From the NCBI GenBank assembly GCA_052327205.1, contig CM126214.1, forward strand, positions 177,878,001 to 177,942,000: a DNA stretch of 64,000 bases. The letters run 5' to 3'. The notes below the pieces were generated by a model. It had not been told where the DNA came from. It was given only the letters and a program-made list of their open reading frames with translations, and did no database searches. Made by a program: the position numbers and the translations under genes. This DNA is from Somniosus microcephalus. Taxonomy: Eukaryota. Numbering within the stretch: the first letter of the stretch is position 1; every line of letters starts with the position of its first letter. Shown here in pieces: positions 1 through 64,000 of the stretch.

Positions 1-20
1 AGCTTGTTCCTCTTGTATTT

Positions 21-371
21 CATAGAATCACAGAAACCCCACAGTGCAGATAGAGGCCATTTTGGCCCATCGAGCCTGCACCGACACATGTCCCACCCAA
101 TCCCCATAACCCCTACACCAACACATATCCCACCCTATCCCCGTAACCCCACGTATTAAATCCCCCCTAACACTTAAGGATCAATTTATCACAGCCAATC
201 AACCTAACCCGCACATCTTTGGACTGTGGGAGGAAACCGGAGCACCCGGAGGAAACCCACGCAAACACGGGGAGAATGTGTGCAAACTCCACACAGACAG
301 TCGCCCGAGGCCGGATTTGAACCCGGGTCCCTGGCGCTGTGAGGCAACAGTGCTAACCACTATGCCACCGT
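21..371 (-). mobile_element. tRNA-derived V-SINE (HE1-like)
   Basis: A/B boxes (TGGCATAGTGG, GGTTCAAATCC), V-domain GTGGAGTTTGCA…TTCTCCCCGTG, CR1-type tail. Confidence 0.85.
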
Positions 372-599
372 GGTCATGCTTTAATGACCTGACTGGCAAA
401 ACATTATTTCAACTTATCCAACCCAGCATGCAACCACCTCTCGAACTCCTCCAATACCGTCGATTCCCCTACTTAGCTGGCAGATTGTGCCAAATATTTA
501 TCACCCTCTTGAGTAATATTATTTTAAGATTTGCTTCTAATTTATTTTTCAATAATTAAAATTTGTGGTCATGCTTTAATGACCTGACTGGCAAAACAT

Positions 600-1950
600 T
601 ATTTTGGGTTCACCTTATCTATGCTTTTTGAAACTGTATATATGCCTCCCTAATGTCCTCCCTTAACCTTCCTTCTAGGTGGTAGAGCTTAACCTTTTAT
701 AATCTTCCCTCGTTGTCCATTCCTTCTATACTTGTGATCAATGTTATTGCTCTTCTTTGCACCCTTTCGAATGCATTTATGCCCGTATTGAAGTGTGGCA
801 ACTAGAATAACACACAGGTATGCTAAGTGCGGTCTGATTGAGATGCAATATGAAGTTTCAGCATAACTTCTGTACTCTTCTACTCCACTGCTCTGGCTAT
901 GCGTCCAAGCATTCTGTTTTCTTATGTCATTGCTTCTCCACTCCGCAGTAGATCGTAACTTTCGGGTGGTCAACCAGTGGGAGTCCTAAGCCATTTCGAG
1001 GCCCGGGCCTGCTGCATGCCCCAATAGGAGTGTGGTGGTGGGGGGCGGGCGGTTGCGGAGGGGGGGGGGGAAGTGCAGGGCAGCAGTGCCCCACTTGATT
1101 CTTGTGGAACCTGGAGGAGCACTCCATTACATAGAAACATAGAAGACAGGAGCAGGAGTAGGCCATTCGGCCCTTCGAGCCTGCTCCGCCATTCAATGCG
1201 ATCATGGCTGATCATCCAATTTCAGTACCCGGTCCCTGCCTTCTCCCCATACCCCTGGATCCCTTTAGCCTTAAGAAATATATCCAACTCCTTCTTGAAT
1301 ATAGAAACATAGAAGATTGTCGTTACATTGTAAGTGAGAAATCTACTATCCCTCCCAGGTCTCTTTCAAAGTTTACTTTTATTAATACTACTCCCTTCAT
1401 TGTATACCGTTGTTGCCTATTCTTTCTTCCACTATGTAATAGTTCACGTTTGTCAATATTAAATTTAAATTTCCCATTTATTGGTATAGTTGCAAAAATG
1501 TCTAAATCCTTCTACAAAATCAGAACTGCATTCATGGTTCTTACTGCACTCCCCATTTTAGTACTGTTTGCAAAAGTCACGCGCTTACAATCGGTTGCTT
1601 CACCCAGGACATTTATGTAAATAAGAAATATCAAAGGTCCAAGCACTGACCTCTAATACTCCACATTATCACATCTCCCCTGGCCTGACAGTATGCCTCT
1701 AACTATACATTTCCTATTTTATTGATCAGAGTTCTTATCCAGTCGCATAATTTTACTCTGAATTCCCATGTAGTCTTTGATGCAAGACTTTATTAAAAGT
1801 TTTCTAGAAGCTGAAATAAACTACATCATAGCCCCTTCCGATATCTATGTTAACATTCGCAAAGAAGCTGAGGAGGTCTGTCGCGCAAGAACTTTTCCTG
1901 CTAACTCCATGCTGTTACTTATTAAGCTATTATTATACAAACACCCTAGT
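600..1950 (-). mobile_element. old degenerate CR1 LINE fragment with a younger CR1 3' end nested at ~1129-1300
   Basis: IRPHL and GSVLGP-like remnants on the - strand; (TTCTATGT)n tail and 3' hairpin; boundaries approximate. Confidence 0.6.
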
Positions 1951-3733
1951 TACTTATTAAGCTGTTGCAACACCGGTATGCCTCCAACCTACACTGTCGT
2001 GTAGTTTCCATTATTTTACCCAGTTTTTATATAAAGCTAATGGATCTATGTTTGGTTGGGTCTAATTTTTCAATATTCCATTGTCACACATGCACAGGAT
2101 TGTGTGCAAGACAATGAAAATTACTGCACTAACCATTTTCCTTTGCTGTTACCATTTTTTTTTAAGAAGGGTTTTTATATTTATGAACCAGAAAATCAAA
2201 TTTGGTAATGAATCTAAACGTGCTTGACAAATTATTTAAAGCTGGCTGGATGTGAGATTTGAACGTTCTTTTGTTTTGGTTTCAATTGGTTTAGTTGAGC
2301 GAATCTGCCAGTGCTGCAGGGAGAAAAAAACTTCAACTTCCGTCCCTTGTTTACAGGAAATTCTGCTTTACCATCACAGGGTTCCCTCCCAGACAACTAA
2401 GCAGCAAAATGGGGGAAAAGCAACTGTTTCCAGCACATAAGAAAAATTACTCTTTAACTAACCAACAGTAGTTAAAATTTTAAGAAAATCTGGTTAATGC
2501 AGTACTTGCTACCTATGAAAAGGGCAATGAATGCTCTTGCAGTTTTTTTTTTACTTCATATATGTATTTATTTTAAATATATTTATATATCTTGTGACTG
2601 CATCAAGAGAGCTGACGCTGACTCGTTAAACTGATCTTGGTGTTTGCTGGAAATAAAGATAGACTGTGCCACAGCACAAACACTGTTTTCTTAAAGTCAA
2701 ATGCTACTCCAACAATCCTGTTTCGGCACCAGATGAGGTTATTATCGTGAACTTCTGTGTATAAGAAACAGGTGTCAAGATGATGACACAGTCAGGAAGA
2801 TGGCTTCAGAAGGAGAAGTGTTTGTAAAGCTGTGCTGGCTGTATTTGATGCAGACTTTTTGGATTGATGCAGAATATTGATGAGGAACTTCAGCTACTTG
2901 CAGGACCAGAAGTCTGGCTTCAGTGTTGACTGCTTTGGTTATCTTCAGAGGCTCCTTATTGAGTATTTTCTAAGGGTGCAATCAGCACTATGTTTAGTAT
3001 TGGTGTGAAGTGATTTTGGCATTACACCAGTGCCAAACTTGTATAGTTTTAATTGGCTGTTAATGCCAGAATTGACTCCTGAAGGAACGCAGAATGAAAT
3101 CTTTTCCCATAGGGAGTCTCACTGCAGCCCTGACCATGAATTCAGGCCACATTTAACTGTAGCCGGAATCCCAATGCAACCAGCACAGGCTGAGATCTGT
3201 ATGGATTTTTATGTTCTTTGTACATATGCATTCACACACATTCCTCAGTGAGGTGTAATTAGTTCCAGTATTAAATCAGATAGCCTGAAATGCACACTTC
3301 TTATATCATCTGTCAGAGTTGTTTATGCAAATTGTGTAAGAACTGGAACAAAGCAACTGTGTCATCTTTAATGTCAACCAACCATTTCTTTCAAAATTAA
3401 AAGGAAATGAGAGTCACGTGCAGGACAAATGGAAAATGACGCACTGAATGCCTCTGCAGAGGTGGCACAATGTGAAAGCCATTATTACGCTTAGTTTTTG
3501 ATTTAAAATTAATCCTATTGGTACATTAGATATCCCACTGTTCTAGTACTTGCATGATCCAACGTATAAAGCTATTGGTGTGTGTTTCCAGAATGATTTT
3601 TTTTTAAACTTGTTAATTTGTTACTGGATAAGAAAGATTCTTCTAATCAGTGACCTCTTCTAAAGAGGGATAGTATTTGAGTTGAGTCCTTACCTCTTCA
3701 GTTTTGTTTCACAGTCGCTGATATGTGTTTAAG

Positions 3734-3822
3734 ATGAGTGGACCTGGAGAAATCGCATTGGATCCGGTGAATTCTGATGCAAGGAAACGAAAGCTTTCTT
3801 CCTTTGATGCGCAGGGATCGAG
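3734..3822 (+). CDS. NCOA3: NCOA3 first coding exon (MSGPGEIALDPVNSDARKRKLSSFDAQGS); exon begins at 3715 with 19 nt of 5'UTR
   Basis: ATG at 3734, p160-type N-terminus with RKRK NLS, acceptor cacag|3715, donor AG|gtatgt; phase 2 matches the next exon. Confidence 0.93.
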
Positions 3823-6505
3823 GTATGTAAAGAACTACAGTTATGGTATCTTTTGAGGTTGATCTGATTAAAAGGCAGTGATAGTATTGTAATTAAGGTA
3901 TGCAAAAAGTCAATTTTCCACCCCCCCCCCCCAACCAACCCTCCACAGCGCACCCCTCCCCCCACAACACCAAAACCAATTTTTCCTAAATAATGGTTTC
4001 ACTATTTGTGGCCTTCTGCAGTGAATCTCAGAAGAAATGTGGTACAGGCACCAGGCGTCCCATTTGAGGGTTTCCTGCAGTGATGTGAATGGGTCAGTTT
4101 GGAGCAGGAATTTTATTTTTCTCTCCTTCCTTTTAGAATTTCCCGTTTGGGAAAGTAGTTCTTGGGTCACCCTAGGTCTTCGATTAGGAATGCACCTTAT
4201 GAGGAATTTATTAAAGATATATATTCTAGCCCGGTAGTACAAGCATGTGAGAACTTCACTATTCCCCAGAAGCTCAGTAGGCCCTGAATTTACACTTCAA
4301 GGCATAACGATATACTTTGGTAAACCTGCTTCTTAGTTCAATTCATGGGGTAACTAGTTTGAATACATTGGATAGAGGTGGAAGAATGTTTTTACTATAG
4401 AAATGGCTGTTCACGTCAGGCATTTCACAGGCAGTAGTTGTCTGTTTTTCATTGTCATGGATGCAATTGGTTGCCAACTTGTGTTTGTACATCTTTTTAT
4501 TCTGAGCATTTTTATATCAGATGATGCTGAATGCCACCTGTAACTGGCTGAATTCACCTTGGCTTGTTTGGTCTACTTGAACAATATACAGAACAAGAGT
4601 TTCCACTTTGGGCACAATCGGCGATCCAGGCGCAAATTGTGAGCAAAATTGCACCAGTTTTACAATGGGTTTTTTTTTGCTCAAGTTTCCGCTCAAACTT
4701 ATTTGCATATCGCTGAATGTAAAATCTTCCATGAACCAGTGCAATCAGGCAGCGTTTTAGAATGTAATTTTTTTTTTAAATTGCAGAATTTTTTTTTTGA
4801 TATATTTAAGTTTTATTAATACAGCTGAAAATTAGTTTAGCACCAAATAAGCATTTTTAATCAGTGTCTCGTCCACCACCTGATTTTAAATAACAGAGAA
4901 TGACTTTAAAAAACTATACAGAACCATTTACTAGTTACATTGGTGTACAGTCAGTTTCTTAGTAAATTAAAAATTGTTTTTCAACCTTTTAAAACATGCC
5001 TATTATTAGTGTCCTTGCTCCAAAAAAACCCCACCCAGCTTAATTTTAAGCGCCTCCTCGATGGCCCGCAAGCGGGTGCAATTAGCGGAAACTCCAAGTG
5101 GTGATTAATTCAACCTGGGGGTGTGGCCAGATTTGTGGGCGGGGCCAGATATCACACAAAAGATTGTGGAAACTCGATTTGGGCTGGACGTAATTTGTGC
5201 TTGAAATTACTCGCTCTTTAGCTGTTTTCAGGCAAATTGCACTGCAAAAACCAGCACAACCTAGCGGAAACCCCAGGCCACTATTTTTAGTTGGCATGGA
5301 CTTGGAAGTGGAGTTGAAAACTGCTTTTTGCATTCATGAGAGACTAGGCATTTCTGGGTTTTCTGGCAAAATGCTGCATCTCCGATTTGATACAGTAAAA
5401 TAATTCTAGGAAATAAAAGGAACATATTGCAGTTCTGCAGACTTTTCTAAAGAAAACGTGTTGTAAAAGACTTTATTTGATTTGTCCTGCAAAAATATGA
5501 ATGGGTTTCTCTACATCTACCCATTAGCAATGTTTATGAAATGGAAGTATTGTGTTTAAGCGCCATGCAGTAAACATTTCCATTTTACTCATCTGTCCCA
5601 GGAACACTCACTTTTTTTAACATCTGAAACATTGCTATTTAGACACATTCCCCAGGGCCAAATCTTTGTCACTAGTGATTCTTACTGCATTCACATTCAG
5701 AGTGAGAGTTTGTACCCTGTTCATAGTGGTAAGTAGCTCAATTTGTTCTGAAACTAGTAAAAACATATTTTTAGCTTGGCACAATCAATTGCCACTTGAT
5801 TTCTTGGGAATCATCACTGGTTTAAACCATACCTCTCCAGGCTAGGTCCCATGGCAATGCTGGGTTGGCAGGTTGTGGACTCTTGATCTGAATTTCTCCA
5901 CTCCCTAAAATACTAATTGACTCAGCTGCCATGTGAATTTTCATACAAGTAATGCAGGTGCAGGATCTAAAAAAAAATACAACTGCCTTATTATGCATGT
6001 ATTTGGTGGAACTTGCCCAGCAGTATAAGTGGAATCTGCCCTAACCTACACTAATCTGCCCAGCACCAAGTCTTGGCACAAACAACGTATTGTTTTGAGT
6101 TGCACCAAACATGTCTGAGGAGCTAGAGATTTTCTGGCTGAAGAAGCAGGATACTATCTACAAAAACACTCTTTTTGCAGGCCAACTATCAGCATACATT
6201 TTAAGTATAAGGTTCTCCCTTCTCTTTGTGAATCTGCTTAAAATCATATGCAGTTGAAGTCATTAATGCGATGCCACCTGTGGGAAGATCTGCAGTACTG
6301 CAACCTTTAAAAAATATTTATATCTCTAATAATAAAAACATTGGCCAGAATTTCCTGGAAGGTGTGATTGGTGACGTAGACTGTAAATTACGGCAATTCA
6401 CACATCAGTCTTTCCGTCGCGAACTTCCTGGAAAAATCATTTGAATGCGCCCCAGCGAACATAACGTGGAATCGGGACCTCGGAAGCGGTTAGTCAATAT
6501 CTCTT

Positions 6506-6914
6506 GCAAAAGCAGAATACTGCGGATGCTGGAAATCTGAAACAAAAACAGAAAATGCTGGAAATACTCAGCAGGTCAGGCAGCATCTGCGGAGAGAGAA
6601 ACAGAGTTAACGTTCCAGGTCGATGACACTTCGTCAGAACTGGAAAAAGTTGGAGATGTAACAGATTTTTAAGCAAGTGTAGGGGCAGGGAGAGGCGGGA
6701 GGGGAGGAGAGGAAAGAACAAAAGGGAAGGTCTGTGATAGGGTGGAAGGCAGGAGAGATTAAGAGACAAAAGGGATGATGGTGCGAGGCAAAAGGAGCTG
6801 GTAAAGGAACAAGTTAAGAAACAAAAGATGACTCTAGATGAAGTGTAAATGGCACTGGCAGGATGATCAACGGCTGCCATGTGAAAGAGAGAGAAAAAAA
6901 TTATAGGGGCAGAG
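6506..6914 (-). mobile_element. Penelope-like 3'-end fragment; hammerhead core mutated (GGAAC)
   Basis: same 3' module as 61258-61360; 13-bp TSD with one mismatch, GTCAATA(T/C)CTCTT at 6493-6505 and 6915-6927. Confidence 0.85.
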
Positions 6915-7393
6915 GTCAATACCTCTTCTTCATCATCAGTGAGCTAATTAAGCAGATCAATATTGCCATGATCTGAGTAGTCGAAATCTTGAAGTTCAAA
7001 TCCTTTTGCTGCGCTGCACTTGATCACTTGCAGAAAATGGTTTGAGTTCTGAACACACTCAGCTGCTATGTTCAGTTTTCAGGAACATTGTAAGTCCTGT
7101 TCTGAAAAACATTGTCTTTGTATCCCAAATTGACTGTCCTTGATTATGCTCGTTGATGGCTAACTTAGAGGCTACACAGCTTGCAGCACTTTGCTTTGAT
7201 CGACATTCTGTTCAGTCTTGTTACTATTAAGTGGAAGTCACTGATTTCTGTGGCAAAAATGGATTGCAGAATATGCAGATCGTGGTGACAGAAAATTGAT
7301 ATTGTATTCTGGCAGGAACTAGACTGTTATGAGGTTATTTGTTGGTCGTGATTATTAGAGTATTCACCATCCTGTATACCTTGTGTTTGACAG

Positions 7394-7566
7394 TGTGAAC
7401 TGCAGCATTGAAAAGCGTCGTCGTGAGCAAGAGAGCAAATATATTGAGGAGCTGGCTGAACTAATCTCTGCCAACCTAAGTGACATTGACAACTTCAATG
7501 TCAAACCTGATAAATGTGCAATCTTGAAAGAAACTGTGAGGCAGATTCGCCAGATAAAGGAGCAAG
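7394..7566 (+). CDS. NCOA3: NCOA3 exon, bHLH domain ([46 protein letters not shown])
   Basis: near-identical to the p160 bHLH; cag acceptor, G|gtaacg donor; 173 nt. Confidence 0.97.
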
Positions 7567-7879
7567 GTAACGTGGTGCATTCTAATCCTTCCACAAATTT
7601 TTGCTGTGGAAAATATCCAATGGACTGAGCCACTGGCAAATTTTGTGTGCGTTAGGACATTTTACTAAGTTAAAGGCACTATATACATGCAAGTTGTTGT
7701 TGTAAACTTTACATGAATTATCTTTGAAGTACAGTGTCTTCGAAGTTAGCAATTAATAGTGAAGCCCAGAAAAATATCGGAGCCTTATGTCAGGCACTAA
7801 AATGCTTTAATAAATCCCCCACCATTCCTATAAATTTGCCTATATTAGCCTCAGAATTCCCACTGCAATTGTCTTCATG

Positions 7880-8180
7880 GTCCCTGTGCCCTCTCGGGTG
7901 GAAGTAAAAGATCCCATGGCACTATTTCGAAGAAGAACAGGGGAGTTATTCCCGGTGTCACAGCCAATATTTATCCCTCAATCAACTTCACTAAAACAGA
8001 GTATCAGGTCATTATCACATTGCTGTTTGTGGGAGTTTGCTGTGCGCAAATTGGCTGTCACGTTTCCTACATTACAACAGTGACTGCACTTCAAAAAGTG
8101 CTTCATTGGCTGTAAAGTGCATTGGGACGTCCAGTGGTCGGGAAAGGCACTATATAAATGCAGGTTCTTTTTTTTCTTTC
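7880..8180 (+). mobile_element. Deu-domain SINE 3' half
   Basis: reverse complement of 53078-53355. Confidence 0.72.
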
Positions 8181-9819
8181 TAAACCGATTGTTCATTTGT
8201 GTCCAGTAATGGGCACTTTTACATTGAGTGAGCGCCATTGTTGACAGGTAATTGGTAATTTTATCAACGTTATAAAGCAGGTGACCTCAGCTGCTGCAGT
8301 GATGTTGGAAACACAGATTTCTATGAGTCCTACAAGCTACTGTTGGGTTTGCACTTGCAACTAACTGTACAAAATCGGATTCCTTCCTTTTTAAGCCATC
8401 AATTGCAGGTCAGCAACAGGCTTTGATTTGGACATGGCTGGGACAAAGCTAAATAGAGGTCCTAGAGCCACTGTTTAACTACACCCCTCTGGGCCTTTTA
8501 GCAACATATGAAAATGACTTGCTACTCTTCAGCCTATTGGATTTTTCCCCGTTCCCTTTCAAGATTTGTATTGTAATTGCCTCATTTTAATTTGCCAAAA
8601 ACTATCAGTGTGATTCCAGGGCAAAGAGATTGAAGTATTGTTCTAATATGGTGTGCTGTAATTTGGACAGTCGTACAAAGTTCCACAAATTAATTTCAGT
8701 GGTCCACCTTGCTCCAATAATTCCATACGTGTTAGCCCTGCAGAGAAATGTTCAAATTTTAGGTGCTAAACTCTTGGGATTATTTCTTTTTGTCCATTCA
8801 TAACCAGTGGGTGGAATATTTAGCCCTGTGTTCTTTACTTTCTTTTGTGACTTCTGTGATATCATACTGAATTTTATTTACTTTTTACTAAAAAAAATTC
8901 TAACAGTTTTTACTAATTTTCTCCAAGGGGTTCAATCTTGTCCCTGATTTTTCTCCCACTATTTTATACTAAAAATAGAACCTGTAAAACACCAGAAGAC
9001 CTAGATTTTTTTGAATAATTTATTTTATCATAATGTTTAATGATCCTTACTCATCCTCTGCTTTCCAAAAGTGTATTGTAAGCAATGACCAAAGTTGATT
9101 GCTTGCACGGAACATTACCACTCCTCCATACTCTGCAAATCTGATAAGATTGAGAATGATAGAACACTGTCAGTGTGATCTTTGGCTTTGTCTTTAAATC
9201 CTCATCCTAGTCTTCAAATGCCCCACCCTATCTCTGCAATTTCCTCCAACCCTATATTGTCTCCTAAACTCTCCATTACTCTGACTCCAGCTATTTGTGC
9301 ATGTTTCCCCTTCACCCACTCACTCCAGCACTGGTGACAGAGCCTTCAGTTGCCTGGTCCTACTTTCTGGAATTCCCTCCCTAAACATCTCCACCTCTCT
9401 CCTTTTATAAACTTTCTGAAATCGTTTTTGGTCACCCCTCGTAATCTTTCCCACCTTGGCTCGGTGTCCCTCTTTTCCTTATGCCTGTCTGTGAAGCACA
9501 TTGGGATTTTCTTCTGTGTTAGAAGGTGCTATATTAATGCAATTTGTTGTTGAACTTAGTAAAGTTGTTAAGCTTGTTAAGCTCAGAAGCTGGTGTAGTG
9601 CACTTGTGATCTAAGATCCTAGTGTGATGCTTTTACTGCTTTCTTTTGGCCTATATTCAGGAGCTCTGTTTACAACTCTTAATTTAAAAATATATCCCCT
9701 AAAAGTACTTCTAGGAAACAGTGGACTTTGGTGCGACAGCGAAACTTGAGCGCAGCCTTTCTTTCTATTTTGTTTTTTTTTGTTGCTGTTCCGTTAGAGA
9801 TGATTGTTTTTCTTCACAG

Positions 9820-9920
9820 GAAAAGCATCTTCAAATGAAGATGATGTGCAGAAAGCAGATGTATCTTCGACAGGACAAGGCGTCATCGATAAGGATTCAT
9901 TGGGGCCTCTCTTGCTTAAG
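9820..9920 (+). CDS. NCOA3: NCOA3 exon ([33 protein letters not shown])
   Basis: p160 DVSSTGQ motif; cacag acceptor, AAG|gtaagc donor; 101 nt. Confidence 0.96.
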
Positions 9921-10198
9921 GTAAGCCTCAGATGCACAATAGATTATTATTTTCATGTTTATGCATATAAGCACTTCTCCTTTTAAAGTGGAAGAGCCTT
10001 TCAGTGCTGGACAGTTTAATTGTTCAAGTAGACTTCAGGAAGGAAAGTTTTTTTAAATTCTATGAATGCTACTGGACATATGTCTTTTAAAATACACATC
10101 TTCACTTACTGCTCTGAAATGAGCCCTGCGGTGAATTCTGATAAATATTCCTACAGACATTTTACACAGCGAGACATGGTTTTCTTTGTGGTTTGTAG

Positions 10199-10373
10199 GC
10201 CTTGGATGGCTTTCTGTTTGTGGTCAATCGAGATGGAAACATTGTGTTTGTGTCTGAAAACGTTACCCAGTACCTTCAGTACAAACAGGAGGAGCTCATG
10301 AACACCAGTGTGTATAACATCCTTCACCAGGAGGACCGTGATGAATTTCTTCGAAATTTGCCAAAATCTACAG
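10199..10373 (+). CDS. NCOA3: NCOA3 exon, PAS-A ([26 protein letters not shown]...)
   Basis: PAS-A signature; tag acceptor, CAG|gtagga donor; 175 nt. Confidence 0.97.
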
Positions 10374-13265
10374 GTAGGAAAAGTATTTTAAAATGACCAA
10401 GTTCTGGTGCAGTGTGTGTGTGGGCAAGGAAATTTTAAGATGACTGAGTAATACTTCACAGTGTCCCCTCCTCAAGGATCAGGGGACTGACTTCCTAGGG
10501 CAGTGTTCGAAATAGGTACATAGTTCCAGATGAGTCTCACTATTACGAGAATATTTGATGATCCTACAGCTCAACATTCCCATCTCTTTGGAGGAGTCAC
10601 TGTTCCAACTCACTGTTAATTATGCATCCTATAGGTGATGGCAGCATGACAGAGTCTTTAATGAGACTGTTGCAATTGCACTTTCTCTCTGTGATTGTTG
10701 AGGCACAGGATATCAGTAAGTGTCAGCTGATGCCTTAAAATTGTGGTCTTGGAAGTTAAAGTGTGTAGATCAGGCTGTGACTCCCTACCCCTGTCTACCA
10801 CCCGATGCCTCGGTTTGGTAACACAATCTTTGCTACCAGGTGGGGCACCCATCTTCGTGACGCATGAATGGAAAGGTTATTAGTCCAACCAAGCCGTTTG
10901 GCAGATAAACGAACCCAAGCTGTGACTGCTTATTTTCTTCAGAAAAACGGTCCACAACAAACCAGTGAGAGTCAGACAGCCAACACCACCAAACATGAAC
11001 CAACTCGGATCTTCGACAAAGCAAGTTATCTGGAGATAGAAACAGCAGTATTCCAGAGGAAGAAGTGGCTGGAATTTTATTAGAGATGTTGAGACAGTTA
11101 AGCTAGAGCATTAGGTGGTCCCTCCTCAATCTTCCTTTTTTTTCCTACAATATTCAAGCTCATTCACAAGATCCAAGTAAAAGCTGACTGTTGTCATAGT
11201 GACCATTACTGGGAATAATGAAATGTTGATTCTTGAGTTAGCATCATTTGCCCCTTTGCATTATTTGCAGACAAGGTCTGAGGCAGGAGAACACAGTGGT
11301 TCTGAGTGCTTGAACTTTTGAGGGAACTAACCTAAGTAAAGGCAAGATTTCTTTCCTTCAGCGATGGATACCTTACTAGCATCTTAGCTTTCACCTTAAT
11401 AGTCTATAATGGTAGCTGTCAGTGAGAGGTACATTTGCGTCAAGGGGATGACTACAACCCATTGGGGCATGGTATTCGGCAATTTTAATTCACAGTTGCT
11501 GCTTCCTGAGGCTTTCAAGCATGTTCACGGAGACACTCTGTATGCTTTCCTTTGGCAGAAAGCTTTTTTTGATAAACAACTAATGGTCTCCAGGTTCATA
11601 AAAGGCACATAACACATTTTAAGTGTCAATTAATGCCTACCTGGGATTAAAATTTTCAGTTGAAATAAGGTTGTATCCGACCCATTTCAGGCATGATTTC
11701 TTGTGACTGCCTACTTTAAAAAAAAAATACTGTGACCTGGCAATCGGGAGGGAGAGGGAGAGGGGGAATGGGGTCAGAGCCCGGCAGGATGCTTGAAATC
11801 GGAGCTTGGTGACCAGGGGGGGTGGTGGGGCAGTTTGGGGGTTGCCAATCGCGGCAACGAGGAAAGGCTGCGATCAGCAGAAGGGAGGCCAAAGGCTTCC
11901 TTGAAGGGCCATGGGATCACTCCTGCTCCTCCTGGCCCACAAGCAGTGCTCTAAAAAGCACTTGCCTGCTGGAGCTGGCAGCTCTTGCTTCCATTTCGCT
12001 GCCGGGTTTCCCGAACCCTGGGAAACCCGTCCAGCAGCTGTTAAATTTAAATCAGGCTCCCAACTGCACTGTGGGAACCTGATTTAAATCTGATAATCTA
12101 GTCTCCCGCCTCGCCAAGATGGGATACACGTATGCCATGAAACCCATGCGGTAAAAATGGCAGAAGGTGGGTTGGGGGCACGTTGCCTGATTTAAAAAAA
12201 AAAAAAGTTTTTTTTTTAACCTCAGCCCTTTTCTGTCCGTCATGGGGGTGGAGGGTTAATATCAAAGCTTACATTTCCCTTGATACTTTCTGCACAGCAG
12301 CTGCTTGTAATAGCTTGCATGCATTTAGCTAGCAATATTGTCTGATTGGATGGTCAAGATGATGAGTGCCTAGGCTCCAATTAACCTCAACATTGAGATT
12401 TAAGTCCGACAGTTGCTAGCCTCTAATATTTTGTACTGCTATGGTAAAGTTAATTTATATACACAAGTTCATGGGCTTGGGGGTGGGGGGGTGGAAGGAG
12501 AATGTTAGATTACCAATTGTACGGTAGTTTAGCCTCCACGTACAAAGCTGCTGCTCTATATGGACATTCCAATTTCAAACTTGCCTATTCTCCGCAGTAA
12601 TGAATTATTCCCCCTCATGTTCCCTTGGTACTGCAGTGAAACAGGTGAGTACTGAATGCTAATACTTTTAGTGGGAAAGACTGGCACCTGAGGAAATAAG
12701 AATGGATAAAAAATGTTTGTTTTTTAAAAAGTTAAAGCAGTAAGGATATCCCAACAGTAAAAGACGCCAAAGCAGAGAGTTAAAAACATTGAATATACAA
12801 CTTATGTTTGCATACTACACACTTTTTTTTCTTTTTATTTGAGTGAATTTTCTTTATATTCACACACATTGGAGAAAAACATTTTACGATTAATTGTTTC
12901 TATACTTGGATTCTCAGTTACACACATTTCAGGAAAACCTCCAAAGAAACGTAGGGACAACATTTTTAGTGTGAGAAATGACTGCTCATGATCTGGGATC
13001 CCTGAAAAGTGTGCAGTGCTGCTGTGTAAATGTATTGGCGTGACTCGGTGCAGCCAGGTTTTGGAGCTGGAGGCTCCTGGAGCAGCCCAGAGACATCCCA
13101 GTGAGATGATAACCCCCTTTTAATCTTTAGCCTATTAACAGGTTTGCAAATGTATCTTAATGCTGCCAATGCATGCATGTCCAGATTTTACAGATTGTGT
13201 CTCTGATTAGTTCACCATAAAGATTACCGTATTATTGTTTATGATCTGTGTTCGTGTTTTCTCAG

Positions 13266-13454
13266 TGAATGGGGTTTCTTGGGCAAACGAAACGCAGAGA
13301 CAGAAGAGCTATACGTTCAACTGTCGCATGTTAGTTCAGATGCCGTACGATTCTTTGGAGGAGTCGAATGGAAACCACGAGCCACGTCAGAAATATGAAA
13401 CCATGCAGTGCTTTGCACTTTCTCAGCCAAAAGCTATGACTGACGAGGGTGAAG
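13266..13454 (+). CDS. NCOA3: NCOA3 exon ([23 protein letters not shown]...[15 protein letters not shown])
   Basis: [14 protein letters not shown] is diagnostic of NCOA3 rather than NCOA1/2; canonical splice sites; 189 nt. Confidence 0.96.
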
Positions 13455-13709
13455 GTAAGCCTCTAATCTATTAAACCAATAAGACTTCTATTTAAAAGCT
13501 GAAGTGATTTGTTTATATTAAAGTGGGTCACTTAGTGAAGTGGCTGCAATGTTCTTTGTATCGAGTGTTCTAAGGTGTTGCAGCATGAAAGGGAGATGGG
13601 TTAAAGTTACCGAGTAGCGCTCTTGTTTTTAAAAGTTACATTTCCTATGGCCAGAAACTGGAAAATGTTCTTAAGCTACCCAGTAAACAATTTAAATGGA
13701 TCTGTAAAC

Positions 13710-14330
13710 ACAGCACTGAGGTTCATTTCTAGAGGGATAGAATTTAAAAGCAGAGAAGTTATGTTAAACTAATATAGAACCTTGGTTAGACCACACTTGG
13801 AGTACTGTGAACATTTCTGGTCTCTATATTATAAAAAGGATATAGAGGCATTGGAGAAGGAGCAAACAAGATTTACTAGAATGGTATCAGAGCTGAGAGG
13901 TTATACCAATTGGGAAAGATTGAACCGGCTGGGCTCTTTTCTCAAGAAGAGAAGACTGAGGGGTGACCTGATAGAGGTCTTCAAGGTTATAAAAGGGTTT
14001 GATAGGATAGACCAAGAGAAAATGTTTCCACTTGTGGGCAAGACCAGAACCAGGGGCCATAAATATTAGTCATTAATAAATCCAGTGGGGAATTCAGGAG
14101 AAACTTCTTTACCCAGAGAGTGGTTAGAATGTGGAACTCACTATCACAGGGAATAGCATAGATGCATTCATTGGAAAACTAGCTAAGTACATGAGGGAGA
14201 AAAGAATAGAAGGATATGTTGTTGGGGTTAGATGAAAAGGGGCGGGAAGAGGCTCTTGTGGAGCATCAACACCGGCATGGACCTGTTGGGCAGAATGGCC
14301 TTTTTCTGTGCTGTAAATACTTTGTGATGC
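13710..14330 (+). mobile_element. CR1 LINE 3' fragment
   Basis: VRPHLEYC…RRLRGDLIEVFK…TRGH ORF2 C-terminal motifs. Confidence 0.88.
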
Positions 14331-14334
14331 TTCA

Positions 14335-14700
14335 ATCTTCATAATATTAAAAATTTTAATTAGGTCATCTCGGTTTTGTTTCTTTTCCATGAGGACAAGC
14401 CCAATTTCCTTAACCTTTCCTCATAACTTAGAGTCCTGAAACCCAGAATCATCTTGGTTGCTTGCTTTTGTGCACTCTGAAGAGCAATAACCTTGTCCCT
14501 GTGATTAGGTAACATGCAGTACTTGAGATGAGGACTAAACAATGCTTCATCAACAATATCAACTTTTGATTTGTGCTGTCATGCACTGCAAATGCATCCA
14601 AGTAACTTTTGTACACTACTTTTTTTTCCCCACAGCCAAGCACTTGGCTGATGGTTTCATAGATTTATCTACCCAATTTTACCCCTAGATCCATTTCCGA
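14335..14700 (-). mobile_element. degenerate CR1 fragment, opposite orientation
   Basis: PHLKYC and LSYEERLRKLGL remnants. Confidence 0.7.
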
Positions 14701-14734
14701 ATCAGGATGCTTTATAACTGTTTTATTTAATACA

Positions 14735-15014
14735 AAAGCGAAATACTGTGGATGCTGGAAATCTGAAATAAAGACAAAAAAATGCTGGAAATATTCAGCC
14801 GGTCAGGCAGCATCTGAGGAGAGAGAAACAAAGTTAACGTTTCAGGTCGATGACCTTTCATCAGAACTCGAAAAAGTTAGAGATTTAACAGGTTTTATGC
14901 AAATACAGAGGCAAGGAAAGGATGGGGGGAGGAGAGGAAAGAACTAAAGGGAAGGCCTGTGATAGGGTGGGCGGCAGGAGAGATTAAATGACAAAAGGGA
15001 TGATGGTGCGATGC
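14735..15014 (-). mobile_element. Penelope-like 3'-end fragment
   Basis: highly similar to 6506-6790; possible TSD AATACA. Confidence 0.85.
14832..14868 (-). ncRNA. minimal type I hammerhead ribozyme motif with intact core
   Basis: AGUU-CUGAUGA-A-AGGUC(AUC)GACCU-GAAAC-GUU-AACU on the - strand. Confidence 0.72.
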
Positions 15015-16195
15015 AATACACACCTTTATGGTTCCTTGCTTCCCATAATTTTATCTTGCATTCTTTGAAACATCACGTGCAGCATAATGGCCAGGAATTT
15101 CCTTGTAATTTTTAGTGTAACAGTAGTATAGTGCCGATTTTTAGCTAGGAAACTCACATCTAACTGATTTATGCTGATTTTACACTGAAACATTACTACA
15201 CAAGTTCCCTTCGATCTTTCAGGCATTGTTTGCTAATTGTTTACTGTGGCTGAACTTGAACTAGCTGCTATCTTTAATCAAATTGGCCGTCATTGGAGCT
15301 TCACCATCCATCTAGACGGACGGTTCTAATTACCGCATTTTATTCTAGATTAAATGGAATGTCTTAAAGTGATACTTAAAAATCTGCAAAGATCAATAAA
15401 TTGACCAAATTAACATTTTCACCACTAAACTTTAAAAATAGAGAGGTAAATAGGGAAAAACTGGAAACCTAAGAATAAAACAGAAAATGCTGGAAATGCA
15501 CACTAGGTTAGTCAGTGTTTGAAAGAAAGCAGTCTGTAATGAGGAATGGAACAATTTCTGCCGGTAGCGACTGATGCGAAGATATGGTTCCGCAGGTATC
15601 GGCAGTCTCCAGCACCACCTCATAGTGACCATTTTTATGTGTGATCGCAGACAGTGAGCTGTGGGCTAGCTCATCATGGAGCACATCCCAGCTAAACCTG
15701 GTGCTGTTCTCCTCATACACACGCAATATCCCAAATTTCTGCACCTCCTCCCACCCGATTTCTTTCCCCCTTTCCCCAAGTCTGGCAACGCTGAGACCAA
15801 CTGCAGCACTACCACGGCTGCCCTGACTGGCATGAGATCAGATAACTTAGCACAGACCAAGGGTGAAACCTGGCAGTTTCCTTAACTCTTTGTGATGTCA
15901 AACACGTTTGAATGTGGATGGGGTTGGCCTAGTTTTTCATCTAGATTCATGCTCATTCCAATTAGTCAATTTGTCCACTAATTAGTTTTATTATACCAGC
16001 CGTAATGGTCTGCTGTCTCAGTGGGGTGATTGGGTGAGCTGCCATTTTCCATTGTGTTGAAAGCTGTAGCTGTCAGGCAAATAAATAGTGTGAAATATTG
16101 TCTATTGTAAAGAATAATTTTGTTTGGTTCTATAAAATGAGTTAAGCATTCTAACTTGGAAATTGTAACTAAAAAGTCTGGTTTTGCTGTTTCAG

Positions 16196-16300
16196 ATCTG
16201 CAGTCCTGTATGATTTGTGTAGCAAGACGGATAACACCAGTGGAGAGATCGCAGTTTCCCTCCAGTCCTGAAAGCTTCGTCACAAGACATGATATGACAG
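16196..16300 (+). CDS. NCOA3: NCOA3 exon ([35 protein letters not shown])
   Basis: translated by hand; ttcag acceptor, CAG|gtgagc donor; 105 nt, phase 1-1. Confidence 0.96.
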
Positions 16301-17820
16301 GTGAGCACTCGGAGAAACCACCCTGATTAATATAAAAGATCTACTCAAGCTGTAAAACTTCTAATTTAATTCATGTACCATTAAATTAGTTTTGTAAAAA
16401 CGCTTTATTTATTTTAAAGCCATTATTTTAAAGCTTTGACGGCTGGAAGCTCGGGGAATTCCATGTTCCCTTTTCTGGCCATTTAAAAATATCACCTTGT
16501 GTACTGTATCATTGAAACAAGGTTTTTTGTCATAGTTTTGCGACTATGATTAATTCTGTGCGCATAAAATAACAGCATTAAAACAATTTATAAATATGTT
16601 CTGAATACTTGGCTCACATTTTTCCCTTTTCCCCCATTTACTCTCTTATATTTTCACATTTTTACTTTATTTCTACTTGTTTTCGGAGTCTCTGGAATCC
16701 AAGCATTCGCTTTGGAGGTGGGACTCACATCTTCCAAAACTGACCATTGATTAAATGAAAACAAGTACGAAGGGTATTTTTTTTTCCAGCCAACTGAGGC
16801 TCAGAATTTAAGATTGAGCATTTCAGGCATCAATTTCATCCCCTTTCCCAGCTAATTATTCAAGCCGAACGTGCAGTGTCGGTGTTCTGTTCTACCATGA
16901 GCTGAATTTCAAACCCCACCTGCGGTTCATCGCCAAGACCACCTGCTTTCACCTTCGCAACCTCTTCCCCACCACCCTCATCGGTGCTTTTGGCAGCTTT
17001 AGGCTTGATATTGGTGCAGTGCTCTCCTCGGTGCAGTGGGCAGCCGACTGAGCTCTTCAACTCCTGCAGAATCCTGTCACAAGTGTCCTGTCCCTCACTC
17101 CTGTCACCCCATTTTCACCAAGCTCCTTTGGCTTCTTGTCCCCCAGTGCATCGACTTTCAAATTCTTGTCCTAGTTTTCAAATCCCTCCAAGGTCTGCCT
17201 CTGCAAGCTCCAACCTCATGTTCCTGCACACAACACTTCTTTTCCAACTCTGTTCTACTGTGCGTTTGCCCTCACCCTCTTCCACTTTAATATTGATTTC
17301 AGAGTTTTCAGCTACCTCACCCACACTCAATTTCTGTCTCTAAACCCATCTACCTCGTTACCTTTCTCTCCACCTTTAAAAGCATCCTCTTTGACAGTGC
17401 CTTCAGTCATTCTTTCCTAATTTCACTCCTTTCTGCTCAGGACACACGACTCTCTCTTTTTCCCCCCCCCCCCCACCCAAACCAATATACAACTTTGGGA
17501 CAGACGCAGAAGTCCAAGTTGATGATGTCGATGCCATTGTTGATCTGGCCGCATAATTCAAACGACTAGGTCAATCTTTGAATATGAAATAAAATTGTCT
17601 GACCACTTAACAAGCCAACTTATCGATGGTTGAAAGGTGTTATGTAATTTCTAGAATTTTGGTTAGCTCTGTATTAGACCCGTTTCCGAGGCTAACCGCG
17701 CTACACAAATGCGAGTTTTTCTTGTTTGTCACAATCCCTGATTTACTTTTATTCTTTTCTGTTCTAACAGTTGAGCTGATTTTACGTAAAGTTCCTTTCC
17801 TCTCTCTCTCCCATTTTCAG

Positions 17821-17961
17821 GCAAGATTACTTCAATAGATCCGAGTTCCCTGCGTGCTTCGATGAAGCCAGGCTGGGAAGATCTTGTAAGAAGATGCATT
17901 CAGAGGTTCTTTCACCATAATGATGGACAGCCGTGGTCACTGAAGAGACATTACCATGAAG
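17821..17961 (+). CDS. NCOA3: NCOA3 exon, PAS-B ([30 protein letters not shown]...KRHYHE)
   Basis: translated by hand; long pyrimidine tract plus cag, G|gtgaag donor; 141 nt. Confidence 0.96.
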
Positions 17962-18929
17962 GTGAAGTGCTTCAGAATGGCATTGGCCTAGAAATAAGCA
18001 GTAATTGATGAATTATGAGGAATAGTTACACACATACTGATATTCCTAAGTAGAATTGAGATTTGTAAGTGATGTGGGGGGAGTGAACGAACAGGACAAG
18101 TCCTCACAACAGTTTTATTAAAATCAAATACATCAGTATAGCTCAAAGACGCTATAGTTTTACAAACTCGTTCACTAATCAATTTTTAGATAAGTAGATC
18201 GGAAATGTTAAATGGTGCACAGGAGCAACATGCTCTCTGACCACGTCTTTCCTGCTTTCGCTGGCATGTAGCAAAATCTTTCTGGTTTTCGGGGCTTGCC
18301 CATTCAACTATTTATTATCGTTACTTAATTAATCAGTGCCAATTCCCTTCCTCTCCCTCACCTCAAGCCATACTTTTTTGACTGAGCCAACATGACTGGA
18401 GTGCATGGGGTTGCTGTTGTGTGTCCTGACCCTTCCTATGTCTGAGTTGGTTGCCTAGATTTGTACATAGTATGTAGTGACTGGCACAATGAGCTCACCT
18501 AATTCTTCCCCTGTCCCTAGAGTACATCAAAGGCCACCAGGTCCAGCCATTTCAGAGTACGTTACTCGCTGGGTAATTTTTTTTTAAACAAAAGTAATTT
18601 CTTTAAGCTATCTGTAAATAATAGACAGACCAGGCAGATGCCTGTAGCTCCCCAATTTTAAGGCAGTTTATCCTCTTCCTGTAGCCCAGGTATATCGGGT
18701 TGTATTTTATCTACTCCCTTAGTCTTATTCTTTGTTTTCTCAATACAATGCAAAATGTGTAATAGCAAACAGTGTGTAAGGATTTTGAAAAATCCTATTG
18801 TTGCATTACTGGCTCTGTTGCTACTTAATGTAATTGGCATATTGACTCAGTAGGTTATGTTCTATAAACTTTAATTGATGGTGTCTGCTTGTTTGCATAG
18901 TAACATACTTTTTTTCCCCTCCTATTTAG

Positions 18930-19077
18930 CCTTGATGCAAGGCCAAGCCGAGAGTCCCCTTTACCGATTCTCCCTGTCGGATGGCACTATAGTCACTGCA
19001 CAAACCAAGACCAAGCTTTTACGCAACCCAGTGTCCAATGAGTCCCTCGGCTTTGGCTCTACACACCTGCTGCAAAG
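18930..19077 (+). CDS. NCOA3: NCOA3 exon, PAS-B end ([29 protein letters not shown]...THLLQR)
   Basis: YRFSLxDGTxVxAQTK p160 motif; tag acceptor, AG|gtacag donor; 148 nt. Confidence 0.96.
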
Positions 19078-19647
19078 GTACAGGAATGTGCTGAGATCTG
19101 TTAATTATTCGATAGAAAACAAATCTTTGTTTCATTGCAATATCTTGGCAGTTCAGCTTTTATATGATGCTTGTAATGTAGCTGCCCATCAGCTGCTCTG
19201 TTTATTCGAACAAGAGGTAGATTCACAGACACGTCGTGTAATCTATTGTCTTTCTACTTTTTTGTCTCCCCTATGATACACCATTTAACAACTGAGCAGG
19301 TGCAAGAACTGCCATGTCTGTGCGAATTCCACTCTTTAGCAGATCGCCAGATGGCTTTTGAGATTTGCACAGATTGACTTTGCTTTCTGCGATCCCTCAC
19401 TTCTTGTCTTACGCCATTTTGGTTTTTGCTTGCATCCAATATCAGTTTGTCAGTTGCTAATTCTATTTAGGATCAAAATCCAGCCCTATTTTTGTGATCC
19501 TGCAATAAGGAATCTGTTCCATCACTGCCACTGCAGAGTTTGTGCAGGTGTGGACCAGTTAGATCTGCAAAGTTGTTGCAGATTTTGTCATTCAAGGAGC
19601 AAAGCAGTACAGCGAGACCAGTTCTGCAATACTGCAGCTCATGCTTT

Positions 19648-19964
19648 CACAGAATCACAGAAACCCCACAGTGCAGATAGAGGCCATTTCGGCCCATCGA
19701 GCCTGCACCGACACATATCCCACCCTATCCCCGTAACCCCACGTATTTAATCCCCCTAACACTAAGGGTCAATTTATCATAGCCAATCAACCTAACCTGC
19801 ACATCTTTGGACTGTGGGAGGAAACCGGAGCACCCGGAGTAAACCCACGCAAACACGGGGAGAATGTGCAAACTCCACACAGACAGTCACCCGAGGCCGG
19901 ATTCGAACCCGGGTCCCTGGCGCTGTGAGGCAACAGTGCTAACCACTATGCCACCGTGCTGCCC
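19648..19964 (-). mobile_element. full-length tRNA-derived V-SINE (HE1-like)
   Basis: GGGCAGCACGGTGGCATAGTGG head, GGTTCGAATCC B box; nearly identical to 21-371. Confidence 0.88.
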
Positions 19965-20591
19965 TTTTGGGTCAGTTTATTTTTAAAACTCTTTAGTAAA
20001 TATTGGGCTTCTGCCTTTGTCTTCCACTTGAAGGACATTTTGAGGTTTCTGGAAATTTGAGGTTCCAAAAGAGCTGAGTAAAGTTTTGTATTTGTGCTAA
20101 TCCAAATTACGCTAGTGTACATTATGTTTTTCTTTTGCCCATTCTGAGTTGTACGACATTTTACTTTGAGGGAGGGCCAACACCATAAGGTCCATAGTGA
20201 TTTGTGTTTTTCAGCTGTTAAACATTCTACTATGAAAGCTTCAAATAAGTTGATAGTTGCTACACTAGATTGCAGTCTGTTCACTAAGTCAGCAACTGTA
20301 AGCGTCATATTTCTTAATTTTGGTTTGTGGCAGCTTTGAGGAGATTGAAAGTCCTAGATATTAATACAGCTGAAGAGAGTATGGAGACCTTGGGTGGGGG
20401 AATGGGGTAAGCGTGTCCAGAGTTTTAATAACTACGATGTCCAAAATGTGGAGTTATGATGTGTTTTATATTGAGTAAAATACTTTAATTGTGAAAGATG
20501 CAATTCTGTCCTTGAACTTTTTCCTTCACAGTGAAGCAAAGTCTAATTGCTAATGCTGACTCTAACCCCCAATATCTTGTTCTACTTACAG

Positions 20592-21906
20592 GGAACAGAA
20601 TGGTTGCAGATTGAACCAAACCAACATGGGGCAAGAAATGATGAAGACACTTGCCACAGCAAGCACAAACTCTTCGGGCAATATGAGCATGCCATCAGGG
20701 GCAGCAGGACAGGGAATGCCAGTGCAAAACAATATGACCTATGGTGGCAATAGCATGAATGACCCCAGTTCTATGGGGCAAATGGGAAGGTTTGGTGCAG
20801 GGAGTGGGCCTGCTGGTGCAATGAACCACGGGCCTGGTATGCAGGCACCTAGCTTACAGGGGAACAGCTATGCACTCACCATGAACAGTCCCCCACACAG
20901 TAGCCCTGGGGTGAACACAACCCAGCAGAATCTGATGCTTTCACCGAGGCACCGGGTAAGTCCGCGGATGGGACCCAGCCAGTATTCTTCAACGGGTGGC
21001 ATGCAGTCGCCGGTGGGACATATAAACAGCACAGGAAGTAGCACCTTCTCTAGTAGTTCCCTTAATGCACTTCAAGCCATTAGTGAAGGATTAGGAGTTT
21101 CACTCCTGTCATCACTATCATCGCCTGGTCAAAAAATGGAAACTTCCCCAAATGTGAGCTTGATCCAGCAATCAAAGATGGGTAGCATGGATCTCAAAGA
21201 TTCTCCTGGCCTTTTTGGGGAGCACAACCAAGTTGAGAGCACAGTGGGTCGATCAGAAAGCAGAGATGCTCATAGTGAGCAGAAGAACATTAAGGAAGGA
21301 AATCTGAACCTTTTTGGTAGCAGTGACAACATAGAGGGCCAGAGAAGATTCCATGAGAACAAAAACCACACCAAACTTTTGCAGTTGCTGACCTCTCCCT
21401 CGGATGACATGGGGCTAACATCTTTAACAAACTCCAACTTGGATTCTAGTATTAAGGACTCCTCTGCAGGCATCACCAGTCCAACGGGGGTCTCCTCAAC
21501 CTCGGCTACAGCTGGTGGCAACTCTGCTGCAACTGCATTGCATGGCTCTTCTTTACAAGAGAAACACAAAATTTTGCACAAGCTGCTGAAGAATGGCAAC
21601 TCTCCTGCTGAAGTAGCCAAGCTTACCGCAGAGGCTACGGGCAAAGAGTCTTGTCAGGATTCAGGCAGCATGACACCAGTGGGAGACGCTGTGATCAAAC
21701 AAGAACAGATGAGCCCGAAGAAGAAGGAAAATAATGCACTACTGCGATACCTGTTGGATAAAGATGATCAAAAAGAACTCACTTTAAAGGATATTAAGCC
21801 TAAAATTGAAGGAATGGACAAAATGGATCCTTGTAATGCAGCAAAGATTTCAGGTTCAGTACAGGTGAAAGATGAAGTGCGCATCAAGACTGAACCAACT
21901 GACCAG
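20592..21906 (+). CDS. NCOA3: NCOA3 large exon: S/T-rich region and nuclear-receptor interaction domain with three LxxLL boxes (LLQLL, LHKLL, LRYLL)
   Basis: 437-aa ORF; SSLNALQAISEG, KLLQLLT, HKILHKLL and NALLRYLLD motifs; cag acceptor, CAG|gtaaga donor; 1315 nt. Confidence 0.97.
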
Positions 21907-21966
21907 GTAAGAGAAAAACATTAAATTTTACTGCTTGAAAGAATGTGAGAGATGTTTTATAGCCTA

Positions 21967-22562
21967 CTAGCTGGGGGGGCCCGGCGTTGCCAAGGCTTTT
22001 TTGTAAAACGGCAGTTTACAGGGCCGTGCGGTTGACGGCTGGCCGCTGCCGCTTCCCCGCTCTGTGTCTTGGGCCAAGCGGTTGTCAGGCCCGGCCCGAG
22101 TGACCCCAACTCACCTCCCGCTCCGGCGGGCCGCCGCAGCTGCCCCGCTCGCTGTTGAGTAAAAGCAGTGAAAAAAATGGCGGCTACGTTTCAGGAGGCT
22201 GCAGGATTAGGTCCCGCCCACACACGGAATGAAACGCCCCCCGTGACGCACCGATTGGGCAACCATCAGGTCACTGAACTGTAGAATTGGTCAACCATCA
22301 CGTCACTCGACGCTAATGAGCGGTAGGATTGGTCAACCGCTAATGAGCGGATTTTTGAACATTTTTTGTATACTGTCCGAACAATTTTTGTCTGATCAAA
22401 AAGTAAATACGCCTATGAGACTCCCCTAATCATAAGCTTTCTTTTGATATAACATATGTGTAGGTACGCTCTATAACTTTGAGTGTATAGCGGACAGACA
22501 GACATACATACAGACAGACAGACATACAGATGGACGGATCCTTTTATTTATATAGAAATAGA
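21967..22562 (-). mobile_element. non-autonomous Helitron
   Basis: on the - strand: A|TC start, (CTGT/ATGT)n microsatellite near the 5' end, subterminal hairpin CCTTGGCAACGCCGGG, CTAG|T end, no TSD; CpG-rich interior. Confidence 0.85.
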
Positions 22563-24518
22563 TTTACTCATTGGGTTATAAGTAGGGCTTGGCATTGGAT
22601 GTACAAATGCCCTAAGAATCCAGGTGTTCCTCTTTTGGTAAAGAATCCAGGTGTTAAGAGGTGTGCACGTAAGAGTTCTGACAAATAGGCTGCATTGTCT
22701 CCCCTCCTCCCATCACACTTCCCTTTCAGCGTGCCTGCATGTTGCTGATCTCTGTTACAGCAAAATAGATTCAAGAATCAGCCTTGGGAAGTAGGGTTAA
22801 TTCAGCATTCCTTGTGCTCTGAAACAGGCCTATTCTTACTATAGGGAAACAGGCCTTTTTTTCAGAGGATGGTAGAGGTATCCCTACCTCCCAATAGTGT
22901 TTCTTGATTATGTCTCATTGTGTGAGATGACACAACCTGATAAATTATTCTTTTAAAATGCCTGAGAATAGGGTGCATCATGTATTCTAGGTTCAGATTG
23001 CTGTATTCAGTATGTTTGTGACCAGTGCAGCAATGTCATTAATTGATCACTACTGCTCACTACACAAGTGTCACTTGATAAAGTCACACGTTAGCAGTTA
23101 AAGAATTTTTAGAGTTTCTTTCTTCACGTTTTATTTCTTTTCCCCAATTCTCTGCCTTGATCACCTGAAGGTGATGACTCTTGCTGAGGAATGTTTTTTG
23201 GGTGTGGCTGCTACCTAAGCACTTCTGGTCAAGTAGCGCTTAGAGAATGACTGTTGGCAGACTGTTCAATGTTGGGAGAACATCGCCGCCTAATCCAGTC
23301 CTGTTCGTCTCTAAAGTCACACATGCAGACTTTTCAGCAGGATTATTGGATATTGCGCAGGAGCAGAACCTGGCTGATTTTCTGCCGTTCAAAGGTATTG
23401 AGGCCATTTGTAGATCCTGAACTGCTGCCCTCATTGAGATCAGCTTCATTCTGCGCATACTAGCATTAGAACCTCACTGGCTGTATGATTTAGTGCTACA
23501 CTGGGCAGTACCTTTACACACATGGCCCTGAACTTCTTGCGAGTGCAAAGAGTAGTTCTTGGGCGCCCGCACGCACTGGCAGTGGGTGGGGTGAGTGCGT
23601 GAACTCGGACCTGCCAGGGTTCGGCACTTTTCGGCCCCATCATTGTGCTGCATTTGGAGGCGGGCCATTAAAACATCTGCCCACAAATAGGCGGCCATAT
23701 TATAAAACAATGTAAATGAGGGAAATGCATCATACGACTTTCCTCCTTTATGTCCTTAGCAGCGCTGAATGACGGGGACGCTTGTGAATCGGATGCATCC
23801 AACATTGCTAGGGCCATGAGGGTGGGGGAGAGTTTAAACATACAAAGGTGGTTTTGCTGTTCAATCAATTGCAGAAACCATCAAAATGAAAAAACTGGAT
23901 CATTTTTAAGATTTCAGCCCTCCCTCCTGAGGGCGCACTCAGGTGGGCACCTCCCTTTCACTGGAAACCGCTCAGGCTCATGCATAAAACACTGAAATGA
24001 TGCTGACCCTGGGATTTCAGATAGGGTGAGGGAAATCGGCAGTGGGCGGGTGGAAGTTCCATTCGGCCCCTCCATTGCGGGGCCATACTGTTCCTTTGAC
24101 TTCAACTTGGGTTTGGATGCCATATTCATTCTCTAAGCACGACATTACCCCTTACTTTGGATACACTTTTCGCTATTTTCTTTTTGTCCTATTTGTAATA
24201 ATTTATTGTACATTCCCTTGGTAATTGGATTTAATTATGCAGTCATGCCCACTGTACTTCTGGTGATTTGGCCTCCTTGTAAATGACCTATTTCCAGTTA
24301 AATAAAGCTAATCATGCGCACAGATTTTAGATAAAATAAACAGTGTATGAAAGGTTTCTTCTGTTGAGCTCTATTTCTAAACAAAGCAAAAATTATATTT
24401 AGTTGCCCATTGGGTTGAGCAAACAAGCAGTTACTGTGTTTATTTACCATAAATTTGTAGTCAGTCAGGATGGGCCTTAAACTCCTAATATTGATTTTTC
24501 TTCTATGTTATATTTCAG

Positions 24519-24687
24519 ACGAGCAATGAATTGGACACTTTAGATGATATTCTGGGTGATTTGCCCCAGTATTACACCGAGTCTGGGAACAGCACTATGA
24601 TAAACAAACAAGCGATGTTTCAGGATGTCATGGCATTTGAAAGAGGTCACTCACCTTCCCCAGGAACACCGAAGCAAATCCGTGGCA
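24519..24687 (+). CDS. NCOA3: NCOA3 exon (TSNELDTLDDILGDLPQYY...KQIRG)
   Basis: LDxLDxILGDL motif; ttcag acceptor, A|gtaagt donor; phase 0-1 fits its neighbours. Confidence 0.9.
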
Positions 24688-27594
24688 GTAAGTTGGTTCT
24701 GTAACTGACAGTAGAATCGTTCTTCTGTTTTATGGGAAGGAAAGCTGCACCACCTGCTGTCTGAGTCTGCCAATGCATCTAGCTTTTAACATGCAGGAGG
24801 CTTTAGGCTTTGGGAGTTGTGGTAAATCATAAACACAATGCATCGTAGCAGACGATTGGGCTACAGAGAGCTGTACCATATGAGAGAACTTGAGGGTTGG
24901 AGTAATCGATACTTTGGTGGTTAAGAGTGGGCACATTGTTGTACACAGTTAGTTACAGAGAAGTCATGGTGCATCATGTCAGAAGATTTAATTACAGAAG
25001 GAGCATGGCCCCAACATGTCGCTGGGATTTGGTTATGTTTTGTCATGCTTTGATTAGAGGAGGAGTCTCCTCTCTGAGAGGGGCGGGGGTGGGGGGGCGA
25101 GATGGGAGTGGAATATGTTAGAAGGTTGGTTAGGGAGAAGCGCCGCATGGGCAGTGTGTGTGGAAGTGCCAGTTACTGGGGAACTAGCGCATTACATTGT
25201 AAGATTTTGTCCAGGAATTGCACTGTAGAATATTACAATAGTCCATAATCTCCTTCTGTTCCCATTCATTATATAGATCTTAATCCTAAAACAAGGCGCA
25301 AAATATTTCTGATTTGATGTGTGGTTAAGAGGAATTTGGTGGTAGTATAACAATATCATTGCCTAAATGACAAGACACACACAAATATGCTTAACTTTCT
25401 TAGGCCAACAACTTGTGACATCTAATAGACTGTGATTCAGGTCCCTGTCCCCAGTATGTTGCCCTGGAATTTCTGGGGCATGCCTTAAAGGGAGGGGTCA
25501 GGGTAGGCCAAGGGTTGCCTTGGTAATGACACGGGAGGGAGCTTTCCTGTCTTTCCCACTTCATTTTCCTCCCCCATTGCTGGAAGGAAGCCCATTTTGA
25601 GAGATGGCCATTGGTCCTGCACCCAGCCCTTCTCCAAACACAAGAGGGTCAAGCAGCAAAAACCGGAGGACCTTTTTTCTTCCCGGGACAGGGATTGGCA
25701 CTGGAGACCTTTTGATTGCTGTTTTTGTAGAGTAGCCAAAAGGCCCCAAAGCTGGCGGTCATTCCCACTGCTGCTGGAAGCCCCCATTTCCAGGTCCCGG
25801 GCGCTGCCAAGAGGCATTCTTACAGCAGGGACACGTCGGGTTAGGCTAATATCCTGAACCTGGAGTACAGGCAAGTCTAGGTCATTGCACACAATGCACT
25901 TCAGATGGATTTTGTCTGCCTAGCACCCAGGCAAAGGTGGACAGGGAGGAAACTGAAAATCAGCCCAATATATCTCAACAATGCATTTTGTTTCTAATTT
26001 TAATTCTGAATAAGTTGAATGCTTGGACTGAGAATTTTATGCAGTCTGTAGAATTTCTTGGAAAGCAGTTGGCTTCATCGGGATAAAACAACGTACAAAT
26101 TTCCAATATTAATAAATGGAATTATGAAGTTAAACTGTATCATTAGTTCCTTTTTATATAAAAAAAACAATGAAACCTTGTAATTGAGTTTATTTTCATG
26201 ACTATAACAGTCAGTTGGGCCTGCTTCTGTTTTTGTCTTTTGTGGGGTTGAATTCATAGAATCATAGAAATTTGCAACACAGAAGGAGGCCATTTGGCCC
26301 ATCGTGTCCGTGCTGACTGAATTGTTTTGATACTGTGTATCCTTTGTTGTATCAAATGTTGATTAATTCATACCCTGCTGAATATGTATTCAGCCAATAT
26401 TGTGACAACTAGTTTTTTGCAAAGAGGATATCATCACATCGAGACTCATTAAAAAATATATATATATATCGCATTATAAAACAAAACAAGCATTTGCATT
26501 TAAGTAGTGCCTTTTATGTCCTCGGGACATCCCAAAGCACATCACACCCAATGAATTACTTACTTTCAAGTGTAATTGCTGTTTTATAGGCAAATGCAGC
26601 AGCCAATTTGTGCACAAACAGCAATGAGATAAATGACCAGTTACTTTATTTTGGCAATGGTGATTGAGGGTTGAAAGGCCAGGAAATTAATTTATCATCA
26701 AATGCGGTGCTCAAGTTGCATCCGGATACAGGATTTTTACAACCCATTGGGGGAATGCAATTTATGCACCAATATACTTAATATTTTCTCATAGTTTAGA
26801 AGTTGTTCCATGTACCTTCTTACACAAGTGAGACCAGCCATCAAACTTAATCGTAGAATTCACTTTAAAATCTCTTTTTTGTTTGTTTTTATGTTTTGCT
26901 TCTTTCTGTTGACTTAAATATATAGTTTTCGTTTAAAAAGACAGTACTGATGACTTTGTTTGGGAAATGGTTTGGAGACCATTACTGAATTACTACACAG
27001 TTAAAGCAAACAGCCTGGATTAATTGCCATCACTAAAATGCAATTCTCACTAGCTTCTCGAAGTAATTTTCCACAATGATGCCACTACTTTTTGCTTAAG
27101 GAAACATATTTAAAATTATTTTGGGTTTTCTCTATTTCTGTAATATTCAGCAGAATATTTTTCATAAATCTTCCGCAATGGGTCGTCTTGGTTTTTTATA
27201 CCCCTTACTCTGCATAATGGGCAGAAATTCCATTTAGTTACTGTGAGTTGGATGTTCAGTTCCCTGCTTCCATTCACTTTAAACACTAATGCGCAAGCTG
27301 AAACCATTTTAATAAAGGTAATGATTTTTTTTTAAGAGCTCTTTACTCTATAGATGTGGACAAACATATGAAAAAGAAAATTTGGTGGAAGGGAATGGGA
27401 CTAAGTGACTCTTTCAGAGAGCCGGTACAGACACGATGGGTAGAATGGCCTCCTTCCGTGCTGTAAAATTCTACATGACTGGAAGCAGAAAGGCAGAGAT
27501 TTGTTTTGTATGTATTCTTCACATTTTGCTTCATGTTCTTCCTGGGATAGATTCTAACACCCCTAACAAGGTAACTCTTTGTCAATCCTACTAG

Positions 27595-27774
27595 CTTTGA
27601 GCAGTCCACCACCTATGCAACCCTCCAGACCTCGATTTAGCCGAGCCATGTCATTGGATATTAACACTCAGGGCCAGGTCAGTGTGGGACTTGGCCCTCT
27701 GAGAAACAGCACCCCATATGCAATGATGGCAAAGCGAATGGGAGGCAGTCAAGAGAGTTTTGTGGGGAGTGCAG
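27595..27774 (+). CDS. NCOA3: NCOA3 exon (LSSPPPMQPSRPRFSRAMSLDI...)
   Basis: RAxSLD motif of NCOA3; tag acceptor, CAG|gtatgt donor; 180 nt, phase 1-1. Confidence 0.88.
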
Positions 27775-29094
27775 GTATGTTTCCAATGTCTTAAGTGTAT
27801 TGAACACTTGATCACTTTTGTGAAAAACTTTTAAATACACAGGGAAGAACTGTTTTAAAAGCTTGATGCCACTGCCATCTTTCACTTTTTGTCCACACAA
27901 GACTTGAAGCTTCTCGTCAATCTTCTCCCATCAGAAAGGAGAAATTTCATATTGTGTAGCAAAATCATAAATTTGTTGTTAAATGACATGTTTACAATCT
28001 GAGTAGTACAGACAGGAAACCTTCTTCTCGTAGCGTTTATATGGAATAGACTATAGTGAAAATCAGTTATTCCTACGTGTATTAACTCATTTAAAAGTGA
28101 GACACTGAATAACTGGATAAGAATGGAATTAGAGGTTCTAAAGATAACATAGAATATCAAATTCTTAAAGGAGCACAGTGGTTCCAGTCAATGTTTCCCT
28201 AATTTTTGGGGGATTCGCAGCCCCTTTAACGGGCTGCACGGCCTATTCAAAAAGTTTTGCGCATGCGCAGAATTTCACATTGGAAAAGCCAGTCCCGGGC
28301 TGTGCGGGACCGGCGGACAGCCGCGCATCTTAGAGAGAACGTTGTGATTATGGTTGAGTCATTGAATCATCTATTCAATGCCAGTGGCCCACCTTCGAAA
28401 AGAAAGCAAGAAAGAACTTGCACTTACATGGCACCTTTCATGTCCTCAGGACATCCAATAGTGCTTTACAGGTTCAATGTCTCATCGGAAAGACTGATCA
28501 ATATTCCTCGATTCTTGTTTGAATAATTTGAGAGCTCAGAGAGAAAGTTACATGAGCTTTATGATCAAGGTTGTACCCTTTAAGGAAGAGGGTATGTTAG
28601 GTGGAATGCACTTTAGGACAAATTGCACATGGCCTGTGGAGAGAGTGGGCTTGATGGAATGAGTGGCTTTTGCTCATTCCATACGTTGTTCTTACCAAAT
28701 AAAAATAAAAATATTTTTTGCACTGCCCACTTCACAACAATTTTGTTAAGAACTTTGATGTACAAAATGATAGAAACATTTAAATACATTTATGGTCCTG
28801 AGTGGGTTATTTTATATCTATATTCTAGTAATTTATACCTATGCTCCTTTTGAATAATTAAAACAGCTCTTCAAAGCTTGTCGTGACAACAGGGAATCTG
28901 TACTTATTCACCAGCTGAACAATTAAAGTAGTGTTCTCAAAAGCATAGAAAGTTTCCTCAGGGGCCTGCCTCGAGTTACAACGCCAAGGATTGCTTTTTT
29001 TGTAGCCTTATGTATGCCTACTGCCACCTTAAATGACCTGTGTACCAGCACAACAAGGTCCCTCTGCTCTATTGTCCATTTAAAATTGTATCAT

Positions 29095-29467
29095 TTTAAA
29101 ATTCTCATCCTTGTTTTCAAATCCCTCCATGGCCTCGCCCCTCCCTATCTCTGTAACCTCCCCAGCCCTTCAACCCTCCGAGATATCTGCTCTCCTCCAA
29201 TTCTGGGCTCTTGAACATCCCCGATTTTAATCACTCCACCATTGGTGCCGTGCTTTCAGCTGCCAAGACTCTAAGCTCTGGAATTCCCTCCCTCAACCTC
29301 TCTACCTCTCCCTCCTCTTTTTAAGATGCTCCTTAAAACCTACCTCTTCATCTGCCCTAATATCTCCTTATGTGGCTCAGTGTCAAATTTTGTTTGATAA
29401 CACTCCTGTGAAACTCCTTGGAACGTTTTACTATGTTAAAGGTGTTATATAATTGCAAGTTGTTGTT
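29095..29467 (+). mobile_element. L2-like LINE 3' end (related copies at ~9180-9550, ~16920-17450, ~40870-40957)
   Basis: FKILILVFKSLHGLAPPYL motif, WNSLP remnant, (GTT)n tail. Confidence 0.75.
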
Positions 29468-29539
29468 GTATATATTTCCTTTTCCTATTCTTCTAAAAGG
29501 TATTACATTATACATTGAACTTGCCTATCTTCCCAACCT

Positions 29540-29810
29540 GCTAGCCTATCAATGTCCTCCTGCAGCCTTTTACGATCCTTGTTATAATTTGCAATACCTG
29601 GCCCTGTCAGCAACAAATTTTAATAGTCCCTCAATTCCGAACTTCAGATTATTTATAAATATAGCAAATATGAGCCTCCCCAACACAGACTCTTGTGGCA
29701 CACCACTCACCACATCTTTCAAGAAGTGTCCTTTTACCCCTAACCTTTGCCTCCTGACCTTCAACCATCTCTCTATCAATGTGGCCATATTCCCCTTAAT
29801 TCCACATGCT
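29540..29810 (-). mobile_element. CR1 RT fragment
   Basis: RRQR…SGVPQESVLG…FINNL…KFVAD remnant. Confidence 0.75.
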
Positions 29811-30271
29811 GTTGCAATAAGACTTTGCTGCATTGTCAGAGGTGTTGTCTTTTGGATCGGACATTGAATCGGGGCCCCTTCTGTCTGTTTAGGTGGATGT
29901 AAAAGAAGAGAAACCGTTCTCCCAGTGCCCTGGCCAGCGTTTCCCCCTTCAGCTGGTACCATGAGAAACAGATTATCTAGTCATTCATTTATTTGCTGTT
30001 TGTCGGACTTTTTATTTCAGTGAGATGCAGTAGTGTAACACCAGCTATATGTAGGTGATCTATACAATGGACAAAATATTCATATAGATATGCAGCGTGA
30101 ACTGAAGTGAACATTCTGTAGTGGACTTCTCTCAACTTTGCAAATGTAATTACAGAAGGAACATTAGTGCATTCAAATCTTGTTGCTGTCCCAGTCTGAA
30201 TATATGACGTGACTCAGGATTTTTTGTTGTTCTTAGTCATCATCATATATATGTAGCACATTGTATTTCAG

Positions 30272-30505
30272 CAGGTGCACATGGAGGTATGAGCATTGCT
30301 CAGCAAACAGCCATGGCAACAGGAGAGTGGGGATTGCCAAACTCTACTGGAAACGCAGGTCCCACTTCTATGATCAGACCAGGCTCAGACTATAGCTCAA
30401 CTATGCAAAGAGCTATGGTGGGTAACTCCTCACTTGGAATGCAGATGCGGCCTAATGGACAGTCCAGTGCCAGAACATTACTTCAGCAGCAGATGATGGG
30501 AATGA
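30272..30505 (+). CDS. NCOA3: NCOA3 exon (…ATGEWGLPNSTG…RTLLQQQMMGM); tandem CAGCAG acceptor allows a start at 30272 or 30275
   Basis: G(D/E)WGLPNS motif; A|gtaagt donor; phase 1-1. Confidence 0.88.
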
Positions 30506-31327
30506 GTAAGTTTTTTTTTCTTCTTTTTCTTTTCTCCCCCTGCCTCTCTTCCTGAAACCATCTGACAGAAATGAATGCATCCTGATTTTTGAATTCTGCA
30601 TTTTGATTGAAGGGTAAGCTAACGCTTATTTAAGTATAGTCTGACCTCTAAAGTCAGTCCTTTCATTACATTACTCACTTTTCTATCCTTTAATTATTGT
30701 GCTTGTTTATATTTTTGTTTCTCTGGTCGGAGCAGTCATCCTCACTTGTCAAGAATTACGGGTCAACACTTGTTACAATAAGATCTTTCTATCTAAAGCA
30801 AACCTATAAAATATTTTTGCACAGATAATTAAGCAGGATCAGGACCAGGTTGGGTTCAGCCATGGCCCATTAGCCTGCCAGTGCTCGCTGTTTAGGCTCA
30901 GACGCAAAGAATGGCTACTCGGGTGCGGTTCTGGAGGGTGCTTGTGGAATCATATCCCAGCATTAATCAAATGAACAGAGGAGAACATTGGTGAGGAAAT
31001 TTTAAAATGGACACCAGTGGTAGAACAGTGTGCTTCTCTACATGGTGAGCTCAGGAGAGGACACTGAGAAAGCAAGGCACTCATGAGAGGGAGCAAGAAA
31101 AATTGGAGCAGTATCGAGCTGTTCTTAAGCACCTGATTTCAGCAGGCTTGAGTTGTATTGGTGGAGGCAGAGGAGCAGACCACAAACCCGCCCTCTTGGC
31201 TGGAAGTTGATGTGTAGTCGGCGGGGGGGCTCGATAAAGATCAGTTGATTTATTTAATTTTACTTTACAGCATCCAGATTTTTAAAAAAGTCTGCAATTT
31301 TTTTTCCACAATTATCTTATTACCTAG

Positions 31328-31457
31328 GACCTTCAGAAATGGATATGGGTCTTGGAAGTCCCCAGTTTGGGCAACAGCAAGGTCCAGCTAATCCAACTAC
31401 ATCATGGTCAGACGGTGTCCTTCAGATGGAACAAGGACCTTCAGTCAATCAGAACAG
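31328..31457 (+). CDS. NCOA3: NCOA3 exon (PSEMDMGLGSPQFGQQQGPANPTTSWSDGVLQMEQ…QNR)
   Basis: translated by hand; tag acceptor, AG|gttagt donor; 130 nt, phase 1-2. Confidence 0.92.
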
Positions 31458-32571
31458 GTTAGTTTGTCAGTTGTGCTGGAAACAAAATTGGTTGGGCTGC
31501 TTTTTTTAAGATTCCACTGACCAAGGTGTCAATGTTTGCTCCAAATGTGAACTGGAATCAGCCGGTCTTTAACCTTTGATGGCTTTTTTGTGTCCGCTTC
31601 AAGCATTCCCAGGTCAGATGTTTCAAGCATTCCCAGGTCAGATGTAACACTAGTTAAGAGCAGAGTAAAATTCCATCTACAATGCTTTGCGAGCAGCCCC
31701 ATCGCTGACATTTCCATTTCCTGTATTGAGCATCTTTGTGGCCTCTCTGAATGATTATGTTAATTAGTGGCAAATCTACAAGTCATTTGTTGCTGTGTTG
31801 TGCCCTCTGGGGACTGTTTTGAGACTGCCCAAACTTACTTCATGACTCAGAGACTTTCATGCCACCATTTGGCTGGGTTCCAACACACTGCACCAACCAT
31901 CCCACCAATATACATTTTCTGTGAGGTGAGCTTGTGTAAGATTTGGATCACAGGTCACACACACATTACCCAAAGGATCTTAGGCGTTGTAAGGCTTTTT
32001 ATTAAATGACATGACTGGAATCTTTCTGTGTCATCAACTTAAACAAACTGCTGATCTAGGGAAACCGTAACAGACTATTATTTCTTTCAATCCACGATTT
32101 CTTACACTTGTCAAACTGAAGTTGAGCTGGGTAATAGGCTGTCCCAGGGCCAGTGATTAGCAGTTTCTTTGACACCAAGGATATGTTTCATTGTATTCAA
32201 GTGTTGAGTAAGAGCAACAAGGAGTCACCCCCCTATCAGTTTTCTCTCCTTCACTCCTTGGCCAGCCTCTAGCATCCATTCAATGCCTCCTTCTGATGGG
32301 ATGGCAAAGATTGGGAACTTGCAATACAAGGAAGGAGGGAACTGAGCCGGTGTCTTAGCACCCTGTAGAACCTAGTGTGTGAACAACAGCATGCATCTCT
32401 GCCTCCCAGCAGATTTTCTTTGGTTCCATTTTCAAAGTGCTTCTGCTTTACTAAAGGGAGATAATTCCAGCAAATGGAACTATACTTGTGGGCCTCACTC
32501 CAATGGGGGAGAGAGCACAGCAGTGGAATTAGTTTTGGATTACTCTTGCAAAGAGCCGATATAGACACAAT

Positions 32572-33364
32572 GGGCTTGATTTTCCAAGCCCCTTGGAGGC
32601 GGGAGTGGTGGGAAAATTGCAGAATCGGGGGGCAGGAACCCATCCCGCCTCCGTGCCAATGTCCCAGGAAGCGGGTACCCGACCTGTGCTGGGAGCCGCC
32701 TCCCCGAAGCGGGAAGGGGCTTAGTGCCAATTAACTGCCCGTTAACGGGCAGTTTTTTGCCTAATCCCTATTTTTAGCCCTGAAGTGTGGACTGTCCGAC
32801 GGCTCCAAACCACACCAAGTTAGCAAGGCGGACCGTCGGTCTGCAGGGGTTGGAGGGGTCGAGATGTCCGTTGTGCAGGTGAGTGATGGGTGCATGTGTG
32901 CAGAGGTAAGTGTAAAGTGTTTTAATAAGTTTTACTTACCTTTATTTTCTCCTGCAGGCTCCCTTCAGTTCTCGGGAGTCGCTCAGCTCACCGGCACAGA
33001 AAGCAAAATGGCCGCTGAATGTCAACAGCTGCAGCCTCTGCTTTCTGGTCTGGAGAGCTCTCTAACTGAGTTTGAGTAGAAGGACTCAAGTTAGAAGACA
33101 GATTGTCCGTGTTTGACAGCTTCACAGAGCTGTCAAACGCTGATTTTTCATCTGTCAAAAGCCCTTGACAGATGAAATGTCAATCGCTGACGTCACCAGT
33201 AACCAGGTGTCCCTTAATTGGCCTGCTGAGCCCGCTGGGCGGGCTTAACAAGGTCAATCCAGGGAAAGTAGCGTGGGTTGGCCACAAGTCGATGGAGGCG
33301 GGACTACAACCCAAAAAGTGGGAGTCCCGCCTCCAAAAGCTCCCCATTGACAAAAATCGAGCCC
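32572..33364. mobile_element. PIF/Harbinger-type MITE, family A copy 1
   Basis: imperfect TIR GGGCTTGATTTT…GGAGGCGGGA / TCCCGCCTCC…AAAATCGAGCCC; 3-bp TSD AAT. Confidence 0.8.
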
Positions 33365-33637
33365 AATGGGTCGAATGGGCTCCTGTGCCGTAAGCTTCTC
33401 TGATCTAAGTACTGGAGCTATTAATGTGATAAAAATGGGAAAGCTAATCTCAGTGATTCACATAAAGTATAAGGTGAAAGGGAATGCAGATGGTGGTCAG
33501 AACCTCTGGATTGATATGTATTAAAGCAGTCATGTACCCTGTTATCCTCCTTTCTCTCGCCCAAGTTACCGTTTGTTTGTAGTAAATCTATTTATACCCG
33601 CAATGATGCATTTGGTTGTAAATACGGTCTGTTGCAG

Positions 33638-33809
33638 GCAGCCATTTGGAAGCTCCCTGGATGATCTTCTTTGCCCTCCCACTACTCCAGAGGCTCAGAA
33701 TGATGAAAAGGCTCTACTGGATCAGTTAGACACACTGCTGAGCAATGCAGATGAAATGGGTCTAGAAGAAATTGACAGGGCATTAGGAATTCCAGATCTT
33801 ATCAGTCAG
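33638..33809 (+). CDS. NCOA3: NCOA3 exon, CBP/p300-interaction domain (SLDDLL…[13 protein letters not shown]…[16 protein letters not shown])
   Basis: AD1/CID signature; canonical splice sites; 172 nt. Confidence 0.96.
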
Positions 33810-33970
33810 GTACAACAATCAACACTTTTCTGTTTTGTATTTTTCTTTTATTGATTTGTGGCCATAATGGTAAGGGATGTCGGTACTGGGGAATGGTAAA
33901 TAAAAGTTTGTACATTGTGCTGCCATCGAGCAGCCTTAATGTTGGTACTTCATCCCATCAATGTAACCCA

Positions 33971-33971
<1 letters not shown>

Positions 33972-34003
<32 letters not shown>
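33972..34003 (+). repeat. (AC)16 microsatellite
   Basis: seen directly. Confidence 0.95.
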
Positions 34004-34005
<2 letters not shown>

Positions 34006-35716
34006 AGTATGGCGTTGCCAATTTCCAGAGAAAGCTTCCTGGGTAATCTGAAAGCAAATCAGCAAGTAGTTGGAGCTATCCTGTGTGACTACCGTTCTCC
34101 CATGTGCAAATTCTGCATGTCTGGCAACATAGGTCATAAAATACTCAACACAGATATTACTAGCTTCAGCTGTATTTTGCATTCAGCATTTCCTACATCT
34201 CTTCCCCCACACTGCATGCCCAACATTGTCTTGGTATTAATTTCACTTTGGGTGCTAATCTGTTCTTCACTGAGTTGGTTTGCCAGCCCAGTCCCTGCAT
34301 CGCTGGTTAAACATACAGATGTTGGCAGCAAAGTACGGCTGATGGTGGTGTGTTCATGGAGAGCAATGAGAATACCCCATTTCACCAGTGTAACCGTTCA
34401 TTTCTACATAACATTTCACAATGGACTGATTTGTGGGTTGGCAGGGAGTGAAGTAAATTGACGTGGGAGGAACAAAGGAATCCGTGTCTCACTTATATGT
34501 TCTTAAGTTTTTAAATATTAAAGCTTAAATCTATATCCCAAAGGTATCCATAGAAAGCCTACAATCTGAGTGCCTGGGTTCTGCATCTGCCTTCTCAATT
34601 AGGGTTGGCTGGGATATGCATCTAGCTCCTCAATTAAGATGTATGAACAATTTGAGTTGACAAACCTTATGAATAATGTTCACAAAGTATACTACCCCCC
34701 AATTTGTTGTGATAGTCACTCATGCCGCTTTGAAGAGGAATGTCTTGAAGGTGTTTTTTTGAAATTCCCTATTTCTACTGAGTGATTAATGGAGCAGATT
34801 ACCACCATAATAAATCTCCTTCAATTACTTCGGGGACACTGCTTTGGCGGGTGGTGGAAGAGCAAGAAAGAGAATTTCTGTGCACTTAAAATGGCCTAAT
34901 TTTATCAGATTTAGTGCCCTAGCAAAATTATAGTTAAATATCTGACTCCTCAAACCTGCAATCGGATGCAAGACAGTGCACTGTCTGTAAATGGAAAAAG
35001 TGCCCTGTATCTTGTATGTTTATTGTATCAGAGTGCAGTAAACATTTTCTCAACCACATTTACTCCACTTAAATGCCCCAAAGGAAATTCAGTTCAAAGT
35101 GGAGAAATGGATGAATGTGCTACTCCTTTAAATTGGAGATTGTGGGGCAGAAATTGGACTTCATTTTGCCAGTTCGGGTGTAAAATAGGAGCAAAAAATG
35201 ACCAATTTGCGGAACTACGCCCACGCCTCAGGGGAACCAGAAATACATCCGACGCCACATTGGCTCGAGCAATATTCAGACATCTCTGGTGGCTGCCTTA
35301 AACGAGCATTAGCTGCCTTGCATATGCTAATGAAGAAAGAAGCACCTAAGCCTGCCTAATGCCCCCACTCTGAAATTGGTCAGAAACTAGAGGGACCTTG
35401 CGCTGCGCATGATCCGACCAGTTTTTCAGGCTCTACGACGGCCGAACCAGCTGTCCTTAAAGGCAAGGTAAATAAACTTGTTTTCACTTAGCTGAATGTG
35501 GAGCTAGGAGGAGCAGGTGTGCCCCTGGCTTCACAGAAATACTGCTGCTGCTGCCGGCCCACCCTTTCCTGTTTGCCTTCTTCCCCCTCAGGGCCTATTT
35601 GAAGGCCACTGCCGGTGGTCGAGCCGTCCGATTTTGTTTTGGGCCTGCAAAGGGACACCCGATTGGCATCCACAGATTGCCGGCATCATGGTAATGAAGC
35701 TGGAGGACTAATTTCA

Positions 35717-35753
35717 GGTTCTGACGAAGGGTCATCGACCTGAAACGTTAACT
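35717..35753 (+). ncRNA. minimal type I hammerhead ribozyme motif with intact core
   Basis: GGUU-CUGACGA-A-GGGUC(AUC)GACCU-GAAAC-GUU-AACU; palindromic ACGU stem III as in Penelope minimal hammerheads. Confidence 0.72.
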
Positions 35754-35821
35754 CTATTTCTCTCTCCCCAGATGCTGCCTGACCTGCTGAGTATTTCCAG
35801 CATTTTCTGTTTTTATTTTAT
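35719..35821 (+). mobile_element. 103-bp Penelope-like 3'-end insertion nested in a MITE
   Basis: perfect 13-bp TSD GACTAATTTCAGG (35706-35718, 35822-35834). Confidence 0.88.
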
Positions 35822-36334
35822 GACTAATTTCAGGGCATCCTCTTCAGGCGGGTGTTGCAGTTGCGCCTTCCGTTTCGCGCCCGTAGTCGGATACGAACCA
35901 ATTTCTCCCCCATGGTTATTTGTATTTTGATGAAAATGGCAGACTAAACCAACTCAATGAAATCCTTTTCTTTTATTTGTCCTGTAAAGTTTTGCGTGCT
36001 TTTAGCAAACTGTCAAAGAACAAACATTGATGTGAAGCGCATTTTTAGTCAAATAAGAGCTTTTTGTGTAGTAGTCCAATTCTGTATGTGACTTGTTCGC
36101 CATTTTACATGTAAAAGTTCTTTGAAGAGAGGTGTTATGGTGTTGTATCAGACAAACTGGGTTGACAGATCTGGGAGAGTGGTGGCATTGTACTAAGAAC
36201 TAGACTGCAGTCTATATATAGAACTTAAGAATTTGAATTTGTTAAAGATAATACAGAGATGAATATTTTGAATACTTTCACCTTTTATTGAGATTTTGCA
36301 GAATTAATTAACCCTTATTATTTTTACTGCCTAG

Positions 36335-36640
36335 GCTCAACCTCTTGAGGCACACTCGGAACTGTTCTCAGGGCAGGACACAGCCATGATGTTAGAACAG
36401 AAAACTATGTACGGTCAGCCATTTCCTTCCCAGGCTGGTCCAGTGCAGGGATGTTATCCTTCCATGCAGGGCCAGCAACCAGGCTTTAACCCCATGATGA
36501 ATCAAATGGGTCAACAAGGCAGCTTCCCCCTTCCCAACATCCATGCCCGAGCAAGCTTCATCCGGCACCGCATGATGAATGCTTCTGCTCCCAAGCAACT
36601 TAGATTCCAACTTCAACAGAGGTTACAAGGCCAGCAGCAG
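36335..36640 (+). CDS. NCOA3: NCOA3 exon, Q-rich region (…PKQLRFQLQQRLQGQQQ)
   Basis: KQLRxQLQQRLQGQQ motif; tag acceptor, CAG|gtaaga donor; 306 nt. Confidence 0.94.
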
Positions 36641-36745
36641 GTAAGAGCAGCTTGCGCTTTGAGTCAGATTGTCCATGTTGAAGATGTACTATCTCTCTCG
36701 CACCTTTTCAAAGTTTGATCTTGGATCTTGTAAATGAAAAGAAAT

Positions 36746-37350
36746 GGGCCTAGAAATTGGTTTGTGCCGGCAGTCCGATCCCTGCGAGTAAGCCCGAGGC
36801 ACAATGTCATGTATATCAGATTGGCGAGCTGCGGACACTTGCAAGGCATCCCCAGCCAGCTTGCCGGCGAAGAACATTTGAATTTGGGGCCGCTGGGCAC
36901 CGACAACAGCCCTCGGGTGTGTTTTGGGAGAGCGACCAGAAAGGGGGGTGATCGGGACGAGGTCAAAGTGGTGATCGGGAGGGGCCTCAAGCAGTGGCCC
37001 ATGGTTTTAATGTGGCGCCTCCCCGATCCACATTAAGGTAATGATTTTACCTTTTTGGTGGCGGCCTGCAGCGGTCCCTTTAAGGATCGCTGGTTAGGCC
37101 ACATGCTGACCTGTTTTTTTTTTTAACGCAGTCAGCCCAGCACCAGCTGTGATCAGGGCAAACCAATTTGTCAAGGAGGTATCAAAGGGGTGTTTGGTCT
37201 CTTATTTGCATATGCAAAGGGCCTAGCACATGCTTCAGATGTGGGCTCTTGATGCCTATACCAATATGGGAGCAGGCAAACTTCCTGCTCAAAATGTTTG
37301 GCACCCATTTTGCACCTGTACACGGTGCGGCATCAACGAATTTCTAGGCC
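36746..37350. mobile_element. TIR element (Harbinger-like MITE)
   Basis: GGCCTAGAAATT…TTGTGCCG / CGGCATCAA…AATTTCTAGGCC inverted termini. Confidence 0.68.
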
Positions 37351-37394
37351 ATTCCTCCTTGTCCTGGTCAATAATTGTTATTTTTCATCCTAAT

Positions 37395-37810
37395 TAAGGG
37401 GCTACTCTTTCAAAACTGAGATGAGGAGGAACTGCTTCACTCAGAGGGTGGTAGGTCCATGGAATATGCTGCCCCAAAAAGCTGTAGAAGCTACATCATT
37501 ACATAAATTTAAAACAGAAATAGACAGTTTCCTAGAAGTAAAGGGAATTAAGGGTTATGGGGAGCGGGCAGGAATTTGGACATGAGTCTAGGTTCGGATC
37601 GGTCATGGCCCTGTGGGTAGCGGAGCGGGCCCAGGGGCCGTGTAGCCTGATCCTGCTCCTATTTCGTGTTTCTAATTCTGTTAGATTCAGGAGATGGTTC
37701 TGTGATAGTAGATTGGCGGTTAGGATCAGATCAGCCATGATCTTATTGAATGGCGGAGCAGGCTCGAGGGGCCGATTGGCCTACTCCTGCTCCTATTTCT
37801 TATGTTCTAA
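37395..37810 (+). mobile_element. CR1 3' end(s)
   Basis: terminal ORF2 remnant and two successive 3' hairpin/tail modules. Confidence 0.75.
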
Positions 37811-37895
37811 TTTCACCATGGTTATCTTTCTGACAGTATCAGTTCACAGTCAGCCTAAGTATTCAGATGGTTTGAAGTAAAGAACTGAACATTTA

Positions 37896-38731
37896 GGGCT
37901 GGATTTTGCCAGCCCTGGGGAGGTGGGTTTGGAGGCGGGACTGCCGGGAAAATGGCAGAATCTGGGGGCGGGTACCCATCCCGCCCCTAACCCGCATTCG
38001 TGCCATCTTCCCAGGGGGCGGGTAGCCGACCCACGCTGGGCCCCGTCTCCTGGAAGCGAGAAGGGGATTAGAGCCACTCAACTGCCTGTTAACAGGTAGT
38101 TAACAGACAGTTAAGAGGATTATCCCCATTTTTCCAACAGAGGCGCGGGCTTCCCGACTTCGGGAAACACTGCCAGGGTCACCGAGGTGAGCAGGGGGTC
38201 TGTGGGGTGCAAAAGTGCGCTGTGAAGGTAAGTGATGGGTGCAAGTGTGGAGAGGTAAGTATGTGAGGTGAGTGGAAAGTGATAGAAAATGTTTACTTAC
38301 CTTTGTTTCTTCCTGCAGGCTTCAACAGTTGGGGATGCGGAGAGTCTCGCATCTCACCGGCAGAGATGACGGATGGCTGCTGCATTCTCCGATGCAACAT
38401 CCATCTAATTTCTGCTCGCAAGAGGTTTGATGAGTCTTTAATACAAGGACTCATCAAACAACATAGAATGTCAGTGTTTGACAGCTTCACAGAGCTGTCA
38501 AACGATGACAATTCATCTGTCAAACATTTTTGACAGATGAAACATCATACGCTGACGTTCTCTGTAACCGGCTTTCCCTTAATTGGCCTGCTAAGCCCGC
38601 TGGGCGGGCTTAACAAGGTCAATCAAGGGAAAATAGCGTGGGTTGGCCAGAAGTCGATGGAGGCGGGACTAAAACCCGACAAGTGGGAGTCCCACCTCCA
38701 ACACACCCCCATTGGCAAAACGCCCCCCCCC
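37896..38731. mobile_element. PIF/Harbinger-type MITE, family A copy 2 (more diverged)
   Basis: colinear with copies 1 and 3; long imperfect TIR; TSD unclear. Confidence 0.75.
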
Positions 38732-39615
38732 TAATTTCTGGAAACTTAAGTGGTGAAGCTTTTAATATTTTGGCTTGAAATTGGAATCCCTATTTCTACA
38801 GTGCCCCATTTGGTCATTGAAGATGCTTAGAATCTTGTCTGTGGAAAAATTCACATTCTTAATACGATTTGTTATGAAGATATTTAAATAGTTAGTCGCC
38901 AAGGTCAAGAAGAGGAAGTGAAAGGTTTGTGTACCCACACTGCTGAATTCCTCATGCCTGGTTCCTGCCAATCACAGAGCCAGAAATCTGACGCAAATTG
39001 CAGCTATTGCCAGCGTAAATATACAGAGCACCACAATCTTCACAGCCAATTACAGTAGTGTGATTTTTCTTTTTGCTGTATTCCACTACTGGTGAGGTTC
39101 TCCTATATAAGCCCTGGGTGTGATTGTGGGGCCCTATTGCTTACTGGCACTGATGGATTTCAATAGCTTTGTTAAATCTACTGTTTTAGGACATTGATTT
39201 TACGGTGTGCTCTGCAGCTGAATAGCACGACACAGTTCTATGCTCATAATTCCTCAAGCGCCCCATTTCCTTGTAGCTGCTGTAATTTTGGCGATTGGAG
39301 AGCGATAGGGAGTCAAAGCTTGTTACTTCCCCATAGCGAAGAAAAATCTACCATTTGCTTACTTGATCTCTGGATACCTGGTCACCTTTGAGTAGCTTTG
39401 TTAACCTTTTATACAGTTGAGCAATGGATGGCAATTCTTGTTCTTGATCATTGAGTTGGTGCTAGAGGTCAGCTGATTATGTCACTCTTCAATCTTGTTA
39501 TAAATTCTGGCTTCTCTCCATGCACGGGATATAAAAGCATTTGGCTGCATTGATGTGGAGTGCTGTATTTGAATCAGAATTAGGAAGACATTCTTGAAAT
39601 TTGTGTTTTTTAAAG

Positions 39616-39717
39616 CTTATGAATCCAAATCGTCAGACCCTTGGAGTCAAACTGGAAGGTCCCAGTGCAGTCAATCCAGCTCTCCGGCCAGGAATACAGC
39701 AGCAAATGGTGGCGCAG
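39616..39717 (+). CDS. NCOA3: NCOA3 exon (LMNPNRQTLGVKLEGPSAVNPALRPGIQQQMVAQ)
   Basis: translated by hand; aag acceptor after a T-tract, CAG|gtaagt donor; 102 nt. Confidence 0.87.
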
Positions 39718-40534
39718 GTAAGTGGCCAGCGTTCATCCTTTACTAATAATATTTTTTTATCTGTGATTACTGCATAAAATAACAAAGTGGTTTTCCCCAG
39801 CAGGCCGATTTTGTTAAGATGCACGATGTGTGTTTGTCACTGAGGGTCCGAGTGAAGTGTTGTTTTGTTTTTCTATAGTTCAGATGGTGCATAATGTGTA
39901 TTCTCCATCCGAGCTTGTGGTACAATGAGTCCCCTGAATACATTTATAATGACTTCTAATCTATCTTAAGTAGTTACTGCACCCCTACCATACACTTCTA
40001 TTTTCTGACTTGTCATGAAGACCAAGAATAGTTTGGGACCCAAAAAAAAGTGTAATTCCCAGTAACCGCATATCATTGTTAAACAGGGTTTGAGAGTCAA
40101 GGGGGGAGCTGGGGACGATTACTCCAGTTACTGAAGTATAATGGCACCAGTGTATGCAGGAAATGAAGCAGCTATTTCTATCAGTCCAGAACTGTGCAGA
40201 GACTTTTTTTACATGGATATTTCTGGACAAGTGCATTACTCCACGTTATTCAAATTATCATTCTACTGTACTCGGCAGAAACTGATCAGGACTGTCCTAG
40301 AGACCATCGGAACTGTCTTTGAGAAAGCCAACTTTGGACCAGTTGTCTTGTTTCCTAGAGCTGGGCTCTGGTACCGTCGGTTATGCTGTTGAAATTATTC
40401 CATGCTCAACGCCATATAAATTCTAAACAGAAATAATTGATCACATTCCAATCCTAATAAATTGGTCTGTGGATCATTTGTGGGCTGCTTATGTCTTCTT
40501 TTGTACTCATTTGTAAGGTTTTCTCCATGCACAG

Positions 40535-40742
40535 ATGATGGCCCAGCGGCATCGAGAGCTCTTGAGTCAACAACTTCGCCAGAGGCAGATGATGCATCGA
40601 GCCATGATTATGCGGCAGCAACAACAGCAGGGCTTCAGCCCTCCACCCAATGTAACGGCTCCCACTGGCATGGAAGGTCCTATGGGAGGTCCTCCGATAA
40701 CCCCGACATCACCACAGCAATTCTCGTACCCTCCAAATTATG
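40535..40742 (+). CDS. NCOA3: NCOA3 exon ([18 protein letters not shown]…[10 protein letters not shown]…QQFSYPPNY)
   Basis: AQRx[13 protein letters not shown] and YPPNYG motifs; cacag acceptor (5' boundary discussed in findings), G|gtatat donor. Confidence 0.9.
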
Positions 40743-41487
40743 GTATATATTTCTTCTTTTTTTTGCCTTTACTTTATCCCAGCACCTCTTATCAGTTGTC
40801 AGCATCCTCCTCCTTATCACCTCACCCCCCAAATATGTCTGACAGCTCACTGCTGGGCATTCCAGTATCAGACTACCTTTTGTCTGCTAATGCGGCTGTG
40901 AAGCACCTTGGGACGTTTTACTGCATTAAAGGCGCTATACAAACACAAGTTGTTGTTGGAGTCGGTCCGCATATCTCATTCACGAGCAGCTGGAATTTCA
41001 TTGGTGTGATCTCTTTGCTGAATTTAAATGCAAATGTTTTGAATCTGAATCTAAATATTCATCATCTTATTGGCAATTGGCAAATTTACCAGTCTAAAAC
41101 ATTCTATGTGCTTATTTTTAAACCTTCCACCAGCCTACTGTTACCTCAGGTATAATTTTATTTTCTCAAGCAGTTTTACATTTTTTTGGCATATTGTATT
41201 TATTTGAACAATGTTTTCCCTTCTCCTTCCCCAACATCTCTTCCCATACTTTGCTTCAATTGCTTGGTTAATTTAACTGCTTTTCCCCCAATACATTTCC
41301 CCCCATTACTGTCCTTGTATCTCTGTCTTTTGTTGACCATGTTTATAGTAAATAAGAGCGAGAACTTTGTAGACTTTATTATCTGATTAAGATCTTAAGA
41401 GATGCCCAGAATGGGATATTTTAAATAGCTACTTGGTAAATTATGGGCATCATAGTCTTGATTTTCACATGACCTCACAGAGATCTT

Positions 41488-42322
41488 GGGCTCGAATTTC
41501 CCAGGGCCGTGGAGGCGGGAACGGAGGCGTGTGGGGTGTTAAAATTGCAGAATTGGGGGGCACGAACCCTTCCCGCCCCCAACCCGCCTCCATGCCCGTT
41601 TCCCAGGAGGCGGGTACCCGACCTGTGCTGGGACCCGCCTCCCCGAGGTGGGAAGGGGATTAGTGCCAATTAACTGCCTGTTAACAGGTAGTTAACGGGC
41701 AGTTTTTGGCCTAATCCCTATTTTTAGCCCTGAAGTGTGGGCTTCCCGACGGCTCCAAACCACGCCAAGTTAGCGAGGTGGACCGTCGGCTTGAAGGGTT
41801 CGAGATGTCCGGTGTTCAGGTGAGTGATGGGTGCATGAATGCAGAGGTAAGTGTGTTTGGTGTGTGTAAAGTGTTTAAATAAGTTTTACTTACCTTTTAC
41901 TTACTAATGCAGGCTTCCTTCCTTCAGGTCTCGGGAGTCCCTCATCTCACCGGCACAGAAAGCAGAATGGCCACGAGCTGTCAAAAGTTGCAGCCTCTGC
42001 TTTCTGTTCTGGAGAGATTTCTAACTGAGTCTGTGGAGAAGGACTCAAGTTAGAAGTCAGATTGTCAGTGTTTGACAGCTTCACAGAGCTGTCAAATGCT
42101 GATATTTCATCTGTCAAAAGCTCTTGACAGATGAAATGTCAATCCCTGACGTCACATGTAACCGGGTGTCCCTTAATTGGCCTGCTGAGCCCGCTGGGCG
42201 GGCTCAACAAGGTCAATCAAGGGAAAATCGCGTGGGTTAGCCACAAATCGATGGAGGCGGGACTACAACCCAAAAAGTGGGAGTCCCGCCTCCATCACGT
42301 CCCCATTGACAAAATTCAGCCC
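41488..42322. mobile_element. PIF/Harbinger-type MITE, family A copy 3
   Basis: TIR GGGCTCGAATTT / AAATTCAGCCC; 3-bp TSD CTT; closely similar to copy 1. Confidence 0.8.
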
Positions 42323-42834
42323 CTTGTGTTGACCCTTCAGCCATACAGGCCAGCATGAGATGGGATACTACAACTAGCTTCAGTGTCTCTATACTCACGA
42401 GGGGAAGAATCCACCTGGCCTATTGTTATTGATCATTATCCAGAGATCTTCCACTGGAAAATGTGCTCGTGTGGACATGAGGGGAAGCCTGAATCCAGCT
42501 CGGTGATCTCTGCCACCACCACCACCCCCGCCCCCCCCCCCCCCCCCCAAACACAGTCAACTAATCTGTTGACGTTCATTGTCTAGGCAGACGCGAGAAG
42601 AATTACCATATGGGCAAGATACCCAGTAAGAGTCAGAATGGGAAAGACTCCAGAAAAAAGGAAATCTATCGATTTTATGCTAGAATTACAATGATACATC
42701 CTTGTCACTGACCGGAAAGGGGTGTTTTAAATAGGGAGTTGGTAAATGACTGTGTAGTTATTTAAAATTTGACAGGTTGATCTTAATGTTGATTGTAGAG
42801 AGAGACTGGATTAACTGTAGCTTTCTTTGCGCAG

Positions 42835-43009
42835 GGATGAATCAACAACCTGATCCAACTTTTGGCAGGGCTCCCAGCCCCCATAATGCACTCATGTCAA
42901 GAATGGGGCCTTCCCAGAATGCCATGATGCAGCACCCTCAGGCTGCTTCTGTCTACCAAACAACCACTGACATGAAGGGCTGGTCCACAGGAAACATTGG
43001 CGGAAATAG
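42835..43009 (+). CDS. NCOA3: NCOA3 exon, AD2 region ([10 protein letters not shown]…[13 protein letters not shown])
   Basis: QQPDPxFG and MKGW motifs; canonical splice sites; 175 nt. Confidence 0.95.
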
Positions 43010-43893
43010 GTACGGTATCTGGAGCTATTAGTTAATGCACATGAGCAATGAGGAGCAATTAGATCTTCTCAGCCTTAAGAGTTATCAGAGGGGACCTGAC
43101 AGCTGCAGTGTTGGTTCCAGCCAGACTCTATGTTATTTGCACTGCCTGACTGGAACATCCGTGCATCTGCTCAGGAGACAGCTCTGTGTGAATATGTGGT
43201 TGCAGCTGCTAAATTTTAAATGTTTCGATGTTTTATGTGCGAGGGTGGCAGCATTTGCATTCCATAACATTTAAATTAATGCCAGTTAGGTTTAAAAAAC
43301 AATCCAGGTAGCCTAAGGGACTCCCTAGCCGCTCTTTAAACCTGGTTTGACTCCACAGTGGACTAACACTTCATGCATCGTCAAGTCGAAGCGATACGAG
43401 ACCACCCCTTCTTGTGAGTCTCACACCACTTCTCTTCGAAGTCAGATTAAGCCCCGACTCCAAATTTATACGACAACTTTAGAGTGGGGTGTGAAGTAGA
43501 AACCACTTTACACCGATGCTAAAGCTGTAATGTAAACGCATCCTGATAGGGTATAGGGTAGAGATAGTAAAGTTAGAATGATACTTTTCAGATATGCCAA
43601 GGCTACAGACTATGAAGTGTCTGTATTTATTTCTTTACTTAGAAGGTGATCAAAAGCTGGAACAGTGGCTGATGCGAGCATATTCACCTAAGAAACTGCT
43701 AGTTGTTGTAATGGGAGGAGGTAGGGCTGGTATTTTGGAAGGATGAAATCAAAAGGGCCGAAAGGCCATCTTCATCTGAACCTACTTTGTGTCGTGTGCA
43801 TTTCACCGTCTTTAATGGACTACCATGCCCAGACTGAGGTTGCAGAGGTATGCATCAGTTCATTTTATTGATTACATGTTTGTCTTTTTGCAG

Positions 43894-44080
43894 CTCATTT
43901 CCACAGCAGTCTCCACAGCAATTTGGGCAACAGACAAATGCCAGCACGTACAACAGCCTGATGAATATGAACACCAACATGCCAGTAAATGCCAGTGGCA
44001 ACAGTATGGGTCAGATGCCAGGGCAAATGGGCATGGCTCCAATGTCTGTGTCAGGGATGTCAACCATGGGTCCAGAACAG
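43894..44080 (+). CDS. NCOA3: NCOA3 penultimate exon (SFPQQSPQQF…GMSTMGPEQ)
   Basis: MGP(E/D)Q exon end typical of p160 proteins; tgcag acceptor, CAG|gtgggg donor. Confidence 0.93.
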
Positions 44081-44092
44081 GTGGGGATATTA

Positions 44093-44675
44093 CTAGTCCA
44101 GCCCCAGCTGGAGTCTTGTGTCCAATTCTGGGCACCGCACTTTAGGAAGGACATGAAGGCTTTGAAGAGGGTACAGAAGAGATTTACTAGCGTGGTTCCA
44201 GGGATGAGGGATTACAGTTATGTGGATAGACTGGAGAAGCTGGGGTTGCTCTCCTTAGAGCAGAGAAAGCGAAGAGGAGATTTGATAGAGCTGTTTAAAA
44301 TCATGAAGGGTTTAGATAGAGTAAATAAAGAGAAACTGTTTCCAATGGCTGAAGGGTTGATTACCAGAGGGCACAGATTTAAGCTGATTGGCAAAAGAAC
44401 CAGAGGCGACATGAGGAGAAACCTTCTTTTGCAACAAGTGATTAGGATTTGGAAAGCACTGCCTGATAGGGTGGTGAATACAGATTCAACAGTAGCCTTC
44501 AAAAGGGAATTGGATAAATACTGGAAGGAGAAAGAATTACAGGGATATGGGGAAAGAGTGGGGGAGTGGGACTAACTGGTTTGCTCTTCGAAAGAGCCGG
44601 TGCAGACTCGATGGGCCGAATGGCCTCTTTCTCTGCTGTTTCTTTCTGTACTATTCTATGGTTCTATGATTCTAT
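44093..44675 (+). mobile_element. CR1 LINE 3' fragment with uninterrupted ORF2 C-terminus
   Basis: LVQPQLESCVQFWAPHFRKD…RRGDLIE…TRGH…; (TTCTATG)n tail. Confidence 0.92.
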
Positions 44676-45643
44676 TCATGAAAGAAAGAACTTGCATTTA
44701 TATAGCGTCTTTCACGACCTTGGGACGCCCCAAAGCACTTTACAGCCAATTAAGTACTTTTAAAGTGTAGTTACTATTGTAATGTAGGGAAGTGCTGCAG
44801 CCAATTTCCCACAGCAAAGTTCTACAAACAGCAGTGAGATAATGACCAGATAATCACCACACAGACTGCAGCAGTTCAAGAAGGCGACTCACCGCCACCT
44901 TCTCCAGGGCAATTAGGGATGGGCAATAAATGCCGGCCTTGCCAGCGATGCCCACATCCCAGGAATGAATTTTTTTTTAAATCAGTTAGATGGGCGGTCA
45001 GTGATGAGAGGCATGATAGATGAGTGGGATTTCATATGGAATAGGATGCAAGGCCCACTGTATTGAGTGAGTTGGATCTTATTTTAGCATGGAGCTCAGG
45101 AGGCCAGTGGGCAGATCTTTGGAGAAAAGGAGTCTGGTGCTTGGTTCTGTTCCTCCTACCAAATATTGAGAGTATTCCAATACTCTGTGATTCACTCCAA
45201 CCTGCTAATTGTTTGTGAAATTCTGATTCTTCAAAACTGACCAATTGTGACTCTATTTACAATGTTTGTGGTACCCCCCCATAAAAAATTCTGTATATAC
45301 TTTGAAAACCCCGCATGTGAAACATTGATGGGAGCTCGTGGAGTAGTTTGGAACTTAAAATGAATTTGAAATTAGAATTCTGTAGGCGCAGAAACATGTT
45401 GGGGCAAAGTGGAGGAAGCAGTGCTCTGCGTCTGGTCTATCTCTGGCTTGGTAGGGCTTGATGCTGTCATGGGAGCAAAAGTACATTCCCAGCACTGACT
45501 TCTCTCTCCTGGAGCACCAAAATGGAATTGTGTGAATCACTTTACTCAGTTGTGTAGGTTTTATATTGAAGTAGACTCGGGTAACTACCTGACTCTTAAA
45601 ATGTTCTCAATTACTTTCCTTTTCTCACCTTTCTCTGAAACAG

Positions 45644-45655
45644 AAGTATTGCTGA
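45644..45655 (+). CDS. NCOA3: NCOA3 last coding exon (KYC-stop)
   Basis: pyrimidine tract plus cag, then AAG TAT TGC TGA; KYC is the NCOA2/3 C-terminus. Confidence 0.94.
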   Translation, partial: KYC

Positions 45656-48316
45656 CAACTCAGGACGGCTGATCATCAATCCAAAAAGGTTAATTTGGGT
45701 CCACGTGGCTTTTGAGAGCAATGCACTGTGAGAATCTACAGCAAAGACACTTACACCGAGAAGGAAATGGCGCCACCTTGTGTGCTGCTGGGGATTGGTG
45801 CAGCCCAACCAGAACCACTGTGCCAGCCTGCTAAGGTGTTCATTTCTTAAGAAAAGAGAACTGTTTCTCTGTTTTTATTAGACGTGTTTGTTTTATCAAA
45901 AAGAAGACTCTTGGCAGCAGTACACCGCTGGGTCGAAAACTCGAATCGTTTAGGATTTGCTTTGGTTTTTAATTGTCCTTTAATGTCATCTGGTTGCTAC
46001 CTTTTCGCTTGCCAAATCTTGCATCTACTTTAATGCAGTACCTAGCCTTGTTTTTTTTTTCTGGCAGTATTGTGAAATGTCACTCATAATGTGGTCATTA
46101 CATTTACAAACATTTGGGGAAAAAAATGACTGCCGAGTGTCAGCATAGAACCGTGTGCTTATTGATGCACTTTAAAGAAGGCTGAAGTAGTCGAGGATCA
46201 CTGCAGTGTTTCCTGATCTGTGTAGCCATATCTGCACATTGGCAAATCCTTGTTTATGTTTTCCAAATCATCTTTGCGTTAAGTATCCCATTGGTATTTC
46301 GAAGATCACAGTGGAACACAAGTGTATGTATACCAACATCCAACTTTTTAAATCTGCATATGCAATGCCAAGCAATAATCTTCTTCATTTTAAAATATTG
46401 CAGATAAAATTTCAAATGGGGTAAATACAAGGTGCGTGCTGTTGACTCAAAGCAAGGTACTGCAGCATAAAACACCTAGAAGCTGGCTCCTGTGAATATA
46501 TCTTGTAAATAATGAATACAATATTATATTATATATACACTTTTATAGGTCACATTTACTGATTTTTTTTTTTTGCACAGCATTGGTGAGGCTAAATAAT
46601 TGACAGACTCCTATTTCTGTACACTTGCCTTTTAGCACCAGTTCAAGTTGTCAGTCCTGTTTGCACCTGGCCTTGACAATTGAGCCAATCTGTAAGAATG
46701 TGCAAAAAGTTCAGATTTTCCCATGTTGATCACCCAGATTTTATCTTGTGCCGCCAATCTAGCTTTTAACTTTTTAAAAGGCTGCATTTCTCTTTCTTCT
46801 CCTCCCTCCCCATAATTGCATTTATAAAAAGAGGTGCTTCTGAAAAGTGCAACTGCATCAATCTTATCTGAAAAATCAAGGCTTAAAACAGCCAAACAGT
46901 AACTGACCAAAAGTTTGAAAGATGATTTATTTCTCACTAGTACTCGTTTTAATTTATATTGAGACAGACTTGCCCATCAAGTGCCACTTGGCCACCCTCA
47001 CCTCTGTGAGAGGAAGAGTGAGGTTACCTGTAAATTGCTGAGCAGTAAATAAGTACTGAACCCATAGTGTCTGCTATGGTGATGGATGATGTGAGGATCA
47101 TTGTGAAGAGGGGACTTTGGCATTCCACTACTTCTACAAATGCAGGGAGATGGAATGAGATTTGCATCATTAAAATGCGATTCAATTCTGGTGACAGGTT
47201 TCAAGTGACATTCCCTCAAACAGCAGCTTATTTTACATAGTAGTACTCCAAAGGAATAATATTCTACCTAATTTCCTTATTTTGAGTGTAAATTATTGAT
47301 TCTGTGTGATTCTGAATGAGCAAGCTCCATGATGATTTGATGAATGACTGAGCAACATGCAGTTCATAGTGATGATGTTTAATTCAATGCACAACATATT
47401 TATGTTTAACTGTAAAACTAAATTTTGATTGCTTCTTGATTTTCGCAGGTAATGATATTCTGGGGGTGTGTATCTTCCTTTGTTTTGAAGAAGGAAGAAA
47501 ATTCTGTTCAGATTGATCTGGAAGTAACTGTGTTAGCAGTTAATGCCACTGATTTCAGGGTGTGTTCAGATTTGTTTAAACAAAAGCTAACTTTCTTGAT
47601 TGCAGTGTCTTTTCCAAAGTTTGTTAGAAATATCAAAGTAATACTGTAGTTGAAAGAAACAGATTGAACTATAGATGTTACACTGACAAATCAGCATAAA
47701 GGTAACATGCTCAATACAGGGACGTGGAATCATTTTGCACATCCAAGTCAGCTTGTAGTTCTTCTCCCTAAATGTTCATTGTCCTAGTTAATGAGTTTCT
47801 TTTTTTTACTTCTATCTTGCCTGTTTCTTCCATAATTTCTTTCTACTTTGCATTGTTTGGTTTGCTGCAGCTTCTAGTGTTTCACAAGATTGGGTATGTC
47901 TGCGAGTGCATTTGTTTTTTTCTGTTTTTTAAAGAAAAAAATGTACTTCAAGGCTATTTACACAAAATCATGACTAGCATTTTAATGCCACTGTCGCAAT
48001 GAGAACAACTTCTTTCCCCAAAAAGAGAGCAATTTAAATGGAGACTTTTTCTTCCTAATGACTGAGGTTAAATGTTCAGATGGTACAGAAATCTATGCAA
48101 CAATTCAACTGAAGTCTAAGGTTTCTGTGCTACTAATGCGGTTTGAGTCGGGCCACAACTGCAGTTCTGCCTCTGTAGGTCTGTTATTTTTTTTAAATCA
48201 ATATATACAATGTTACTGGAACTACTGTAGATAAAGACCATATCAAACCTGGTTTACCTTTGTTATTGTAACTTACATTTGTAGATGAGCAACTGTTAGA
48301 TGAATGGGATAGGATA

Positions 48317-48474
48317 AATACAAAAGCAAAATACTGCGGATGCTGGAAATCTGAAATAAAAACCGAAAGTGCTGAAAATACTCAGCAGGTCAGACAGCAT
48401 CTGTGGAGAGAGAAACTGAGTTAACGTTTCAGGTCGATGACCTTTCGTTATCCGCAGTGTTTTGCTTTTATATT
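48317..48474 (-). mobile_element. Penelope-like 3'-end fragment with an inverted terminal copy
   Basis: same repeat module; 48317-48341 is inverted at 48450-48474 (2 mismatches). Confidence 0.82.
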
Positions 48475-49456
48475 AGGGATAAGAAAAATGCTGTCTTTGG
48501 CAACTTTTATGAATATTATCTCAAATTTAACCTACCTTAGTTGAAGCAATGGGTATGTTTTGTGCAGCTAATGGCCTGAGGCCTCCTCTGATCATATTGA
48601 TCACTTAACAGAGTTTAAAAAAACCAACTAGTTGCTTTCAACAGCAGCAGATACATTCCACATCTACTGAATTGAGGTATTTTACTTAGTGACTTCCCCC
48701 GACCCCCAGGAGAAACAAAGCAAATATTAATGTAATTTTTGTTTCCTTTTGGATGAATTAATGACCGAGTCGCAACTGTTTTTAAACTGATAGAAGCTTT
48801 GCTTTATTGGGAGAGGTTTGATCAGCAGCATCTGATTTTTTTAAATTTAGAAGAATCCCTCTGTGATTCTGCTTAATGTGGTTAGGGTTTTTTTTAATTT
48901 TTTTATAAACGATCTGAAAGCTGTCTATAAGCATTGGTGTAGGCTTCTTTCAGCAGTTAATTGCTGCAATTTGCACACAGGGCCGACATTTGGCAGCCAT
49001 TGACTGGTGCTCCCTGGTGTGCAAATGAGCCAAAATAAAATTTGGCTGTCTGAAGCCAGCCATGCAGAGATGGAGCTGAGCAATACATGAAACAGAGGCA
49101 TTACAGTTCAACTGTTGCCTGGCCAACTTGTCTAGCAGAAAAATGGCTGAGTGACCGTTGTTTCCACTGAGTTGGAAATTGAGTCTCAGTCCTGAACTAA
49201 TGAAAAAGATGATTTTTTTGTTGTTGTAGTGGGACAAAAAATAGAAATGTGCCTCATTTATACATGGGCAGTTCAGAGTGAAAGTTTTCAAAATCGAAAT
49301 ATTAATTTCAGTGTACATTGACGGGCTTTTACTGTTGGGGGTGGGGTGGGTGAAAATCAGTTACTTTCATTGCTAAGTGATGAAAATACTCAGGTTTGCT
49401 GTACATCTAGACGGAGGTCGAAACTAACCAAAAAAAAAACGAACAACTAAACTAGC

Positions 49457-49935
49457 TTGACATTGTGAGGGGTCTGGTTACAATACAGTAACCTGACGTT
49501 GTGAGGGGTCTGGGGATAACCCAGTAACCTGACGACGTGAGGGGTCTGGGGATAATTCATCTGGGGATAACCCAGTAACCTGACATTGTGAGGGGTCTGG
49601 GGATAACCCAGTAACCTGACATTGTGAGGGGTCTGGGGATAACTCAGTAACCTGACGACGTGAGGGGTCTTGGGATAACCCAGTAACCTGACGATGTGAG
49701 GGGTCTGGGGATAACCCAGTAACCCGACGACGTGAGGGGTCTGGGGATAACCCAGTAACCTGACGATGTGAGGGGTCTGGGGATAACCCAGTAACCTGAC
49801 AATGCGAGGGGTCTGGGGATAACCCAGTAACCTGACAATGTGAGGGGTCTGGGGATAACCCAGTAACGTGACGATGTGAGGGGTCTGGGGATAATCCAGT
49901 AACCTGACTATGTGAGGGGTCTGGCTACAATGCAG
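49457..49935 (+). repeat. 36-bp minisatellite, ~13 units (ATAACCCAGTAACCTGACGATGTGAGGGGTCTGGGG)
   Basis: units counted directly; one 15-bp partial unit at ~49552-49566. Confidence 0.95.
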
Positions 49936-52286
49936 TAGCAGATTCATAGTGTGAAGAACCATATGGAAAACTAAATGTTTGATTATATCCAGTTGCACTT
50001 TTCTGTGTCCTGAGGAGGAAGTAGATATTAAAAATACTATGATTATATTCAGTGAAGAGTTCCCTTAAGAATATAACGAATTAAAGTGCATATTTTATTC
50101 ACTGATTATTATTTTATAACTCTTTTGCTTTATGGAGAAACTACTTGCTTTCCCTATTAAATGTAGGCATGACAATATAGCTGATCTCCACAATCCTGGA
50201 CTGAAACCCTGCATACTGTGGCTATTAAGCAGGATTCCATGTATAAAAGTGTTCAGATCTCAAACCACAGCCCAGTGTATGAACATTCCTCAGTGGCAAA
50301 AAATGCCCAGATACAGCTGGTGACCTGGTACCTTGTGCATTCAGGGCATTTCATTCTCAACACAAAGGTGAATTGTAGAGCTACTTGTCTGATTCAAGGA
50401 TTTGTTCTTTTTGTACTGGTTCATGGTGCATGGCATGGGATAAATCACTTGCATCTCGCAAGAGAAGGGTGTTACTCATATTGTATAGCATTTCCAAGTT
50501 ACAAAATGAGTTCATTTTTACATGACTTAAAGGAAATTCCTGGCTTTTTAGAAGCAGTACGAGATTCTTGCATTTTATTTTTTTAAGTTTCTACAGCGAC
50601 TTACTACAAGCATACGTTTAAAAAAAAAAAATTGTTATGGCAAACTCTGATAAAGGGTTTTTGTACAGAAAGAGATTTATAAAGGATACAAACTTAAATT
50701 AACTGCTGATCGTCTCAACTCAATCCCTTTTTTTTCTTAATGTAAGCAATATTTACAAAAGATCACTGCGCCAACTCCTGTTAGGACATGTGTTTGTTGC
50801 TTCAAAGAATGGAAAATGCCCGTGTTCCCAAAGGGTGAAAGGCCATCAATATTCTGACTCACTCATGAGATGTACAATCAACCTCACTACAGAGGTTAGA
50901 GGTATTTTTGATTCCCTGATACCGCAACAGGTTCACCTAGGGACGAGCTGAGCCATACAGACCAGAATGGCTCCAGACTTGATCCCTATTTTGTGCTGAG
51001 TTAGCTGATGTCAGCTGGTGGAGGGAGGGGAGAAAGGCACACTACAATTATCCTCATGACTCTGGGCTGGGGAGGAGAAAACTGGCTCAGATTCTCGCTC
51101 CTGGTCCTGCTGGAATTCAAGCATAAATGGATATCAGGGGAGCACAGGGGCAAGGTTGGCTAGAAGCCTACTGAGGTCAAATAGCCTGATGATGCACACT
51201 CTCCAGGTTTGCGGATGAGTAATGGCCACTTGGATCAGGTACCTGCGGAACAATACTCCAGCATGGATTCAATGCCTTCAGGAAGGAAGGAAGGGGAGAA
51301 AAGCATATTTCATGGGAATAGTATCACTTATTTTAATCAAAATTTTAAACAGCTTAGATTTTATTCCAGGTGAAATATGAGTAAGACTGTCTACGAATTG
51401 GCATCATTCTTTGAGCCTGAACCTTGACTGATAGCCACAACTCATTTGGAAATTGAAAGGGCTGGGTTGCAGGTCTGTTTCCAATCGCCAGACCTCCTCA
51501 TTAGTTTCCACCCCTTCCTGACAGTAAGTGACCATTTTACCCAATAATGCTTCACATCACAGAATGAGTTCAGAGCACTGTGAATAAAATGGAGTTATAT
51601 TTTTAATGCAGAAAATGACTGTCTTGAATTCCTATACAATAATTATTATGTGCGATCTGAACTGGGTGCTCTTGGAGGTTTGGGATTTCTAGGTAAAATG
51701 TGTGCGATTAGAGTATAGATTTTTGATTTTTTTTTTCCATTTTTAGATTGCATACTGCTATAGAAATCTGATCATGTATATTCAAACCCTTTTCTTACTG
51801 ATAACACCAAATTGTACATTAATATAGTTAATGTATAGGTTTACCCAGTGGAGCAAACTATTTATTATTTAAATAAGAAATAATTAAATGCAGGTATTAT
51901 AATGAGTCACTTTTTTCCTTTTTATTTCTCCCTTTAGCCTCAGCCTAATTTTTATGTTTTTAATTTTCTGTATCAAATTTTGTTGGTGGCAGACACCCGT
52001 TAAAAAAATAAAATACTGAAATTGATAAATTTATCATGCTGTAAAAGCAATATTTGAAAGGCCAACTGGAGGCGACCTACAGTATTGAAGAGTAGTGAGG
52101 ATTTAATTTAGCTCCGTCTAAAGATTTCTAATATTGCTATTTGTATCCCAATGTTACATTTCATGCAAAGCAAGGTATGATAGAAAATTTGTTTAAAAAA
52201 ACCCACAAAATAATTAAAAAAAACATAAAGTTGTTAGCAGATATTGCTTTTACTGATTTATTTGCCTCTTTGATGTTAATGTTGTA

Positions 52287-52422
52287 AATAAAGATTTCTA
52301 TTTAAAATGTCTTTGGCGATTTGTTACTGTATCTTGCTATTCAGCTGTTTGGAAACAGATGTTGTAAGAAAGCATTCTGTAAAAGATGTACATTAAATAC
52401 ACACAAGCCATGTCTGAATAAA
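52287..52422 (+). terminator. candidate polyadenylation signals AATAAA at 52287-52292 and 52417-52422
   Basis: hexamers seen directly, with upstream TGTA and downstream GT/T-rich elements. Confidence 0.5.
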
Positions 52423-52734
52423 TTTTCATGATATTAAAGTGTGTGAATGTGAATGTTAAAAGAAACATACAGTTGTACCACGCTGTGTATCATTTTATTT
52501 ACTATTAATGGTTAAAAGATTGTCCTACACACTCTTTTTAGTCAGGGGAAAAAGGTGGTCTCAATTGTTAGGAGTCTTACTGAGTGTTTTTGTCCCAGAT
52601 ATCCCTCATACATCATTGTAATACTCAATGATGTAGGTTTACAGTTTTAACATAAGATTAACAGAGTATTTGGTTAAATGCAATATCCTTTTGCTTTTGT
52701 GCAAATCCATATTTTTAATATCACCTCGCTGAAA

Positions 52735-52953
52735 AAGCACCGAACACCGAGTCTCTTCGCCGGGAGCAAGCGGAAGCCAAGCGCAAGGAGCACACGTCAA
52801 CCCAAGCACCCCACCCACCCGCCCCTTCAACCACCGTCTGCCCCACCTGTGACAGAGGCTGTAGGTCCCGCATTGGACTCTTCAGTCACTTGCTTCCACA
52901 TTAAAAATGAGTTCGCAAGTCATCCTCGGTTCCGAGGGACTGCCTAAGAAGAA
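52735..52953 (+). mobile_element. RTE-clade LINE 3' end
   Basis: encodes the CPTCDRGCRSRIGLFSH zinc knuckle; (AAG)n tail. Confidence 0.68.
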
Positions 52954-53077
52954 GATTTTTAAAATCCACTAGTAGATCTTCCATGTTATTGCTCATTGTG
53001 AGTTGAAAGTTTAACAACAACAGCGATGTCATGCCAAGTAGAATTACCAATGATATGCACTTATCAGCATTGGAAAA

Positions 53078-53517
53078 AGAAAGAAATACTTGCATTTATA
53101 TAGCGCCTTTCACGACCACCAGATGTCTCAGCGCTTTACAGCCAATGAAGTACTTTTGAAGTGGCGTCACTGTTGTAATGTGGGAAATGCAGCAGCCAAT
53201 TTGCGCACAGCAAGCTCCCACAAACAGCAATGTGATAACGACCAGATAATCTGTTTTTGTTATGTTGGTTGAGGGATAAATATTGGCCAGGACACCAGGG
53301 ATAACTCCCCTGCTCCTCTTCGAAGTAGTGCCATGGGATCTTTTACGTCCACCTGAGAGAGCAGATGGGGCCTTGGTTTAACATCTCATCCACACTCCTT
53401 CAGCGCTGCACTGGAGTGTCAGCCTAGCTTTATGTGCTCAAGTCCCTGGAGTGAGACTTGAACCCACAACCTTCTGACTCAGAGGTGAGTATGCTACCCA
53501 CTGAGCAACAGCTGACA
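53078..53517 (-). mobile_element. Deu-domain tRNA-SINE (SacSINE1-like), near full length
   Basis: tRNA-like head (GGTTCAAGTC), TAAAAGATCCCATGGCAC Deu core, L2-like tail; partial copies at ~26485-26690, ~28405-28500 and ~44680-44855. Confidence 0.72.
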
Positions 53518-55029
53518 CAGCCCTAGGAGCATTGGGAAGGGAGTCTGGGATATGAGACTACTAGGTTGGGTCTTGGTCTAGCAGTATATTGAAGCAGGAG
53601 GGATCCAAGAGTTTGGGTGCCCTGTTGGGGAGCTTCCAGGGTTCTGGGAACATTAGGGCAGGAATTGGGAACATTGGGAAGGGAAGTTTCAGGTCTTGGA
53701 AGCATTAGGGCAGCTCTGGGATTAAGCACTGAGAATGCAATCTAGGGGTTTATGAGCAGTGAGATGGGGGGTACTTGATACTAGTAGGATTGAGGAAACA
53801 ATCTGACAGTATTAGGGAGCAGAATCAAACTGCCTTGTAGGAAAGGAGGCCTAGGAGTATGAGTCCCAAAAACTGGCTTTGGCCCCTTTCTAACAATCAA
53901 ATCAACCCCACCCTCTCCAGGGTCCCACCCATTAGCCTCCTGTGTCTCCACCGTAATGATGCCCAAAATTTTCTGATAAAATTAATGGAAGGAAAATCAC
54001 AGACTGCGAAGTGCAATTTCCTATATACACTTCTGGCATCTTCTAGAAGTGAAAAATTTAGTGCAATATTAATGAGTTGGCCAACATAGAGTCTTTATTA
54101 AACAACTTTCCATATAAATCAAAACCTCATAAAATGCTTAAAGGTTCATTTACATTGTTCAGAAGAGAGATTTTTTAACTGAATTTTCAACAATTCATTC
54201 TGAATAATTGCTTTCCTTTCCAATCATCAACAAAGACATTTTGACCTTTGTGGCCATTCACATGCTTCTTACAGCTGTTAGTCTGTGAAAAGTTCAGAAC
54301 AGTCAAGTTAATGTAAAAATAAAAGCTTTGAGAAAATCTGTCTTCAGTGGCTTTCCACATCTTTTGATAGCGGGGGGGGGGAAGCAAATAACTTCTTAAA
54401 TCCTCACTGGATGAGGGGCACACCCTTCAATTCAGATTTCAGCAGGGGAAATTTTGCAAACTGCATAGGCTCAAAAAGCACAGATGTGATTGAAAGCTCT
54501 GGCAACTATTATAAGATTAAAAAATACTGAGTCAAAGGTCAGGCTTTTGAGAGAAGCTGACCCCTTGAAGTAAAAATGTCAAGGTACTAATAACGCAAAA
54601 GATAATTCAGTGAGAAAATGTAATTATTGTGAAATATGTATTTTTTGATTTTGCTTAAAGCCTTGTTTTAGACATCAGAAATTTTAGTTAGGAAATAATG
54701 GCATGTCGAATGATTGATGTGCTTCACCAGATTTACAGGCAACGTTATATAGGGAATTTCAATGTTACATGTTGACATAAAAGTGTGCAAAATTGTGACA
54801 GCAGGAAGTGTAGTTTAGATGGCCATTTTAACAAACATCTCCATTCTGTCCGCAAGTGTGAACCTGAGTTCACAGTCGCTCATCACTTGGAACTCTCCTC
54901 CCACCGCCCCAGTAATGGAAGAACCCTTTACTCTCTCCTATATTTTAGTGCATCTATCATCCTATTGAAGATAAACAGGTCAACTCCTGGGTTAACATAA
55001 CACATAGAAGAATGTTGTGAACACATTGT

Positions 55030-55390
55030 CACTTCGCCTTTAGCAGGGAGACTAACAAGGTGGGCATGACATTAGAAGAAGAGATCAAAAAAGGTACAAA
55101 CACATTTAAGATAGGAGGGAGATAATCGATAAACTAATGAAACGTAAAGCATAACACCCCTGGATTGCATCCACACATATTAAAAGAAGTTAGGAAAGAG
55201 ATAGCCGAGGCACTATTACACATATAAACATTCATCATTAGTAAAGGGAATAGTGCCAGAAGACTGGCGGACAGCTAATGTTATTCCTAAATTTAAAAAG
55301 AAATAGAACAAGTCCAGGGAACTATAGACCAGTTAGCTTAACGTCGGTGGTTGGATAATGGACTCTACTCAAAGATGTAATAGAAAAATA
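55030..55390 (+). mobile_element. degenerate CR1 ORF2 fragment
   Basis: VPEDWRTANVIP and PGNYRPVSLTSVV encoded. Confidence 0.75.
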
Positions 55391-55571
55391 CCTGCCACTG
55401 GAAATCCTCCCAGTTCAGCTCATCTTCGGCCAACGTAAAGCACACCTGCACGATGCAGATGTTTTATGTTGTACAACCGTAGTAAGTGGAACTGACAATT
55501 ATTAGGAAAGTGGCAACTCAACTGAGGTGCAACTCAGAATTTAAATTGTTGTCGTTAGCTACTTGTTAAAA

Positions 55572-55970
55572 ATTCATTCTCGGGATGTAGACGTCACTGG
55601 CGAGGCTGGCCTTTATTGCCCATCCCTAGTTGCCCCGAGAAGGTGCTGGTAGTCCGCCTTTTTGAACCATTTCAGTTTGATACAATTAAGTGGCTTACTA
55701 CGCCACTTCAGCGGGCAGGTAAGAGTTAACCACGTGGGACTGGTGTCACCTATAGGCCAGACCGGGTGAGGACAGCAGGCTTCCTTCCCTAAAGGACATT
55801 AGTGAACCAGTTGGGTTCCAATAGCTTCATGGTTTTTTTTTACTGATAGCAGCTTTTTATTTCCAGATTTTTTCAAATGAATTCAAATTCTCAAACTGCC
55901 CTGGTGGGATTTGAACTTGCGTTCTCTGGATTATTGATCCAGTAACATAACCGCTACCATACCGTACCCC
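55572..55970 (-). mobile_element. tRNA-derived SINE sharing its tail with the LINE 3' ends at 44856-44975 and 59865-60025
   Basis: GTTCAAATCCC B box on the - strand; tail GGGCAA(C/T)TAGGGATGGGCAATAAA shared. Confidence 0.62.
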
Positions 55971-58004
55971 TTAAAGACCAATAAGGTTCTGTGTCAAAAT
56001 TCCAATTTCCCTGTAATGTGGATAGATAGTTATTAGTTGATTGCCCATGCATCTAATTTTGTATCTTAGAAAAAAGGCAACTGTTGATTAAGTGTCTTCT
56101 TAACGCATAACAGACAGAGCCTTTAATTGAAGCAGTTCTTTATTACCTTTCTCATCAATTTCAATTTGTGACCGTAATGAATTTCTATTTACTTATTGGA
56201 CTAAGGATTAGTCTCCGCTGCCTGAGTGCAGCTTAGCGGCGAATTCCTCCTGCACCTCAGTTGACGAGCCAAATGTGGCTGTGGAGAGCAGTGGGACTGC
56301 AAGTGAAGTTTCACACTCCCAAGATGATGAGGAGCTTTTTGGCCTTAGTGGGCTTGCTGGTAAGGTTGGTCGGGATTGAGAAATAAATGTCACCAGTCTG
56401 TGAGAAACTTTGTTTTGCAGAACCATTGACGGAGAATAGTGTTGGGGAGATCCTTGAAATAGACCTGGGACAGTGGCAGGAGAGTAGGAAGACAGAGGAC
56501 TAGGAATAGGTTACGGTAGGGGTTTGGGATGAGGTGGGGAGCAAAGCGGTTGATTGGATCACAGGAGAGAAAAGCCTTAGCAAGACCAAGAGAAAGAAGA
56601 AAGGGAGGTAGAATGAATGGGTTTGCGTCTGGAGCAGCAGCCGAAATGTGTAGACAAATGGACATGGAGAGTATTGGGCTTGCATAGCAACGACAGATTA
56701 GGAGAGACATGTTCTGATCATAAACAGGACAGATCGGAGACAATAGATGAAGAATGACTAAGGGGGCATCATTCGAAGGTAGAAGATGGTTTCTATTGGT
56801 TAGATTTGTGAGGGACGTGAAACTTTGACAAATTGGGAAAAAAAACTCCAAAGATTTTGATAGCCTTCTTCATGTGTTTTAATTGGGCAATGATCAATTA
56901 ATTGAGCTGTTGGACTGTGAAAGGCTTGAAGAAGTATGACTGAGGGGATACAGTCTGAAGGAAGTTGAAAATGTAGCGTGGAATCAACAATAGAGTGGAT
57001 AGGGTTGGATGATTGGAGTCTTTGGTTCAGACTGACCACCAGCAAGACCTAGTAAAAAGTGGCGGTGTTAGCAAATCCTGCTAAATGTACCTTTGGTTTA
57101 CATCTGGCTACATGAGACACACAAGTCCGGAACCAGCGGTATATTATCCATCTCAAAAGCAACTTTAGTGACGGACGGAAGGACAGATGCAGAGAGCTAC
57201 AGGAAGTAACAGAGGCAGAGATGTGAACTGATAGTAAAGAGAGAGAGAGAGAGTAAAGGGGCGGTATAACCATGTAGGAGCTTGGATAAAATCTAGTCGC
57301 ACTACATAAAGCAGTGGAGAGAGGTGGGAACACTGACTAGTACCAATAAAGAAGTTAAACACAAAGGGCTACATTAAGAACAAAGTGATAGGGGTGGGGT
57401 GTAGGAGGGAAGTAGGAAGCTACATGAAATAATAATGAAATCCAATTATGCAAACTAGAGGGGCAGGGATGGAAGACAGATTAATGGGAAATGATATAAA
57501 CTTTTAAAATCATAGTTTAAAACTAAATCACATCTGTGGAACACGTCAAACAGAAAACAAATGACTGCAATGCATTTATTTATTTGTCAGAAAATGTCTT
57601 TAAATGTACAAAAGCTTCAGGAAAATAGATAATTAAAAAAAGCAACTGAGTCTCTTGACTGGGAAGGGAAGACCGTCATCCCAGCATCAGTCATAATTTC
57701 TGGCATGAATCTAAAGTCAGTCATACAAATGAAGTGATCACAAAGCGGTCTATATTCAAAAAAATCTACATGAGCAAAGATCGGCGTGCTTAACACAAAA
57801 CGTTTACATGGTGATGGAGTGGCTAAAGCTGGCACAATAGAGGGTTATAATCTGTGTGACAATTCAATATATACAATAAAAGCACTGATACAAAATACAA
57901 ATAGCATATGCATAATAATGTAAATTGAGAGATACACAACTTATAAAATTCAACTTTTTTGATACAGAATAAAACCTTTTTCAAATAATTGTCACATAGA
58001 AGGA

Positions 58005-58305
58005 TTCTTTTGGGGATGTTACTTGTATCCTCTATAGTGAAGACCAATGCAAAATAGCTGTTCAATTCAACTGCCATCTCCTTATTTTCCGTTATTAATT
58101 CCCCAGACTCACTTTTTATAGGACCAATGCTTACTTTGTTAACTCTTTTTTAAAATATCTATAGAAACTCTTACTATCTGTTTTTATATTTCTAGCTAGC
58201 TTTCCCTCGTACTCTAATTTTTCTCTCATTAATCTTTTGGTCATTCTTTGCTGTTTTTTATATTCTGTCCAATCTTCTGACCTGCCACCCATCTTTGCGC
58301 AATTA
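58005..58305 (-). mobile_element. CR1 ORF2 fragment
   Basis: KLARNIKTDSKSFYRY and MAVELNSYFALVFT motifs. Confidence 0.75.
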
Positions 58306-60864
58306 TGGGGGTCACACCAATGGCGGAGTTCAGGAGACTGACGTGGGCTTTGGCCTCCAGCAGTGCTGCTCTGCAGCCAGATGTTGCGAGACACACAATA
58401 GTGGCTCAGTGATTTATTTCCCAACATCTCTCACTTGCATAGGGTGGTACCTGGCCTCTGCTTCAGTGCCTCCCCACAGCAATATAACTACGATTAGGAA
58501 TTTTGTGTGAGGAGTTGAATTTGTGTTCTTTTATTCATGGTGACTCCACCATATAAGCATTGTTTACTAATATCACAGCTAGGATTTATAATACTACACA
58601 TATGTTAATAAACAACATAGTTTCTTTAGCAAATAACTTTATAAGCCCATTAGGCAATAATTGCTGGCACTGTAACTACAAAAAGCCTAATGCTAAACGG
58701 TTACTACTTTGCGTTAAGGCAAAAGGATGACTGCAAGGTCTGGAATGGTAGTGAATGAACAAAGGTACACACCTTCAGCACCTTTCCCAACTCATGCCGA
58801 GTCACTAAAATGCTTCCCACCTCCTTTGTTATGCCGTGCATTCAGTCACGGAGTCCCTCCCCATATCCCAAAGTTTAAACAGGAAAATAATTGCTCGCTA
58901 TGTCACTAATATGCTTATAAATCTATTTTCTACTAGCCCTCCCCTCAGTAATTTAATAAAACCTGGTTTGGTTTGATTCTGCAGAATTGACAATAACTGG
59001 GAAATTTTACATTGCAGTTTGTTCACTGCAGTGGAATTTAATGAATCAGAGTTGCTCTGAAAGGTATTGTGTCATTAAAGGGGAAAGAAACTCAACATTT
59101 TTACTCAAAGTACTGCTCTACTAACAATTCCAAAAAAATCTGTTAATTAATATCACATAATTTCACACAAACAAAAAATGGCTATTTCTTTGCTTATTCC
59201 TGCTCTCTTTTTTACATGTCCCTCCTTCTTTGTTTTTCTTCTCTTATTTTTGCCTTCTGTGTGCCTCACACAAGTTTTTCTCATTGCAATGTCCGTATCT
59301 TTCTGCTTGTGCCTAACTCTCTCACTCTTGTCAGTCTTTCTGGATGTTCCCTTTAAGCTGTCTCAATGCATGCTGCGGTCATGCACAATCTAATTTTGCA
59401 TAGGGTCCTACGCCTGTTTCAGGCATGTGCCGTGGGTGCCTACAGTGGAGGCTTTACCAATATGGCGGGCGGCACAGAATGTGCGTGTGCACGCCGCCCG
59501 CCATATTGGATCCTTAGACATCCGTTTTACACCTGTAAAATGGGTGCAGGGCAATCCAATTTCTAGGCCATTAAGCGGTAGCTTCTACAACAAACAGCTA
59601 ATCATCACGCACAATTTTCATAAATGTTAAACCTGATGTGCAGCAATTCATCGGGTAGATGGACCAGAAACACTGCTGGACACCCATAATGCTGGTCTCG
59701 GCCCCTTTTACACATTTCTGGTGAGTTTGGGGTTGAAGAAAGCCAAATTCAAGTAACATGGGAGTGATGGAATAACACCTACTGATTCTGATTACTGATT
59801 GTGCTCATGTGAAAGAGTGTAAATATTTCGCATGAAATGGGAAATGGAAAACTGGGTCAAAATCCTGGAACTCCCTCGCTAACAGCACTGTGGGAGCACC
59901 TTCACCACACGGACTGCAGTGGTTCAAGAAGGTGGCTCACCACCTCCTTCTCAAGGGCAATTAGGGATGGGTAATAAATGCCGGCCTTGCCAGCGACGCC
60001 CACATCCCATAAACTAATTTTTAAAAATCAGAAAACTGTTGTTAGCATCTAGACTGGTAGATGCCCTTGAAAGGTGATAAGGGAGTCTAGATTGAGAGGT
60101 ACCCCTGATAGGGGAGATGCCAGTGGTCCTAATGGACATTTTATTCAGTGAAACATTGAACTTCAGTTCATGCCTCAGTATATTTCCATAAGCAAGAAAA
60201 AAAGGAAAATATGCATTTTCTTAATATCTTAGTTGATGGCAAAGTCTCTGCCATGACTGATATTCAGCAATGAGATCAGGTGAAGTAAAATTTGTGGGTG
60301 TTTGTATATTAGCCAAAAAAACATTCTTTGTAGCAACACTCATGACCTTCGCCGTAACAACTGTAACCAGATCACAGCAAGGTCAAATAGATTGAATTAA
60401 AGAGGAACATCCGCTTATTTTTCTTATTGAGGGAAAGACGAGGAAAGAATGAGAAAAGAACTGAAGTCAAACAAAGGTACAGATGCAAGGGAAAGTGTGT
60501 GAGGCATAGAGAGGGAGAGAAAGTATTTGAGAGGAAGAAGAGCAGAGAGACGTTTACAGAAAGACTCTTTTTGTAGGAGAGCAACACCACGGCAGACTAA
60601 CCAGTATGTCTTCATAAAAATGCTCTTTGATTTATTTTTTGATATTAGAACAAAGCACACTCAGCGCATAGCTTATTTTTCTGAGTTGGTGCCATTCTGA
60701 ATCCTATGGGCCCATTACAATCAATAAAGCTGGTCTGGGACATCTCCATGTCAGTGACATCTCAGGAGCGGCCTGGTGGTAATGATAGCAGATCTTCGTC
60801 AGAAGTAAAGCTTTCACTTTTGAAGAAAGAGTAGACGTGTTTTAGTGAAAGTTTGTGGTATGCA

Positions 60865-60940
60865 CCTGCGATGGGCGAGTGGTGAAGGCGTTGGACTTGA
60901 AATGGGGTTTTCCCGCGCAGTTTCGAACCTGCTCGCAGCA
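60865..60940 (+). pseudogene. tRNA-Ser(UGA) pseudogene
   Basis: CCTGCGATGGGCGAGTGGTGAAGGCGTTGGACTTGAAAT-GGGGTTTTCCCGCGCAGTTTCGAACCTGCTCGCAGC follows the vertebrate tRNA-Ser(TGA) pattern, but lacks the CCAAT 3' anticodon-stem strand and has D-arm, T-arm and position-1 changes. Confidence 0.85.
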
Positions 60941-61124
60941 GATCTGCTCAGTGTTGCACGCAATGCTCCAAATAGTTTCTTTCCGGACACAGGCTCGAAT
61001 GGCCTCCTGTGCTGTAACGATTCTATGAATATACAGGAGAGGGAATGGTGTGGTTTGAATGGAAAGCACTTTCCCGATTGTCCTTCCCCTTTAACAATAC
61101 GTCGTTCAGTAGAATATTATCTTC

Positions 61125-61250
61125 TTACTTTTTAAAATTGTTCTCTTCCTCACCACCTCCTTCCATCTCCGAACTCGGGTCCACCCACATCACCCTCTTC
61201 TGAGGTTGCGATTCTGTAACTGGTTGTTTGGAGATGTGCCGTTTCAGCCC
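61125..61250 (-). pseudogene. OCSTAMP: displaced original C-terminus of OCSTAMP (GLKRHISKQPVTESQPQKRVMWVDPSSEMEGGGEEENNFKK-stop)
   Basis: open and in frame with the upstream exon once the element and one TSD copy are removed. Confidence 0.75.
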
Positions 61251-61257
61251 AGATTCA

Positions 61258-63182
61258 AAATAACAACAGAAAATGCTGGAAAAACTCAGCAAGTCAGGCA
61301 ACATCCGTGGAGAGAAATTTGAGTTGACGTTTCGGGTTTGACCCTTCTTCAAAACTGGAGAGAAAAGGAACTAGATCGAAGGCAGGGCTGCGATCGGACA
61401 AAAGAATAAAAGAACCAAAAGAAGTAAAAGAGATTAGAAGCTAGACGAGATGGTAATAGGCTGTGATTAGGTGTAAAGTGTACTGGCAGGGCAAAAGATA
61501 GCTGCCAGGTGTGAGAGAGAAACAAAAGGAAAGGGGGGGGGGAAAGGAAAGGAGTGGAAAAATATAAGTGAAAATGAAATAGGGGCCGAGGTTATGATCT
61601 GAAATTGTTGAACTCGATATTGAGACCGGAAGGCTGCAGAGTGCCTAATCGGAAGATGAGGTGCTGTTCCTCGAGTTTACGTTGAGCTTCCGTGGAACAG
61701 TACAAGAGGCCAAGGACGGTGAGGTCCGAGTGGGAATGGAGCGGTGAATTGAAATGACAGGCGACCGGAAGCTCGGGGTCACCCTTACGGACTGAACGGA
61801 GGTGTTCCGCAAAGCGGTCACCCAATCTGCGTTTGGTCTCCCCAATGTAGAGGAGACCGCATCGTGAGCAGCGAATACAGTATACTAGATTGCGAGAAGT
61901 ACAAGTAAATCGCTGTTTCACCTGGAAGGGGTGTTTGGGGCCCTGGACAGTGGGGAGGGGGGAGGTATAGGGGCAGGTGTTACATCTCCTCCGCTTGCAC
62001 GGGAAGGTGCCAGGCGAAGGGGAAGGGCTGTTTGGGGTGATAGAGGAGTGGACTAGGGTGTCTCGGAGAGAGCGGTCCCTGCGGAATGCTGAAAGGGGAG
62101 GGGAGGGGAAGATACGTTTGGTGGTGGGATCACTTTGGAGGTAGCGGAAATGCCGGAGGATGATCCGTTGAATGTGGAGGCTGGTGGGGTGAAAGGTGAG
62201 GACAAGGGGAACCCTATCGTGGTTCCGGGAGGGAGGGGCAGGGGTGAGGGCAGAGGTGCGGGAGATAGAACTGACACGGTCGAGGGCAGTGTCAACCACG
62301 GTAGAGGGGAATCCTCGGTTGCGGAAAAAGGAAGACATGTCTGAAGCACTGGTGTGGAAGGTGGCATCGTCGGAGCAGATACGGCGGAGGCGGAGAAACT
62401 GGGAGAATGGAATAGAGTCCTTACAGGAAGCGGGGTGGGAGGAAGTGTAGTCCAGGTAGCTGTGGGAGTCAGTGGGCTTGTAGTAAATATTGGTCGATAA
62501 CCTATCCCCAGAGATGGAGACGGAGAAGTCGAGGAAGGGAAGGGAAGAGTCAGAGATGGACCATGTGAAGGTGAGGGAAGGGTGGAAATTGGAGGCAAAG
62601 TGAATGAAATTGTCAAGTTCGGGGCGAGAGCAGGAAACGGCCCCGATACAGTCATCAATGTATCGGAAAAAGAGGTGAGGGAGGGGACCCGAGTAGGACT
62701 GGAACAAAGATTGTTCCACATAGCCCACAAAAAGGCAGGCATAGCTAGGACCCATGCGGGTACCCATGGCAACACCTTTGATTTGGAGGAAATGAGTGGA
62801 GTTAAAGGAGAAGTTGTTCAATGTGAGAACAAGTTCAGCCAGGCGGAGGAGGGTCGTGGTGGATGGGGACTGGTCGGGCCTCTGTTCGAGGAAGAAGCGG
62901 AGCGCCCTCAGGCCATCCGGGTGGGGGATGGAGGTGTAGAGGGATTGTACGTCCATGGTGAAAAGGAAGCGGTTGGGGCCAGGAAACTGGAAACTGTTAA
63001 AGTGGCGGAGGGCGTCCGAAGAGTCGCGGATGTAGGTGGGAAGAGACTGGACAAGGGGAGAAAAGATAGAGTCAAGATAGGAAGAGATAAGTTCCGTAGG
63101 GCAAGAACAGGCTGAAACGATGGGTCTACCAGGACAGTCCTGTTTGTGGATCTTGGGAAGGAGGTAGAAGCGGGTTGTGCGG
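61258..63182 (-). mobile_element. 5'-truncated Penelope-like retroelement (probably Neptune-type), 1925 bp, 7-bp TSD AGATTCA (61251-61257 and 63183-63189)
   Basis: RT + GIY-YIG ORF, pyrimidine-rich 3'UTR, hammerhead-like 3' end shared with short repeats elsewhere in the window, exact flanking direct repeat. Confidence 0.93.
61322..61356 (-). ncRNA. minimal type I hammerhead motif, variant core (U at position 3), GUC triplet
   Basis: AGUU-UUGAAGA-A-GGGU(CAA)ACCC-GAAAC-GUC-AACU on the - strand. Confidence 0.6.
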
Positions 63183-63304
63183 AGATTCAGTTGCTCTCCC
63201 ACGTCCCCTCCCTTCTTGTGGGGAGGTACTTGCTCCTTGCTCAGCACTTCCTCGCTCCCTGGTACCTCCCCCTGAGGGCCCATCTGAGACAAGGGTCTCT
63301 GCAT
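61592..63304 (-). CDS. 570-aa ORF: host-derived ~41-aa leader plus Penelope reverse transcriptase and GIY-YIG endonuclease
   Basis: FYLLPKIHK, GRPIVS, MDVQSLYTSIP, GVAMGTRMGPSYA, RYIDD, LPFLD, YYKPT, Cys-rich linker CKRRRCNTC, NLVYCIRCSRCGLLYIGET…R…EH, terminal GLN; no stops or frameshifts. Confidence 0.9.
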   Translation of the reverse strand: MQRPLSQMGPQGEVPGSEEVLSKEQVPPHKKGGDVGEQLNLRTTRFYLLPKIHKQDCPGRPIVSACSCPTELISSYLDSIFSPLVQSLPTYIRDSSDALRHFNSFQFPGPNRFLFTMDVQSLYTSIPHPDGLRALRFFLEQRPDQSPSTTTLLRLAELVLTLNNFSFNSTHFLQIKGVAMGTRMGPSYACLFVGYVEQSLFQSYSGPLPHLFFRYIDDCIGAVSCSRPELDNFIHFASNFHPSLTFTWSISDSSLPFLDFSVSISGDRLSTNIYYKPTDSHSYLDYTSSHPASCKDSIPFSQFLRLRRICSDDATFHTSASDMSSFFRNRGFPSTVVDTALDRVSSISRTSALTPAPPSRNHDRVPLVLTFHPTSLHIQRIILRHFRYLQSDPTTKRIFPSPPLSAFRRDRSLRDTLVHSSITPNSPSPSPGTFPCKRRRCNTCPYTSPLPTVQGPKHPFQVKQRFTCTSRNLVYCIRCSRCGLLYIGETKRRLGDRFAEHLRSVRKGDPELPVACHFNSPLHSHSDLTVLGLLYCSTEAQRKLEEQHLIFRLGTLQPSGLNIEFNNFRS

Positions 63305-63680
63305 TACCTCCTTTCACGTATTTCTCTAAAATCTTCTGGTACAAATAACAAATTCTTTCTTCTTCCTGCTTCTGAAAATAAGATGCTGCAATCTTTCTGC
63401 GTATGCGGATCGCATAAGCATCCAACACTGCCATGAGATAAGCAATAATGTACATGCCACTGATAAAAAAAATTACCTGGGTGTCTGGAGGAACTGGCTT
63501 CTTCACACAGTCAGCGGGTACCAGCTTATAATTCCAGGGGAGTTTTTCGTTAACGTTCACGAATTTATCGAATTTGGCATGCTCTGGATTAATGTCGGCA
63601 ACTCCAATTTTCTTTGCAAAATTAATAATTTCAGCTGTAGCTTCCTTCATTTTTTCCATAACCAAGTTATTTGATTGTAT
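63126..63680 (-). CDS. OCSTAMP: last coding exon of an OCSTAMP (DC-STAMP family) gene; the final 18 codons and the stop come from the inserted Penelope element
   Basis: TM helix followed by LDAYAIRIRRKIAASYFQKQEEERICYLYQKIL, matching the OCSTAMP C-terminal motif (AYARRLRxxIAASFFxxQExxRxxxL); strong acceptor tttttctctttcag before 63680, phase 0. Confidence 0.82.
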   Translation of the reverse strand: MQSNNLVMEKMKEATAEIINFAKKIGVADINPEHAKFDKFVNVNEKLPWNYKLVPADCVKKPVPPDTQVIFFISGMYIIAYLMAVLDAYAIRIRRKIAASYFQKQEEERICYLYQKILEKYVKGGNAETLVSDGPSGGGTRERGSAEQGASTSPQEGRGRGRATESPHNPLLPPSQDPQTGLSW

Positions 63681-64000
63681 CTGAAAGAGAAAAATTGAAA
63701 TTCTTTTATAAGCTGCATCTAAATGTGAGTCACTCTATATACATGCAGATTTAAACTTTAGGAGGACCTGGTGGTGGGTGGGAGGTAAGTGCGCTCCAGC
63801 CATACCTGTGTAAAGGCAAATAAATGAGGGTCTTTGTCTCTGCCATATATACAGAGACAGAAAAATAGATGGGGGGGGGGGTCTTTTGAAATCTGTGCTT
63901 TGACAACTACATTTGGGTGTCCCTAGAGGAAGGTGCTGGTGCATTTGCCATGTAATAGAACCATCAAGGTGGGGGAATCTCAGCACTGGGAGGCAAAGCG

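Follow-up and report, generated by a model that had tools for sequence, protein, structure and literature searches.

A young Penelope-like insertion in the last coding exon of a shark OCSTAMP paralog

Within the window, the 64,000-nucleotide stretch of DNA analysed here, a Penelope-like element interrupts the last coding exon of an OCSTAMP-like gene and is predicted to supply the final residues of the encoded protein. The event is a real, young, and well-bounded insertion of a familiar kind into the labile tail of a duplicated gene. With a probability of about two in three, we favour the reading in which the young insertion ends this OCSTAMP paralog 18 residues into the element and is near-neutral and tolerated, with the distal, labile part of the tail lost.

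The insertion, its reality, and its age

The 1,925-bp element lies in the sense orientation of the gene, and both of its ends are abutted by an exact 7-bp pair, TGAATCT on the minus strand (Table 1). The interrupted exon follows an AG acceptor at 63681-63682 and, opening at 63680, reads ...RATES followed by PHNPLLPPSQDPQTGLSW up to a TAG stop at 63126-63128. The 18 codons of the new C-terminal end belong to the element, but the host frame in which they are read is not that of the element ORF. Removal of the element and one TGAATCT copy in silico leaves an open 41-codon tail running to a TAA at 61125-61127. The predicted protein has 532 amino acids with the element and 555 without it, the junction falling after residue 514. 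An earlier note on this DNA had described both the exact duplication and the restored frame; both were confirmed, and the element ends are now set independently by 24 other copies.

Table 1. Features of the gene and the insertion (window positions unless a contig is named)
Feature	Position	Strand	Description
Upstream exon (exon 2), outside the window	G000:C13:177943866-177944909		348 codons, open, GT donor
Retained last coding exon, OCSTAMP-like paralog	63183..63680	-	166 codons; C-terminal DC_STAMP domain, last membrane helix, 53 tail residues
Donor-like site GAG/GTAATG in exon	63302..63307	-	Carcharodon model P0004 exits the exon at the homologous point
5' target-site duplication copy, TGAATCT	63183..63189	-	Boundary set by other element copies
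5'-truncated EN+ Penelope-like element, Neptune-type linker	61258..63182	-	1,925 bp; domain matches and 24 near-identical copies
18 element-derived codons and TAG	63126..63182	-	Read in host frame
Remnant element ORF	61592..63181	-	529 open codons: RT with YIDD, CX4CX2C linker, GIY-YIG with internal CX2C
Minimal hammerhead-like motif, U for core C3	61326..61352	-	Near element 3' end; in predicted 3'UTR
3' target-site duplication copy	61251..61257	-	Exact repeat
Displaced former coding end (reconstructed)	61125..61250	-	41 codons and TAA; only last ~12 residues orthologue-like
First AATAAA 3' of the gene	60631..60636	-	Candidate poly(A) signal; sequence motif

Four public runs were compared at L047:1900-7000 (L047 being numbered as the window minus 59000). 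Two of these, X1 and X2, are samples with two organism labels from one study, and either may be the assembled animal. In each sample, single contigs run across the two junctions and carry 0-1 differences in 282-885 bases, and the junction contigs have depths of 12-14 against 13 and 24-26 against 29 for the neighbouring unique contig. Among the pieces listed, the junction contigs extend into the element by 30 and 23 bases, less than the 31-base rule requires; this counts against the favoured reading and probably reflects how far a contig built from 31-mers can run into a very common repeat. Since an empty allele of equal abundance should break the contigs, homozygosity in X1 and X2 is likelier than a segregating allele, and the earlier description of the insertion as an allele fits these unbroken contigs less well. 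In X4, a third organism differing from the window by 108 differences in 2129 bases (5.1%), one 1095-base contig matches both flanks and skips the element, giving an empty site. X17, a putative RNA run, yielded no coverage of the unique exon bins, a result that speaks neither for nor against expression. The junctions in two samples, together with the empty site in a relative, show a genuine and recent insertion. An assembly artefact could be suspected because the element is a young repeat present in very many copies, but the exact duplication at both ends and the junction contigs of both samples make an artefact scarcely credible, and the earlier claim of a genuine Penelope-like insertion with a target-site duplication stands.

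Setting 3-6 changes per 1,925 bases against half of the X4 divergence would place the insertion in about the last 6-12% of the time since the X4 split (limits 1-27%). The event had previously been called recent partly on the ground that the displaced tail is free of stops. Recency holds, but the identity of the copies (see below) is the real evidence for it; because 2631 of 18252 stretches of 41 codons in the window (14%) are stop-free in any case, the open tail is weak evidence.

The element and its copies

Pfam matches to RVT_1 (E 7.5e-6) and GIY-YIG (E 8e-4), both below the curated cut-offs, fall within one 529-codon frame that carries YIDD at residue 174. Between the RT and EN regions lies a CX2-5CxxC-type linker, CKRRRCNTC (residues 395-403), and, when compared by eye with PMC8557442, the endonuclease region shows the CCHH motif: two cysteines lie between GIY and YIG in LVYCIRCSRCGLLYIGET, after which come EH and CHF. 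The sections of PMC8557442 consulted give a zinc-finger-like CX2-5CxxC linker between RT and EN as a feature of Neptune that is absent in Penelope and Poseidon; Nematis also has a linker motif. Judged by this linker motif rather than by a tree, the element is an EN+ Penelope-like element (PLE) of the Neptune type and not of the Penelope/Poseidon type. It differs from the EN+ PLEs of the Neptune clade in standing alone as a truncated unit that lacks an upstream pseudo-LTR and a tail.

A genome search for the element resulted in at least 1635 candidate places, of which 40 were scored and the best 25, including the window copy, were analysed. The 24 other copies in this set are 99.3-99.7% identical to the window copy. 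All of them end at or just past ...TTGTTATTT; at the other end, 22 match to the same 5' base and then run on into more element, and two start no more than 20 nt from the 5' boundary of the window copy. Because most copies continue 5' of the junction, the window copy is considered 5'-truncated, its 529-codon frame corresponding to the 3' part of a frame of at least 827 codons in copy L026. The intact frames of the best copies say little, as these copies were picked for their similarity. In fetched DNA, flanking duplications of 7-15 bp were present in 12 of the 19 other copies with a locatable 5' end (22 of 380 non-cognate flank pairs reach 7 bp in the control), which puts the 7-bp duplication at the short end of normal. 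The window copy gives a single alignment with no upstream pseudo-LTR, and a second aligned piece is found at 9 of the 24 sister loci; the missing tandem or pseudo-LTR is expected for a truncated insertion and is no bar to EN+ PLE membership. Relative to the column majority of the 25 copies, the window copy differs at six of 1,925 sites, three of which are unique among the 25, with one of these three recurring in all five older copies.

Other repeats were noted nearby. A shorter copy of the element family (96.8% identity over 1,021 bp) is located at G000:C13:177955717-177956736, about 11 kb upstream of the large exon of the gene, and older solo 3' tails of ~100 bp with 76-84% identity to the element lie at window positions 6540-6644, 14766-14871, and 35718-35818. 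On the same contig, a ~4 kb minisatellite array in which several frames are open spans G000:C13:177967442-177971751. A 341-codon open frame at G000:C13:177978015-177979037, among LTR-retrotransposon frames, resembles by eye consecutive Ig domains of an obscurin/titin-type protein and is possibly a captured processed fragment.

The gene, its second paralog, and the exchanged tail

The last exon matches the Pfam family PF07782 (DC_STAMP, E 9e-19). A search with exon 2 retrieved 58 proteins, for the most part under the names OCSTAMP or OCSTAMP-like, and a search with the longer protein added no further orthologue. A tree was calculated from 29 rows, consisting of 26 hand-picked members of the 58 hits, the window gene, and the two DCSTAMP-like exons of the genome as outgroup. 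The OCSTAMP group, which includes the window gene, is separated from the outgroup with 100/100 support. The window gene groups with copies from Mustelus, Scyliorhinus, Stegostoma, Chiloscyllium, and Pristis (87/100), and a second shark clade with 100/100 support is placed weakly (81/69) with tetrapod OCSTAMP. These sequences show that sharks and rays carry two OCSTAMP paralogs. The earlier naming of the gene as OCSTAMP is thus right as to the group, but the window gene is one of two elasmobranch paralogs and is not clearly the orthologue of mammalian OCSTAMP. No discussion of two such paralogs was found among the papers listed on OCSTAMP in sharks (titles and abstract starts).

Relative to mouse OC-STAMP as described in the accessible part of PMC4456411, the window protein is similar in its DC_STAMP domain and multi-pass membrane profile, in its C-terminus, which is cytoplasmic by homology, and in having a single N-glycosylation motif at the homologous place (EDILNSTQ vs ESLLNTT); this motif, at residue 154, is the only N-x-S/T in the protein and corresponds to a conserved glycosylation motif (cf. 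Table 1 of that paper). In contrast, the shark/ray clade of the window gene shares ~40% identity with both the other shark copy and tetrapod OCSTAMP, and it has a longer tail. On the plus strand of the window, positions 18875-41152 contain exons of a p160 nuclear receptor coactivator (PAS_11, NCOA_u2, SRC-1, Nuc_rec_co-act, and DUF1518 domains), likely NCOA3, arranged tail-to-tail with the OCSTAMP-like gene. At G000:C7:214.90-215.16 Mb there are two DCSTAMP-like genes, separated by 250 kb; together with the two OCSTAMP copies, they indicate that both STAMP genes are duplicated in this genome.

The second OCSTAMP paralog lies ~4 Mb from the window gene on the same contig (G000:C13:181991891-182023607). 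Its small first exon and its last exon are 80-84% identical to P0016 (84% for the last exon), and a search of the whole assembly did not recover its large middle exon. A 500-N run (G000:C13:182016232-182016731) falls within the interval of the missing exon, which is explained either by an assembly gap or by real loss. A 13-residue match upstream of this locus (181980380) was rejected as chance, being surrounded by stops and repeat-like DNA and not recovered by the profile.

No stop or frameshift occurs in the 514 retained codons of the window gene, and its end branch (0.18) compares with 0.07-0.53 for its clade-mates. The earlier suggestion that constraint on this gene may be relaxed in a largely boneless lineage therefore finds no sign in the gene as a whole; instead, it is the tail that is labile. 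The portion consulted of one ray study (PMC12404806), which reports resorption-like surfaces but no multinucleated osteoclasts, leaves the idea possible. Two orthologue models of the same paralog, P0004 (Carcharodon) and P0005 (Stegostoma), contain gaps within the large exon; these could conceal stops or frameshifts, and with them decay of the paralog in other sharks, or could be annotation errors.

Identity between the window gene and six orthologues declines along the protein: exon 2 reaches 57-74%, the stretch from there to the end of the conserved motif (residue 461) 50-69%, the 53 tail residues that were kept 43-51%, and displaced residues 515-543 only 14-20% (3-4 of 20-22 aligned). The last 12 displaced residues (...EEENNF) match at 5-8 of 10-12 positions, and the Pristis orthologue is without that end. 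An acidic end of the form E-x-E-x-x-x-EEE-x-N-F/L is kept in five of the six orthologues, suggesting at the sequence level some constraint on the lost motif, and this counts against a near-neutral loss. Compared with the orthologue ends, the 41 displaced residues beat shuffles in four of six cases (0, 1, 5, and 11 of 2000), which identifies the DNA behind the element as the old exon end. The displaced tail has no second copy in the genome searched.

The empty site of X4 differs from this reconstruction. It has two bases where the reconstruction needs seven (five fewer), nine extra bases at 61209-61210, and six fewer near the exon start, leaving X4 out of frame for EEENNF by a net -2, or by -1 if one unlisted single-base gap is exonic. 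With the 13 substitutions of X4 left out, its two insertions would place a stop at codon 14 of the reconstructed frame. Shuffle scores were also used to ask whether the first 20 displaced codons are the ancestral tail in a shifted frame, and they pointed both ways. In the window letters, frame 0 gave 49 of 5000 shuffles and frame +2 gave 362 of 5000, lower being better; with the two listed X4 insertions added, a post hoc comparison that again omits the 13 substitutions, frame +2 gave 39 of 5000 and frame 0 gave 233 of 5000 (SYRIAEA vs SYRTAEA). The orthologue mismatch and the X4 frame together argue that the GLKRH...NFKK tail is not an ancestral conserved unit: residues 515-543 are poorly matched in the orthologues, and only the last 12 resemble them. 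The earlier note had named a lack of this tail in orthologues as grounds for refutation, and this outcome goes part of the way towards it. Of the previously proposed exchange of 41 host residues for 18, the 18 new codons and a predicted C-terminal swap hold up, but the figure of 41 is a reconstruction from which the pre-insertion tail may have differed.

The break falls 53 residues past the conserved motif, and the resulting chimeric tail of 71 amino acids after the motif is longer than that in 26 of the 31 homologues with the motif pattern (the other 27 of 58 lack a pattern match). AlphaFold run on an eight-sequence alignment gave a confident helix at exon residues 65-123, and no secondary structure and pLDDT below 50 at residues 128-184, a range that includes the junction at 166; the tail beyond exon residue 128 is thus predicted by this model to be disordered. 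The single-sequence model (pLDDT 46) was unusable.

With the element in place, the predicted 3'UTR, measured to the AATAAA, is 2,490 nt rather than 489 nt, and none of four poly(A) hexamers was found in the element on the gene strand. The hammerhead-like motif near its 3' end is identical in 24 of the 25 copies. An Rfam scan gave matches at chance level and no hammerhead match, and in a fold of the element 3' end (z +1.3) the hammerhead is not part of the minimum free energy structure. In the part of PMC4209133 consulted, a single minimal hammerhead did not self-cleave in vitro; the motif here is likewise single and carries U in place of core C3, so it is unlikely to cleave the mRNA.

Interpretation and significance

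The consulted text of PMC8557442 describes PLEs as using target-primed reverse transcription, with offset second-strand cleavage producing variable duplications. The present element was likely inserted by this route, and a staggered cut by its GIY-YIG nuclease would have left the 7-bp duplication. The mRNA would then be spliced as in the orthologues and read through the element to the old poly(A) signal. As stop codons in a last exon usually escape junction-dependent decay under the NMD rule, the new stop would leave the transcript exempt, and the insertion would have drifted to homozygosity or fixation. Little harm is likely, since the loss is confined to the distal part of a cytoplasmic tail that is labile and predicted to be disordered. 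In the accessible sections of PMC4456411, the mouse OC-STAMP C-terminus is cytoplasmic and a C-terminal GFP fusion still rescues cell fusion, with a mean cell area below wild type, a result that we count in favour of tolerated tail change. Weighing against near-neutrality are also the fivefold longer, repeat-containing 3'UTR, which could lower mRNA levels, and, with respect to redundancy, the second paralog's missing large exon.

A rival reading is an activity-reducing insertion, in which the element-derived 3'UTR (as a small-RNA target, by its length, or through the hammerhead-like motif) or the loss of the acidic motif turns a dispensable paralog into a hypomorph or early pseudogene. The 3'UTR is indeed extended, the hammerhead-like motif lies in sense orientation, and the gaps in the Carcharodon and Stegostoma models may conceal broken frames. 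We nevertheless regard this as rather unlikely given the intact retained codons, for which the insertion may be too young to show decay, the ordinary branch length, and the in vitro inactivity of a single minimal hammerhead in the consulted part of PMC4209133. A long shot is that the second paralog truly lost its main exon, making the element-rewritten copy, without its acidic end and with a repeat- and ribozyme-bearing 3'UTR, the only complete OCSTAMP of the animal; if so, an active retroelement would have given a shark macrophage-fusion gene a new native end and perhaps reduced its activity. Transcripts might instead leave the exon at the donor-like site at 63307 for another last exon, rendering the element effectively intronic and irrelevant. 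The site is present, and P0004 diverges at the homologous point, but this model is odd and gapped, six further orthologue models continue through the site, and coding-like identity persists up to the junction in the 53 residues that follow the motif, so that such an exit is quite improbable. Adaptive exaptation of the new 18-residue end or the element-derived UTR for a new function appears very unlikely. Apparent homozygosity in two samples and a substitution at 63175, within the new codons and absent from all 29 other copies compared, would fit selection; however, the new end is unlike any orthologue end (299-1357 of 2000 shuffles score as well), and a nominal cluster of two "private" changes in this stretch (p 0.003) dissolved when the change at 63134 was found in all five older copies.

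The favoured, near-neutral reading places the locus among last-exon C-termini supplied by transposable elements, a known category whose function is often doubted according to the text consulted of PMC2203978. The locus resembles these cases in that the element is read out of its own frame, contributes a short new end, and otherwise forms 3'UTR; it differs in its Penelope-like donor, its very young age, and the still readable displaced end. No paper on this locus was found, mostly among titles and abstract starts. The role of OC-STAMP in macrophage and osteoclast fusion is known for mouse only, in the portion of PMC4456411 consulted. The finding would carry greater weight, for the question of what fusion proteins do in animals with little or no osteoclast-type resorption, if the window gene were the only working OCSTAMP of the lineage or if the inserted 3'UTR altered its expression. 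As it stands, the insertion is a clean, datable case in which a coding end in a very large shark genome has been reshaped by a Penelope-like family that is active, and it is usable as a presence/absence marker among close relatives.
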